Positions 1-64,000 of a stretch of DNA of 64,000 nt are shown piece by piece. How positions within the stretch are numbered: position 1 is the stretch's first letter; each line of letters begins with the position of its first letter. The notes below the pieces were generated by a model that worked only from the letters and a program-made list of their open reading frames with translations, did not search any database and was not told the origin of the DNA. The stretch covers positions 1 through 64,000 of the forward strand of contig CAVSZB010000003.1 in the NCBI GenBank assembly GCA_963732385.1. The letters run 5' to 3'. The position numbers and the translations under genes are program-made. Origin of the DNA: an uncultured bacterium. GTDB taxonomy: Bacteria > Krumholzibacteriota > Krumholzibacteriia > LZORAL124-64-63.

Positions 1-90
1 TTGGTTTAACCTGCAAAGGCGATTGGCGCGGGCCTGGCGCAAGCCAGGCGCGTGACAAGCGACTTTGTCAGGTTCAAACTCTTGTTATGC
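1..90 (-). repeat. attC site (family A, truncated by window edge)
   Basis: ggtttaacctgcaaagg...ctttgtcaggttcaaac...GTTATGC; near-identical to 3237-3334. Confidence 0.9.
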
Positions 91-205
91 TCCGAGCAAA
101 GTGCCTAGCCGCTTCTACACCAACCACGGCAGCCATAATCATCTAAACACAATGCGCGCCAGCCCAATCCCTCGCTCCCAGAGGTCAATTTCGAGATTGC
201 ACCCG

Positions 206-985
206 TCAGTTCTCTTTGTAGGGACCATCTTGTCTTATAGCCAAAATATCGCCCGACTTCTTCTCGCGTAGCACGGTTGCTCGCAAGTTTCCAGCACGCA
301 ATATCACAAAACCCTCCTTTGTCGCCCTATAGAGCCCGAACTTAATGATTTCTTTGCTATTCAGGATTCTAAGTTCTTCCCCATTTATCCCAATCCACAA
401 ACCACTGCTCTCGAGCATCGAATTTTCACTCGAATCTGAGTCGCGCATAAACTCTTCACCTTCATCCGCGAGTACGCTAGCAGAGCCACCCAGAATGGAA
501 TAAGCTAACTTCATAACTAGTACCCCCTGATCCACAGTAATGTGGGGGGAGTTTGGATACTCCGCATAGTAATCGAGATATTTTTCCGGTTCGTTTGCCT
601 TTTGCGCTTCTCCCCAAGCCTTTTCTCTTAGCTTCTCTTCGGCATACGCGACAAACTGACCGCTTTCACTATATCTCAAATACGTACGATAGCCATCCGC
701 TGAATCTCGAGCTAAGGCCTGCTTCCATGCCTTACTGTCTTTCGCGATAAATGCTTGTTCAGCGTTCGGATGCTTTGATAGAAATACGTCGTATGATTGT
801 ATCGTGTCTTCTTTTTGAGCGATCTCCCAATCGCGCGCAGTCTGATCACACCCCGCTGCACTCAATAAAGCGCAAACAGACAACATCAAGACAGGAAGAT
901 TCCTGCAACACGTACAAAATGGGCTTTTCCGACTCTTCACGACCTCACCTCCTGAAAGCACTGGTAATATTGATGCCACACACAT
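206..985 (-). CDS. Cassette gene: putative lipoprotein with helical W..A....T...Y..FL..(H/Y)P repeats
   Basis: Lipobox-like LSAAGC followed by three repeats (WEIAQKEDTIQSYDVFLSKHP etc.). True start may be downstream of 985. Confidence 0.75.
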   Translation of the reverse strand: MCVASILPVLSGGEVVKSRKSPFCTCCRNLPVLMLSVCALLSAAGCDQTARDWEIAQKEDTIQSYDVFLSKHPNAEQAFIAKDSKAWKQALARDSADGYRTYLRYSESGQFVAYAEEKLREKAWGEAQKANEPEKYLDYYAEYPNSPHITVDQGVLVMKLAYSILGGSASVLADEGEEFMRDSDSSENSMLESSGLWIGINGEELRILNSKEIIKFGLYRATKEGFVILRAGNLRATVLREKKSGDILAIRQDGPYKEN

Positions 986-1009
986 CCGACCTCTCTAGGG
1001 GAGTACTGA

Positions 1010-1108
1010 GTATAACGCTCTGGCTTCAGCAGTGGGCGCGGTTGGCGCGGGCCGTGCCCTGCACGGGCCGTGACGACCGCGACCATCTGCTGCAAGCCGT
1101 GGTTAGAC
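1010..1108 (-). repeat. attC site (family B)
   Basis: GTATAAC...ggcttcagcagtgg...ccatctgctgcaagc...GTTAGAC. Confidence 0.93.
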
Positions 1109-1211
1109 ACGCCTGACCGCCTTGCCGCATTCTGCTTCTCCGCGACCTTTTTGGCCCGACCGACCGTAGTGCTCGCGGTCCTGCGTCTTCGACCGCAGCA
1201 AACCCCACTGG

Positions 1212-1502
1212 CTATGCCTTCACCAGCCGGTGGCGCTCGCGAACACGGATCAACAAGCCAACGCATCCACCGAGGCAGAAGGCAATAATCGCCAAATTGA
1301 GTGGCCCGCCGTACTGGTCCACGCCAACGAGCCAAATGCCGCCTTCGATGAAGCTGGCCGCAATCGCGGCGATGACCAACAGAATCGAGAGAACGACCAG
1401 GACCTGCGCGCCCAATGATCGTGAAAGCAGGCGTGCGACCACCCAGCCGAACAGGCCGAAGACGACTGCGGTGATCAGTAAACCGATCGTGCCAGGATTC
1501 AT
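1212..1502 (-). CDS. Cassette gene: small membrane protein (about 3 TM)
   Basis: 96 aa hydrophobic ORF with purine-rich RBS, between two attC sites. Confidence 0.75.
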   Translation of the reverse strand: MNPGTIGLLITAVVFGLFGWVVARLLSRSLGAQVLVVLSILLVIAAIAASFIEGGIWLVGVDQYGGPLNLAIIAFCLGGCVGLLIRVRERHRLVKA

Positions 1503-1539
1503 CGCCTCTCTCCCCCTTCGCTATTCCTATCCCTTGCTT

Positions 1540-1638
1540 GTCTAACGCTTTGGCTTCAGCAGTGGGCGCGGTTGGCGCGGGACGTGCCTTGCACGGCCCG
1601 TGACGACCGTGACCATCTGCTGCAAGCGACTGTTATAC
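1540..1638 (-). repeat. attC site (family B)
   Basis: GTCTAAC...GTTATAC; near copy of 1010-1108. Confidence 0.93.
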
Positions 1639-2035
1639 TGCCGGCCTCAACCAGCTGGCCCACGGGTCCGGAAACCCCCGGCTCCCGGGACTCGCCGCAA
1701 CGACCACATTCGAGTGCGCCAGCGCTCACGCTACCCTCGCAATGCCCGCACTCTGCGCGCTGACAACGCTCACCTCGCCATTGAAGACGGCGCGAGCTTC
1801 CCATCGTCTCAGCATCGGCACAGCCGCGCGTACACCAGGTTGCCCAACATGCCCGTTCGAGCCGCTGAACTCGGTCATGTGGTCGCCGCGCACTCCCTCC
1901 GGCGGCGCGAAGGGGATCTCGATCAAAGCCGCAGACGCGACGATCCCAGCTTGCCGCCAGTGCGCGCTCCACCAGGGCGCCCTCACCATCATGAATCGCC
2001 GAACAACCAGCCACAAACCGCCACACCTGCTGTCT
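1639..2035. other. Apparently ORF-less cassette
   Basis: Matching core sites (GTTATAC/GTATAAC) at both ends; no convincing ORF. Confidence 0.6.
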
Positions 2036-2128
2036 GTATAACGCGGCGCTCAGCGGCAGGCACGCGGAGCGACGCTTGCCCTGCAAGCGGAGTGACGCGT
2101 GCATGTCCGCTGCAGCTGCCTGTTACGA
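2036..2128 (-). repeat. attC site (family C)
   Basis: GTATAAC gcggcgctcagcggcagg...tgtccgctgcagc...GTTACGA. Confidence 0.9.
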
Positions 2129-2307
2129 GGCCAACCTCCGCGCCTCTGACTCGGCCAACAAGGCCTGCCGGGCGTCCGCCTAGCGCGTGAGCGATAGGCG
2201 GCTTGTCACCGTGTCGCGAACCGCCGAATCACCTCGCCCTGGACAACAAATCCAAACCAAATCAAGGTCAAAACTATTTTCGAACTGCCTGACCACCGCC
2301 GCGGGCC
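2129..2307. other. ORF-less structured cassette, copy 1
   Basis: ~180 bp near-identical to 2401-2578; nested inverted repeats. Confidence 0.8.
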
Positions 2308-2400
2308 TTGTAACGCGGCGCTCAGCGGCAGGCACGCGGAGCGACGCTTGCCCTGCAAGCGGAGTGACGCGGGCATGTCCGCTGCAGCAGCCTGTTACGA
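2308..2400 (-). repeat. attC site (family C)
   Basis: TTGTAAC...GTTACGA; near copy of 2036-2128. Confidence 0.9.
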
Positions 2401-2578
2401 GGCCAACTTCCGCGCCTCTGACACGGCCAACAAGGCCTGCCGGGCGTCCGCCTAGCGCGTGAGCGATAGGCGGCTTGTCACCGTGTCGCGAGCCGCCGAA
2501 TCACCTCGCCCTGAACAACAAATCCAAACCAAAACAGGGTCAAAGATCTTTCGAACTGCCTGACCACCGCCGCGGCCC
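2401..2578. other. ORF-less structured cassette, copy 2
   Basis: Tandem duplicate of 2129-2307 carrying its own attC. Confidence 0.8.
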
Positions 2579-2677
2579 TTGTAACGCTCTGGCTTCAGCA
2601 GTGGGCGCGGTTGGCGCGGGCCGTGCCCTGCACGGCCCGTGACGACCGCGACCATCTGCTGCAAGCTGATGTTAGGC
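2579..2677 (-). repeat. attC site (family B)
   Basis: TTGTAAC...GTTAGGC. Confidence 0.93.
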
Positions 2678-3222
2678 TACTGTAAGGCCCAGCTTGCATT
2701 GCTTTTCACCAAACCACGAAACTCTTGAACCCAATCCCGAAGCGCCTGCGGAGCACCGTAGGCGGGGTAACGCAATTTCACCCGATGATGGTGCGGCCCC
2801 AAATGAAGTTCCACCTCGGCAGAGCCGCCATCAACTGTTTCTTCCTTCGTGACATCTATCAAGTCAGGCCCACAGGGCTCTGCGTGGAAGCGTCTCGTTT
2901 CGTAAACCTCAGGCTGCCCATAGAAGTCCAACGCCAAGAGCTTATCGATAATGGCCACCGCCGAATCTGGGATCACCGAGGCCAATATGCTCGTCGTGTC
3001 TGAGTACGCGCCTACTATTCTCAGCTTCCCGCGACAATCGAGCGCGCCAAGTACCGGTCGAGTCCAACCATCAAAGAACTTCACCGTTACCACCACATCC
3101 GATCGGCTGCATCCACCCGGACAATTCTCGCCACCCGCACACACTCTCGCGCCAGTTGCCCCCATTAATGCCAGAGCCAAGAGGGCTGCACTCGCAATAC
3201 TGCGGACGCGCGACATGCTCAT
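2677..3222 (-). CDS. Cassette gene: secreted hypothetical protein
   Basis: N-terminal signal peptide, GGAAGGA RBS, stop codon abuts the attC R'' box. Confidence 0.8.
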   Translation of the reverse strand: MSMSRVRSIASAALLALALMGATGARVCAGGENCPGGCSRSDVVVTVKFFDGWTRPVLGALDCRGKLRIVGAYSDTTSILASVIPDSAVAIIDKLLALDFYGQPEVYETRRFHAEPCGPDLIDVTKEETVDGGSAEVELHLGPHHHRVKLRYPAYGAPQALRDWVQEFRGLVKSNASWALQ

Positions 3223-3236
3223 TCCTTCCTTGCTTT

Positions 3237-3334
3237 GCCTAACGTTGGTTTAACCTGCAAAGGCGATTGGCGCGGACCTGGCGCAAGCCAGGTGCGTGAC
3301 AAGCGACTTTGTCAGGTTCAAACTCTTGTTAGGC
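3237..3334 (-). repeat. attC site (family A)
   Basis: GCCTAAC...GTTAGGC with L boxes tttaacctgcaaag/ctttgtcaggttcaaa. Confidence 0.95.
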
Positions 3335-3370
3335 TTTTGTTCCAACCACAGATCGCGTTTCACTCAACGA

Positions 3371-3828
3371 CTACAGATGATAGTGGTCCGTTGGCGGTTC
3401 GAAATCGTGGTCGCCGAATATATCTACACCCGACAAGAGCAGAACCTCTCGAACGCCCCAATTATCGTCGAATGTATTCCTTCTAAGTCAGCTAGCATTT
3501 CCGCACAACCCGCAGCCGAATTGCGTCGATTGTTGTGTTGCCTAAAGAAGTGATGGGCCAGTCGATTTCGTTCGCCAAGTGCCTTTTCGAGAATGCCCGA
3601 CAATTCGTCGACTGGTTTCGAATAGTCCCTCGCACCCGTAATGAGTCGACCTAGCGTAGACCGATTAATGCGGTTGACCTCGATCGTCGCTTCTTCCGGT
3701 GACACGGTGGCTTCGCCGCCGTCAATGCACTTGGCCTCGATTAGCAGGTTCCCTAACTCGTTCTCCAGCAACTGGGCTGCCTCAGAGGCTTCCCCATACT
3801 TCCGGTAGACTTCGTTGAGATCCGCCAC
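3371..3828 (-). CDS. Cassette gene: hypothetical helical protein (MADLNEVYRKYGEASEAAQLLE...), probable frameshift near 3446
   Basis: GGAG RBS before GTG at 3828. Frame stops at 3424, but a shifted frame continues VLLLSGVDIF...HYHL* to 3371. Confidence 0.65.
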
Positions 3829-3842
3829 TTCTTCTCCAATAA

Positions 3843-3941
3843 GCCTAACGTTTGTTTCACCTGCAAGGGCGGCTTGGCGCGCGGCGTGCGCAAGCAGGCC
3901 GCGTGACAAACGACCTTGTCAGGTGCAAACTCTTGTTAGCC
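3843..3941 (-). repeat. attC site (family A)
   Basis: GCCTAAC...GTTAGCC. Confidence 0.93.
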
Positions 3942-4307
3942 ATCTGACGATGTCTCCCCGAACAGTCTCTCCTTGTTTTTTGATATCGCGTCGCCGAGTT
4001 TTTCTCGTAACTCCGCGTGGTTTGTAAAGAACTGTACGTTCATGTGAATGTCGAAATGGATTTTAGTCGAAGTCCCAGGCTTCAACACGCTCTGCTTGCT
4101 GGCCACATAGACAACCGGCCGTCGTAGTGCCTCAGCATATCCCGCCTCAAAATAGCAGGAGGGTCGTTCGTCTGTCAGATCTGCCACGATGAACGCTGCG
4201 TCGTGAATTTCCTTCTTTATACGGCCGACGAGATCTTCTAGAGGATGCTCTTTGTCTATTCGAATCGCCACGCCGCCGAAATCGCCAATTACTTTCTCAA
4301 CTGCCAC
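3936..4307 (-). CDS. Cassette gene: nucleoside 2-deoxyribosyltransferase/TIR-like fold protein, probably 5'-truncated
   Basis: Motif FIVADLTDERPSCYFEAGYAEAL. Frame stays open to the cassette boundary without a good start. Confidence 0.7.
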   Translation of the reverse strand: MAVEKVIGDFGGVAIRIDKEHPLEDLVGRIKKEIHDAAFIVADLTDERPSCYFEAGYAEALRRPVVYVASKQSVLKPGTSTKIHFDIHMNVQFFTNHAELREKLGDAISKNKERLFGETSSDG

Positions 4308-4348
4308 AAATCGCTCATCGTACTCCCGAAATACTCTCGCCGAGTCTG

Positions 4349-4466
4349 TTCTAACAGTTTCTGCGTTTCAGCAACCGTGGGTCTGGTCGGTCTGGCGCGG
4401 ACCAGGGCGCCAGCACGGTGCGTGACGACCGTGTCAGGGTGCCGCAAGCGACTCTTGTATGTAGAC
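4349..4466 (-). repeat. Degenerate attC site (family B-like)
   Basis: TTCTAAC...ttcagca...gtgacgaccg...gcaagcgact; the R'' box is damaged. Confidence 0.6.
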
Positions 4467-4757
4467 TTGCGCTCGACCGAAATTCAACGCCGGCACTTCA
4501 GAATTTGGGCGACGCAGACGCGGCGTGTAGTTTGCGCCGCCGACGGTGATATACCAGGCGCGATTCCCGCCCAGGCGACACCACAAGGCCGACAACTTAG
4601 TTTACGGCCAGGCGCAATCTCGACGCGCAGCGCAGCTCGATTCGCCGGAGAGTGTACAAGGTCGATTCCGAGGCAGGCTTGGCGGCGTAACCTCAGAAAC
4701 GATTACCTTTTAGACGACCACCGACCGTCGACAGATAAACGCCGGTGCGTTGCCAGC

Positions 4758-4857
4758 CGGCAACTTCGCCGGATGAATCACTTGCGGGACAGCGCACGGC
4801 CCATGCCCTGCATGGGGCGTGACAAGCGGCTTGTCTGCTGCAAGTTCGTTGTTAGAC
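4758..4857 (-). repeat. attC site (family B-like, one arm degenerate)
   Basis: ...catgccctgcatg...gtgacaagcg...tctgctgcaag...GTTAGAC. Confidence 0.7.
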
Positions 4858-4869
4858 CCGCTGCCCCTC

Positions 4870-5588
4870 CCCGGCCAATAACAATTTCTCCAAGAACGCC
4901 TTGGTCTTTGATGCGATTTATTGCTCATTTTTTGATTTCACAAGCAGTTCTCCACAATAACCTTATTAACGGCTTCTTTTCGACTCTTCAAGTATGCTGT
5001 GCGCTTGCTATGTCGTTTATGGCTTCTTCCGACTGTTCCCTCGAGTTTTTCGTAGGCTGCTAATCTCATGGAAAAACAATCACTTTCTGAAATCATACTT
5101 CGTATCTCTGGTCCTCGACCCTGGCAATTGCCGATACACACACATACACATCAAAAAATGCTTGATTGTATTCGACCCAAGGCGAGTAACCGGGAATAAT
5201 CACTCGGCCCCAAAAGGACAACCCTTTTCAGAATGGACTGGTCATCAATTCCCCCAACCGCAACCTTAATAACAGAAGACTCCTTTTCATTCTGTACGAT
5301 GGCTAGCAACACTCCTTGGTCAACTATCTTCGCCGTAGCCTCTTCCCTGATTGCTGATGAGGCCGCCTTCTGCGCCACTTTCTCTATATGCTTTTGGCTG
5401 TTGATTTTCCGAAATGCCTTTCTTGCGATATAGCCGTGACCTGAATTGATTGCCACTTCTACCAGTAGTGCCTCGCTTGTTATCTCATTGAGCGCGGCTT
5501 TTCTCATTGCTCCGCTTCCGCCATCAATTGCTTCCCATGCGTGTCTCTTTTGTCCTATTCGTTCATACAGGCACTTGATAAAGTTCAC
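4870..5588 (-). pseudogene. Cassette gene: HEAT-like helical repeat protein broken by several frameshifts
   Basis: 5151-5588 encodes I.DQ..L..I repeats. The same repeat type continues in changing frames (SAIARVEDQR, MRLAAYEKLE, INRIKDQGVLGEIV). Confidence 0.65.
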
Positions 5589-5605
5589 TTCTTTTGGCCT
5601 CCTGG

Positions 5606-5703
5606 GTCTAACGCTGGTTTAACCTGCAAAGCTGTTTGGCGCGGGCCGTGCGCAAGCACGGCGCGTGACGAACGGCTTTGTCAGGTTCAAACTCTAGTTG
5701 GGC
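5606..5703 (-). repeat. attC site (family A), first in array
   Basis: GTCTAAC...GTTGGGC; its R'' GCCCAAC complements GTTGGGC at attI. Confidence 0.95.
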
Positions 5704-5777
5704 GGCATTTGCCTGCTCGCACTTACCGTTGGGCGGCAACCGTTGCAATATCGTACCTGTTCCTACGTTTCTCGTGC

Positions 5778-6818
5778 TCAACGAACAAAATCACGGGTGT
5801 ATTCGCTGTCAAAAAAGACGAAAGCAGAGCCTGCCGCAGCTTCCCTCGGCACCTCAAAACAAACTAGATATTGTCGAGGCCCCTGTCCCGATCGACACTG
5901 CCATGTCTGCACACCCCCGTCTGTCCAGCCGACCTCACCCTCTCCCTTTTCTCCATCCTTCTTGGGGACCACGACCATGGCAAAGGACCGATAGACTATC
6001 CCATCTTTTCCCCTGAGACCAACGTCGGAGGACATATCGCACTCGAAATTGGTCCGCGCTTCCACCTTGAAGTGCCCAATCATGAAGACGTTCCCCGAAG
6101 CCGGTGATTTCTCCTCGACAACCTGTTCCCAGGAAGAGACTAGGCGCCCGCCGTTGACTCCCATCACGACGGACCTGCTTTTTTCCCAATTGATGGGCTT
6201 AGAGGACGTTTTCAGTGATACCACGCTGAGACTTTCGCGTATGGCCTGCTCTTGCTCAATGGTCTCTACTAGTTCAGCGGCCCTCTCCGAATACCGGTTT
6301 TCCCCATGGGTACGGACAAAACCTTGAAGGGCTTCCAATTCTGGATTGCGTTCCAATTGTCGCCAATCACGTTCGACGTCCAACCAGCGCTGAGCCTCTG
6401 CCGCATGACTGCCCTGGGGATACTGCTCGATAAAGGCCTCAATTGCCTTCTGGGAGTTCTCCCCCTTGGCACTTATCCAATGAAACTCTTCTATCTTCCG
6501 ATCAACTGGATACTCTGTGGCCGGGTAGCTGCGCTTGAATCGTTCGTAGCCTGCAACAGTCTCGGTTTTTAGAGCCTCTCCCCAGGCGATCTTCTCGATG
6601 TTCATTCTGGCGCTGGCTGCGAGCGGAGATTCCGGATGCTCGGATATGAACTGCTGATACGCATCCACCGTCCCCGTCTTGGCCGCTTCATTGTACTTGG
6701 ACTGTGTACTAGCACATCCTAGACAGCCAACTAGGACCAAGCACGTGACCAGAACGAACATGGTGTTTCGTGCTGACGCAGGACCCCAGAGATGGCTACG
6801 ACTTGAGAGGATGTTCAT
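5778..6818 (-). CDS. First cassette gene: lipoprotein with helical Y..F...(H/Y)P repeats
   Basis: GGAGG RBS then ATG at 6818, lipobox LVGCLGC, about 4 repeats. Confidence 0.8.
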   Translation of the reverse strand: MNILSSRSHLWGPASARNTMFVLVTCLVLVGCLGCASTQSKYNEAAKTGTVDAYQQFISEHPESPLAASARMNIEKIAWGEALKTETVAGYERFKRSYPATEYPVDRKIEEFHWISAKGENSQKAIEAFIEQYPQGSHAAEAQRWLDVERDWRQLERNPELEALQGFVRTHGENRYSERAAELVETIEQEQAIRESLSVVSLKTSSKPINWEKSRSVVMGVNGGRLVSSWEQVVEEKSPASGNVFMIGHFKVEARTNFECDMSSDVGLRGKDGIVYRSFAMVVVPKKDGEKGEGEVGWTDGGVQTWQCRSGQGPRQYLVCFEVPREAAAGSAFVFFDSEYTRDFVR

Positions 6819-6856
6819 TTTCCCTCCATTTATAATTGGCCTGTTCGTGTGATCCC

Positions 6857-6875
6857 GCCCAACGCTCAGTTGATT
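6857..6875 (-). other. attI recombination site
   Basis: Minus strand AATCAAC-TGAGC-GTTGGGC (L box, 5 bp spacer, R box). The R box exactly matches R'' of the first attC. Confidence 0.8.
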
Positions 6876-7222
6876 GACCAGCGTAGTACCGATGGCGCTG
6901 GTCTCTGAGAAATTCTTCTTGCTGACCTCGGTATTGCGGTTGCTTGGTCTTCGTATCTGGATGCGTTTGGGCCTTCCCTTGTGATCTTCCTGCTTCCCGC
7001 TCGCTGTCGGCGACACGGCGCGGCCGCGCACGCTCCTGCCGTTGCCGCGCGGGGCGGAGCGGGGCGCTGGAGCGAAGGCGGTCTTTGGGCGAAACCTCAC
7101 GCCGCTTGGGCGAAGGGCGGGGCGGGCGGCGCCTTGGTTGCACCGTGGTCCCGGGGGCAGCGGGTGGCGGGGCACTCGTTACCCTTTGGGACGCTTCATT
7201 TTTGCATACTGGTCGGCTGGTT

Positions 7223-8209
7223 TCAAGATTTCTCGTCGAGGGGGCTTTTGACGGCGCGGGGGCCGCGGTTGAGGACGTGGGTGTAGATCATCGTGGTCGA
7301 GACGTCGGCGTGGCCGAGCAGTTCCTGGATGGTGCGGATGTCGTAACCGGACTCCAGCAGGTGGGTTGCGAAGCTGTGGCGGAGGGTGTGGCAGGTGGCG
7401 GGTTTGGTCAGGCGGGCGCGGCGGGCGGCCTCCCTGACGGCGCGCTGGATCACCGATTCGTGCAGGTGGTGGCGGCGGAGCTGGCCGGTTTCGGGGTCGC
7501 GGTAGTGGCTGGTGGCAGGGAACACCCATTGCCAGGCCCACTCGGCGGCGGCGGTGGGGTACTTGGTGGCCAGGGCGTCGGGCAGGGCCACGGTGCCGCG
7601 GCCGCGCGCGGCGTCGCGGGCGTGCTGGCGGCGCACTTGGTCGAGGTGGCGGCGCAGCGGTTCGCGGGCGGCGGCGGGCAGGAGCGCGATCCGGTCCTTG
7701 CTCCCCTTGCCGTCGCGGACGGTGATCTCGTTGCGTTCGAAATCGATGTCCTTCACCCGCAGGCGCATCGCTTCGAGCAGGCGCAGGCCGGCCCCGTAGA
7801 GCAGGCTCGCCACCAGCCGGACGGTGCCGTCCAGCTCGGACAGCAGGGCGCCGACCTCGCCGCGGCTCAGCACCGTCGGCACGCGCACGGGCCGTTTGGC
7901 GCGGACGAGATCGTCCAGCCACGCCAGTTCGCGGCGCAGGATGACCCGGTACAGGAACAGCAGGGCGCTCAGGGCCTGGTTCTGGGTGGAGGCGCTGACC
8001 TGGCGGTGGGTGGCCAGGTGCGACAGGAACGCTGTCACCTCCGGTTCACCCATCTCCTCCGGGTGGCGCTTGCCGTGATACAGCACGAAGCGGCGGATCC
8101 AGCCGGCGTAGGCCCGGCCGGTGCGGCGGCTGTAGTGGCGCGCGCTGATGGCGTCGTGGACCTGGTCGAGCAGGCGGCGGGGCGGGTCGGTGGGCGGTGA
8201 TGGAGCCAT
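7223..8209 (-). CDS. intI: Integron integrase
   Basis: [27 protein letters not shown], IntI-specific insertion ([11 protein letters not shown]...WQWVFP), [38 protein letters not shown]. Confidence 0.98.
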
Positions 8210-8332
8210 GGGCGGGGCGGATGCAACTGCGGAGCCAGCCCTTCCGCCGACCGTCGTCCCGCCGGCTGTACATCGGGCCGGATCATTGCTATTCTCTGGT
8301 TGGGCCTGGAGTCACACCAGAGAGAGCCGCAA

Positions 8333-8623
8333 ATGGAATCCGTTGATTTTGAAAAGGTTGTCGACGTTTGCCGCGCCCACGGCACACGAAAGATCACTCT
8401 GTTCGGGTCGTTTGTGCGCGGTGAGGCCGGTCCGGACAGCGACATCGACCTGATCGTGGCGTTCGCTGGGCCCACCGGACTCCTGACCCTGGTGCGGCTC
8501 GAGCGGGAACTCTCCGAAGCCCTGGGCCGAGGCGTGGATCTGCTTACCGAGGAATCCATCAGCCCCTATCTGCGCGAACGCATTCAGCGCGAACAGCGAG
8601 TCATTTATGAAGCAGCGGGATGA
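8333..8623 (+). CDS. Minimal nucleotidyltransferase antitoxin (MntA-like)
   Basis: [18 protein letters not shown] motif. Confidence 0.9.
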
Positions 8624-8948
8624 CCGGCTGTATCTGCAGCACATTCTGGACGCCATCTCCACGATAGGGTCGTACATGGATGGCGTCGAAGAGAACACGT
8701 TTCGGGCCTCGAGCCTGCTGCAGGATGGTGTCATCCGTCAGATTCAGATCGTCGGCGAGGCGGCCAAGCGAATTTCGCCAGAGCTCTGTGAGCACTACCC
8801 CGAGCTTCCGTGGCGGGACATGGCCGGCATGCGCGACAAGCTCGTTCACGATTACTTCGGTGTCGACATCGGAATGGTCTGGATTACGGCCACGGTCGAT
8901 CTCGTGGAGCTTCACGCTCAGGTGGCGCGGGTCGTCGCTGAATTGTAA
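8607..8948 (+). CDS. HepT-like HEPN RNase toxin (DUF86)
   Basis: [39 protein letters not shown] (RX4H). Confidence 0.92.
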
Positions 8949-9101
8949 GACGGTACTCCAACCATCGCTTGCAGTGGATGGGCACACCCATCTCGTCGCC
9001 TGCCGAGGCACGCACCGCGCTGGCCGCGGCGTCGCCGCCTGACATTCCCGATGACCGGTCCGGGCGCCGGCCCTTATTGTCTGCAGCCGGGAGGAGGCGC
9101 C

Positions 9102-9758
9102 ATGTACTTCACGGCTGTCGAAGAGGGCCGCATCCAGTTGGCCATCGAGGGGATCGAGGCGAAGACCGGCGTCCAGGTGCTGGCCGCGGTCATCGGGAGG
9201 GCCGACCACTACCCGGAGGCGCCGTGGAAGGCGTTCGCCCTGGCGGCGTCGCTCGCGTCGCTCGGGCTGGCGATCCAGGCCGTCCTCGACCCGCCGTGGA
9301 TCGCGCCGGTGCACGCTGCGTTCTACGCGATCGTGGTGCTTGGGGTCGGCACCGCGGCGGCCCTGGCGACCGTGCTGCTGCCTCCGGTTGCCCGGCTCCT
9401 CATTCCCTCCGCGCGGCTGGAGGGCGAGGTCGAGCAGTACGCTCGCGGCTACTTCCTCGAGCGGGAGGTCTTCGGCACGCGCGAGCGGACCGGGATCCTG
9501 GTCCTGGTCAGTCTCTTCGAGCGCAGGGTCGTCATCCTGCCCGACACGGGGCTGGCGGATCGGCTGCCCGCCGAGGCCCTGGCGGCGGTCGTCGCGCGCA
9601 TGGGGCCGCGGCTCTCCCGCGGGGCGCGCTTTGCCGCGCTCTCGGCGGTGCTGGCCGCCCTCGAGGAGGTCCTGCTGGCTGCCGGGTTCCGTGGCGCACC
9701 GGGCGCGCCGGACGAGATCCCCACCGAGCTGGCCCAGGACGGGGGGGTGGACGGATGA
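9102..9758 (+). CDS. TPM-domain membrane protein
   Basis: IEAKTG, TRERTGILVLVSLFERRVVILPD, DEIP motifs; GGAGG RBS. Confidence 0.85.
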   Translation: MYFTAVEEGRIQLAIEGIEAKTGVQVLAAVIGRADHYPEAPWKAFALAASLASLGLAIQAVLDPPWIAPVHAAFYAIVVLGVGTAAALATVLLPPVARLLIPSARLEGEVEQYARGYFLEREVFGTRERTGILVLVSLFERRVVILPDTGLADRLPAEALAAVVARMGPRLSRGARFAALSAVLAALEEVLLAAGFRGAPGAPDEIPTELAQDGGVDG

Positions 9759-10735
9759 ACGCGAGGCTGCGGGCGGCGCGCGCCTTCTTCCTGCTCTGCG
9801 CCACGCTGCCGCTGGTCGCGGCGGCCGCTCACGCCGCCGTGGTGGAGGTGCCCTACCTCTCGGGGCGGGTCGTCGACACGGCGGAGGTCCTCAGCGCCGA
9901 CGCCAGCGCGCGGATCGGCGAGCTGCTCAGGGCGCACGAGGTGAGCAGCGGCAACCAGGTGGTCGTCCTCACCCTGCCGAGCCTCGCCGGCGAGAACGTG
10001 GAGGACTTCGCGGAACGCGTCTTCCGGGCCTGGCGACTCGGTCAGGCGGGCAGGGACAACGGCGTGCTCATCGCGATCGCCGTCGAGGACCGGCGCCTGC
10101 GCATCGAGGTCGGCTACGGCCTCGAGGGCACGCTCACGGACCTGGCCGCCGGACGTATCATTCGCGGCGTCATCACGCCGCGCTTCCGCGCCGGCGACTA
10201 CGACGGCGGCATCGAGGCGGGTGTCTCCGCGGTGATCGGGGTGCTCGCGGGCACGGGCGAGGTGCCGGCGGAAGCGGAGCCGGTCGCTGATGCGTCTTCG
10301 GGCCTCCACATGGAGGGGCCCGACCTGTCGATCGTGGAGCGCATCCTCTTCGGGGCCTTCATCTTCGGCATCATCGGGCTCTTCACCGTGCTCGGCGTGC
10401 TGACGCCCAGCGGCGGCTGGTTCCTGTACCCCTTCCTCATCCCCTTCTGGGCGGCCTTTCCGATCGTCGTGGTCGGCGTCAAAGGGACCCTCATTCTCCT
10501 GATCAGCTACCTGGTGCTCTTCCCCCTCGCGAAGGTCCTGGTGTCGCGCGCGCCCTGGTACAGCAAAGCACGCCAGGAGCTCAAGACCAAAGGCAAGGCA
10601 CGCATCGGCGGCTTCACCTTCGGCGGCGGCAGCAGCTCGGGCAGTTCCGGGCACAGCTCCTGGAGTTCGGGCGGCAGCAGCTTCTCGGGCGGCGGCGGCC
10701 ACTCCGGCGGCGGCGGCTCCTCCGGGAGCTGGTAG
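9755..10735 (+). CDS. TPM/YgcG-family protein with Gly/Ser-rich tail
   Basis: GRVVDTA, WRLGQAGRDNGVL, RIEVGYGLEG, GGGG.SGSW terminus. Confidence 0.92.
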   Translation: MNARLRAARAFFLLCATLPLVAAAAHAAVVEVPYLSGRVVDTAEVLSADASARIGELLRAHEVSSGNQVVVLTLPSLAGENVEDFAERVFRAWRLGQAGRDNGVLIAIAVEDRRLRIEVGYGLEGTLTDLAAGRIIRGVITPRFRAGDYDGGIEAGVSAVIGVLAGTGEVPAEAEPVADASSGLHMEGPDLSIVERILFGAFIFGIIGLFTVLGVLTPSGGWFLYPFLIPFWAAFPIVVVGVKGTLILLISYLVLFPLAKVLVSRAPWYSKARQELKTKGKARIGGFTFGGGSSSGSSGHSSWSSGGSSFSGGGGHSGGGGSSGSW

Positions 10736-10797
10736 CGCTACCGGGCAAGGAAAAGCCGTGCCATGATTTGCAGGATCCGAGCCCGAGGTAACAGACG

Positions 10798-12243
10798 ATG
10801 AGCCCCAACCGCAACGACCCCTGCCCGTGCGGCAGCGGCGAGAAATACAAGAAATGCTGCCTGGCGAAAAACGCTTCGGCCGGACTCGTCGAGGCGGGCT
10901 GGCTGCGGATGCGCCGGACCGAGGGTGAGCTTATGGCCGGGCTGACCCGGCAACTGGCCCGGTATTACGGCCCCGACGCACTCGACGCGGCGTGGGAGGA
11001 GTACACACTCTGGCCCGATCCTCCGGCCCCCCAGGACGAGTGGCCGGAGTTCGACACGTCATTCCCTGCCTGGCTGGTTTTCGACTGGGATCCTGATCCG
11101 AGTGACCGCGGTCAGGGCGCCGAGCGGCCCGCAATGGCTCCCGCGCCTCTCTATGCGCAGCGCAAGGGGAAGAGTCTGGATTCGTATGAACGCCGCTACA
11201 TCGAGGAGGTCTGCCGTCGTCCGTTCACTTTCTACCTGGTGGTTGCGCCGGTACCAGGACGGGAGATCGCCCTACGCGACATCCTTCGCCAAAAGGAGGT
11301 GACGGTGCGCGAGCGGCAGGCCTCGACCACGCTTCGCCCGGGCGAAATCATCTTCACGAAGGTCGTCTCCCTCGACGGCGAAACCGTCATGCTCGGCTGC
11401 GCCCCCTACGCGATTCCCGGCCGGAATTTCGATGCGATCGTGGCGCTGCGCGAGCATATCGCCCGGCACCATGAATTGACCGACGAGACGCTCCGCGAGT
11501 TCGACATGGAGATGCGCCAGCTCTACTTCGAACTGCGCGAGGGCGTCGTCAATCCAGGAATGCCCAGCCTGCAGAACACGGACGGCGACCCTCTCCAGCT
11601 GACGCGCATCGACTACGAACTGGACTGCTCGCCGCAGGAGGCGTTCGCCGCCCTGCTGCCCCTGACCCTGGAGGACGATCCCACGGCTTTCGAGCACGAG
11701 ACCGAGCGCAGCAGGGCGGGCGAGCTGGTCGCCGTAAAAATTCCCTGGCTGAAGATCGGCAACGCGCGGAATTCGGGCTGGGAGAACACCGTGCTGGGCC
11801 ATATCGAGATCCGGGGCCGCGCACTGCGCGTGAACGTCAACTCGCAGGCGCGGGCCGAGGCGATCAAGGCCGAGATCTCGGCCCGGTTCGGCCCGCGGGC
11901 CCGGCCGAAGGGCGTCGTGATCGAGTCCGTCGAACAGATGATGGCCGCGGCGGCCGCCCTCAGCGCCCCTGCAGCCGGGGCGAATCAGGTACGCGAGAGC
12001 GAAAAGCCGGAGCAGTCGCCCGAGCTCCTGGCCATCATGGCGAAGATGAACGCAGAGCATTGGCGCACCTGGCCCGACATCCCCCTGCCCGCGCTGGGCG
12101 GCCAGACCCCGCGCCAGGCCGCCGCGACCCCCGCCGGTCGCGAGCGTCTGGATGTGTTGTTCCTGGGTTTCGCCGCGCACGAGGGAACTCCCGGCGCCAT
12201 GCGGCCGGACATCGCAGCCTTGCGCCGGGAACTGGGAATGTGA
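10798..12243 (+). CDS. SEC-C motif protein with C-terminal MbcA/ParS-like segment
   Basis: RNDPCPCGSG.KYKKCC at N-terminus; WPDIPLPALGGQTPRQAA near C-terminus. Confidence 0.85.
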   Translation: MSPNRNDPCPCGSGEKYKKCCLAKNASAGLVEAGWLRMRRTEGELMAGLTRQLARYYGPDALDAAWEEYTLWPDPPAPQDEWPEFDTSFPAWLVFDWDPDPSDRGQGAERPAMAPAPLYAQRKGKSLDSYERRYIEEVCRRPFTFYLVVAPVPGREIALRDILRQKEVTVRERQASTTLRPGEIIFTKVVSLDGETVMLGCAPYAIPGRNFDAIVALREHIARHHELTDETLREFDMEMRQLYFELREGVVNPGMPSLQNTDGDPLQLTRIDYELDCSPQEAFAALLPLTLEDDPTAFEHETERSRAGELVAVKIPWLKIGNARNSGWENTVLGHIEIRGRALRVNVNSQARAEAIKAEISARFGPRARPKGVVIESVEQMMAAAAALSAPAAGANQVRESEKPEQSPELLAIMAKMNAEHWRTWPDIPLPALGGQTPRQAAATPAGRERLDVLFLGFAAHEGTPGAMRPDIAALRRELGM

Positions 12244-12268
12244 GATCCCGGAAGACCTTTAGCCTGAC

Positions 12269-12325
12269 CACCCCGCCCTGTATTGAGCGTGCTCGCTCAA
12301 GGTTGCCCTGCGCGCCGATCGGATG
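12269..12325 (-). repeat. Degenerate copy of the brnT 3' end
   Basis: caccccgccctgtattgagcg.gctcgct...ggttgcc.tgcgcgccga also at 13348-13404. Confidence 0.75.
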
Positions 12326-12350
12326 ATCTTGCTGCTTCGGCCCGAAGACC

Positions 12351-12713
12351 CTAGACGTCAGCAATTCCCATCTTCTCGGCCGCCGCAACAAGTGCCTTGT
12401 CCAAACTCCAGAGCGTTACGTTCTGCAACCGCGCGGACGCCAGCAGGTGAATGTCGATCCAGCCAAGTCCGCGTCCCTGCAGCTTCTCGGTTTCCAGTAA
12501 AAGAAGTGCTTCCTCGTGCTCAACCACCGGGTTCTCCGGCAGCGCCTGCAGCAGCCTCAAGATCTCCTCGCGGTTTCGCAGATTCCCACATGCGAGCTCT
12601 CCCACCACATACGGATGGATGACTACCGCCCCTTGATTCAAGCGGGCGACCAGCCTGGGGCACGTTCGCCGCAGATGATCGATCCACACCGATGTGTCGA
12701 CCAGCACCGTCAC
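12351..12713 (-). CDS. vapC: PIN-domain VapC toxin
   Basis: VLVDTSVWIDHLR, GELACG, GLGWIDIHLLASA. Confidence 0.93.
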   Translation of the reverse strand: MTVLVDTSVWIDHLRRTCPRLVARLNQGAVVIHPYVVGELACGNLRNREEILRLLQALPENPVVEHEEALLLLETEKLQGRGLGWIDIHLLASARLQNVTLWSLDKALVAAAEKMGIADV

Positions 12714-12904
12714 GAAGCGCTCCTGCGCCGCGGTATCGGTCGAAGTCCCTTCTCGGTACCCCCCAACCGCGCGAGTCTGCGGGCACTCTCAAGCGCGATC
12801 AGAGCTTCGAGCCCAAGGCGAACGAGATACGTCTTCTCCTGTACGCCGGTCAGCTTCGCCGCGCGTTTCAGGAGATCGTCATTTATGTTCAGCGTGGTTC
12901 TCAT
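12710..12904 (-). CDS. vapB: VapB antitoxin (DUF2191-like)
   Basis: MRTTLNINDDLL...EKT.LV..GLEALI; overlaps vapC start. Confidence 0.9.
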   Translation of the reverse strand: MRTTLNINDDLLKRAAKLTGVQEKTYLVRLGLEALIALESARRLARLGGTEKGLRPIPRRRSAS

Positions 12905-12962
12905 GCATATCAGTATGCACTGTCCATGCATACCTGTCAAGCCCCCCGTCTCGCGCCGGCGC

Positions 12963-13090
12963 TCAGAGTGGAGCGGCGGGCGCCCCGTAGAAGGCGGCCA
13001 GGTTCGCATCGTGGATGACCTTTTCACCGCGGAGCAGAAAAAACGGTGGGTGGCCGGGTGCGACAGGAGCGCCGTCGCCATTCGGAGGAA
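12963..13090 (-). pseudogene. Remnant of ORF6N-like DNA-binding protein
   Basis: LLRGEKVIHDANLAAFYG resembles the ORF6N start (IRGQKVILDADLAELYG), then a stop. Confidence 0.5.
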
Positions 13091-13125
13091 TGGGCGCGCG
13101 GCCGTGGGCCGCACGAAAACTCACC

Positions 13126-13344
13126 CTAGCTGTTGGGCTTCCACTCGAGCGCGAGGCGCCGGCTGCTCGCCGCACAGTCGCGCAGGTAGAGATTGATCAG
13201 GGTCTGGTACGGGATGCCAACATCGGCGGCCAGGGCCTTGAAATAGGCGATCGTCGGCTCTTCCAGCCGGATCGTGACCTGCCTCTTCAGCCGGCTCGCG
13301 TACGGGCTCTTCTTGCTCGCGGAAAAATCGTAGGACTTTCGCAT
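13126..13344 (-). CDS. brnA: BrnA-family antitoxin
   Basis: MRKSYDFS...VTIRL...YFK.LA...GIPYQTLINLYLRDC. Confidence 0.9.
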   Translation of the reverse strand: MRKSYDFSASKKSPYASRLKRQVTIRLEEPTIAYFKALAADVGIPYQTLINLYLRDCAASSRRLALEWKPNS

Positions 13345-13346
13345 GC

Positions 13347-13634
13347 TCACCCCGCCCTGTATTGAGCGCGCTCGCTTCTGGTTGCCTTGCGCGCCGAAAT
13401 GATGCGGATCACATCCGACGCCTCTCGGTGACAATGGCAGACGACCAGAATCCGCAATGACCAACTCATCCCGAGCAGAACGAAGCGATCCTCCTCTTCG
13501 GAGTGATCCGGATCCGGAATCACGCGCCCGTATTCGTCGGCGAAGGCCGTTGCGGCCTCTGCGAAGGCGACGCCGTGCTTCCTCTTGTTCGCCGCCGCCT
13601 TGCGCCGATCCCATTCGATCCTCAGGTCTGCTAT
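13347..13634 (-). CDS. brnT: BrnT-family toxin with non-canonical ATA start (absent from ORF track)
   Basis: Manual translation: IADLRIEWDRRKAAANKRKHGVAFAEAATAF...DPDHSEEEDRFVLLG...IRIISARKATRSER. Confidence 0.85.
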   Translation of the reverse strand: MADLRIEWDRRKAAANKRKHGVAFAEAATAFADEYGRVIPDPDHSEEEDRFVLLGMSWSLRILVVCHCHREASDVIRIISARKATRSERAQYRAG

Positions 13635-13640
13635 ATTGCT

Positions 13641-13669
13641 ATTATAAGTACATTGTATGTATGAAGCAA
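13641..13669 (-). promoter_or_regulatory. Sigma70-type promoter of brnTA with palindromic operator
   Basis: TTGCTT-17 bp-TATAAT; the spacer contains TACAT-aca-ATGTA (13649-13661). Confidence 0.75.
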
Positions 13670-13706
13670 GGGCGATGTCCGCGCATGGGGCGTTCGTTTC
13701 GTCGGG

Positions 13707-14375
13707 TCAGTAGGTACCGACTTCGATGGGCCGCTCCGCTTCGATCCCCCGCAGCCTCTCCGCCCAGACGTCCAGCGCCGCCGCCCGCTCCTCGTCGCTG
13801 AGGCGCACCGGGCCCCAGGTCACCTGCGGGGCCAGGACGTCGAAGCCGCAGAACTCGAGCATGCCGCGGTGGATCGGACGCAGGATGGCGGCGAGGTCGC
13901 CGTTGAAGCCGCCTTTGACGTAGGCGGGTTCGGGGCCGCCGGTGGTCAGGGACAGGAGGGCGCGTTTGCCGCGCCAGACGCCTTTGTCGTAGACACGGCC
14001 GCCGCCGTAGGCGCGGCCCATGGCGAAGACGCGGTCCACCCACCCCTTCAGGATGGCCGGCAGGCCGAACCACCAGAGGGGGAATTGCCAGATCATCAGG
14101 TCGCAGGCTTCGATCTTCTGCAGTTCGCGCTCGATGTCGGGGGCGAAGCCGTGGTTGGCGGTGGCGTGCATTTCCTCGAGTTGCAGCTTCAGGTAGTTGG
14201 GATCGTGGGTGGTGAGAAAATTTTGGCGGCCCGAGACCGGGTCGAAGCGGAGGGCGTGGAGGTCCGATTCGGACACGTCGTGGCCGGACGCCCTCAGGGT
14301 GTCGATGGCGGTGCGGTAGAGGGCGCCGTTGAAGCTCTGCGGTTCGGGGTGGGCCAGCACGACCAGTGCGTTCAT
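13707..14375 (-). CDS. Flavodoxin-fold NAD(P)H:quinone oxidoreductase (NQO/KefF-like)
   Basis: LAHPEPQSFN, QFPLWWFGLPAILKGWVDRV, SLTTGG. Confidence 0.92.
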   Translation of the reverse strand: MNALVVLAHPEPQSFNGALYRTAIDTLRASGHDVSESDLHALRFDPVSGRQNFLTTHDPNYLKLQLEEMHATANHGFAPDIERELQKIEACDLMIWQFPLWWFGLPAILKGWVDRVFAMGRAYGGGRVYDKGVWRGKRALLSLTTGGPEPAYVKGGFNGDLAAILRPIHRGMLEFCGFDVLAPQVTWGPVRLSDEERAAALDVWAERLRGIEAERPIEVGTY

Positions 14376-14393
14376 GGCGGCCTCCTCAGAAAT

Positions 14394-14483
14394 TCAGCCC
14401 TGCCTGCCGCGGGTGAATGCGGCGAGCACCTCGCCCGTGAAGGAATTCCGGTTGGGATGGGCGAAGATGGTGTACACGCGCAT
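14394..14483 (-). pseudogene. 29-codon N-terminal fragment of a second flavodoxin-fold oxidoreductase
   Basis: GGAGG RBS, MRVYTIFAHPNRNSFTGEVLAAFTRGRQG*. Confidence 0.65.
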
Positions 14484-14526
14484 CGGGATTCCTCCGGGCG
14501 TCCGCGCGCCGGTTCCCGCCCGCGCC

Positions 14527-14979
14527 CTAGGCCCGCGCTCCGGTGCCCTCGCGTCCGTCCTCCCGCAGGTAGGCCACCTTCAGGCGCGCTTCGGCCCGTT
14601 CGACGGCGGCGCGGGCGCGGTCGATGTCGGTGCCGGGCTCGGGGGCGGTCAGGCGGGCCCTGGCCCGTTCGAGGGCCTTCTTGGCGCGTTCGAAGTCGAT
14701 TTCGCCGGCGGCCTCGCAGGTGTCGCTCAGGACGATGACCTCGTTGTGGGCGATCTCGACGAAGCCGCCGCTGACGGCGAGGAACTTGGCGTCGCCGGCG
14801 TTGCCGCGCTGCTCCTGGCGCACGGTCACCACGCCGGGGACGAGGGCGGTGACGAGGGGGGCGTGATCGGCCCAGACGCCGAGATAGCCTTCGGTGCCGG
14901 GGAGGTTGACGGAGACTGCTTCGGCCTCGAAGGCGGTTTTTTCGGGGGTGACGATGGAGACTTTGAAGGACTTGGGCAT
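14527..14979 (-). CDS. atpC: ATP synthase epsilon subunit
   Basis: IVTPEK, LPGTEGYLGV..DHAPL, VSGGFVE. Confidence 0.96.
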   Translation of the reverse strand: MPKSFKVSIVTPEKTAFEAEAVSVNLPGTEGYLGVWADHAPLVTALVPGVVTVRQEQRGNAGDAKFLAVSGGFVEIAHNEVIVLSDTCEAAGEIDFERAKKALERARARLTAPEPGTDIDRARAAVERAEARLKVAYLREDGREGTGARA

Positions 14980-15125
14980 TTTGGGTGTTCCCCCGGGGAC
15001 GGGACTGGCAACGTTGGGCGCTTCGATTCTGCACTATGTCGCGCGCGCAGGGAGCTTCGAATTGAGCGCGCCTACCGGCGCGCCGTGGGGCGCTTCGATG
15101 TTGAGCGCGGCTCTCGCCGCGCTGT

Positions 15126-17451
<2,326 letters not shown>

Positions 17452-17475
17452 CGTCCGCCTCCCCCGCGCCCGCCG

Positions 17476-18996
<1,521 letters not shown>

Positions 18997-19048
18997 GGCG
19001 TTCTCCTCGTAGTCGTCAGCGTCGCCCCGGCCGTCCGCCGCGGGCCGT

Positions 19049-19612
19049 TCAACCCGCGGCGACGCCCGGCAGCGGCGACTTCAGCAGCCGCGCGCGCAGA
19101 TGCTGCAGGCTCGCGCGCACGGAGCCGTCGATGACGTCGTCACCCACGACCACCGCCACGCCGCCGATCACCGCCGGGTCCACCCGCTTCTCCAGCACGA
19201 TCCGCGAACCCGTGAGCGCCTCCAGTCGTTTCGCCAGCGCCCCCTCCAGGTCGGGAGGCAGCGGCACCGCGGTCGTAACGACCGCGCGCTGCAGCCCCTG
19301 CGCGCGTTCGACGAGACGCGCGAATTCCTGCCCGATGTCGTCGAGGTGCTCGATCCGGTTCTTGTCGATCAGGAGCAGGAAGAAGTTCAGCAGCAACGGT
19401 TCGATCCGGCTGCCGAACAGCGTGCGCAACAGCCCCCGCTTCTCGTCCTCGGACACCTGCGGCCCCCGGAGGAAAGCCCCGAGATCGGGACGCCGCGCCA
19501 GCAGGTCGCGCACGGCCGCGTACGATTCCGCCATCGCGGCGGGATCGCCGTCGCGCGTGGCGGCCGCCAGGAGGGCGCCGGCATAGCGTGTCGCCAGCCG
19601 GCGATCATGCAT
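19049..19612 (-). CDS. atpH: ATP synthase delta subunit
   Basis: [19 protein letters not shown]; operon position. Confidence 0.95.
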
Positions 19613-20108
19613 GGCGCACCTGCCCCAGGTTGTCGATGTACTCGCGAATCAGCCGTCGGTGACGCTCGTCATCGAGCGATTCGCCGATCGCTTTCTCGGC
19701 GGCCAGCAGCGCCATGTCGACGAGCTGGGCCCTCAGGGCCAGCTGGGCCTTCCGGGCCTCCGTCTCGATGTCGTCCTGCACCTTGACGAACGTGGATTCG
19801 GCCTTCGCGCGCGCTTCCGCCACGATCCCCTCGGCCACCGTCTCCCCGCGCTTCACCGCCTCCTGGATCTGCTGCCTCTCGAGCGTCCTGATGTCGGCGA
19901 GCTTTGCCTCGAACTGCCCCTTGAGGCCGGACGCCTCGCCCAGGGCGTTCTCGGCGTCCGCGTAATCCTTGCGGATCTTCTCGCGGCGCGCGTCGAGAAA
20001 CTCGAGAATGGGCCCCCACGCCGTCTTCCTGAGGATCAGGACGACGATCACGAACCCCAGAACGGTCGTGAGGATCTGAGCCAGGTCGATTCCCAGTGCC
20101 TTCAACAT
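19605..20108 (-). CDS. atpF: ATP synthase b subunit
   Basis: N-terminal TM, WGPI...LD.RR..I, coiled coil. Confidence 0.94.
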   Translation of the reverse strand: MLKALGIDLAQILTTVLGFVIVVLILRKTAWGPILEFLDARREKIRKDYADAENALGEASGLKGQFEAKLADIRTLERQQIQEAVKRGETVAEGIVAEARAKAESTFVKVQDDIETEARKAQLALRAQLVDMALLAAEKAIGESLDDERHRRLIREYIDNLGQVRHA

Positions 20109-20161
20109 GTCAGCGCCTTCCGCGCGTGCGCGGACCGGGCCGGGCCGTCAGCGGCCGCGGC

Positions 20162-20389
20162 TCAGCCCAGCTTGCCCTGGAGAATGAAGACCGACAGCAG
20201 AGCGTAGATGGTGAGCGCCTCGATGAACGCGCAGCCGATCACCATCGCAGTCTGGATCTGGCCGATCGCCTCGGGTTGACGGCCCATGGCCTCCATCGCC
20301 GAACCGACCGCGCGTCCGAGGCCGAGACCCGAGCCCACGGCGGCGATGCCGACACCGAGGGGAAGGGCCAATCCGAGCAGGTTGTTCAT
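20162..20389 (-). CDS. atpE: ATP synthase c subunit
   Basis: GxGxGxG, RQPE, IEALTIY; GGAGGAG RBS. Confidence 0.96.
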   Translation of the reverse strand: MNNLLGLALPLGVGIAAVGSGLGLGRAVGSAMEAMGRQPEAIGQIQTAMVIGCAFIEALTIYALLSVFILQGKLG

Positions 20390-20452
20390 GACTCCTCCTT
20401 CAACAGGATCCTGATCCACGGCGGGCCTGACCCGCCCCGACACGAGGTGCGC

Positions 20453-21433
20453 TCAGTGCGCGTGCGCCGGCGCGCCGTGCTCCTCCGCATGCTCCTTGTG
20501 CGGCAGCATGAGGGCGATGTACACGGTCGACAGCAGCGTGAACACGAGCGCCTGGATGACGCTCGTCAAGAGCCCCAAAAACATCAGCGGCACCTGGATC
20601 GGCAGGCCGATCGGCACGTGCAGCCCCGCCAGCATGCCGGCGCCCAGCACGATGAAGGTCGCCACCAGCGTCTCTTCGCCGAAAATGTTCCCGTAGAGTC
20701 GCAGGCTCAGGCTCATCGGCTTGATGAACTCGCCCAGCACGTGCAGCGGGAACAGCAGCAGCGAAAAGCCCCACTCCATGCCGTTGCGTGGCGAACCGGC
20801 CAGGTGATGCAGGTAACCGAGCACGCCGTTCTTCCGGATGCCGATCCCCTGCACATAGAAGAAGGTGCAGAGCGCCAGGCCGATGGTCGTGTTGAGCACT
20901 GACGTGGCGGCGAACATCAGCGGCACCATGCCCAGCAGATTGTTGAACAGGATGAACAGGAACAGCGTGCCGAGATACGGCGTGTAGGCCCGCGCCTCGG
21001 GTCCCATCACGGAGCGGAACAGGCCGTACAGCCCGTCGAACATCATCTCCACGGCGGCCTGCAGCCGGCCCGGGTGGTCGGTCTGTTTCGCCGCGACGCG
21101 CGACAACACCGTGATCAGGAGGATCGCCACCAGCGCCGCGAACAACTGCGCCTGGAAACGCATCAGGAAGGTCGATGTCCGGGTCGGCTCGGGCCGTCCC
21201 CCCTGCGCCAGCTTCGCCGCCAGCGTGACCAGATTGACGGCGTGCTCGCCGCCGTGCTCCCCGCCCGCCGCTTCGCCGTGAACGGCCTCCGCAGCCTCGT
21301 CAGGCGCGACTTCGTGAACGGAGGGCGGCACGGCGTGCTCCTGCGCGCACGCGACGGCGACGGCGCCGCAAACGAGCGCGGCGGCCAGCCACAGGGCTGG
21401 AATGGACGGGAGGATCCGAATCCGTCTATGCAT
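20453..21433 (-). CDS. atpB: ATP synthase a subunit with N-terminal extension
   Basis: PGRLQ, NNLLGMVP, SLSLRLYGNI, IQALVFTLL. Confidence 0.96.
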   Translation of the reverse strand: MHRRIRILPSIPALWLAAALVCGAVAVACAQEHAVPPSVHEVAPDEAAEAVHGEAAGGEHGGEHAVNLVTLAAKLAQGGRPEPTRTSTFLMRFQAQLFAALVAILLITVLSRVAAKQTDHPGRLQAAVEMMFDGLYGLFRSVMGPEARAYTPYLGTLFLFILFNNLLGMVPLMFAATSVLNTTIGLALCTFFYVQGIGIRKNGVLGYLHHLAGSPRNGMEWGFSLLLFPLHVLGEFIKPMSLSLRLYGNIFGEETLVATFIVLGAGMLAGLHVPIGLPIQVPLMFLGLLTSVIQALVFTLLSTVYIALMLPHKEHAEEHGAPAHAH

Positions 21434-21824
21434 CTGTCCCTCGCGGCGGCTTTTCGCCCCCGGGCGCGGCGCGGCGTGAAAACCCGGCAACCGCAACCAG
21501 GGTTGTCAGCAGCAGGGAGAATCCTATCAGGTGACTGGTCGGCGGAAAAATCCGGGCCAGCAGGGCCCAGACCGCCACACCGTACAGAAGGACCTTGCCG
21601 GCGGCCAGCATCGCGATCGCGCCGGTCGCCCGCGGGCCGCCCGGCGGCACGAGTGCGCGCCGCGTCAGCCCCTCGAGCATCCAGAATCCCGCCGCGGCCC
21701 ACGCCGCAGTCAGGAAAACGCCGAGAGCGTAGCGGGCCGACACCGTAAAGACCAGCACTAAGGAAAGCCCGCCTGCGACGATCATCGTCCACAGTCGGGC
21801 CCGCTTGAGGATCACGCTGTTCAC
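21426..21824 (-). CDS. atpI: ATP synthase protein I-like membrane protein
   Basis: Four hydrophobic segments, position upstream of atpB. Confidence 0.7.
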   Translation of the reverse strand: MNSVILKRARLWTMIVAGGLSLVLVFTVSARYALGVFLTAAWAAAGFWMLEGLTRRALVPPGGPRATGAIAMLAAGKVLLYGVAVWALLARIFPPTSHLIGFSLLLTTLVAVAGFSRRAAPGGEKPPRGTDA

Positions 21825-22054
21825 CGGCCGCGACCATCCCGCGTGACAAGGAGCCAGATCTGCCGTCCCGCAGCCACCAGGCCGAACATCGCCCCCCCGG
21901 CGCTCGGCCAGGGGGCGTGGCCCCACTTCTTCTCGATCAGCGTGCCCAGGAAGTACCCGAGCGCCGGCCCCACCACGAGCATCATCGGGATCGCCGTATA
22001 GGCGCCGATGTCCCGGATCTGCCGGCCCCGACGATCCTCAGGCGACTCTCTCAC
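21821..22054 (-). CDS. atpZ: AtpZ/AtpI-family small membrane protein
   Basis: G..LGYFLG..I...WG..PW...G...GL.A pattern; first gene of atp operon. Confidence 0.75.
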   Translation of the reverse strand: MRESPEDRRGRQIRDIGAYTAIPMMLVVGPALGYFLGTLIEKKWGHAPWPSAGGAMFGLVAAGRQIWLLVTRDGRGR

Positions 22055-22617
22055 CGCGACACCCCCGGCCAACGGATCGCCGCCACCGAGCGTCCCGCCC
22101 AAGGCGGGGCTCAGGAAACCCTCCAGGGGGGAGGATGTCAACTGAAAGTCCGCAACCGGGGCCGCGGAGTGTGCGCGATCGGTAGACAGGCATCCGGTAC
22201 GAGACTGCGATCGCGCGTAGCAGCCACCGCAGAAAATAAAGCTTTTGTTTATACAGTTGCGCCAGAATTGGCAATTCATATATGTTTGGTTTATGAAAGT
22301 AACTATTTATGCTGCCCTCGAAGCGTCGTATTTTTCGGTCCGCAGCGCCCCCGGCGAACCCACGCAGGAAGCGGCGCGCCCAGAGCATGTCTGCGGCGGC
22401 GCAGGGATTGGGCTCTTCGTTTCTCCTGAACATTTCCCTCGCCCTGAAAACGCCCGCCACCGGAATGAATGCGGATGTGCTATCCTGTCGACGCGCCCGA
22501 GACTGCCCGTCGACCCGGACCGTTCCCGACGCATGCGGATTGCATCGCGACATGTCTACTCATTTTCGGGCGAAGCTGGCGACCCTGGCGACCTCGCCCA
22601 ACTCGGAGGGATGCACT

Positions 22618-23322
22618 ATGAAACGGCAACAACTATTGGCCGTGGTGTTGTCTGTCCTCGTCCTCCTGCCGGTGCTGGCCCAGGCTGACCCGGTGACCGG
22701 GATCTTCAGATCGACAGATCTGGGCGGCTCCATTCTCACCGGTCGCGCCTCGACGTGGCGGCCGGGAGTCAACTCCGGACTTCCCCATGTCGCACACATC
22801 CAGTCCTGGGACGGCGCGAACCTCGGCGCGCAGTGGGACATCAGCTGCCCGATCGAGACCGTCAACTTCCTTGTGCAGGACAACCGCATCGGCGGCGTCG
22901 GCACCATCGTCTACACGTCGACCTTCACCGGCGGCACCTTCAACCTATACGCCGGCGGCTGGCCGTGGGGCGACGGTACCGCGACGCTCTTCACGACGTC
23001 GCTTATCACGACGGTCCAGTACATAATGTACCTCGGCGTGAGCACCCCGGTCGCTTCGGTCGTCAACGGCAACACGTCGGGCCTCTTCTCGAACGGCTGC
23101 CAGCTGGCGTTCGCCATCGCCAACGGCTCCGGCGTCGGCGAGACCCCCTTCTTCACAAAGCCGGCCACCTACCCGACGTTCCTCGACGCCAGTTGCGCCG
23201 CCGCGTCCCCCAGCCTGCAGTACGGGACCTGGGGCGACGTCAGCACAATCACGCTGGGCATCGACTGCACGGTCCCCAACGATCAGACGACCTGGGGCGG
23301 CATCAAGAGCGTCTACCGCTAG
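22618..23322 (+). CDS. Secreted protein with C-terminal TTWGGIKSVYR motif
   Basis: GGAGG RBS, signal peptide ending AQA, beta-rich Cys-containing body. Confidence 0.85.
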   Translation: MKRQQLLAVVLSVLVLLPVLAQADPVTGIFRSTDLGGSILTGRASTWRPGVNSGLPHVAHIQSWDGANLGAQWDISCPIETVNFLVQDNRIGGVGTIVYTSTFTGGTFNLYAGGWPWGDGTATLFTTSLITTVQYIMYLGVSTPVASVVNGNTSGLFSNGCQLAFAIANGSGVGETPFFTKPATYPTFLDASCAAASPSLQYGTWGDVSTITLGIDCTVPNDQTTWGGIKSVYR

Positions 23323-23353
23323 TCCGCGCCGCGCCGGACCGCACCCCAAAACG

Positions 23354-23381
23354 ATCGGGCGGACCGCATGGCCCGCCCGAT
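23354..23381 (-). terminator. Hairpin terminator between convergent paralogs
   Basis: ATCGGGCGG-n10-CCGCCCGAT followed by CGTTTT on the minus strand. Confidence 0.6.
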
Positions 23382-23429
23382 TCGCGTGAAGGCGATCACC
23401 CCGCAGCGGGGAATCCCGCCCGGCATACC

Positions 23430-24143
23430 CTAGCGGTACAGCGCCTTGATCCCGCCCCAGCTCTGCTCCACGTCGCCAACGGAGCAGCCGGCGATGTAGA
23501 GCGTCAACTGCGCCAGATTCCACCACGCCCCGTTGACGCCGGCAGGATTGCAGTCCGGGGTCAACAGCGCCGGATAGCCGGCCGGCAGCGTTCCGCCGGA
23601 GAGCGTGTCGCCAATCTTCGCGCCATTGCCGACCGTGAACCCGAGGCAGAGCGAGTCGTACCCGATGATCATCGCCGACGCCTGGATGTTGGTCGTCGCC
23701 GCAATCGGCGTGAACGCCGCATAGGTCACCGTCTCGATCTCCACGTAGGACGCGATCGGCCCCGTGTACTCCGCGTCCCCCGTGGACCACGGCCCGCTCC
23801 CGCTCAGCCAGATCGTGCCGCCTGAAAACGTCTTGCGCCAGGTCCGGGTGCCGTACCCCTGCGCATTCACCAGGTCATCGAGCAACACCGCATCGCTCAG
23901 TTCAATCGCGCACGCGTAGGCCCACGACCCGCCGAGCGTCACCCCGTCCCAGGAAGAGGCGTTGAGCGTGGTCCCGGCCTGCATGGCCCCCCCGCCCGTG
24001 GCCCAGCTCTCGGTGTACCGGCCGACCGGCACCGGCCCCCCGAGATCGGTCGAGGTCCAGATTCCCTCCAGCGGCGCCCCCGCCAAAACAATGGCCGGAA
24101 GAACCAGGGTGAGCAGAAATGCGAATTTAGCCGTTGATCTCAT
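23430..24143 (-). CDS. Paralogous secreted protein with C-terminal QSWGGIKALYR motif
   Basis: GGAGG RBS, signal peptide; shares STDLGG, SWDG..LG..W...C and F.GGT with 22618-23322. Confidence 0.85.
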   Translation of the reverse strand: MRSTAKFAFLLTLVLPAIVLAGAPLEGIWTSTDLGGPVPVGRYTESWATGGGAMQAGTTLNASSWDGVTLGGSWAYACAIELSDAVLLDDLVNAQGYGTRTWRKTFSGGTIWLSGSGPWSTGDAEYTGPIASYVEIETVTYAAFTPIAATTNIQASAMIIGYDSLCLGFTVGNGAKIGDTLSGGTLPAGYPALLTPDCNPAGVNGAWWNLAQLTLYIAGCSVGDVEQSWGGIKALYR

Positions 24144-24382
24144 GATTTCCTCCGGGGCGAGAGTTTTGGTTGCAGAGGATGCTGCGGCAGGCAGATTATC
24201 AGAATCTAGAGGAATATGCAAGCATATAGTCACAGTTGAATGGCGAGTGGGATTCAGCCACCGCAGGGCCAACCTCGGCGCCTGGCGCGAGGAGGACAAT
24301 CGCCAGCCCGCGCACCAACGTGTGGCGCCCGCAGGGCGGTGCATGCGTGCGAAGGTGTTGTGGCTGCGGCAGGTCCGCCGCC

Positions 24383-24817
24383 CTACCGTTTCAGCGGATC
24401 CATCCCCCCGCCGGAGCTCGCCGTCGCCGCGACCGTCAGCGGCGCCGCTTTGCCGCCGCCCATGCTGCAGTTGCCCTCGAACACCACGCCTTCGTCGATC
24501 ACCAGGCGCTTCGTGCGGATGTCGCCCTCGAGGCGGGAGCCGGCCTGCAGCTCGATTTTGTTCTCGGCCTGGATGTTGCCGTAGAGTTGGCCGCCGATCA
24601 CCGCGCTCTTGACCTTGCACTGGGCGTGTACGACGCCGGACTTGCCGACGATCAGGTTCTCGGGCGTTTCGACCGTGCCTTTGAATTCACCCTCGATCCT
24701 CAGGGTGCCGCGCAATTCGATCTTGCCTTCGAATTTGCAGCCCTGGGCCAGGATGGAGGTCTGGTTGCCGGTGCGATCGGGCTGGGTGTCCTGGGTTTCG
24801 GCTTCTTTTCCGAACAT
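24383..24817 (-). CDS. Bactofilin (polymer-forming cytoskeletal protein)
   Basis: SIL..GCKFEG.I...GTLRIEG, LEGDI....LVIDEGVVFEGNCSM. Confidence 0.93.
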   Translation of the reverse strand: MFGKEAETQDTQPDRTGNQTSILAQGCKFEGKIELRGTLRIEGEFKGTVETPENLIVGKSGVVHAQCKVKSAVIGGQLYGNIQAENKIELQAGSRLEGDIRTKRLVIDEGVVFEGNCSMGGGKAAPLTVAATASSGGGMDPLKR

Positions 24818-24842
24818 GATTCTTGCCTCCCGTAACCGCGGG

Positions 24843-25691
24843 TCAGCGCGGGGGATCGCCGGGGATGATCAGGCGCGGGTCGATGGCCACGCCATCCTTC
24901 CAGACCTCGAAGTGCAGGTGGGGGGCGCTGGCCTGGCCGGTGCCGCCCAGAGTGCCGATCTGTTGGGCGCGGTCCACGCGGTCGCCCTCCTGCACCGAGA
25001 GTCGACTGCAGTGACCGTAGACCGTTACATACCCCAACCCGTGGGTTATTTCAACATAGTTACCGAGGAAATTGTCCCAGCCGGCGACGGTGACGATCCC
25101 TTTGCCGGCGGCTTTCAGGGACGTTTCGAGGGGGGCGACGATGTCGAGGGCGGCATGGGCCCCATTGCCGTCCCTGTCGGCGGCGGTAAACCCGCGCGTG
25201 ACATAGCCGGAAACGGGCCAGAGGTCGGGCGGGGGGGCGGCGATCAGGCCGATGCCGGGGCCGGGGGCGCCGGTGGGGGAGCCGGCGGGGCGGCGGGCCG
25301 GTTCGTCGGGCAGGCTTGCGGCGCCAGGGAGCGGGGCGTCGGGCGGGCCGGAGAGGCCGGCGCCGGTCGGGGCGGTGGGAGTCACGCCGAGCATGGCCAG
25401 GACCTGGTCCTGCATGCGGCGCATCTGGTCGAGCTCCTTGTTCAGATCGCGGACGCGCTCGAGCTGGTCGGAGGCATCGCGCAGTTCGCGCTGGAGACGC
25501 GACACCTGCGAGGAGCGCAGCACCAGCACGGCGTAGGTCGCCAGGAAGGTCACCACCAGCAGAGCGAGCAGGGCGGCCACGCCGAGCACGATCGCCAGGA
25601 GGCGGCGGCGCAGCACGAACTCGTGGCTGGGGTGGTCGTCGCCCGGAATGTAGATCAGGCGGGCACGCGGCGGCAGATGCAGAAACGGCAC
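24843..25691 (-). CDS. M23 peptidase with TM and coiled coil
   Basis: HAALD (HxxxD), YGHC, PHLHFEV. Confidence 0.92.
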   Translation of the reverse strand: MPFLHLPPRARLIYIPGDDHPSHEFVLRRRLLAIVLGVAALLALLVVTFLATYAVLVLRSSQVSRLQRELRDASDQLERVRDLNKELDQMRRMQDQVLAMLGVTPTAPTGAGLSGPPDAPLPGAASLPDEPARRPAGSPTGAPGPGIGLIAAPPPDLWPVSGYVTRGFTAADRDGNGAHAALDIVAPLETSLKAAGKGIVTVAGWDNFLGNYVEITHGLGYVTVYGHCSRLSVQEGDRVDRAQQIGTLGGTGQASAPHLHFEVWKDGVAIDPRLIIPGDPPR

Positions 25692-25694
25692 GAG

Positions 25695-27098
25695 TCAGTC
25701 CTCCGGTCCGGACGGCAGGGCGCGCGGCCGCGGGAACGTCAGCGTGAAACGGGTCCCCTCGCCCGGGCGGCTCTCCATGTCGATGCGGCCACCGTGCTCG
25801 TGAACGATTCGGGCTACGATCGACAGGCCGAGGCCGGTCCCCTTGCCGTACTCCTTCGTCGTGAAGAACGGCAGGAAGACCTGATCGTGGAACTCGGGGG
25901 CGATCCCCTCTCCGGTGTCGGCGAACACCACTTCCGTCTCGCCAGGCTCCCCCTCGCCGATCGTCACCGTGACCCGGCCGCCGGACGGCATGGCATCGAG
26001 GGCATTGGCGAGCAGATTGAAGAACACCTGGTCGAGCTCGTTGCGGTTGCCGATCACGAAGGCCGGCGAGCGCTCCTCGACCGTGGCCTCCACGTTGGCG
26101 AGGTGAATCGTCTTGTCGAGCAGGTGCATGGTCTCGCTCACTGCGTCGGCCAGGTTGACCACGCCGCGCGCCTCGCCCGAGGGGCGGGCGAAGTTGAGCA
26201 GTCCTTTGATGATACCGCGGCACTGTTCGGTCTGGCGGACGATGCGGCGCACGTCCTCGAGCTCGTCGTCCACCTTTATGGTTTCCTCGAGCATCTGCGC
26301 CGAGAGCAGGATCGAGCCGAGCGGCGTGTTCAGCTGGTGGGCGATGCCGGCGGCAAGCTGGCCGATGCCGGCCAGTTTCTCGGTCTCGCTCATCTTGGTG
26401 GCAAGCTGCTTCTCCGAGGTGATGTCGCGGGCGATGACCACACAGGCGCGCGCGGGGTCCCCCGTCCCGCCGCTGGCGCTGGTGGGCGAAATGGTCAGCG
26501 AGATCTGGCCGCCGCTGCGGCCGCCGCGCGGAAACGGGAACTCGAAGGTGAGGCTGCGACCGAGGCGTTCGGCGTCAGCCATGGCGCGGTCCATCTCCAT
26601 GCCGCAGCAGAAGTGGATGTCGGCGAACGGGCGCGACAGCACATCGCGGCGCGGCGCGCTGAACAGGGCCTCGGCCGCCTTGTTCCACTCCTGCACACAC
26701 CCCTCGGCGTCGAGCAGGAAGATCGCCTCGCCGGCATGGTTGATGATATTGCGGTACTTGCTCTCGGAGCGGCGCAGGCGGATCTGTTCGAGGTGGCGAC
26801 GGCGACGCGAGAACCAGAAGAGCCAGCCGGTGCCGAGCAGGATCAGGTGCAGCACGGGCGAGGTGAGCAGGGGCCAGAGGCTGCGATCGGCCGCGAGCGC
26901 CTCGCGCAGCGCGAGCCGCAACGACGGTTCGCGGTGCAACACTTTCCACAGCTCGGCCAGCAACAGCATCATGACGGCCGCGGTCAGGACCACCAGCACG
27001 CCCCGCAACAGGTTCAGCCGCGCGCCCAGCCGCGCGCGCAGCCTGAGCGGGCGGCGGAGCCGGGGCGTCGGGCGACTGTCGCGCGGGCGGGCGTTCAC
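25695..27098 (-). CDS. Membrane PAS-domain sensor histidine kinase
   Basis: 2 TM, PAS, EKLA.IGQLAAGIAHQLNTP, NLLANALDA, DTGEGI, PFFTTK, GTGLGL. Confidence 0.93.
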   Translation of the reverse strand: MNARPRDSRPTPRLRRPLRLRARLGARLNLLRGVLVVLTAAVMMLLLAELWKVLHREPSLRLALREALAADRSLWPLLTSPVLHLILLGTGWLFWFSRRRRHLEQIRLRRSESKYRNIINHAGEAIFLLDAEGCVQEWNKAAEALFSAPRRDVLSRPFADIHFCCGMEMDRAMADAERLGRSLTFEFPFPRGGRSGGQISLTISPTSASGGTGDPARACVVIARDITSEKQLATKMSETEKLAGIGQLAAGIAHQLNTPLGSILLSAQMLEETIKVDDELEDVRRIVRQTEQCRGIIKGLLNFARPSGEARGVVNLADAVSETMHLLDKTIHLANVEATVEERSPAFVIGNRNELDQVFFNLLANALDAMPSGGRVTVTIGEGEPGETEVVFADTGEGIAPEFHDQVFLPFFTTKEYGKGTGLGLSIVARIVHEHGGRIDMESRPGEGTRFTLTFPRPRALPSGPED

Positions 27099-28059
27099 GA
27101 CAGGTCAGCGTCCACGCCCATCGCCGCCAGGACGCGTTCGAGGTCGTCGTCCGAGAAGAAGCGCACCGCGATGACGCCGTGCTTCGTCTTCACGTCGCGC
27201 TCGATGACCACCGGCGCGCCGAGGTGTCGCTCCGCGCGCTCGCGCAGGGCGCGCACCTCACGGGTCTCGTCGCTACCGCCGTCGGCGCCGCGCTTGCGGC
27301 CCCCGCGCGGCGTGCGGGGCGCCCCACCCATCACCAGCGCCTGCGCGCGCCGCTCGCACTCGCGCACCGACAGCCCGCGCGCGCGGCAGAGCCGCGCCAG
27401 GCGCAGGCGCGCCGCGGCATCGGGCACCGACAGCAGCGCCTTGGCGTGGCCGCGGCTGATGCCGCCATCGCGCAACAGTTGCTGGATCTCCTCATCGAGC
27501 ATCAGCAGGCGCAGAGTATTGGTGACGGTGCTGCGGTTCTTGCCGAGCATCGTGGCCAATTCCTCCTGCGTGGCGCCGTAGGCGTCGAGCAGCCGGCGGT
27601 ACGCCGCGGCCTCCTCGAGCGCGTTGAGGTCCTCGCGCTGGATGTTCTCCAGCAGCGCCACCCGCAGCGCCTCGGTCTCCTCATAGGTGCAGATGATTGC
27701 CGGCACCTCGGACAGACCGGCCAGTCGCGCCGCCCGCACCCGCCGCTCCCCCGCCACCACGCAGTAGGCCGGATCGCCCGGTGTTTCGGCCGGCGGTCCG
27801 CCCGGCAGATCGGTCAGCCGCGCCACTGTTTCGTCGCCGCGCAGCCTTCGCACCAGCACCGGCTGCAGTACCCCCACCTGACCTATGGAATCGGCCAGCT
27901 CACCTAAACTGCTCTCGTCAAATGATTTACGCGGCTGGTCCGGATTCAGGCCGATCACGTTGAGCCTCAGGTGGCGCACTTCCCGTTCCCCAAGCCGGCT
28001 CGACCCCTCGGCCCCCGGGATCAGTGCCGACAGCCCCTTGCCCAGCACGCGCCCCTGCT

Positions 28060-28063
<4 letters not shown>
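27095..28063 (-). CDS. parB: Chromosome partitioning protein ParB
   Basis: LGKGLSALI, QPRK.F, VAGERRVRAA, ENIQREDLN, HTH. Confidence 0.96.
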
Positions 28064-28866
<803 letters not shown>

Positions 28867-29037
28867 GGCGCTCGGCATCCTTCCTTCTGACGCTTGCGAG
28901 GGTGCCCCCTGATGAGCAGGCGGCCCGGGCGTCATGAACAGCGACGACACGGAAAGTTATAGGCGAGCGGGCCTCGCTGTCCAGCCCTTTGTCCAGAAAT
29001 GGGCGCCGGGAGGGGCGTTGCGCCGATCCTGTGGCAA

Positions 29038-29099
29038 GGTTCTACATGGAACACCCGCTGGCAATGAGGGCGCGACCCACCCAGGTTCCCCGTGGAACC
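29038..29099. promoter_or_regulatory. Two parS-like sites
   Basis: GGTTCTACATGGAACA (29038-29053) and GGTTCCCCGTGGAACC (29084-29099) versus consensus TGTTNCACGTGNAACA; just upstream of parA. Confidence 0.7.
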
Positions 29100-29130
29100 C
29101 GGCGGCCCGCGGCAGAGGCGGAAACTCTTC

Positions 29131-29835
29131 TCACGTTGAGGCTGGTGGCCTTCCATATATGGAAAGGAGAAGACTGGCTCCCGACTCAGCGGGCCCGCAT
29201 GGCAGGAGCCAACAGCTCTCGTCGCCCGGCAGAGACAGCTCCCCTCTTAACGCCGCAGGGATTGGCCCTGCCGGGGTGGTGGGCCGGACACGGGCAATGA
29301 CGATTCGCGGCGAAGAAACCTCCCCCCTCTCACCGACTGAGCGATGCCAGCCGGACAACACCTGGGGATCGGTCAGCCGGAGCGCCATGAGAGAAAGAAT
29401 CCAGGTTCCGGGGGTGGCCGCAGGATCGACAGGCAGCGACTCTGCCCCCCATCGAGCGGCCTGTACGCCCGTGCCCTTCAGCCCGGCCAGCGCCACCATC
29501 CGCTCCAGGAACCAGGCGCGCCTGGCCCTCGGCTCCACCAGGCAGGAGACGACCGGCGGCTCCCGCATCCCGGCCAGAAGCCACGGAATACCGGGAAAAC
29601 CACCCCCGGAACCGATATCCACGTAGCCAACGCTCCCCCGCGCCAGATCCTCCGCAGCAGCCGGCGCCAGCTCGCCGAGCCCCGCCACCAGCGTCACCCA
29701 GGCCGCAGCACACTGGTCAATGAGCAGCGACACCTGCCGTTCGGGGCTTTCGCGGGAGACGAGATTGGTTTGAACGTTCCAGCGCAGCAGTTCGCGCCGG
29801 TAGATCGCCAGTGGATCCCGTATCTCGTCGGTCAT
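29131..29835 (-). CDS. rsmG: 16S rRNA m7G methyltransferase (divergent)
   Basis: WN..TNLVS, DIGSGGGFPGIP; lies between mnmG and parA. Confidence 0.8.
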   Translation of the reverse strand: MTDEIRDPLAIYRRELLRWNVQTNLVSRESPERQVSLLIDQCAAAWVTLVAGLGELAPAAAEDLARGSVGYVDIGSGGGFPGIPWLLAGMREPPVVSCLVEPRARRAWFLERMVALAGLKGTGVQAARWGAESLPVDPAATPGTWILSLMALRLTDPQVLSGWHRSVGERGEVSSPRIVIARVRPTTPAGPIPAALRGELSLPGDESCWLLPCGPAESGASLLLSIYGRPPAST

Positions 29836-31736
29836 GTCCGCCCTCCTGGTCCACTTGCCGGGTCGGGCCGGTGGAGCCGCAGCAGAACGGCCAGTACGGC
29901 CAGGTCAGACGATCGAACCCCATCGATGCGGGCCGCCTGTCCCAGGGTGCCGGGCCGCATCCTGTCCAGTTTTTCCCGCGCCTCGAAGCTGAGCGCGGTC
30001 AGCTTCAGATACGGGAGATCGGGCGGCAGCAGTACGGCATCGAGGTGGGCGATCTGCCGCAACATCTTGTCCTGCTTGGTGATGTAGCCCTCGTACTTGA
30101 CATCGGCCTCGACCGTAGCGCAGAGCAGGCGCCCCTGGGGCGAGGCGAAGTCGGGAAGATCCACGACAGGCGCCCCATCATCGTACCGGGCCATGGCCAA
30201 CAGGTTCTCCACGCTGCCATCGGCGCGGCGCACGAGATCGGCGGCTGAAACTCTGCCCCCTCCATTCGGATCCGGCAGGCGCCACATATTTAATGTGTTT
30301 CGCAGTTTCGATGTCGCGCCTAGATGGCTGTCAACATCATCGAGCTGCTCTTTCGCCAGCAGGCCCCCCTCCCTCGCATACGAAAGGAGGCGCGCCTCGG
30401 CGTTGTCACAGCGTAGCGCGAGCCGCCGCTCCACGCGCGAGGTGAACATGCGATACGGCTCCAGAATCTCCTTTGTGGTCAGGTCGTCGATCAGGACACC
30501 GATGTAGGCATCGCCCCGGGCAATGATCAACGCAGATTGATTCATTAACTTGCGGGCTGCATTCAGGCCAGCCATGAGGCCCTGCGCGGCCGCCTCCTCG
30601 TAGCCGGAGGTGCCGAGGATTTGCCCCGCAAAATACAACCCATCAATATTCTTTGATTCAAGCGTTGCGCGCACCTGCCAGGACGGCAGCGAGTCGTACT
30701 CCACGGCGTAGCCGAAACGGAGCAACTCCGCCTCTTCCAGGCCCCGGACCGTCCGCACCAGAGCCTCCTGCACCTCGGACGGCAGGCTGGTCGACAGTCC
30801 GTTGACGTAAATCTCCTCACTCGCGCGCCCCTCCGGCTCGAGGAAGATCTGGTGCCGTTCGCGGTCAGCGAACCGAACCACCTTGTCTTCGACCGACGGG
30901 CAGTAACGCGGCCCGCGTCCTTCGATCACGCCGGCATAAAGCGGTGAGCGGTGCAGATTGGCACGGATGACGGCATGCGTGCGCTCGTTCGTCCAGGTGA
31001 GATGGCACGGCACCTGGTCGACCATCAGCCGCGCTGTTCGAAACGAGAACGGCGTCGGATCGGCATCGCCGTGCTGAGATTCGAGCGCCGCGAAGTCGAT
31101 CGAGCTGCCTCGCAGGCGCATCGGGGTTCCGGTCTTCAGGCGGCAAAGCCGGAAGCCGAGGGCGCGCAGCACCTCGCTCAGCCCCTCGGCGCTGGCGGCT
31201 CCCTCCCGTCCGCCGGCGCGCCTATCGTCGCCGACATGCATCAGCCCGCGCAGGAAGGTGCCGGTGGCGACGATCACGCTTTGCGACGCCAGCTCCAGGC
31301 CGCTGGCCGTCACCACGCCGGCCATGCGGCGGACGCCCGACGCCGTGTCGTCGACCCGCAGGTCGGCCGCCTCCCCCTCCACGATCGTCAGGTTCGGCTG
31401 CCGCTCGACCACCCCGAGCATATAGGCATGGTAGGCCCACTTGTCGGCCTGGGCGCGCGGGGAGCGGACCGCCGGCCCCTTGCGTCGGTTCAGCAGGCGG
31501 AACTGGATGCCGCTGGCATCGATCGCGAGCGCCATCTCTCCGCCGAGCGCGTCGATCTCGCGCACCAGCTGGCCTTTGCCGAGCCCCCCGATCGCAGGGT
31601 TGCACGGCATGCGGCCTATCTCGCGACGATCGTGCGTGAGCAGGGCGGTGTTGCGTCCCAGACGCGCCGAGGCAAGAGCCGCCTCGATGCCGGCGTGCCC
31701 GCCGCCGATCACAATCACTTCATATATATCAGCCAT
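29832..31736 (-). CDS. mnmG: tRNA U34 modification enzyme MnmG/GidA
   Basis: VIGGGHAGIEAA, MPCNPAIGG, GPRYCPS.EDK, GYEEAAAQG. Confidence 0.98.
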   Translation of the reverse strand: MADIYEVIVIGGGHAGIEAALASARLGRNTALLTHDRREIGRMPCNPAIGGLGKGQLVREIDALGGEMALAIDASGIQFRLLNRRKGPAVRSPRAQADKWAYHAYMLGVVERQPNLTIVEGEAADLRVDDTASGVRRMAGVVTASGLELASQSVIVATGTFLRGLMHVGDDRRAGGREGAASAEGLSEVLRALGFRLCRLKTGTPMRLRGSSIDFAALESQHGDADPTPFSFRTARLMVDQVPCHLTWTNERTHAVIRANLHRSPLYAGVIEGRGPRYCPSVEDKVVRFADRERHQIFLEPEGRASEEIYVNGLSTSLPSEVQEALVRTVRGLEEAELLRFGYAVEYDSLPSWQVRATLESKNIDGLYFAGQILGTSGYEEAAAQGLMAGLNAARKLMNQSALIIARGDAYIGVLIDDLTTKEILEPYRMFTSRVERRLALRCDNAEARLLSYAREGGLLAKEQLDDVDSHLGATSKLRNTLNMWRLPDPNGGGRVSAADLVRRADGSVENLLAMARYDDGAPVVDLPDFASPQGRLLCATVEADVKYEGYITKQDKMLRQIAHLDAVLLPPDLPYLKLTALSFEAREKLDRMRPGTLGQAARIDGVRSSDLAVLAVLLRLHRPDPASGPGGRT

Positions 31737-31758
31737 TATTGATATGTCGTTTCGCCGG

Positions 31759-33144
31759 CTATTTACCCACGCAGAACCGGGAGAAAATGTCAGCCAGCAC
31801 CTGCTCAGTGAAGACGCGACCGCTGATTTCGCCCAGCCGTGCCAGGGCGGCCCCCAACAGGCCCGCCACAATCTCCTCGCCGACTCCGCCGGCCTCAGCC
31901 ACCAGCAAAAGTTCCGCCAGCGACTCGCGGGCGACCATCAACCTATATTGATGCCTTGCGTTGAGCAGCAGGCCGGATCGAGCCACTTCGCGCATGCCGG
32001 CGGCATCAGCCGCCGCCAACAGCGCCTCCCTCAGCGCCTCCACTCCAGCTCCGGTATGCGCGGACGTAAATACGACGCCACCGGCCGGGCCGATAGCCCC
32101 GGCCGCAAGATCGGCTTTGGTGCCGACCCGCAAGAGGCGCGCCCCGCCGTCCACCACCGCTTCGTCCAGGTCCGGAGCCGCAGGCACGGTGAGGTCGTGC
32201 AGCCAGAGCACAATATCAGCCTCGGCGAGCGCGGCCCGCGCGAGATCCATGCCCCGGCCTTCCACCCGCCCGCCGCCCTCGCGCAGGCCGGCCGTGTCGT
32301 GAAGCACGAACGTCAGACCGCCATACCGCAAGCTGGCCGAGACTACGTCACGCGTGGTGCCGGGCTCGGAGTCCACCAGCGCCCGATCCCGCCCCACCAG
32401 TGCGTTGAAAAGGGAACTCTTGCCGCTATTGGGCGGACCAGCCAGGACCACGCGCACCCCGTCGCGAAGCTGCCGGGCCGCCGGCGCCAGGGCGAGCAGG
32501 CGATCGAGCCCCTCGCCGGCGGCCCGCAGGTCGGCCACGACCCGCTCCCGCTCCACGCTCCGCGCCAGCCCCGACTCGCCAAATTCCACGCTCCCCTCGA
32601 GATCCGCCAGCAGATCGCGCAAGGGTCCCTCGATGGCCGCAACCTCCTGCCGCAGCCCCCCCCGCAATTGCGCCAGCGCCGCGGTGGCCGTCAGTTCGTC
32701 CTCGGCGTGGATCAGATCGGCCACCGCTTCGGCCTGATCGAGCGAGAGCCGTCCGTTCATGAAAGCGCGGCGCGTAAATTCGCCCGGGCCGGCCGGGCGC
32801 GCCCCGGCCGTTACGCAGGCATCGAACACGCGGCGGGCCGGCATCCGTCCACCGTGACAGTGGAACTCCACCGTGTTCTCGCCAGTGTAGCTGCGTGGCG
32901 CCAGCAACGGCAGCATGAGCGCCTCATCCAGCGCCTCCCCCGCCGCCGAAACGACCAGTCCGAACCGTGCGCGGTGCGAGGCGAGCGCCGTCCCGGGGTG
33001 CGCCGGACGGAACAGCGCGGCTGCGATCGCCAGCGCGCCCGCTCCACTTACGCGAACCACCGCCAGCCCTCCCGCCCCTTCCGGGGTGGCGATGGCCACG
33101 ATGGTGTCGTGGCGCGGCTCCCCGGAGTCCCCGCCCTGCGTCAT
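31759..33144 (-). CDS. mnmE: tRNA modification GTPase MnmE/TrmE
   Basis: DTIVAIATP, GEFTRRAF, GPPNSGKSS, GTTRD, FSRFCVGK. Confidence 0.98.
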   Translation of the reverse strand: MTQGGDSGEPRHDTIVAIATPEGAGGLAVVRVSGAGALAIAAALFRPAHPGTALASHRARFGLVVSAAGEALDEALMLPLLAPRSYTGENTVEFHCHGGRMPARRVFDACVTAGARPAGPGEFTRRAFMNGRLSLDQAEAVADLIHAEDELTATAALAQLRGGLRQEVAAIEGPLRDLLADLEGSVEFGESGLARSVERERVVADLRAAGEGLDRLLALAPAARQLRDGVRVVLAGPPNSGKSSLFNALVGRDRALVDSEPGTTRDVVSASLRYGGLTFVLHDTAGLREGGGRVEGRGMDLARAALAEADIVLWLHDLTVPAAPDLDEAVVDGGARLLRVGTKADLAAGAIGPAGGVVFTSAHTGAGVEALREALLAAADAAGMREVARSGLLLNARHQYRLMVARESLAELLLVAEAGGVGEEIVAGLLGAALARLGEISGRVFTEQVLADIFSRFCVGK

Positions 33145-33219
33145 GTCCCGGCCTCCGTTCGGGAAAAACGCGGGGCGGCGCCGGCGCGCCGCCCCCACCT
33201 TCCACCACCGCGATCCGGA

Positions 33220-34596
33220 CTAGAGGGCCGGCGCGTCGGGCGGAGCGGAGCGGCCCCCGCTGGCCGCCTCCGGTTTCGCGCCGGAATCGGCCGCACCCTC
33301 GGCAGGGTCGGCCTGGTCCGCGTCGGCGCCACTGCCGGTCGCAACGCCGTCCGGCGGCATCGCCCCGGCCGGGGCCACAACCACGTGCTTGCCCTCCTCG
33401 TTCATCACCGTGAAGGTCTGCACTCCGGACACCTTCGCCACCTCGAGGTGGACGACCCGCCGCTCGCGCGCCGGCAGCGACTCCAGGCTCTCCTGCTCGC
33501 CGCTGCGCAACACCCGCGCCGCGATCTCCTGAGCCCGCTGCACCAGCCGCTCTTCGCGCCGCCGGCGATAGTTGTTCACGTCCAGGTTCATGTGGACGTG
33601 CGCCCCCACCGCCTGGCTCGCCATCCGCTCGACGAGATGCTCGATCGCGTCGATGGTGGCGCCGTTGCGCCCGATCAGCAGCGCCGCGCTGCTTTCGTCG
33701 GTCAAAATCCTGACGGCGTGGTATTCGCCCGGCCGTACGTCAACCCGGCACGGGAAGCCGGCCCGCGCCATCAACTCGGTAGTCAGCTTCTGGATCGCCG
33801 TGGGCGCCTCCGCTTCCGGCACGTCGCGCAGCGGCGTGACCAGTTCGGCCGCCGCCATGAGCGCGCCGAACCCGGCGGCGGCAGGCGGCGCCGCGACCGG
33901 CACCGAAGACGGCGACGGCGCAGGAGAAGGCAAGGGCGATACTACGGGCGGCGGCGCGGCGACCGGAGGCGGCGCGACCGCCGGCGGCACGGCAACGACC
34001 GGCGCAACGGGCGACGGAATCACGGCTGGCGGCGAGAACGAGCGCGGCGCCTCGGCGTCCGGCGATGACGACGCGGCGACCGGCTCAACCCGTGGCGCGC
34101 CCTCTCCCTCGCTGCGGCCCCTGCCCCGACCCCGGCCACCCCGGCGGCGACGGGTCCGCTCGCCTCCGGCGGCGGCGTTCCCGTCGCGGCCACGATCCCG
34201 GTCGCCCGACGCCGACCCGGCGACCGGTCCCTTGGCCGGTGCGGCGGCGGCGGCCCGCGGCTCGCGGTTGTCGCGCGGGCCGCGGGCGTTGCGGTCGTCC
34301 CGGCCTTCACGATTGTCCCGGCCTTCGCGGCCCCGTCCGCGGCTGTCGCGGCTCCGCTCCTCGCCTCCGCGGGGACGCGCCGGAGCGTCGCGCCGGGCGG
34401 CCCCGTCGGTCCGCCGCATGACCTTGCGCGAGACTTTCACGCGCGCCGGCTTGCCGCCAAACAGGCCGAGCAGGCCGGCCTTTCCCTTGTCGAGCACCTC
34501 GATTTCGATCTCGTCGCGGCGCGCCCCCAGGCGCAGCAGCGCTTCCGAGATGGCGTCCTCGACGGTCCGGCCCTTGAACTCCATGGCGTCACTCAT
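33220..34596 (-). CDS. jag: Jag/EloR (KhpB) RNA-binding protein with long low-complexity linker
   Basis: GRTVEDAI N-domain, LIGRNG.T KH domain, ERRVVH R3H domain. Confidence 0.92.
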   Translation of the reverse strand: MSDAMEFKGRTVEDAISEALLRLGARRDEIEIEVLDKGKAGLLGLFGGKPARVKVSRKVMRRTDGAARRDAPARPRGGEERSRDSRGRGREGRDNREGRDDRNARGPRDNREPRAAAAAPAKGPVAGSASGDRDRGRDGNAAAGGERTRRRRGGRGRGRGRSEGEGAPRVEPVAASSSPDAEAPRSFSPPAVIPSPVAPVVAVPPAVAPPPVAAPPPVVSPLPSPAPSPSSVPVAAPPAAAGFGALMAAAELVTPLRDVPEAEAPTAIQKLTTELMARAGFPCRVDVRPGEYHAVRILTDESSAALLIGRNGATIDAIEHLVERMASQAVGAHVHMNLDVNNYRRRREERLVQRAQEIAARVLRSGEQESLESLPARERRVVHLEVAKVSGVQTFTVMNEEGKHVVVAPAGAMPPDGVATGSGADADQADPAEGAADSGAKPEAASGGRSAPPDAPAL

Positions 34597-36362
34597 GCCT
34601 GGGCACCTCCGCGAACGGGCGTGGTCACGTGGATCCTCCAGGTCTGGTAGATCGTCAGCAGGTTATTGACGAGCCAGTAGAGCACCAGACCGGAAGGAAA
34701 GCTGTAGAAGAAGAAAAGCATCATCACCGGCATAAGTTTATTCATCATCGCCATCGACGCGCCGCCGGCCGGCGCGGACGGGGTGATCTTAACCTGCCAG
34801 TAGGTGGATCCGGCCATCAGGAGCGGCAGCAGATTGAACTCGTTGCCGAAGAACGGCAGGCCGAACGGCAGGTGGAACAACGCATCGGGCTGGCCGAGGT
34901 CGTTGATCCATCCCACGAACGGCGCCTGCCGCAGCGCGATGTCCCCGCGCAGCACCTGGTAGAGCGCCACAAAGACCGGCATCTGCAGCAGCATCGGGAG
35001 GCACCCGCCCATCGGGTTGATCTTCTCCTCCTTGTACAGCTTCATCATCTCCTGGCTGAGCTTCTCCTGATTGCCTTTGAACTTCTCCTGAAGCGCCTTC
35101 ATCTTCGGCTGCACCTCCTGCATGCGCTTCATGGAGCGGGTGCTGCTGACGGTGAGCGGGTAGAACGCCACCTTGGTCAACACCGACAACAGGATGATGA
35201 TGAGGCCGTAGTTCGGCAGCCAGCGGTAGAGCCAGTTCATGAAGCCGAGCGTGAGCGCCGCCAGCGGGTGGAAGATCTTCCAGCCCAGATCGACGCTCTT
35301 CTCCAGCCCGACTTTGTATGACTTCAGCAGGTCGTACTGCGCCGGTCCGAGGTAGAACGACAGCCGCGCGCCGCCGGCCGCCCCCGGCCGCAGCGTCAGC
35401 GGGCGCTCCACCCACCATGTCTGCTGGCCCCGTTCCGGCGCGCCGTCCAGATGCGCCATCCCGGCGACCGGCTTCTCCCTCCCGTCCGCCACGAAACCGG
35501 CGATCAGGAAGTACTTGTTCTGCACCCCGGCGAAGCGGATCGAGCCCTCGAAGGTGGCCCTCGCCTTCTCCGCGTCCTTACCGAGGCTGCGCCGCGCCTT
35601 GAACTGGATCTCCTCGCCGACCATGGCGAAGGCGCGGAACGCCATGTCCTCAAGCTTGCGGTTGCGCTCGGTGCTGGCGATGCCGGCCGTCCAGGCGAAG
35701 TGCGCGCGCACCGGATCGCCGACCAGAGCGAGGGCCGGCCCGCTGCCGGCGACGTCAAGATCGACCGTGAAATCGTACCTTCCGGGCAGGAAGGTGTAGG
35801 TCTTTCTAACCTCGATCCCACCCTCGGTGCGCGCTGTGAAGGTGACGCTGCGCGGGGGGTCGCCGGCGGCGATCCGCAATTCGGGCCCGGCGTCCGACAA
35901 ATACGGCGCGCCGGAGAGATCGAGCGTGGCGCGTGCGAACACGGCGGCGTCGCCCTGGCCCGGGCCGGGGGCGGGGGCGTCGGCCGGGATCAGCTCGACC
36001 GGACCGCCCGTGGGGCCCTTGAAGCGCAGGCTGCGCCAGCTCGTCAGCCGGGCGCCGAGCGGGTCGATCGTCAACTCATACAGATCGGTCGCCACATGCA
36101 GCGGCGCGCCGGCGGCCGGCGCGAACCGCAGCGGGTCGCCCGAATCGGAAGGAGAACCGGCGGCGGCCGACGCGGTCGCCACAGCGGCGGGACTCGCCAC
36201 GACGCCCGCCGTAGCATCGACCGCTTCAGCCGGGGCGGTCGCCGCGGGCGAGGGCTCTGGCAACACCACCGGGCGCGGCCCGGACAGCCGGCTCGTCAAC
36301 GCCGCGAATCCGACCAGGACGATGAAGCTCAGGACAAAAGCCAACAGCGTGCGCCTATCCAT
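34593..36362 (-). CDS. yidC: Membrane protein insertase YidC
   Basis: [29 protein letters not shown]. Confidence 0.97.
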
Positions 36363-36621
36363 GCGACCTCTCTCCGGTGGAGGTGGGCGACCGCACGAGC
36401 GCGGCCGCCGGCGGCGGAACGGGATCGAGGCCCCCTGCGCGCCAGGGGTGGCACCGCAACAGCCGCCGTGCCGCGAGCCAGCCACCGCGCAGCAATCCGT
36501 GGGTGCGCAGCGCCTCTGCGGCATAGGCGGAGCAGGTGGGTGAAAAGCGGCAGGAACCGGGCAGCAGGGGCGACAGGGCGCGACGGTAGAGAGTGATGAG
36601 CAAGTAAGGGAAGCGCCACAT
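36355..36621 (-). CDS. yidD: Membrane protein insertion efficiency factor
   Basis: [25 protein letters not shown]. Confidence 0.95.
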
Positions 36622-36685
36622 GTCGGGTCCGCAACTCCGCGATGCCTGGGAGAATGACGACTCGCCCGGCACCACCGGCGGCAAG

Positions 36686-37036
36686 TCAGGGGTTCGTTAG
36701 GCGCGACAGCAGACTATCGAGTTCGCCGCAGACATCGTCAATACCGGCGGACAGGATGTCGCGCCGCGCGACCAGGACGATCCAGCATCCGGGATTGCCC
36801 GGTCGACACGCATGCCCCGCGAGGCAGGCCTCCACCGAGGCGCGCCGCAGTGCTTCACGCAGCAGTCGTTTCGCGCGGTTGCGCTGGACCGCTTTGCCGA
36901 CCTTGCGGCTTGCCACGACGCCCCGTGCATCGTCTTCGGCCGCCAGCAGATACACAACAAGCAGACGCCCGACGCGCTTGTCGCCTTCCGCATAGACCTT
37001 CGCGAATTCCCGTATCGTGCGGAGCGAACGCGTCAC
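36686..37036 (-). CDS. rnpA: Ribonuclease P protein component
   Basis: [19 protein letters not shown] (RNR motif). Confidence 0.93.
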
Positions 37037-37052
37037 GCGCGGCGCGCCTGCA

Positions 37053-37187
37053 TCAGACGCTGAGGCGCTTGCGACCCTTGGCGCGGCGGCGCTTGAGCAC
37101 CAGACGCCCGGCGCGCGTCGACATGCGCTTGCGGAACCCGTGCGTTCGGGCCCGGCAGATATTGCTCGGCTGGTAAGTGCGCTTCAC
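37053..37187 (-). CDS. rpmH: 50S ribosomal protein L34
   Basis: KRTYQPS...HGFRKRM.T..GR.VL.RRR.KGRKRL. Confidence 0.97.
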
Positions 37188-37524
37188 GAAATCCTCCTTA
37201 ACGCGACCAGAATCGGCAAACAGTAGCGAAACCACCCGGGGCTGTCAAGGCTTGGCTGTCTCCCGCCCTGTCCGGATGCTGCCTCCGACGACCGGCCAGA
37301 CTCCGGTCCCGCAACTTCCGATACGACAAGCTGCTCCAGATCCGGCTCGAGGACGGGCGTTCCGGGGGGGTTGCCGGCCCGGCGAGGGGTGGAGCATTAA
37401 TCGATTGCCGGACAAGAACCTGCCCTTATTGAAGCTCCCGGGCGGAGAAAGCCCTTGCCGGACCTGGAGGCCTATGATAGGTTTCGCCCCCTGGTGTTGA
37501 AAACGCGGCGGCGGCGGCGGCGAC

Positions 37525-37632
37525 TTGTCCACCAGTGGCGGCTGCAGTGGACAAGTTCTGGTTGCGGCCGCGTCTTGCTGGGCTATGTTGTTGTATTTGT
37601 GTGTGTTGGGTGGTTTGTTGGGCTGTGGACAA
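37525..37632. promoter_or_regulatory. DnaA boxes upstream of dnaA
   Basis: TTGTCCACC (37525), AGTGGACAA (37546), TGTGGACAA (37624). Confidence 0.65.
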
Positions 37633-37683
37633 CCTGCGTCCTTCCGGGCCTTGGGGCCGCGGAAAGAAAGCTGATCGGGACCC

Positions 37684-39066
37684 ATGGATGCCGCTCCCCT
37701 GGACGCCTACTGGAACGATATTCTCGACGGCGTTCGGCCGCGGGTTTCCCAACAGACCTTCGAAACCTGGTTTCTGCCGCTGCGTCCCGGTCTCTGGACC
37801 GACAGCAATATCGAGGTGTTCTGCCCGGACCATTTTTTCATGGACTGGTTCAGCGAGCACCACGTGAACGCCTTGAACACCGCTGTCAGCGAGCACTTCG
37901 GGCGCGCTTCGATTTGCCGTCTCACCGTCGACCCGGCGCAGGCCGGCGCCCGGCGGGAGTTGCTGGCGGCCCGCCCCGCGGTCGGCCGCGAGTCGGCAGA
38001 TGCCGACGCCCTGCTGAACGGATCCCTTGCCCCGCCGCCCGGGCGCTCACGCCACAAACTCAATCCTGAATACACGTTCGACAGTTTCGTGGTCGGCTCC
38101 GGCTCGAAGCTGGCACATGCGGCCTCGATCGCGGTGAGCCGCAATCTGGGCGGGAGCTACAATCCGCTTTTCATCCACGGCGGCGTCGGCCTTGGCAAGA
38201 CCCACCTGATGCACGCCATCGGCAATGCCATACTCGCGACCTCTCCTGGCCGCCGGGTCTGCTATGTGACGGCGGAACAGTTCATGAACGACCTGATCCG
38301 ATCCATCCAGCAGAATCGCACCTACGATTTCAAGCGCGACTACCGCGGGGTGGACGTGCTTCTGGTGGATGACGTTGCCTTCCTGGCCGGCAAGGAGTCG
38401 ACCCAGGAGGAATTTTTCCACACGTTCAACGCCCTCCATAACGAGAACAAGCAGATCGTCCTCACCTCGGATCGCTCCCCGAAGGAGATCACCACCCTCG
38501 AGGAGCGGCTGCGGTCTCGTTTCGAGTGGGGGCTTATCGCAGATATTCAGGCTCCCGACCTTGAGACGCGCATTGCCATCCTCAAAAAGAAGGTCGAAGC
38601 CAACAACATCTACATCTCGGACGACGTCATCCAGTTCGTCGCCGAGAACATCACAACCAACATCCGCAAGCTTGAGGGGGCGCTGATCAAATTGCTGGCT
38701 TTCGCCAGCCTGACGGGTCACGAGATCAGTCTGGAAATGGCCTCGGAAGCTCTCTCCTCCTTTTTCCAGGCTGCTCCGGCGAGGACCGTGACGATAGCCG
38801 ACGTGATGGGGCTCGTGGCAGAGCGTCTTCATGTCACCGTCGATCAGCTCAAGTCCAAAAAGCGCACCCAGGACTTGGCCCTCGCCCGACAGGTGGCGAT
38901 GTTCATCGCCCGCGAAAAGGTCGGCGCCTCCCTCAATATGATCGGCAAGTCGTTCGGAAACCGTGATCACACCACGGTCCTGCACGCCTGCCAGAAAGTG
39001 GCCGCGCTGAGTGCTCAGGATCCGCTGTTCCGCGGTAAACTCAAGGATCTGTTCGCAGCGCTGTGA
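37684..39066 (+). CDS. dnaA: Chromosomal replication initiator DnaA
   Basis: YNPLFIHGGVGLGKTHL, QEEFFHTFN, RLRSRFEWGL, RDHTTV. Confidence 0.99.
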   Translation: MDAAPLDAYWNDILDGVRPRVSQQTFETWFLPLRPGLWTDSNIEVFCPDHFFMDWFSEHHVNALNTAVSEHFGRASICRLTVDPAQAGARRELLAARPAVGRESADADALLNGSLAPPPGRSRHKLNPEYTFDSFVVGSGSKLAHAASIAVSRNLGGSYNPLFIHGGVGLGKTHLMHAIGNAILATSPGRRVCYVTAEQFMNDLIRSIQQNRTYDFKRDYRGVDVLLVDDVAFLAGKESTQEEFFHTFNALHNENKQIVLTSDRSPKEITTLEERLRSRFEWGLIADIQAPDLETRIAILKKKVEANNIYISDDVIQFVAENITTNIRKLEGALIKLLAFASLTGHEISLEMASEALSSFFQAAPARTVTIADVMGLVAERLHVTVDQLKSKKRTQDLALARQVAMFIAREKVGASLNMIGKSFGNRDHTTVLHACQKVAALSAQDPLFRGKLKDLFAAL

Positions 39067-39467
39067 TTCCTCCCGTGTAATATTGCTGCACCGGCGACGG
39101 CCCCCGGGGACCGTCGCCACCGTAACGCGACACTTCCGCCCACCCGATCACTCGAGGTCAACGCGGTGCGCAAGCCGGTGGACAGCCTGTGGATCAACCG
39201 GGGACAAGGGTCTCCTGGTGGACAACCGCCTGCTTGTCCACGTGTCCCGCGCCCATCTCCGCACCGCTGCGTCCCCAGGGTGTCTGCCCTTGAAACCGGC
39301 TATTCTGCTTTATCCGGGGCCTTGCCAGACTTTTATCCCCGCTATCCACACCCCCTACTACTACTACGACTACACTACTTAAATAGAATCTTGAAGGGGG
39401 AGGGGAGCCCGTCTATCATTGCGTCCCACCCCACGCGTGCGGCCGCATTTGACCGGAGGCTCTTGAC
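39067..39467. other. oriC: DnaA boxes plus DnaA-trio unwinding element
   Basis: Several (T/G)GTGGA(C/T)(A/C)(A/G) boxes at 39177-39242. TTATCCCCG-CTATCCACA-CCCCC-TACTACTACTACGACTAC at 39333-39373. Gene strand switches around dnaA. Confidence 0.9.
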
Positions 39468-40592
39468 GTGAAGATCACGCTGCAGCAGGAAGACCTTTCG
39501 AAGGCCCTGAATGTTGTCGGCGGCATCGTGCCTGGAAAGACCACGCTGCCGATCCTTGCCTGCATCCTGCTTGAGGTCCGGGAGGGGGGAATCGAGTTTT
39601 CGGCCACCAATCTCGACATCTCCGCGTCCACCTTCACAGACAAAGTCACGGTCAAACGCAAAGGAAAGGTAGCTGTGCCAGCGGCGAAGTTCGTGGCGTT
39701 TGCGCGGACTCTTTCGCCGGGAGAGGTCACTATAGAGGAAAAGGGTGGTCGTGTTTCCGTGGTGAGCGGTCGCTCGGCGCTCGAAGAGCCCGTCATGAAC
39801 GCTGACGAATTTCCAGCTCTGCCGGCCCTTGGCGAGGACCAGGGGGTCGAGATGCCGGCCGATGCACTGGCCAGCATGATCCGCTCGACCGCCTACTCGG
39901 TTTCCCGCGATGAAACCCGACCGCCATTGCTCGGTATTCTGTGGGAAGTCCGACCCGGTTCGCTGCGTCTCATCGCTACAGACGCACACCGACTGGCGCG
40001 GGTGGAACGCAAGGTTAAACTCGGCGTCAAGGAAGAGCGGGCTTTCATAGCGGATACGCAGGGGCTGCTCCAGCTGGCACGTCTTGCCGAGGGGCAAGGC
40101 ACGTTGCGCATCTTCCTCGGAACGAACCAACTCAGCTTCCGGGTCGGCACCACGGTGTTGCACACCCGCCTGCTCGAAGGACCTTTTCCTGACTACGAGG
40201 CGGTCATTCCGAAAGCCAACAATCGCATTGTCACCATCGATCGCGAGGCGTTCGCCCAGGCGGTGCGACGCGTATCGATCACGGCAGACCGTCTCACGAA
40301 CCAGATCCGACTGGGCATCGAGTCGGGGCGGATGGAGTTGACCGCCGTGGGCAGTGACGGCAGCCGGGCCGAGGATCAGATCCCTGTCGGCTACGAAGGG
40401 GAAGCGCTGGAGATAGGCTTCAATTTCAACTATCTGCTGGATGTGCTGAAGAATCTGCGCGCGGAAACGCTCGAACTGGCCGTGAAGGATGCGCAGAGTG
40501 CGGCCCTGCTGCGCCCGGCGCCAGGCGACAAAAGCGCGGCGGACGAGGATCTGCTCTGCCTGCTGATGCCCCTGCGCCTCGCTGCGGACTGA
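39468..40592 (+). CDS. dnaN: DNA polymerase III beta clamp
   Basis: TLPIL, ATNLD, ATDAHRL, FPDYE.VIP, LLMPLR. Confidence 0.97.
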   Translation: MKITLQQEDLSKALNVVGGIVPGKTTLPILACILLEVREGGIEFSATNLDISASTFTDKVTVKRKGKVAVPAAKFVAFARTLSPGEVTIEEKGGRVSVVSGRSALEEPVMNADEFPALPALGEDQGVEMPADALASMIRSTAYSVSRDETRPPLLGILWEVRPGSLRLIATDAHRLARVERKVKLGVKEERAFIADTQGLLQLARLAEGQGTLRIFLGTNQLSFRVGTTVLHTRLLEGPFPDYEAVIPKANNRIVTIDREAFAQAVRRVSITADRLTNQIRLGIESGRMELTAVGSDGSRAEDQIPVGYEGEALEIGFNFNYLLDVLKNLRAETLELAVKDAQSAALLRPAPGDKSAADEDLLCLLMPLRLAAD

Positions 40593-40601
40593 GCGAGCGG
40601 T

Positions 40602-41743
40602 ATGCGGCTGCTCGAAGCGGGGGTCGATGACTTTCGCAATCTTGCGGCGACGCGCCTTGTCTTCTCGCCCGGCGTAAACGTTTTCCTTGGCGCCAACGGG
40701 CAGGGAAAATCGAATCTCCTCGAGGCGCTTGACTATGTAGCCCTCGGCCGCTCCCACCGGGGTGCCCGCGACGAGGACCTGCTCCGCTTCGGCGCGGCGC
40801 GGGCGCGGATAAGCCTGACTCTCGAAGAGGATTCGGGTACCCGGCGGGAGTTCACCTGCGCCCTGGGGCGGGGGGGCGAGCGCCGGCTGCAGTTCGACGG
40901 GGTGGTTATCGAGCGCCGCGCCGATCTGGTCGGACAGGTCGCCACGGTCCTGTTCGATCCCGCCACCGTATCGCTGGCCACGAACGGTCCCGAGCCACGC
41001 CGCCGCTTCGCCGATCAGGCAATCTCCTCGCTCGATCGGTCCTATCTGGAGCAGTTGCAGGCCTACCACCGCGCTCTCCGTCAGAAAGGGAGCCTGTTGC
41101 GCGACCTGCGCCGCGGAGGCGCGCAGTCGGCATCGATCGCGCGGGAGGAACTCACGGCCTGGAACCGCGAACTGGCGCGACACGCGGCCCCGCTCTGCGC
41201 CGCCCGCGCGGTCTGGGTGCGTCGCCTCGAGCCCCTGGCGGCAACGGCCTACGCCGAGCTCGATCCATCAAGCGCGCCGCTGGCTTTCCGGTACCATCCC
41301 CGCCTTGCCGCCTGCCGTGGCGACGACGGAGGAAAGAGCGATTTGGCCCGGGAAATTCTGGCGGAAATTGACTATATTGGGGAGGATGAAATCCGGCGGG
41401 GGCGGCCGCTGGCCGGCCCGCATCTTGACGATTTTGAACTGCTCCTGGGCGGGGTCGGCCTGCGGGGCTTCGGCTCCCGCGGGGAAATGCGCAGCGCCGC
41501 GCTGGCACTCAAGCTCGCCCACGGAGAACATATTTTCCAGCAGAGGCATGTCCGTCCTATTCTCTTTTTCGACGATGTGTTCAGCGAGCTGGACAAGGGG
41601 CGCGCCCGCCGCCTTCAGGAGCGCTGCGCGGCCGATCACCAGTTGATGATCGCCACGGCCCGCGCGGACGACGTTACGGGATGGCGACCGAGCGGTCTGC
41701 GTACGTGGGAGATCAGCGCCGGACGCGTGGAGGCGGGAGAGGC

Positions 41744-41747
<4 letters not shown>
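40602..41747 (+). CDS. recF: DNA replication/repair protein RecF
   Basis: FRN, GANGQGKSNLLEA, GPHLDD, DDVFSELD. Confidence 0.96.
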
Positions 41748-44087
<2,340 letters not shown>

Positions 44088-44095
44088 GGCGCCCG

Positions 44096-46651
44096 ATGGT
44101 TGATACGCCCGGCAGGATCCTGAACGTCGATCTCGACGAAAAGATGCGGGAGTCCTATCTCGAGTACTCCATGAGCGTCATCGTTTCGCGCGCCCTGCCC
44201 GACGTGCGCGATGGTCTCAAGCCGGTGCACCGGCGCGTCCTGGTCGCCATGAACGACCTCGACCTGCAGCCGGGCAAGCCGTACCGCAAGTCAGCCAAGA
44301 TCACCGGCGATACCACCGGTAACTACCATCCGCACGGCACTATCGCCGTCTATGACACGATGGTCCGCATGGCGCAGGACTTCAGCCTGCGCTACCCGTT
44401 GGTGGACGGCCAGGGCAACTTCGGCTCCGTCGATGGCGACGCGGCGGCGGCCGAACGCTACACCGAGGCGCGCCTGACCCGGATCGCCACCGAGCTGATG
44501 CGCGATCTGGAGAAGGAAACCGTTGTCTACGTGCCGAACTACGACGGCTCGCGGCAGATGCCGGGGGTGTTGCCTTCGGCGGTGCCGAACCTGCTGATCA
44601 ACGGCGCCACCGGTATCGCGGTCGGCATGGCGACGAACATCCCGCCCCACAACATCGGCGAGATCTGCGACGGCCTGATGGCGCTGCTCGACGACCCCGA
44701 GCTGCCGCCGGTGGCGCTGCTGGCGCACGTTCAGGGGCCTGATTTCCCGACCGGCGGCATCATCCAGGGGCGCCAGGGGATCCACGACTACATCACGACC
44801 GGGCGCGGCCGTCTCGTGGTGCGCGCCCGCACGGAGATCGAGCTCGACGCCAAGGGACGCGCCACGATCCTGGTGACCGAACTGCCATATCAGGTGAACA
44901 AGGCGGCGCTGATCGAGCGCATGGCCGACCTGGTGCGCGACGGCCACCTCGAAGGCATCAGCGACCTTCGCGACGAATCGGACCGCGACGGCATGCGCGT
45001 CGTCATCCTCCTCAAGCGCGACGCCTTCCCGCAGGTGGTGTTGAACAAGCTGTTCGCACACACCCAGTTGCAGCAGACCTTCGGCGTCAACACCCTCGCC
45101 CTGGTTAACAACCGGCCGCGCGTGCTCAACCTCAAGGAGGCGATGGCGGAATACCTGCGCTTCCGCGAGGAAGTCGTGGTGCGTCGCACGCGCTACGACC
45201 TGCGCAAGGCCGAGGAGCGGGCGCATATTCTCGAAGGCTACCGGATCGCCATCGACAACATCGACGCGATCGTGGCGCTCATCCGGGAGAGCGAATCGCC
45301 GGCGGCGGCGAAGGAACAGCTGGTGGCGCGCTTTGCGCTCAGCGAGATCCAGGCCCAGGCCATTCTCGACCTGCGCCTTGGCCGCCTGACCGGCCTCGAG
45401 CGGCAGAAGATTGAACAGGAGTACCTCGAGCTGATCCAGTTGATCGCCGAACTGAAGGCGATATTGGCCAGCCGCGCCCGCGTGCTGCAGATCATCCGCG
45501 ACGAACTGCAGGAGATCCGAGAGACCTACGGCGACGCCAGGCGCACCGAGATCGTGGCCGACGAGGGCGATATCGCGCTGGAGGACCTGATCGCCGACGA
45601 GGACGTCATCGTCACGATCACGCACGGAGGCTATGCCAAGCGCACCCCGATGGCGGCCTACCGCCTGCAGCGGCGCGGCGGGCAGGGCGCGACCGCTATC
45701 AGCACCAAGGCCGAGGACTTCGTGGAGCACTGTTTCGTCGCCTCGACCCACCAGTATCTGCTCGCCCTTTCAGAGAAGGGGCAGTGCTATTGGCTGAAGG
45801 TGCACGAAATCCCGAGCGTGGCGCGCATCGCCAAGGGCAAGCCGCTCGTCAACCTGATCCAGATCGCGCCGGGGGATAAGGTCCACGCGGTCGTGCCGGT
45901 GCGCGCGTTCCGGCCCGACCACTACCTGATGCTCGCCACGAGTCGGGGCATCATCAAGAAGACGCCGCTCGAGGAGTTCAGCCGGCCGCGCCGCGCCGGT
46001 ATCCGCGCCATCACGCTCGAGGACGGGGAGCGCCTCGTCTCCGCCACAGAAACCGACGGCACGCGCGATGTCGTCCTGGCCACGAGCGCCGGCATGGCGA
46101 TCCGCTTCAACGAGCAGGAGATCCGCCCGATGGGCCGCTCCGCGCGCGGCGTGCGCGGGATCCAGGTCGCGGCGGCGGACGAGGTGATCGGCATGGTCAT
46201 CGTCCACGCCGGCAGCACCCTGCTCACGATCGCCGAGAACGGCTTCGGCAAGCGCAGCCCGCTGGAAGACTACCGCCTGCAACATCGCGGCGGACGCGGC
46301 CTGATCACCATCAAGACCAGCGAGCGCAACGGTCGCCTGGTGGAGATCAAGGAAGTGGCCGACGACGAAGAACTGATCGTGATCACGCGGGCCGGCATCA
46401 GCATCCGCCTGGCGGTCGGAGACATCTCCACGATCGGGCGCAACACGCAGGGGGTGCGCATCATCTCTCTTGGCGAGGGGGACCTCGTCGGCGGGGTGGC
46501 CAAACTCGCCGGCAACGGTCCGCCGCGCGACGGGGTGGACGAGGCGGCCGCCAGAGCGGTACAGGCTGACGGATCCGCCGATGAGGTCGGAGACGCCGAA
46601 GGCGGCCCCGACCCGGCAGAGGAGCCCGGTCCGGCCCCGACCGTCCCCTGA
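44096..46651 (+). CDS. gyrA: DNA gyrase subunit A
   Basis: RALPDVRDGLKPVHRR, RYTEARL, GyrA-box QRRGGQG, C-terminal pinwheel. Confidence 0.99.
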   Translation: MVDTPGRILNVDLDEKMRESYLEYSMSVIVSRALPDVRDGLKPVHRRVLVAMNDLDLQPGKPYRKSAKITGDTTGNYHPHGTIAVYDTMVRMAQDFSLRYPLVDGQGNFGSVDGDAAAAERYTEARLTRIATELMRDLEKETVVYVPNYDGSRQMPGVLPSAVPNLLINGATGIAVGMATNIPPHNIGEICDGLMALLDDPELPPVALLAHVQGPDFPTGGIIQGRQGIHDYITTGRGRLVVRARTEIELDAKGRATILVTELPYQVNKAALIERMADLVRDGHLEGISDLRDESDRDGMRVVILLKRDAFPQVVLNKLFAHTQLQQTFGVNTLALVNNRPRVLNLKEAMAEYLRFREEVVVRRTRYDLRKAEERAHILEGYRIAIDNIDAIVALIRESESPAAAKEQLVARFALSEIQAQAILDLRLGRLTGLERQKIEQEYLELIQLIAELKAILASRARVLQIIRDELQEIRETYGDARRTEIVADEGDIALEDLIADEDVIVTITHGGYAKRTPMAAYRLQRRGGQGATAISTKAEDFVEHCFVASTHQYLLALSEKGQCYWLKVHEIPSVARIAKGKPLVNLIQIAPGDKVHAVVPVRAFRPDHYLMLATSRGIIKKTPLEEFSRPRRAGIRAITLEDGERLVSATETDGTRDVVLATSAGMAIRFNEQEIRPMGRSARGVRGIQVAAADEVIGMVIVHAGSTLLTIAENGFGKRSPLEDYRLQHRGGRGLITIKTSERNGRLVEIKEVADDEELIVITRAGISIRLAVGDISTIGRNTQGVRIISLGEGDLVGGVAKLAGNGPPRDGVDEAAARAVQADGSADEVGDAEGGPDPAEEPGPAPTVP

Positions 46652-46996
46652 GGCGACCGTGAAGCACGACGCGCCCCCCATGCCGATCGCGGGGGTCGCG
46701 CTCTTTCCAGGTCGTCCCCGCCGGTGAATCGCGCCGTCCGTACGGCAACGCATCGGAAGCCAAACAGCCACGGGCAGTTGAGGGATTTCCGGCTTTTTTG
46801 CCACGAATGTGGCGCGCGGGTCATAAAAGTGTTCCGAAACGGGGACCGGGATTCTTGGCGAGTATCATTTTCCTCGTAGACAAGCCGACACAAAACAGCG
46901 TATTATGGTAAAAGTTCAGACTCAGATATATTTTTATAGGAAGAATGACACCATAGAATCACAACCCGGACACCACTCGTCTCGGGGGGATAGCAC

Positions 46997-47890
46997 GTGG
47001 AAGAACGCTTGGAAAGGATCGAAGAGGCTTGGAGTACGTTCATCATCGAGTTTCCGGCCTGTCCGCGCGTGGCGGTCGGGGGCGGGGATGACTACCAGAA
47101 AATCCTGTTCCTCTGCTCCGCCTCTGAGCGCAATCCGGCCGAACTGTGCTTTGCTCTTTTCGGCCCGAAGATCCTGCTGCGCCAGTGTCAGCGGGATGAG
47201 GACTGGGCTGATGTGCCGGGGACCCGCCTGATCTTCGTCTATGCCGCGGAGACGCCGCCGGCGTTGCGTCAGATTTTGGCGCACTATCAGGCCCGGCTGA
47301 ACACGCCGGTACTCGTGGCTCAGAAGTCCAACCTGCACAAGACCGCCCAGCACGTCATCGAGTTCCTCTCGAAGTCCTCTGCCCCGGAGGAGGCCGCCGC
47401 GACGGCGCACGACGCGGAAGCGACGGAATCGGGCGAACCGGAGGGGGGCCTCGTGCCACGGCCGGGGGGGGAGAAACTCTGGGTCGGTCCGCTGCCGGAA
47501 ATCGAGTTGCAGGACGAGTCGGGGCGCCGGACCGGCGCGTCCGCTGCGATCCAGGACTATCGCGCCGAGTACGCCTGCCGCTTCGTGCTGGCGCACTACC
47601 GGGAGGACATCAACCGCGATCGCATGGCCGAAGCGGTGCATCTCTCGCCTGGTTACTTCTCGAATCTGTTCCGGTCGGAAGTGAAAATGAGCTTCAGCGA
47701 CTATCTCATCCAGGTGCGGATCGAGAACGCCAAGCGCCTGCTCCGTCGGTTCGACCTGTCAGTGGAGGCGATCTCGAAGGAGTGCGGATTCCACAGTTTG
47801 GCGCACTTTTCGCGCACCTTCAAGGACCGCTGCGGCCTTGCGCCGCTGAAGTACCGCAAGAATCCGGTGCCGCCATCTACGGTGGCGTGA
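46997..47890 (+). CDS. AraC-family transcriptional regulator
   Basis: C-terminal MAEAVHLSPGYFS..F...RIENAKRLL...CGF.SLAHFSR.FK...G..P..YR. Confidence 0.9.
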   Translation: MEERLERIEEAWSTFIIEFPACPRVAVGGGDDYQKILFLCSASERNPAELCFALFGPKILLRQCQRDEDWADVPGTRLIFVYAAETPPALRQILAHYQARLNTPVLVAQKSNLHKTAQHVIEFLSKSSAPEEAAATAHDAEATESGEPEGGLVPRPGGEKLWVGPLPEIELQDESGRRTGASAAIQDYRAEYACRFVLAHYREDINRDRMAEAVHLSPGYFSNLFRSEVKMSFSDYLIQVRIENAKRLLRRFDLSVEAISKECGFHSLAHFSRTFKDRCGLAPLKYRKNPVPPSTVA

Positions 47891-47968
47891 CCTCCCCGCG
47901 ATACGGCCTGACAGCGGGCGCCCATCTCCGGAGGGCGCCCGCGCCCGTTCCGGTTGATGCGGCCCCGG

Positions 47969-48925
47969 TCAGCGCACCGCCGCCCCCCGCGCCGCCATGC
48001 GTACCACATAGAGCAGCCAGAGCCCGGGGAACAGATCCGGCCGGCGTCGACGCAGCGCCACCTGGAGCGCCGGGCCGACGCTGGGCAGGAGCGCGGCGGC
48101 CGCTACCAGCGCCAGCTCGAGATCCATGGGACGGGCGGCCAAAGCGTGCCGCAGCCCGCTGGCGAGCAGCGCAAAGGTGGCCAGCAGACCGTAGAGAGGC
48201 ATGAGGACGTGCGCGGTGTCGGCGGAGACCAGCCCGAGCCTCAGGCCGTCACTGAGCGACGCCTCGCCGAGGCGGCGCTGGGCGCGGTAGAAGTCGCGCA
48301 AGCGGCGACCGGTGCCCAGGCGCACGCCGTCGGCGCGCGTGAGAGCTACGAGGCGACGGCGGGCAGAACCGGGCCCGGTGATGCGCCGCAGAAGCTCCGT
48401 CACCGCGACGGCGCCGTAGCCCTCGGGGAGGCCGCCGGCCGCCAGGAACTCGAATCGACGCACCGCCAGAAGCCGGATATCGAGGCGACGCGCCGTCGCG
48501 TCGGACGGACGGGCGAGGCAGCGCTGCGCCCAGGCGCGCTGGACCCACGAGGCGTCCGGACCGGAGGGGGGCGCCGGACGCACGCCGACAGCCGCCACCT
48601 GGGCCAGCTCCAGATGGTGCAGTGAGGCGCGTATCCAGTCGCGCGGCGGTGCGCAGAGAGGGTCGAGGAAGAAGAGGGTGAGGGCGTCGGTCTGACCGGC
48701 GGCGAAGTTGCGCCGGAATTCGGCGTCGGTTCCGCCGCGCACGAACAGCCGCGCGTTGTGCTCCCGGGCGAGGCCAAGAGTGTCGTCGACGCTGCCACCA
48801 TCGACGATAATCAGGTCCAAATCTTCCCGGGGCCAGTCCAGTTCGGTCACTGCGCGCAGCGCTGCGCCGAGGGTGTCAGCGTTGTCGAGAGTGGGCACGA
48901 TGACCGCTACCGACGGCGTTGACAT
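47969..48925 (-). CDS. Glycosyltransferase family 2-like membrane protein
   Basis: SVAVIVPT, IIVDGGSVDDT, RN; C-terminal TM segments. Confidence 0.75.
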   Translation of the reverse strand: MSTPSVAVIVPTLDNADTLGAALRAVTELDWPREDLDLIIVDGGSVDDTLGLAREHNARLFVRGGTDAEFRRNFAAGQTDALTLFFLDPLCAPPRDWIRASLHHLELAQVAAVGVRPAPPSGPDASWVQRAWAQRCLARPSDATARRLDIRLLAVRRFEFLAAGGLPEGYGAVAVTELLRRITGPGSARRRLVALTRADGVRLGTGRRLRDFYRAQRRLGEASLSDGLRLGLVSADTAHVLMPLYGLLATFALLASGLRHALAARPMDLELALVAAAALLPSVGPALQVALRRRRPDLFPGLWLLYVVRMAARGAAVR

Positions 48926-49106
48926 GGACTAACCTCCTTTCTGATAATAAATTGTGGATCGGGCGGCCGACCTGCCGGCGGGTCGGCGCCGCCGGCGACG
49001 AACGGGAAGCCGGACACGGATCCCGGAATCTTCCGGCTAGCCAGCAAGTTTGGCACCAGCCCGCGCCCGGGATCGCCCGCGGCGGCGGCGCGGAACGGCA
49101 CGGCGC

Positions 49107-51086
49107 ATGTCGATCGTCTCCCTGCAGAACGCCAGTTTTGATTTCGGGCGCGAAAAAATCCTGCACGAGTCGAGCCTCACCATCTTTGCCGGGGTGAAGA
49201 GCGCTCTGGTGGGCGACAACGGCGCGGGCAAGTCGACCCTGTTTTCCCTCCTCGCCGGGGATCTGCCGCTGCACGGCGGCACACGTCAGGTCGCCACGCG
49301 GGCGGTCATCCGCCTGTTGCGCCAGGAGACGACGGTCGATTCGGGGCCGGCGGGCGGGGGGGCCCTGTACGACAGTGTGCTCGGCGCGGCGTTCGCTCCC
49401 GAGCTGGCGCTAGAAGACGAGTTGGCACAGGTGGCGAAGGTGCTCGAAGAGGCGCCCCCTGACGCGTGGGAGGAGTTGGCGCGGCGCCAGGGACGTCTGC
49501 AGGCGGAGTACGAACGGCTGGCCGGCTACAGTTGCCGCGCCCGTCTCGAAAGCGCCCTGCACGGGCTCGGCCTGCCGCCCGACCTCTGGTCGCGATCGCT
49601 CGGCACGCTGTCTGGCGGTGAGCGGCGGCGCGCGGCGCTGGCGTCGGTCCTGCTGGCTGGCGGCGACCTGCTGCTGTTGGACGAACCGACCAACCACCTC
49701 GATCTCGATGCCTGCGAATGGCTGGAGGAGTTCCTGCTGCGCCTGCCGTGCGCGATGATCCTCGTCTCTCACGACCGGTTCTTCCTGGATCGCATCGCCA
49801 CCCAGACCCTGCATCTCTCCCGCGGACGCCTCACCACCTACACGGGTAACTACACGTTCTTCACGCGGGCGCGCGGCGAGCAGGAGCGGCAGGCGCTGAC
49901 GGCGTGGTCGCGGCAGCAGGAGCGTATCAAGGGCACGGAAGATTTCATCCGTCGGAATCTCGCCGGACAGAAGACGAAGCAGGCCCAGTCGCGCCGCAAG
50001 CTGCTCGCGCGCGAGGAGCGGCTCGAACGACCGCCTGGCGAGGAGAGTGGGTTCACCATGCGGCTCGTGCCGCGGCGCGAGAGCGGCGGCATGACGTTTG
50101 AAACGGAGGACTTGTCGCGCGGATTCGACGGGCGGCCGCTCTGGACCGGACTCGACCTCCTGGTGGCCCGGGGCGAACGTCTCGGCATCGTCGGCCCCAA
50201 CGGTTGCGGCAAGAGCACGCTGCTGCGCCTGCTGGCGGGTCTCGACCTCCCGGACCGTGGCGGGGTGAAGATCGGCCACCACGTTGATCTCGGCTACTAC
50301 GACCAGCACTTGCGAACGGTCTCCGACGCCCGGACCGTGCTCGAGGAAATGTCTCACGCCGCCCCGGCCGCAACGGTCGGCGAGTTGCGCAGCTTCCTGG
50401 CCGCCTTCGGCTTCGGCCCCGACGCCTTCGATCGCCCCGTCGGCGCGCTTTCCGGCGGCGAACGGGGGCGGCTGGCGCTGATGCGACTGATCAAGGAGGG
50501 GCACAACACGCTGCTGCTCGACGAGCCGACCAACCATCTCGATGTGAACGCCTGCGAGGCGCTCGAAGAAGCGCTCGCGGGCTTCGCGGGGACGCTGATC
50601 GTGGTGAGCCACGACCGACGCTTCCTCGACCGCGTGGCGCAGCGCCTGGCGGTCTTCGCGCCCGACCCGACCGGGGCTGCGGGCAGTCGCGTGGAGCTGT
50701 TCTCCGGCAATTACGCTCAGTGGCGCGAACGTCAGGCGGCGCTGGCCGTCCTCGCCCCCGGTTCCGTCCGCGCCAGGGGCGGTGGCGAGCGGGGCGGGGG
50801 GGGGGCGCCGGTCGACGCATCCGGAGTGCCTGGCGCGACGGAAGCGCCGCTGAGCAAGAACGAGCGGACGCGCCGTCTGCGCTGGATCGCGGAGGCGGAG
50901 GCGGAGATCAGCCGGCTTGAGCGGCGGCGCGACGAGGTGATGGCGGAGCTGGCGCAGCCAAGGCTCACGCCGGCGCGTGTCCGCGAATTGAGCGAAAGCC
51001 TGGCCGAGACTGAAGACGCGCTTGCCGAGCGGCTGGCTCAGTGGGAACAATGGGGCCGAGAAATCGAGGGAGCAACGGATGGCTGA
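49107..51086 (+). CDS. ABC-F family ATPase
   Basis: Two NBDs (GDNGAGKST, GPNGCGKST, LSGGE, DEPTNHLD), no TM, C-terminal coiled coil. Confidence 0.95.
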   Translation: MSIVSLQNASFDFGREKILHESSLTIFAGVKSALVGDNGAGKSTLFSLLAGDLPLHGGTRQVATRAVIRLLRQETTVDSGPAGGGALYDSVLGAAFAPELALEDELAQVAKVLEEAPPDAWEELARRQGRLQAEYERLAGYSCRARLESALHGLGLPPDLWSRSLGTLSGGERRRAALASVLLAGGDLLLLDEPTNHLDLDACEWLEEFLLRLPCAMILVSHDRFFLDRIATQTLHLSRGRLTTYTGNYTFFTRARGEQERQALTAWSRQQERIKGTEDFIRRNLAGQKTKQAQSRRKLLAREERLERPPGEESGFTMRLVPRRESGGMTFETEDLSRGFDGRPLWTGLDLLVARGERLGIVGPNGCGKSTLLRLLAGLDLPDRGGVKIGHHVDLGYYDQHLRTVSDARTVLEEMSHAAPAATVGELRSFLAAFGFGPDAFDRPVGALSGGERGRLALMRLIKEGHNTLLLDEPTNHLDVNACEALEEALAGFAGTLIVVSHDRRFLDRVAQRLAVFAPDPTGAAGSRVELFSGNYAQWRERQAALAVLAPGSVRARGGGERGGGGAPVDASGVPGATEAPLSKNERTRRLRWIAEAEAEISRLERRRDEVMAELAQPRLTPARVRELSESLAETEDALAERLAQWEQWGREIEGATDG

Positions 51087-52389
51087 GTCCAGGAAATCGC
51101 ATGACACAAGCACGGCCGCGGCGGTGGAGCGGGTCATCCTGGTCGGGGTCCACCTGCCGCTGCGCTTCGGCGAGGAGATTGGCGGCCCGCCCGACACGGC
51201 GGAGCTGGCGCGACTCGTGGAAACCGCCGGCGGCGTGGTGTGCGGCGAGATCCTGCAGAAGCGCGACCGGCCCGAGCCGTCCACCTTCCTGGGCAAAGGG
51301 AAGCTGGCCGAACTCAAGACCCTGATCGAGGAGCGCAACGCCAGCCTGGTCGTCTTCGACAACGATCTGGCGCCGGCGCAGGGACGCAACCTCGAGAAGG
51401 AGCTCGGCGCCCGCGTGCTGGACCGCACCGAGCTGATCCTCGACATTTTCGCACGCCGCGCCCGCACGAGCGAGGCGCGGCTGCAGGTCGAGCTGGCCCA
51501 GTTGCAGTACATGCTGCCGCGGCTGACCCGACTCTGGTCGCACCTGGAGCGGCAGGCGGGCGGCATCGGCACGCGCGGCCCCGGCGAAACGCAGCTCGAA
51601 ACCGACCGCCGCCTGATCGGGCGCCGCATCGCGCAGCTCAAGCGGGAGCTGGCCGAGGTGGCCAGCGATCATCGCCAGCAGCGCCGTCGCCGGCAGGGGG
51701 AGTTCACGGTGGCGCTCGTCGGCTACACGAATGCCGGCAAGTCGACGCTCATGAACGCCCTGACTCAGGCAGGAGTCTTCGTGGAGGATCGCCTGTTCGC
51801 CACCCTTGACGCCACCACGCGACGCGTGGACGTGGACGAGCGCCGCCGCTTCCTGCTCACCGACACGGTGGGGTTCATCCGGCGCCTGCCTCACCACCTC
51901 GTGGAGTCGTTCCAGGCGACCCTGCAGGAGGTGCGCGACGCCGATCTGCTGCTGCATGTCGTGGAGGCGTCGAGCCCCAGCCCGGAACGGCAGATCGAGT
52001 CGGTGAATCGCGTGCTGGCCGGACTCGTTCCCGAGGATCGCGCGGTCCAGCTCGTCTTCAACAAGATCGATCTCGCGCCCGACGAGGCGCTGCGCAACCG
52101 GTTCGCGCGGCTGCATCCCGAAGCGCTGTTCGTGTCGGCCCTGGCGCCAGAAGGGGCCGACGCAGTGCGGGAGTCGATCGTGCGGCGTCTCCTGGCGAGG
52201 GAAAAAGTCTACCGGTTGACGATCCCGGCCTCGCGCTCCGACCTGATCGCCGTGTTCCACCGCACCGGCGCCGTACTGGAGCAGATCTGGGAAGGGGATA
52301 GCTGCCAGGTGGTTGTGCGGATGCGCGAGGAGGAGCACCGGCGCCTGCTGGCGCGCCATCCGTTGTTGCGTGGAAAGGGCGCGGCATGA
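51079..52389 (+). CDS. hflX: Ribosome-splitting GTPase HflX
   Basis: GPGETQLETDRR, GYTNAGKSTL, LFATLD, DTVGFI, NKID. Confidence 0.97.
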   Translation: MAESRKSHDTSTAAAVERVILVGVHLPLRFGEEIGGPPDTAELARLVETAGGVVCGEILQKRDRPEPSTFLGKGKLAELKTLIEERNASLVVFDNDLAPAQGRNLEKELGARVLDRTELILDIFARRARTSEARLQVELAQLQYMLPRLTRLWSHLERQAGGIGTRGPGETQLETDRRLIGRRIAQLKRELAEVASDHRQQRRRRQGEFTVALVGYTNAGKSTLMNALTQAGVFVEDRLFATLDATTRRVDVDERRRFLLTDTVGFIRRLPHHLVESFQATLQEVRDADLLLHVVEASSPSPERQIESVNRVLAGLVPEDRAVQLVFNKIDLAPDEALRNRFARLHPEALFVSALAPEGADAVRESIVRRLLAREKVYRLTIPASRSDLIAVFHRTGAVLEQIWEGDSCQVVVRMREEEHRRLLARHPLLRGKGAA

Positions 52390-53705
52390 CCGACCTGCGC
52401 GAGCTGCTGCGCAACCGCTCTTTCCTGGCCGTCTGGAGCGCCTCCCTCGTATCCGGTCTCGGTGACAAGATCGCCATCATTGCGCTCTACCTGCAGGTGT
52501 ACCGCATCTCCGGCCGCGCGGTCGATCTGGGCGTGCTGGCGGCGGTGCAGATCGTGCCGGCGATTCTCCTGGGTCCGGTGGTGGGGCTGTTGCTCGACCG
52601 GCGCGATCGTCGCACCGCGATGATCTGGTGCGATCTTGGCAGTGCCGTGGTGGCCGGGGCCCTTGCCTGGGCGCATGATCTGCCGGCGGTCTACGCTTTG
52701 GCGGCGTTGTTGTCGGCCGGGCGCCAGATCGCCGGGCCGGCGCGTTTGGCGCTGCTGCCGGACATCGTGCCGGCGGCGCAACTCAACCGGGCCAACGCCC
52801 TGACCATGGTGACGCAGAACCTGGTGCTGCTGGTCGGCCCCGCGATCGGCGGCGGGCTGGTGGCGCTGTCGGGCACTGCCGCGGCGTTCGGGGTCAACGC
52901 GGTGTCGTTTGTCGCCTCGGCGGCGCTGCTGGGTGCGCGTGGATTTGTCTACCTCGAGGAGGCGCTCACGCGCCGCGCCGGCAGAGCCATGGGCGCGGTG
53001 GCCGCCGCGTCGAGCCGGGCGCGCCTGGCCGCGGCCGGAGCCGACATCCGCGAAACAGCGTGCTGGCTCTGGCGGCAGCCGCGGCTGCGCTTCGCTTTCC
53101 TGTTCCTGGCCGGCATGGCCTTCGTGACCGCCATGCAGCAGCCGCTGGTGATCGTGTTCGTCAAGAGCGTGTTGCGGCGCGGCGACGTCGATCTGGGCCT
53201 CGTGCTGTCGGCGGCGGGCCTGGGCGGGCTCGTGGGGGCGCTCGCCGCCGGCCTGCTCTCACGCGGACGGCAGACGCTGCGCAATGTCACCTGGCTCGTG
53301 GCGATCGATGGCCTGGCGCTGATCCTGTTCGCGGTGAACCGCAGTTTTGCCGGCGCGCTGCTGCTCTTCGGCCTGTTCGGCGCGCTTGGCGCCGCCGCGC
53401 AGATCAACCTGGCCACGTTTTTGCAGAAGGAAACCCCGGAAGACCGCCGCGGCCGGGTGTTCGGGTGGCTCAGCCCGCTGATGGGGCCCCTCTCGCTGCT
53501 TTCGGTATTCTGCGGGCCGCTGGCCGCCGACGCCCTCGGGGTCGTGGCGGTGCTCGCGGTTTCCGGGCTGTTCGAGCTGATCCTCGGCCTGGCCGGCCGC
53601 GCGTTCCTGCCGGTCCGCCTGACGGCGCAGGATGCAACCCCCTCGGCAGAATCGGCCCCGCAGGCGGGCGAACTGCAAGCTCCCGGGACGCCGGGCACCT
53701 TATAA
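52386..53705 (+). CDS. MFS transporter (MFS_3/DHA3-like)
   Basis: G.LLDRRDRR..MI..DL, about 12 TM, RGRVFG. Confidence 0.92.
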   Translation: MTDLRELLRNRSFLAVWSASLVSGLGDKIAIIALYLQVYRISGRAVDLGVLAAVQIVPAILLGPVVGLLLDRRDRRTAMIWCDLGSAVVAGALAWAHDLPAVYALAALLSAGRQIAGPARLALLPDIVPAAQLNRANALTMVTQNLVLLVGPAIGGGLVALSGTAAAFGVNAVSFVASAALLGARGFVYLEEALTRRAGRAMGAVAAASSRARLAAAGADIRETACWLWRQPRLRFAFLFLAGMAFVTAMQQPLVIVFVKSVLRRGDVDLGLVLSAAGLGGLVGALAAGLLSRGRQTLRNVTWLVAIDGLALILFAVNRSFAGALLLFGLFGALGAAAQINLATFLQKETPEDRRGRVFGWLSPLMGPLSLLSVFCGPLAADALGVVAVLAVSGLFELILGLAGRAFLPVRLTAQDATPSAESAPQAGELQAPGTPGTL

Positions 53706-53821
53706 CATTCATATTATCATGGTTTTGAGAGATCCGCGGGGTGGCACATGCCTTGCTGCCTCTGAGCGGCTCACTCTCCCCGGGTTCCAGGGCAAGGGCC
53801 GGAAACGAGGTATTCAGCGCC

Positions 53822-54238
53822 ATGCTGAAGGACAAGCGCGGCTTCAACCTCGTCGAGATCATGGTTGTGATCTCGGTGTTCGGCCTGGTGGCGGCCGTGT
53901 CGCTGCCCGCTTTCGGTAATTACGTGCGATCCAACCGTCTTTCAACTTCAGTGAACCGTTTCGCCGCCGATCTGCAACTGGCCCGCTCGACCGCCATCGC
54001 CAGCGGTCGCGCCGTGCAGGTGGCGGTGCGGGCAGACGGCTACACGATGACCGATCTGGGTACCGGCAGCGTGGTGTGGAGCCGCACCTTCGAGCCCGGA
54101 GTGGCGCTTTCGGCCGGCGGCGATGTCCGCTTCTTCCCGTGGGGCCAGTCAGACGCGGAGGATTTCAGCGTCGACGGCTGCAATGGCGCGACGCGCACGA
54201 TCAACCTTTTGCCGACCGGAACGGTGGAGGTCCACTGA
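53822..54238 (+). CDS. Type IV minor pilin, FimT/GspH-like
   Basis: Class III signal RGFNLVEIMVV; LQLARSTAI. Confidence 0.88.
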   Translation: MLKDKRGFNLVEIMVVISVFGLVAAVSLPAFGNYVRSNRLSTSVNRFAADLQLARSTAIASGRAVQVAVRADGYTMTDLGTGSVVWSRTFEPGVALSAGGDVRFFPWGQSDAEDFSVDGCNGATRTINLLPTGTVEVH

Positions 54239-54239
54239 G

Positions 54240-54674
54240 ATGACCCGGTTTCGAGCTCGTTCGGTGCGAGAGGCATCCCGTCCGCGGAGGCGGCGATGCG
54301 GGCGACCGCTTTCGCAGTGCGGCACGCCGCCCGATCGCGGGGGCTTTACGCTCATCGAAATCCTGATCGTCATGGCGATCCTGAGCATCGGGATCGTCCC
54401 GCTGGCGGTTGTGCAGTCGAGTGCGCGCCGCGAGGTGAACCACGCGGACCGCTACACCCAGGCGATCGCCCTGGCCCAGAGCCGGATCGAGCAGGCCAAG
54501 GGGGCCGGCTTCGGCAGCGCCGTGCCCGACTCGGGCAACGTGGGCCAGCTGCGCTGGGTGGCCGACGTCCAGAACGTCTCCTTCGGCATGAACCAGGTCG
54601 GTGTGACCGTGACGTGGAACGACGGTCGCGTGAACCAGACGCTCCGCATGGTGTCGCTCGTATCAATGCGCTGA
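54240..54674 (+). CDS. Type IV minor pilin, PilV-like
   Basis: GGFTLIEILIVMAIL; A..LAQSRIE; V.VTVTW. Confidence 0.85.
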   Translation: MTRFRARSVREASRPRRRRCGRPLSQCGTPPDRGGFTLIEILIVMAILSIGIVPLAVVQSSARREVNHADRYTQAIALAQSRIEQAKGAGFGSAVPDSGNVGQLRWVADVQNVSFGMNQVGVTVTWNDGRVNQTLRMVSLVSMR

Positions 54675-54685
54675 AAGGGGGGGCC

Positions 54686-55276
54686 GTGAAGACATTTCGA
54701 GGTATTGCGCCGCTGACTGACCGCCGCGGCCTGACCCTGGTGGAAATGATGGTGGCGATCGCCATGTTCGGCGTCGCGATGGGGGTCATCTTCGGCTTCA
54801 TGACCAGATCGCGCCGCAGCTACACCGATATGAGCGCCCGCGTCGAGTACCAGCAGAACGTGCGGGGGGTTCTTGGCCTGGTGTCGCGCGAGGTTCGATC
54901 GGCAGGCTGCGATCCAACCAGCGCCGGCTTCAACACCTTCCCGCTGGCCGACGCGACGAGTTTCCAATGCCGCATGGATCTTGACGGCGACGGCACCATC
55001 GAGGCGGTGGAGCCGGCCGAGGACGTCAGCTACACCTACGTCGCCAACACCCGAGAACTGCTGCGGGATTCCGGCTCCGGAGCGCAGGTGATCCTGCGCA
55101 ACGTGACGGCGGTGGACTTCCGCTACTTCGACGCCGCGGGCGCAGAACTGATGGCGCGCCCGCTCATCGCCACGGACCGGGCCCAAATCCGCTTCATGGA
55201 AATCAACATCGCCGGTGAATCCAAGCAGGGGGAACCACTGAATTATGTAACGCGCGTCTTCGTCCGCAACGGTTGA
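54686..55276 (+). CDS. Type IV minor pilin, PilW-like
   Basis: RGLTLVEMMVA; QQNVR......REVRSAG. Confidence 0.87.
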   Translation: MKTFRGIAPLTDRRGLTLVEMMVAIAMFGVAMGVIFGFMTRSRRSYTDMSARVEYQQNVRGVLGLVSREVRSAGCDPTSAGFNTFPLADATSFQCRMDLDGDGTIEAVEPAEDVSYTYVANTRELLRDSGSGAQVILRNVTAVDFRYFDAAGAELMARPLIATDRAQIRFMEINIAGESKQGEPLNYVTRVFVRNG

Positions 55277-55320
55277 AGCGGCCGGCGGTGTCGCCGGACG
55301 CAGGGAAGGCAGGACCTCGC

Positions 55321-55776
55321 ATGACTTCTCATACCTCGCCGCAACCGGGGCGGGAGGGCTTTGCGCTCGTGGCGACCCTCCTGATCCTCCTGGTGCTGAC
55401 CGTCATTGCGGTGGGCGCCAGCTGGCTGGCCTCCTCCGAACACAAGGCGACGACGGCCGAATCCGTCCACGTGCGCGCCCTCTTCTCGGCGGACGCCGGG
55501 GGTGAGGCGGCCATCAACTTCATCCGCCTGGCCGACGACCCGCCGCCGATCACCGATTTCGCCGATATGACGGTGCGGACCCAGGGCATCACCAGCATCG
55601 ACGCAAGTCAGAACTACCGGTACGGCTGCCGCTTTCTGCGCAAACGGCCCAAGGCGGGCTGGGGTACGGACTACCTGGACTACGAGTACGCGGTGGATGC
55701 CGCCGGTACGACCGGCAGGCAGGGCAACAGCGCCGTGCAGGTCGTTGCCAGCAGGCTGTATCGGGAGGGCTACTAG
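55321..55776 (+). CDS. Type IV minor pilin, PilX-like
   Basis: EGFALVATLLILLVLT (no Glu5, typical of PilX); ALFSADAG. Confidence 0.85.
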   Translation: MTSHTSPQPGREGFALVATLLILLVLTVIAVGASWLASSEHKATTAESVHVRALFSADAGGEAAINFIRLADDPPPITDFADMTVRTQGITSIDASQNYRYGCRFLRKRPKAGWGTDYLDYEYAVDAAGTTGRQGNSAVQVVASRLYREGY

Positions 55777-55845
55777 CGGCCGCGGCGCGGCCGCGTCCGG
55801 ATTGCCCATAGACGATCACGGGGCAAGCTAACGAGGGGTGTCATC

Positions 55846-58641
55846 ATGCATGCGAGCACAGGAGGGAAGCGGCGGGCACCCGGCCCGTGGCTGTTTCTGG
55901 TGGCCGGCGTTGCGGCGGGGCTATGTCTGCCGACCCTGGCGGCGGCGCAGGGGTGCGAAGTGCCGCTGTTCGTCAAACAGGGCTCGGTCGACGCCAATGT
56001 CATGATCCTGTTCGACAACTCTGGATCGATGAACGAGGCGATGTTCCACGCAGGCTACGACCCGAACGTGGAGTACGGGGGCCTGGGGGGGAGCACGACG
56101 CTCCGCTTCGTGCCCGACACCATATACTATGTGGCGACTGACGGTCTCCGCTCGGCGCGCAGCTTCATCGGAACGCTACCGTCCACGCCGACGGCCTACC
56201 TCGTCAATTCCGACGGCGGCCAGAACGGCCGCTACTACGGCAATTACCTGAACTGGATCTACTTCAATGCCTCGAACGGAGAGCGCAATGCGATCCCGCG
56301 GGTCACGCGCGTGCAGGTGGCGAAGATGGTCACGACCGACATCATCAAGCGCTCGCGCAACGTGCGTTTCGGTCTGACCCGCTTCAACAACGACGATGGC
56401 GGCACCGTCGTGGCCAACTGCGGGACCGACACCGTGACCCTGCGCAAGACCGTCAACCTCGTGTCGGCGACCACCTGGACGCCCACGGGCGAGACAATGG
56501 AAGACATCCTCGACTACTTCAAGGGCACGGGCGCCAACCGGCCGATCCAGCAGCCGTGCCAGTACAACTTCCTGATCGTCATGACCGACGGATTCCCCAC
56601 CTACGACCTTGGCGTCAGTGCCTACCTGCGCGATGCCGACCATGACGGGCGCGACCCGGGCACCTGCGCTTCCCTCGGCGCGCCATATCCCGAGACGAAC
56701 TACTGCAGCGACTACATGGACGACGTAGCCTACTACTTGCGCCACAACGACCTGCGCACCGACGAGGGGATGCCGGGCGACCAGACCGTCATCACCTACA
56801 CGATCGGCTTTGGCCTCGACGGCGGGATCCTGCGCGAGACGGCCGTCAACGGCGACGGCATGTACCTGCTCGCCAGCAATGCCGCCGAGCTGTGGCTGAG
56901 CCTGTCGCGGATCATGCAGGACATCGTGACGAAAATCTCGTCCGGCGCGGCCGTGGCCGTCGTGTCGACCGAGCGTGGCGACAACGATCGGCTATACCGC
57001 GGCAAGTTCATGCCGGGGCTGTGGCGCGGCTTCCTGGAGGCCTTCGACCTGCCGTACGAGACGGGCGAGAGCGCGGCCTGGGAAGCCGGCGCGATTCTGG
57101 CCGACCGCGATCCGGACACGCGCGAAATCTTCACCTTCTACGACGGCGAACGCCTCGACTGGGACGCCTCCAACGGCCCCCTGCTGGCGCGCGCCATGGG
57201 CTTCGATGACGCCGATTCCGCCTCCTATATGATGCAGTGGACCCGGGGCCAGCCCAGCGACGGTCGCCGCGAACGTGACGGCTGGGTCCTGGGCGACATC
57301 ATCCACTCCACCCCCGTAGTGGTCGGCGCGCCGAGCTATTTTAACACGGACCCGGACTACCAGACCTTCATGCAGACGAACCATGACCGTCCGCGCACCA
57401 TCTACGTGGGGGCCAACGACGGCATGCTCCACGCCTTCAGCGCCGAGAACGGCGAGGAGTTGTGGGCCTTCGTGCCGCAATTCGTCCTGCCGAAGCTCAA
57501 GACGATCGCCGACTCGGCCTACTGTCACACCTATACGGTCGACCTGACCCCCTCCATCCGCGATGTGAAGATCGGCCATACTTGGAAGACCGTGCTCGTG
57601 GGAGGCGGACGGGAGGGCGGTAGCGCCTACTTCGCCCTCGACGTGACCGATCCGGCGGCGCCGGTCGTGATGTGGGAAACCGATCTGGCCGGCTATGGAG
57701 ATTCCTGGTCCGAGGCCGAGTTCGCGCGCGTGGCCGACCGCTCGGTTGTACTGGTCGGTTCCGGTCTCGACGCAACCACCCGGCGCGCCTGGCTGAATGT
57801 CCTCGATCTCGAGACCGGCCAGCAGCTCGGCAACATCCTGCTGAGCACCGGCAACAGCGGCCGCAACATGGCCACCACTCCGCGCGCCGTCGATATGGAT
57901 TTCGACGGCAATACCGATGTCGTCTACATCGGAGATCTGCTCGGCAACATGTGGCGCTTCGGCCTCGACAACGACAGCGACCCCGGCAGTTGGGAATTGA
58001 CCCGCCTGTTTGCGGCCGGCCAGCCGATCACGGCGCAGCCGGCCACCGCCTTCGCCGACGAGACCCGCCTGTTCGTCTACTTCGGCACCGGCGCGTACCT
58101 GACCGAAGATGATGTTACGACCACCAGCCAGAACAGCTTCTACTGCGTCCGCGACGACAACTCCGGCGGCAGCTACACGCGCACGGATCTGGACGACCAG
58201 ACCAGCGATCCGGACAACACCATTGGCGATGCAAGCGGCTGGTTCGTCGACCTGTGGGGCGGCCTTGGCGAGCGCGTGACCGAGCGCGCCGTGGTCGCGG
58301 CGAACAACGTCTACTTCACCGCTTTCTCGCCCAGCGGCGAGGCGTGCCAGGCGGGCGGTACGTCGTGGTTCTACCACATGAGCTACAACAGTGGCGGCGC
58401 GCCCATGGTCGACGACGATTTCGAGGGCACGGCCACCGCGGAGCGGTCCGAGGATCTGGGCGAGGGGGTGGCCTCCCGCCCGGTGCTCGACATCGTGAAC
58501 GAGAGCATCATCGTCCAGTCGAGCAACGCCACGATCGCGGTCCAGGACATCGGCCAGGCGATCTTCCACCTGTCCGTACGTTCCTGGCAGGAGAACTTCG
58601 ACGGCGCAACGCAGGCGACCCCCGAAACGCCGTTGCCGTAG
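55846..58641 (+). CDS. pilY1: PilY1/PilC adhesin (vWA-like plus beta-propeller)
   Basis: Signal peptide, DNSGSM MIDAS, LGDIIHSTP, GANDGMLHAF, DMDFDGNTD Ca loop, YFGTG. Confidence 0.92.
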   Translation: MHASTGGKRRAPGPWLFLVAGVAAGLCLPTLAAAQGCEVPLFVKQGSVDANVMILFDNSGSMNEAMFHAGYDPNVEYGGLGGSTTLRFVPDTIYYVATDGLRSARSFIGTLPSTPTAYLVNSDGGQNGRYYGNYLNWIYFNASNGERNAIPRVTRVQVAKMVTTDIIKRSRNVRFGLTRFNNDDGGTVVANCGTDTVTLRKTVNLVSATTWTPTGETMEDILDYFKGTGANRPIQQPCQYNFLIVMTDGFPTYDLGVSAYLRDADHDGRDPGTCASLGAPYPETNYCSDYMDDVAYYLRHNDLRTDEGMPGDQTVITYTIGFGLDGGILRETAVNGDGMYLLASNAAELWLSLSRIMQDIVTKISSGAAVAVVSTERGDNDRLYRGKFMPGLWRGFLEAFDLPYETGESAAWEAGAILADRDPDTREIFTFYDGERLDWDASNGPLLARAMGFDDADSASYMMQWTRGQPSDGRRERDGWVLGDIIHSTPVVVGAPSYFNTDPDYQTFMQTNHDRPRTIYVGANDGMLHAFSAENGEELWAFVPQFVLPKLKTIADSAYCHTYTVDLTPSIRDVKIGHTWKTVLVGGGREGGSAYFALDVTDPAAPVVMWETDLAGYGDSWSEAEFARVADRSVVLVGSGLDATTRRAWLNVLDLETGQQLGNILLSTGNSGRNMATTPRAVDMDFDGNTDVVYIGDLLGNMWRFGLDNDSDPGSWELTRLFAAGQPITAQPATAFADETRLFVYFGTGAYLTEDDVTTTSQNSFYCVRDDNSGGSYTRTDLDDQTSDPDNTIGDASGWFVDLWGGLGERVTERAVVAANNVYFTAFSPSGEACQAGGTSWFYHMSYNSGGAPMVDDDFEGTATAERSEDLGEGVASRPVLDIVNESIIVQSSNATIAVQDIGQAIFHLSVRSWQENFDGATQATPETPLP

Positions 58642-58698
58642 CGACGACCGGGAGGCGGGGCGCCTCGCGTCCCGCCCCGGCCGCCGCAGGGAGGAACC

Positions 58699-59175
58699 AT
58701 GCTGAACTTCAGATCGACACTCCGCTTCGGACCGGCCGCCCTGCTGCTACTGGCGCTGTTGGCCATGGCGGCGATCTCCGTGACCGGCTTTACGAAGGAC
58801 CTGCGCCGCGCGAAGCCAGACCGCCGCAGCGTGGCCGCCCGTGGTCACCTCAGCACGGCGCCGATGACGATGATCGAGGGGGTCCTGTCGCGCGGGTACG
58901 ACGGCGCCTGGAGCCTCAACGGCCGAACGGTCCGCCTCGAGCGCAACTGCTCGTTTCTCAACCAGACCCGCGCCGACGGCAGCGGCGGCCCTGAGTCCGG
59001 CGACCGCGTGGTTCTGATGGGGTACCCCCGCGCCGGCCACTTCCTGGCCTACAGCGGCCTGATCCTTCAGGATCCCGGCGAAGAAACGCCCCCCAACGAT
59101 GCCTCCAAGGACCTCGTGCGCTGGAGCGAAACCGACCCGACGGTCGGCGAAGCGGATCCGAACATTCCCAAGTAG
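58699..59175 (+). CDS. Exported hypothetical protein
   Basis: GGAGG RBS, N-terminal hydrophobic segment, small beta-rich domain. Confidence 0.65.
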   Translation: MLNFRSTLRFGPAALLLLALLAMAAISVTGFTKDLRRAKPDRRSVAARGHLSTAPMTMIEGVLSRGYDGAWSLNGRTVRLERNCSFLNQTRADGSGGPESGDRVVLMGYPRAGHFLAYSGLILQDPGEETPPNDASKDLVRWSETDPTVGEADPNIPK

Positions 59176-59310
59176 GGGGTGGCTCCGGCCCGCCCGGCAA
59201 AGAGACGCGTGAACGCCGTGCCCAGTGGGGGCGCGGCGTCCGCGCGTCGGTGCCCTCCCCTACGTCGAGATCCCATCGCCTCCAGTGGTCATCCGGGTTA
59301 AGCTGCCCTC

Positions 59311-59955
59311 ATGGCTCGTGAGCGTGAACTCAAGTATGACCTCGGAAACGAGGCGGCGACCCGGCGCGTGGAAGCGCTGCTGGGACCGGCTCCGGGCGGG
59401 CGGCTGCAGCAGAACCGGTTCTTCGACACCCCGGACGGACGGTTGCGGGCGCAGCTCTGGGCGTTGAGGTTGCGGGCCGAGTGGGAGGTGGGCGGGGAGG
59501 TCGATCTGCCGGACGACGGGGCTGCGCCAGGTCGGGCGCCCGACCGCGTGATCCTCGGCCTTAAGGGGGCTCGCGCGGGGAGCGGGGCGTTTTACGATCG
59601 GCAGGAGGAGGAGCGGGAAGAGGGGGCGGATTTCTGGACGCGCAGGGCATTGGCTGGCGACGACCTTCCGGCGTCGTGGCGGGCGCTGTTGCCGCCGCTG
59701 GGGGAGTCCCTCGCCGAGGGGGCCCGCTTCGCCAATCTGCGCCGCGCCTACCCTCTGACCGGGGCCTGGCGGGCCGAGGTCGACCGTACCCTGTTCGGCG
59801 ACGGGCGTCGGGCCTGGGAGGTGGAGGTCGAGATCGGGATCGACGACGACCCCGAGGCGGTGCGTACGGTGCTCGAGGCGCTGCTGGCGCGGGCCGGAGT
59901 GCCGACCGTACCTCAAGGGAAATCGAAACTTGAGCGGGCCCTGGCGGTGGATTGA
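59311..59955 (+). CDS. CYTH-domain protein
   Basis: ERELKY, QQNRFFDTPD, LRLR, EVEVE, SKLERAL. Confidence 0.88.
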   Translation: MARERELKYDLGNEAATRRVEALLGPAPGGRLQQNRFFDTPDGRLRAQLWALRLRAEWEVGGEVDLPDDGAAPGRAPDRVILGLKGARAGSGAFYDRQEEEREEGADFWTRRALAGDDLPASWRALLPPLGESLAEGARFANLRRAYPLTGAWRAEVDRTLFGDGRRAWEVEVEIGIDDDPEAVRTVLEALLARAGVPTVPQGKSKLERALAVD

Positions 59956-60114
59956 GGGCCGATCGGGCGGCACTTCCCGACCGCTGACACCGCTTGCTTT
60001 TTCCCCTCCGCTTCGCCACGATTATGGTCGATTCGCGTGCGGCGGACGGCCGCCCCTGTCCGCCTGCAGCGCGCGGTCGGTCCCATGTCCGTCCATCCGG
60101 CCCGGGAGGCTTCC

Positions 60115-61188
60115 ATGAACATCGCGATCACGCGGCACGCCAGCCCGCCGTCTCCGGCGACGGAAAATTTCGGCTTCGGGAAGATCTTCACGCCCCACAT
60201 GTTCAAAATGGAGTATGCGGACGGGCAGTGGAAGAACCCGCGGATCGAGCCGTACGGACCGCTGGTTCTCGATCCGGCAGCCAAGGTGCTGCACTATGGG
60301 CAGGAGATCTTCGAGGGGATGAAGGCGTACCGCAACCCGCGGGACGGGTCGGTGCACATGTTCCGGCCGGACCGGAACATCCGTCGCTTCACAATCTCCT
60401 GCGGGCGCATGTGCATGCCGGAGGTCGACCAGAAGCTGTTCATGGAGGCGCTCGAGCAGTTGATCGACCTGGACCGCGCCTGGGTTCCCGAGTCGCCCGA
60501 CGCGCTCTACATCCGGCCCACGATGATCGCCACCCAGTTCGGGCTCGGCGTCAAAGCGTCGACTGATTATCTCTTCTATATCATCATCGGACCGGTCGGC
60601 TCGTACTTCAAGGGGGGCATCAACCCGCTGCGCCTCAAGGCCGAGGAGAAGTACGTGCGCTCCGCCCCCGGCGGCACCGGCTATGCCAAGACCGGCGGCA
60701 ACTATGCCGCGGCGCTGTTGCCGATCAAGCTGGCCGAGACCGAGGGGTTCGACAACATCATCTGGCTCGACGCGCGCGAGCGCAAAACCGTCGAGGAGAT
60801 GGGGGCGATGAACATCGCCTTCGTCTATCCCGACCGGGTCGTCACGGCGGCCACGGGCGACACGATCCTCGACGGTGTGACCCGGGACTCAGTGAACACG
60901 CTTTGCCGCGATTTCGGACTCAACTGGGTGGAGGAGCCGCCAGCGATCGCACGCGTCTGCGCCGACGCCGATGCCGGCCGCCTCAAGGAGGTCTTCGCCT
61001 GCGGCACCGCCGCCGTGGTGACCCCCGTCGGGGTCATCCACTTCGGGCGCGAGGATCATCGCATTGGCGACGGCAAGGAGGGGCCGATCACGCGGCGCCT
61101 GCGCGAGGCCCTGTGCGAAATCCATTCCGGCACCAGCGCCCTCCATCCGGAGTGGATCTTCAGGGTGCCGGCGAGCAGGAAGGGCTGA
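60115..61188 (+). CDS. ilvE: Branched-chain amino acid aminotransferase
   Basis: LHYGQEIFEGMKAY, LYIRP, AKTGGNYAA, ILDGVTR, GTAAVVTP. Confidence 0.96.
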   Translation: MNIAITRHASPPSPATENFGFGKIFTPHMFKMEYADGQWKNPRIEPYGPLVLDPAAKVLHYGQEIFEGMKAYRNPRDGSVHMFRPDRNIRRFTISCGRMCMPEVDQKLFMEALEQLIDLDRAWVPESPDALYIRPTMIATQFGLGVKASTDYLFYIIIGPVGSYFKGGINPLRLKAEEKYVRSAPGGTGYAKTGGNYAAALLPIKLAETEGFDNIIWLDARERKTVEEMGAMNIAFVYPDRVVTAATGDTILDGVTRDSVNTLCRDFGLNWVEEPPAIARVCADADAGRLKEVFACGTAAVVTPVGVIHFGREDHRIGDGKEGPITRRLREALCEIHSGTSALHPEWIFRVPASRKG

Positions 61189-61191
61189 CCG

Positions 61192-62124
61192 ATGTCCGGT
61201 CTCCGTCTCGCGCGGCCGCTGGTCGTGTTCGACCTCGAGACCACCGGCGTGGAGATCGGACGGGACCGGATCGTCGAGATCGGGGTGGTGCGCCTCGATC
61301 CCGAAGGCAGCCGCGACGAGTGGGTGCAGCGGGTCAACCCGGAGATGCCGATTCCGCCCGGCGCCACCGCGGTGCATGGCATCACGGACGACGACGTGCG
61401 TGACATGCCGCGGCTGGCCGACATCGCCGCGCACGTGCTCTCCCTCTTCGCCGGCGCCGACGTGGCCGGCTTCAACTCCGCCTCCTTCGACCTGCCGTTT
61501 TTGGCCGCAGATCTGGAGCGGGTCGGGTGTCCGCTCGACCGGTCGTCGCTGCGCCATGTCGACGCGATGCGGATCTTCCACCTCAAGGAGCCGCGCGACC
61601 TGAGCGCAGCGCTGCGCTTCTACTGCGGACGCGAGCACGCCGGCGCTCACTCCGCCCTGGCCGACGCCCTCGCCACGCTCGACATCCTCGAGGCCCAGGT
61701 GGGCCGCTACGCCGACCTGCCGGCCGATGTCGACGGCCTGCACGCTTTCTGCGGCCAGGGGCGCGGCGTCGGGGTCGATCCTGACGGCAAGCTGATCTGG
61801 AACCCCGAGGGCGAGGCGGTCTTCACTTTCGGCAAGTTCAAGGGGCGGACGCTGCGGCAGGTGGCGGCCGAAGACGCGAGTTATCTGCGCTTCCTGCAGC
61901 GCCCGGACCTCGAAAAGCCCTTCAGCGCCGAAGTGCGCCGCCTGGCGCGCGAGGCGGCCGCGGGCCGCTTTCCCGAGCGTCCGGTGTCATCGCCGGCGTC
62001 TGAGGCGTCGGCATTGCCCGGGAAATCCGCGGCGCCGACACCACCCGTGGTCTCCGCTCCGCCCGCATCGGCGCCCGGCCGCTCCCGCCCTGGCGGCGAC
62101 AGCGGCGGGCCGACGCTCTTCTAG
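61192..62124 (+). CDS. DEDDh 3'-5' exonuclease (DnaQ-like)
   Basis: FDLETTG, GFN...FD, HSALAD; C-terminal FGKFKG. Confidence 0.92.
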   Translation: MSGLRLARPLVVFDLETTGVEIGRDRIVEIGVVRLDPEGSRDEWVQRVNPEMPIPPGATAVHGITDDDVRDMPRLADIAAHVLSLFAGADVAGFNSASFDLPFLAADLERVGCPLDRSSLRHVDAMRIFHLKEPRDLSAALRFYCGREHAGAHSALADALATLDILEAQVGRYADLPADVDGLHAFCGQGRGVGVDPDGKLIWNPEGEAVFTFGKFKGRTLRQVAAEDASYLRFLQRPDLEKPFSAEVRRLAREAAAGRFPERPVSSPASEASALPGKSAAPTPPVVSAPPASAPGRSRPGGDSGGPTLF

Positions 62125-62196
62125 CCGCCGGTCAGGCCCGCGACCCGCGGGGCCGCCGGCCTTGTGCGCGGCGGACGCTTGGGCTACGCTGCCGCC

Positions 62197-62955
62197 ATGG
62201 ATCCGCACCCCGACACGCCGAACGGCGAAAGTCCTGCCTATCCGCAGACCGGCTTCTGGCCCGATTTCGAGAGCCTGCCGGTCTCGCGTGCGGAATATGT
62301 GACGGCGCTCGTCCATCTCTATCGTGGCGAACTCCAGCGGACGCTCAACTGGCGCCAGCGGCTCGACACGACCACGAACTGGGCGATCGTCGCCACCGTC
62401 GCCGTCCTCACGCTGAGCTTCCAGAATCCGGCGTTCGCCCAGGAGACGCTCATCGCCGGGATGTACGCCAATCTCGTCTTCCTGCTGCACGAGGCGCGGC
62501 GGTTTCGCTTTTTCGACGTTTACCGGGCCCGTCTGCGGATGCTGGAGGAAAATTTCTACGGACCGCTGCTGCGTCGCGATCCGCACAGCCCGATCGAGCG
62601 GTGGGGTGTCATGGTCGCCGACGATCTGCTGCGCCCGAAGTTCAAGATCACGTTCCTGCAGGCGATGCGGGCGCGCCTGCGGCGCAACTACTCCTACGTG
62701 TTCGTCTTTCTGCTGATGGCGTGGCTATTGCGGCGTCTCTCCGCGGGAGCGGAGGCGAACTCCGCGCTCGGCGCCGCGCTCAACCAGTTCGCGCTTGCCG
62801 GCGTGGAAACCTGGCTGCCGTTCGTGCTCGTAGCTGTGCTCTACGCGTTCCTGGCTGGCGTGGTCCTGTTCACGCCGGCGCCGCGCCCCCCTGAGATCGG
62901 GTATTGGCCCGATCCGAGCCACCCTGGCGAGGACGTGCCGGGCCTCGACGTCTGA
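62197..62955 (+). CDS. DUF2270-family membrane protein
   Basis: HLYRGE, WRQRLDTTTNWA, EARRFRFFD, RLRRNY. Confidence 0.88.
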   Translation: MDPHPDTPNGESPAYPQTGFWPDFESLPVSRAEYVTALVHLYRGELQRTLNWRQRLDTTTNWAIVATVAVLTLSFQNPAFAQETLIAGMYANLVFLLHEARRFRFFDVYRARLRMLEENFYGPLLRRDPHSPIERWGVMVADDLLRPKFKITFLQAMRARLRRNYSYVFVFLLMAWLLRRLSAGAEANSALGAALNQFALAGVETWLPFVLVAVLYAFLAGVVLFTPAPRPPEIGYWPDPSHPGEDVPGLDV

Positions 62956-62967
62956 CCGGTCCCCGCC

Positions 62968-63846
62968 TCACGCGGACAGCAGGCGCACCGATTTCAACTC
63001 GCCCGTCAGGGCGAGGATGTGCTCCTCAACGACCAGATCGCTGCGCCCTGACGCCGCCAGTGCCTGCCGCGCCAGCTGCGCCAGCCCGCCGCAGCACGGC
63101 ACATCCATGATGACGACGATCGCTTTCGGGATGCTCGGTTCGGCGAGGATCCCGGCCAGCTTCTCCGCGTACGGCGCCGTGTTATCGAGCTTCGGACAGG
63201 CGACGACCACCCCGCGTCCGCGCAGGTAGCGCTGGTGCACCTCCGCGGAGGCAAGCGGCCCGCAGGTGCTCATGATGACCAGTTCGCGGTCCCTGAAGAA
63301 CGGCGCGCCCGGCCGCACGAGGTGCAGCTGCACCGGCCATTGCTGCAGTTCGGACGGGATGATGACCGGGCCGCCCGGGGCGGTCGGGGCGCCGACCGGG
63401 CTGGCGGCGGGCGCGCCCACCGCCATGGCCAGGGGCCGCGGCGCCGCGGCGGGGACCGTGCGCTTCAGCTCGCGCTGGGCGGAGCCGGGACAGCCGCCGC
63501 CCGTGTGCGGCTCGGCGTGCGGCATCCTGCCGGGGGTCACCCCAGGGCCGCCCCCGGCGTGGCGCGCCTGCGCCTCCTCGTAGCGGCGGACCGCCTCCTC
63601 GCCGCCGGTGGCGCGGAGATTTTCCACCGTGGCCCGCTCGTCGTACGCCGGGGCTTCGCGCGCCACGATCTGCAACGCGCCGGTGTGGCAGGTTCCGATG
63701 CAGTCGCCGAAGCCGTCGCAGAAGTCGGCCTTCACCAGCTTCGCCTTGCCGTCGACGATCCGGATCGCCCCTTCGGCGCAGCCGATCGCGCAGTCGCCGC
63801 AACCGTCGCACAGGGTTTCGTCAATCTCGATGATCTTGCGGAGCAT
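62968..63846 (-). CDS. 4Fe-4S dicluster-domain protein
   Basis: CDGCGDC...CAEGA, CDGFGDCIGTC, GGCPGS, LQQWPVQL, CPKLD, M.VPCC. Confidence 0.9.
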   Translation of the reverse strand: MLRKIIEIDETLCDGCGDCAIGCAEGAIRIVDGKAKLVKADFCDGFGDCIGTCHTGALQIVAREAPAYDERATVENLRATGGEEAVRRYEEAQARHAGGGPGVTPGRMPHAEPHTGGGCPGSAQRELKRTVPAAAPRPLAMAVGAPAASPVGAPTAPGGPVIIPSELQQWPVQLHLVRPGAPFFRDRELVIMSTCGPLASAEVHQRYLRGRGVVVACPKLDNTAPYAEKLAGILAEPSIPKAIVVIMDVPCCGGLAQLARQALAASGRSDLVVEEHILALTGELKSVRLLSA

Positions 63847-64000
63847 CCGCCCCTCCCCTGGAATTATGGACTTTACTTTCGCCATTACACAATCGGCACA
63901 AAATCGGACTAAATCAAGCCATTTTTGGGGGGCGTCGGGAGGGGGGGCCGGAAACGCGTACTTACAGAGACTACTACAAGTGCAAAAAGTGCGCAGAAAT

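Follow-up and report, generated by a model that had tools for sequence, protein, structure and literature searches.

Near the start of the 64,000-nt stretch of DNA analysed here (the window), two near-identical units lie next to each other in an integron array, each apparently devoid of a gene. The locus thereby raises the question of what such a cassette carries: a structured RNA, as the original prediction held, a regulatory element acting as DNA, a peptide gene, or nothing beyond its own mobility. The predicted anatomy, two head-to-tail cassettes of about 272 bp, each with its own attC, was borne out. The recombination boxes could be located, with the complementary cassette ends matching in 6 of 7 box letters, and alignment of the copies showed scattered differences and one 1-nt indel (Table 1). 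Recombination-box borders, an own attC and a position in an array with an integrase are among the features that define a gene-less cassette, and all three were found. The best reading is that the two units are real, mobile, gene-less integron cassettes of a small family. A reading of the bodies as attC relics was dropped, as the lineage attC profile found nothing above -5 bits in the three family bodies (134 bodies scanned).

Table 1. Features of the gene-less cassettes and their surroundings (window positions)
Feature	Position	Strand	Remarks
Gene-less cassette copy 1	2042..2313 (272 bp)	-	8th in array
Gene-less cassette copy 2	2314..2584 (271 bp)	-	7th in array
attC of copy 1	2036..2128 (R'' 2122-2128, R' 2036-2042)	-	attC profile match; the + strand is the recombining bottom strand
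attC of copy 2	2308..2400	-	bottom-strand hairpin z -5.3 as RNA, -3.8 as DNA
Fold-back domain of copy 2, candidate RNA	2396..2512 (copy 1: 2124-2240)	-	70% GC; outer stems variable
Inner core	2424..2479		invariant in copy 1, copy 2, C1 copy and X13 variant
Central hairpin	2448..2473		7 bp, 1x1 mismatch, 3 bp, 4-nt loop
Two blocks also exact in the G016 cassette, at equal 25-nt spacing	2462..2508	-	8-mer 2501-2508; 14-mer 2462-2475
A/T-rich island (37% GC)	2513..2555	-	most variable part; TTGACC at 2543-2538
Integron integrase IntI	7223..8209	-	Pfam phage integrase match
Nucleotidyltransferase and HepT-like ribonuclease pair	8300-8948		just upstream of intI

The array occupies positions 1-7200 and is read on the - strand (hereafter the sense strand). 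IntI points in the same direction as the cassettes, an arrangement for which PMC6557892 uses the term reverse integron. Close relatives of this IntI were found in 91 of the 208 genomes of the phylum. The gene pair upstream of intI is presumably a toxin-antitoxin system of the MNT-HEPN type. Elsewhere in the array, the cassette gene at 3936-4307 gave a weak, below-cut-off match to nucleoside 2-deoxyribosyltransferase-like proteins (E 3e-4), possibly a candidate defence domain, and a second ORF-poor cassette at 4460-4767 has a 321-nt body with a longest ORF of 47 aa on the sense and 106 aa on the antisense strand and unremarkable folding (z -1.1). More attC clusters lie far from the integrase in the same genome (C1:3300-14000 and C3:103000-106500), of which the C1 cluster carries an attI-like site and a paralog of the window gene at 2677-3222. 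An inverted-repeat motif, (T)ATCYRGATAC, located about 30 nt before the crossover, is common to the attI-like regions L063:1215-1260, L093:2800-2865 and C1:11595-11650 and weaker in the window's own attI region; it is possibly a site for IntI or a regulator.

A third copy of the cassette (272 bp, 96% identical) was found on contig C1 of the same genome, so that three copies are spread over two arrays. Since the DNA upstream of the C1 copy closely resembles the attI region of another genome, G016, this copy appears to be the first cassette of an array, at an attI-like site with no IntI match nearby. G016, which belongs to another genus, was chosen through an attC similarity search that returned nine places in five other genomes, G016 being the best match. 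Its first cassette after attI is likewise gene-less, with a body of about 248 bp that begins again at the contig end, and the family thus stands at an attI-like site in two of three arrays. The G016 and window cassettes align colinearly and without gaps over 66 nt, 40 of which are identical, including the two exact blocks listed in Table 1. Both arms of the lower helix of the central hairpin are kept in G016, the 3' arm about 70 nt further on, around a larger insert with a GCAA loop. Under lenient scoring none of 2000 shuffles beat the local alignment; under strict scoring 9 of 5000 did, and the pair was the best of 264 comparisons (z 4.7, the next reaching 4.3). The two-block pattern, itself drawn from these two genomes, occurred with 0 mismatches in the host genome and G016 only, of 208 genomes, with no additional place at 1-2 mismatches. 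The window and G016 cassettes are likely to be homologous.

The claim that no credible ORF is present was confirmed. The longest ORFs inside the bodies span 29-38 codons on the sense and 37-42 on the antisense strand, which satisfies both thresholds in use for gene-less cassettes, namely no ORF >150 bp (PMC1382264) or >210 bp (PMC11014356), and the Pfam cut-off was reached by none of the five overlapping ORFs. The original prediction had itself named a conserved small ORF as a competing cause of the conservation. Such a peptide gene, in the antisense frame SDRRL..SPRP or in a short sense frame, would fit with one antisense frame in which 11 of 21 residues are identical between the window and G016, 5 of them through synonymous changes. 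However, this frame was not significant against a block-preserving null (p 0.38 and 0.10), and the single 66-nt pair available showed no significant codon pattern, with differences of 9/6/10 by codon position. Moreover, no common start is present and the 1-nt indel shifts the frame between the copies, which makes a peptide gene extremely unlikely.

Conservation instead centres on the hairpin. The inner 56 nt (2424-2479) are invariant in the four close variants (longest-gap p ~0.02, with the choice of window allowed for), and the predicted identity of 2424-2490 in both copies was correct. Selection on the full nested structure, in contrast, was not supported: of ten alleles in the fold-back domain, six disrupt sense-strand pairs and four preserve them. 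Covariation was at shuffle level: both partners had changed in one of 42 pairs, and 319 of 500 shuffles scored as high (three near-identical rows). The one compensatory pair, 2408/2500, has a G.U intermediate on the sense strand only. The central helix shows no covariation because it is identical in both genomes. The predicted outer stem is present in copy 2, but position 2423 gives a T.T mismatch in copy 1 and the C1 copy, two of the three copies of the genome; the outer stems seem to serve as a scaffold under loose constraint. The conserved octamer at 2501-2508 is Shine-Dalgarno-like, with 8 nt complementary to the host 16S tail; no conserved start codon follows it, and it has no pairing partner in G016.

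Folding was assessed on both strands against shuffled sequences. All stems that the original prediction had drawn were recovered where it placed them, and in the + strand minimum free energy (MFE) structure (z -2.42; 4 of 200 shuffles as good). The MFE of the - strand was nevertheless as good as or better than that of the + strand (z -2.66). The same preference was observed for RNA of the 117-nt core (z -3.89 on - vs -2.81 on +) and of the 91-nt core (-3.05 vs -2.36) of copy 2, as well as for RNA of the G016 cassette (-3.63 sense vs -2.08 on +). By comparison, of the 907 sense-strand windows of 91 nt taken from other cassette bodies (66 of 133), 12 reached z <= -3. The folding signal of the 91-nt core is lost in copy 1 (z -1.17 on - and -0.78 on +) and in the C1 copy (-0.21 and -0.05); the central hairpin, which does not differ between the copies, gave -3.3 on + and -3.5 on -. 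Folded as DNA, copy 2 reached z -3.6 to -4.8, and the 73-nt core folded slightly better on + (-4.76 vs -3.94). That RNA and ssDNA folds are inseparable by computation has been pointed out in PMC5737381. The covariance model built from the three copies, which missed the G016 cassette at E <= 5, returned long branched attC sites as its top non-self matches, a reminder of this ambiguity. At L181, L067 and L189, attC sites of a long class (~112 nt) carry one more side hairpin in the variable region, which gives a three-way junction.

The strand proposed originally, + and thus antisense to the array, had been chosen for its GUGA loop and G.A pair. Neither is kept in G016, which has a GNRA loop (GCAA) and G.U pairs on the array-sense strand. 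The changes at 2408 and 2492 leave G.U pairs on the sense strand only and break the + pairs. Because of these two changes, the z-scores in both genomes and the G016 loop and G.U pairs, the sense strand is favoured, though not proven, by the sequences compared. A structured RNA on the + strand, possibly using its anti-Shine-Dalgarno-like stretch, would be in line with the GUGA tetraloop, the 8-nt identity with the host 16S tail and a change at 2482 in a variant from a public run (X13, see below) that leaves a G.U pair on + only, and the sRNA-Xcc1 cassette of Xanthomonas is antisense to the integron promoter Pc (10.1101/2025.06.18.660453). Against it stand the weaker z-scores, the missing conservation in G016, the broken pairs and the lack of any promoter or terminator found on that strand, and we consider it very unlikely. 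Of the original structured-RNA cassette, then, a gene-less, undescribed family with a constrained hairpin stands, while its strand and selection on the nested structure are not supported.

That the family is undescribed agrees with the Rfam scans, in which the window gave no match at the gathering score, the cassette body a best match to Acido-Lenti-1 (16.2 bits vs 37, E 0.45) and the G016 cassette none of relevance. A full-text literature search, supplements aside, found no description of it; the supplements of PMC5737381 may hold non-Rfam motifs. Exact-pattern scans gave 32 matches in metagenome contigs and 3 in genome contigs, all by chance, and 3, 1, 9, 0 and 2 matches in viral contigs, none a true one. 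Blastn of plasmids and phages with both family members gave no true match, BLAST of 61 relatives gave ten weak chance matches, and BLAST of the 208 phylum genomes gave no true match among the best 3-4 candidates per genome. The 14-mer alone occurred in four other genomes, never near an attC and against four control hits, with one further match in a coding region, and the two-block pattern at 3 mismatches in 13 places, again none near an attC. Profile model R1 found one weak match in 91 genomes, inside a gene, and model R2 found weak matches in 151 genomes and 81 and 45 loci, none of them a cassette body. Since exact patterns catch close relatives only and arrays are often broken in assemblies, and with the profile searches covering this phylum, these negatives mean that the element was not found in the collections searched; it is rare, occurring in 2 of 208 genomes.

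Several candidate identities were also discarded. A weak match at C3:118302 of the host genome overlaps a gene end. Rfam scans spanning the tandem junction revealed no self-cleaving ribozyme on either strand, and a viroid-like circular RNA was dropped for want of a known one; likenesses to HDV-like and hammerhead ribozymes and to group II intron domain V were weighed by eye against the consensus and likewise dropped. A retron, DGR or group II intron RNA was rejected, with reverse transcriptase PF00078 in neither of the two genomes (~95% complete). An IS110 bridge RNA, which has two large guide-bearing internal loops and originates in the IS110 ends (PMC11208160), was set aside as well: although IS110 occurs here, the cassette lacks such loops, its longest unpaired run being 5 nt, and its likeness to all five IS110 loci compared was at background. 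Kinship with a 733-nt gene-less family of genomes G123 and G124 was not above shuffles. The phylum holds other GC-rich, repeated, apparently gene-less families, at L187 (G124), L184 (G123), L190, L208, L069, L189 and L197, with lengths of about 733, 632, 589, 552, 491, 483 and 475 nt; in an uncontrolled comparison, the 733 and 491 families lacked codon-phase bias and gave better folds on the sense strand, and in G124 gene-less families alternate with gene cassettes.

Part of the stretch was present in 20 public sequencing runs, four of which were examined (X1, X2, X13 and X20). In X1, a run guessed to be DNA, a 301-letter contig was an exact copy 2 closed head to tail (271 letters plus an overlap of 30), a joint absent from the host genome assembly. 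The metatranscriptome X13 contained a 303-letter cyclic contig, about 97% alike and at depth 15, in which the Shine-Dalgarno-like octamer is changed and one substitution (2482) favours the + strand. A one-unit head-to-tail loop was thus seen in two of the four runs, one an RNA library. X2 and X20 (59% and 51% read) yielded attC-like pieces only, and the partial matches of the other 16 runs are therefore no evidence. Rather than a discrete small RNA, the X13 contig spans the complete unit with its attC, and such a library may contain DNA; contigs carry no strand or end information, and this one is no proof of transcription. The cyclic contigs, seen without an ordinary-cassette control, may represent an excised circle, a tandem array with flanks too thin to assemble, RNA read through from one tandem copy into the next, or circular RNA. 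Together with the copies in two arrays, the exact one-unit contig is an indirect sign from which we infer mobilisation by IntI. Should the cyclic contigs be excised cassettes, such circles could be caught in shotgun data.

These observations bear on a selfish or neutral cassette selected as ssDNA: being short and self-folding, with complementary ends, it would cycle through excision and re-insertion more frequently than cassettes with genes do and accumulate as circles and tandems. Selfishness is an option named in PMC1382264 for non-coding cassettes. The head-to-tail form in the window and in both runs with a whole unit, the joint missing from the assembly, the position at attI and the DNA folding scores given above all point that way, as does the array itself: among 101 adjacent cassette pairs, three are more than 70% alike, and copies 1 and 2 alone exceed 90%. 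Selfishness as ssDNA would, however, not explain why the 14-mer and the octamer, the latter unpaired in G016, are conserved exactly; the element is rare, and the cyclic contigs come without a comparison to ordinary cassettes. This reading is rather unlikely. A variant, to which we attach a still smaller probability, is an integron "satellite", a selfish non-coding replicator of 271-273 nt existing mainly as excised circles or head-to-tail multimers and transcribed right round, the hairpin and the Shine-Dalgarno-like octamer promoting excision, attI re-insertion or persistence.

The account that we tentatively prefer, at a little under an even chance, is a transcribed non-coding cassette with a hairpin-centred RNA on the array-sense strand, which would tune downstream expression or bind a host factor. 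Cassette recombination uses the bottom strand. IntI would excise the unit and re-insert it at attI, giving rise to first-position and tandem copies; excised cassettes enter attI preferentially, next to the array promoter (PMC6557892). Transcription of the cassette would then start from that promoter or from one without a consensus sequence in the A/T-rich island. As a U/G-rich single-stranded leader and the Shine-Dalgarno-like octamer precede the conserved helix, the RNA would most plausibly be a stable structured segment of the transcript or a small RNA, with the central helix and the octamer as its working parts, tuning downstream cassettes or binding a host factor. No terminator consensus was found in the cassette.

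Alternatively, the cassette could act as DNA, the island being a non-consensus promoter and the hairpin serving for pausing, stabilisation or protein binding. In PMC11014356, promoters made up most of the gene-less Vibrio cassettes tested, and in-silico prediction failed there. Both family members contain TTGACC or TTGACG, the island is A/T-rich here, and other gene-less cassettes of the phylum often end, unlike the one described here, in a clear sigma-70 promoter, TTGAT(T/C)-N17-TAnnnT near the 3' end in eight bodies. Yet no sigma-70 -35/-10 consensus was found on either strand of either family member. It is in the hairpin that the cassettes are most conserved; the island varies more than any other part and in G016 lacks its A/T-richness. 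A DNA-level role as promoter or regulator is therefore unlikely, though far from negligible. The transcribed RNA cassette stays the preferred reading. Short enough to be made synthetically as a whole unit, without a consensus promoter and with a well-delimited hairpin under conservation, the family lends itself well to distinguishing "RNA cargo" from "selfish ssDNA".

Gene-less cassettes are a known class (PMC1382264, PMC6557892, PMC11014356) that makes up 6-49% of Vibrio arrays (PMC1382264); what is new is this rare, small family with two diverged members. It resembles the paralogous non-coding Vibrio cassettes described in PMC1382264 in having no ORF >150 bp, repeats within the array, a narrow distribution and, in the one 66-nt pair compared, no significant codon-position pattern, and in the functions that come into consideration (selfish, promoter or RNA). 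It differs from them in its unrelated sequence and phylum, the reverse integron, a distant relative about 60% alike and the tandem and cyclic forms. The promoter-bearing cassettes of Vibrionaceae and oral Treponema (PMC11014356, PMC6557892) are likewise gene-less, and those of Treponema also lie in reverse integrons, one in first position, whereas the cassette described here is 271 bp long instead of the 491-666 bp of the Vibrio set, lacks a sigma-70 consensus and has its conservation centred on a hairpin. The DUF1874 motif (PMC5737381) shares the multistem structure, the integron-like setting and the ambiguity between RNA and ssDNA, but, like an attC, it is found between ORFs, whereas the element described here forms the body of a cassette that has an attC itself and gave no Rfam match. 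The precedent for RNA as the cargo of a cassette is sRNA-Xcc1 of Xanthomonas (PMC8876359, 10.1101/2025.06.18.660453), which is antisense to Pc and, according to the latter source, lies beside symE, whereas here no gene is present, no Rfam match was obtained and the sense strand is favoured.
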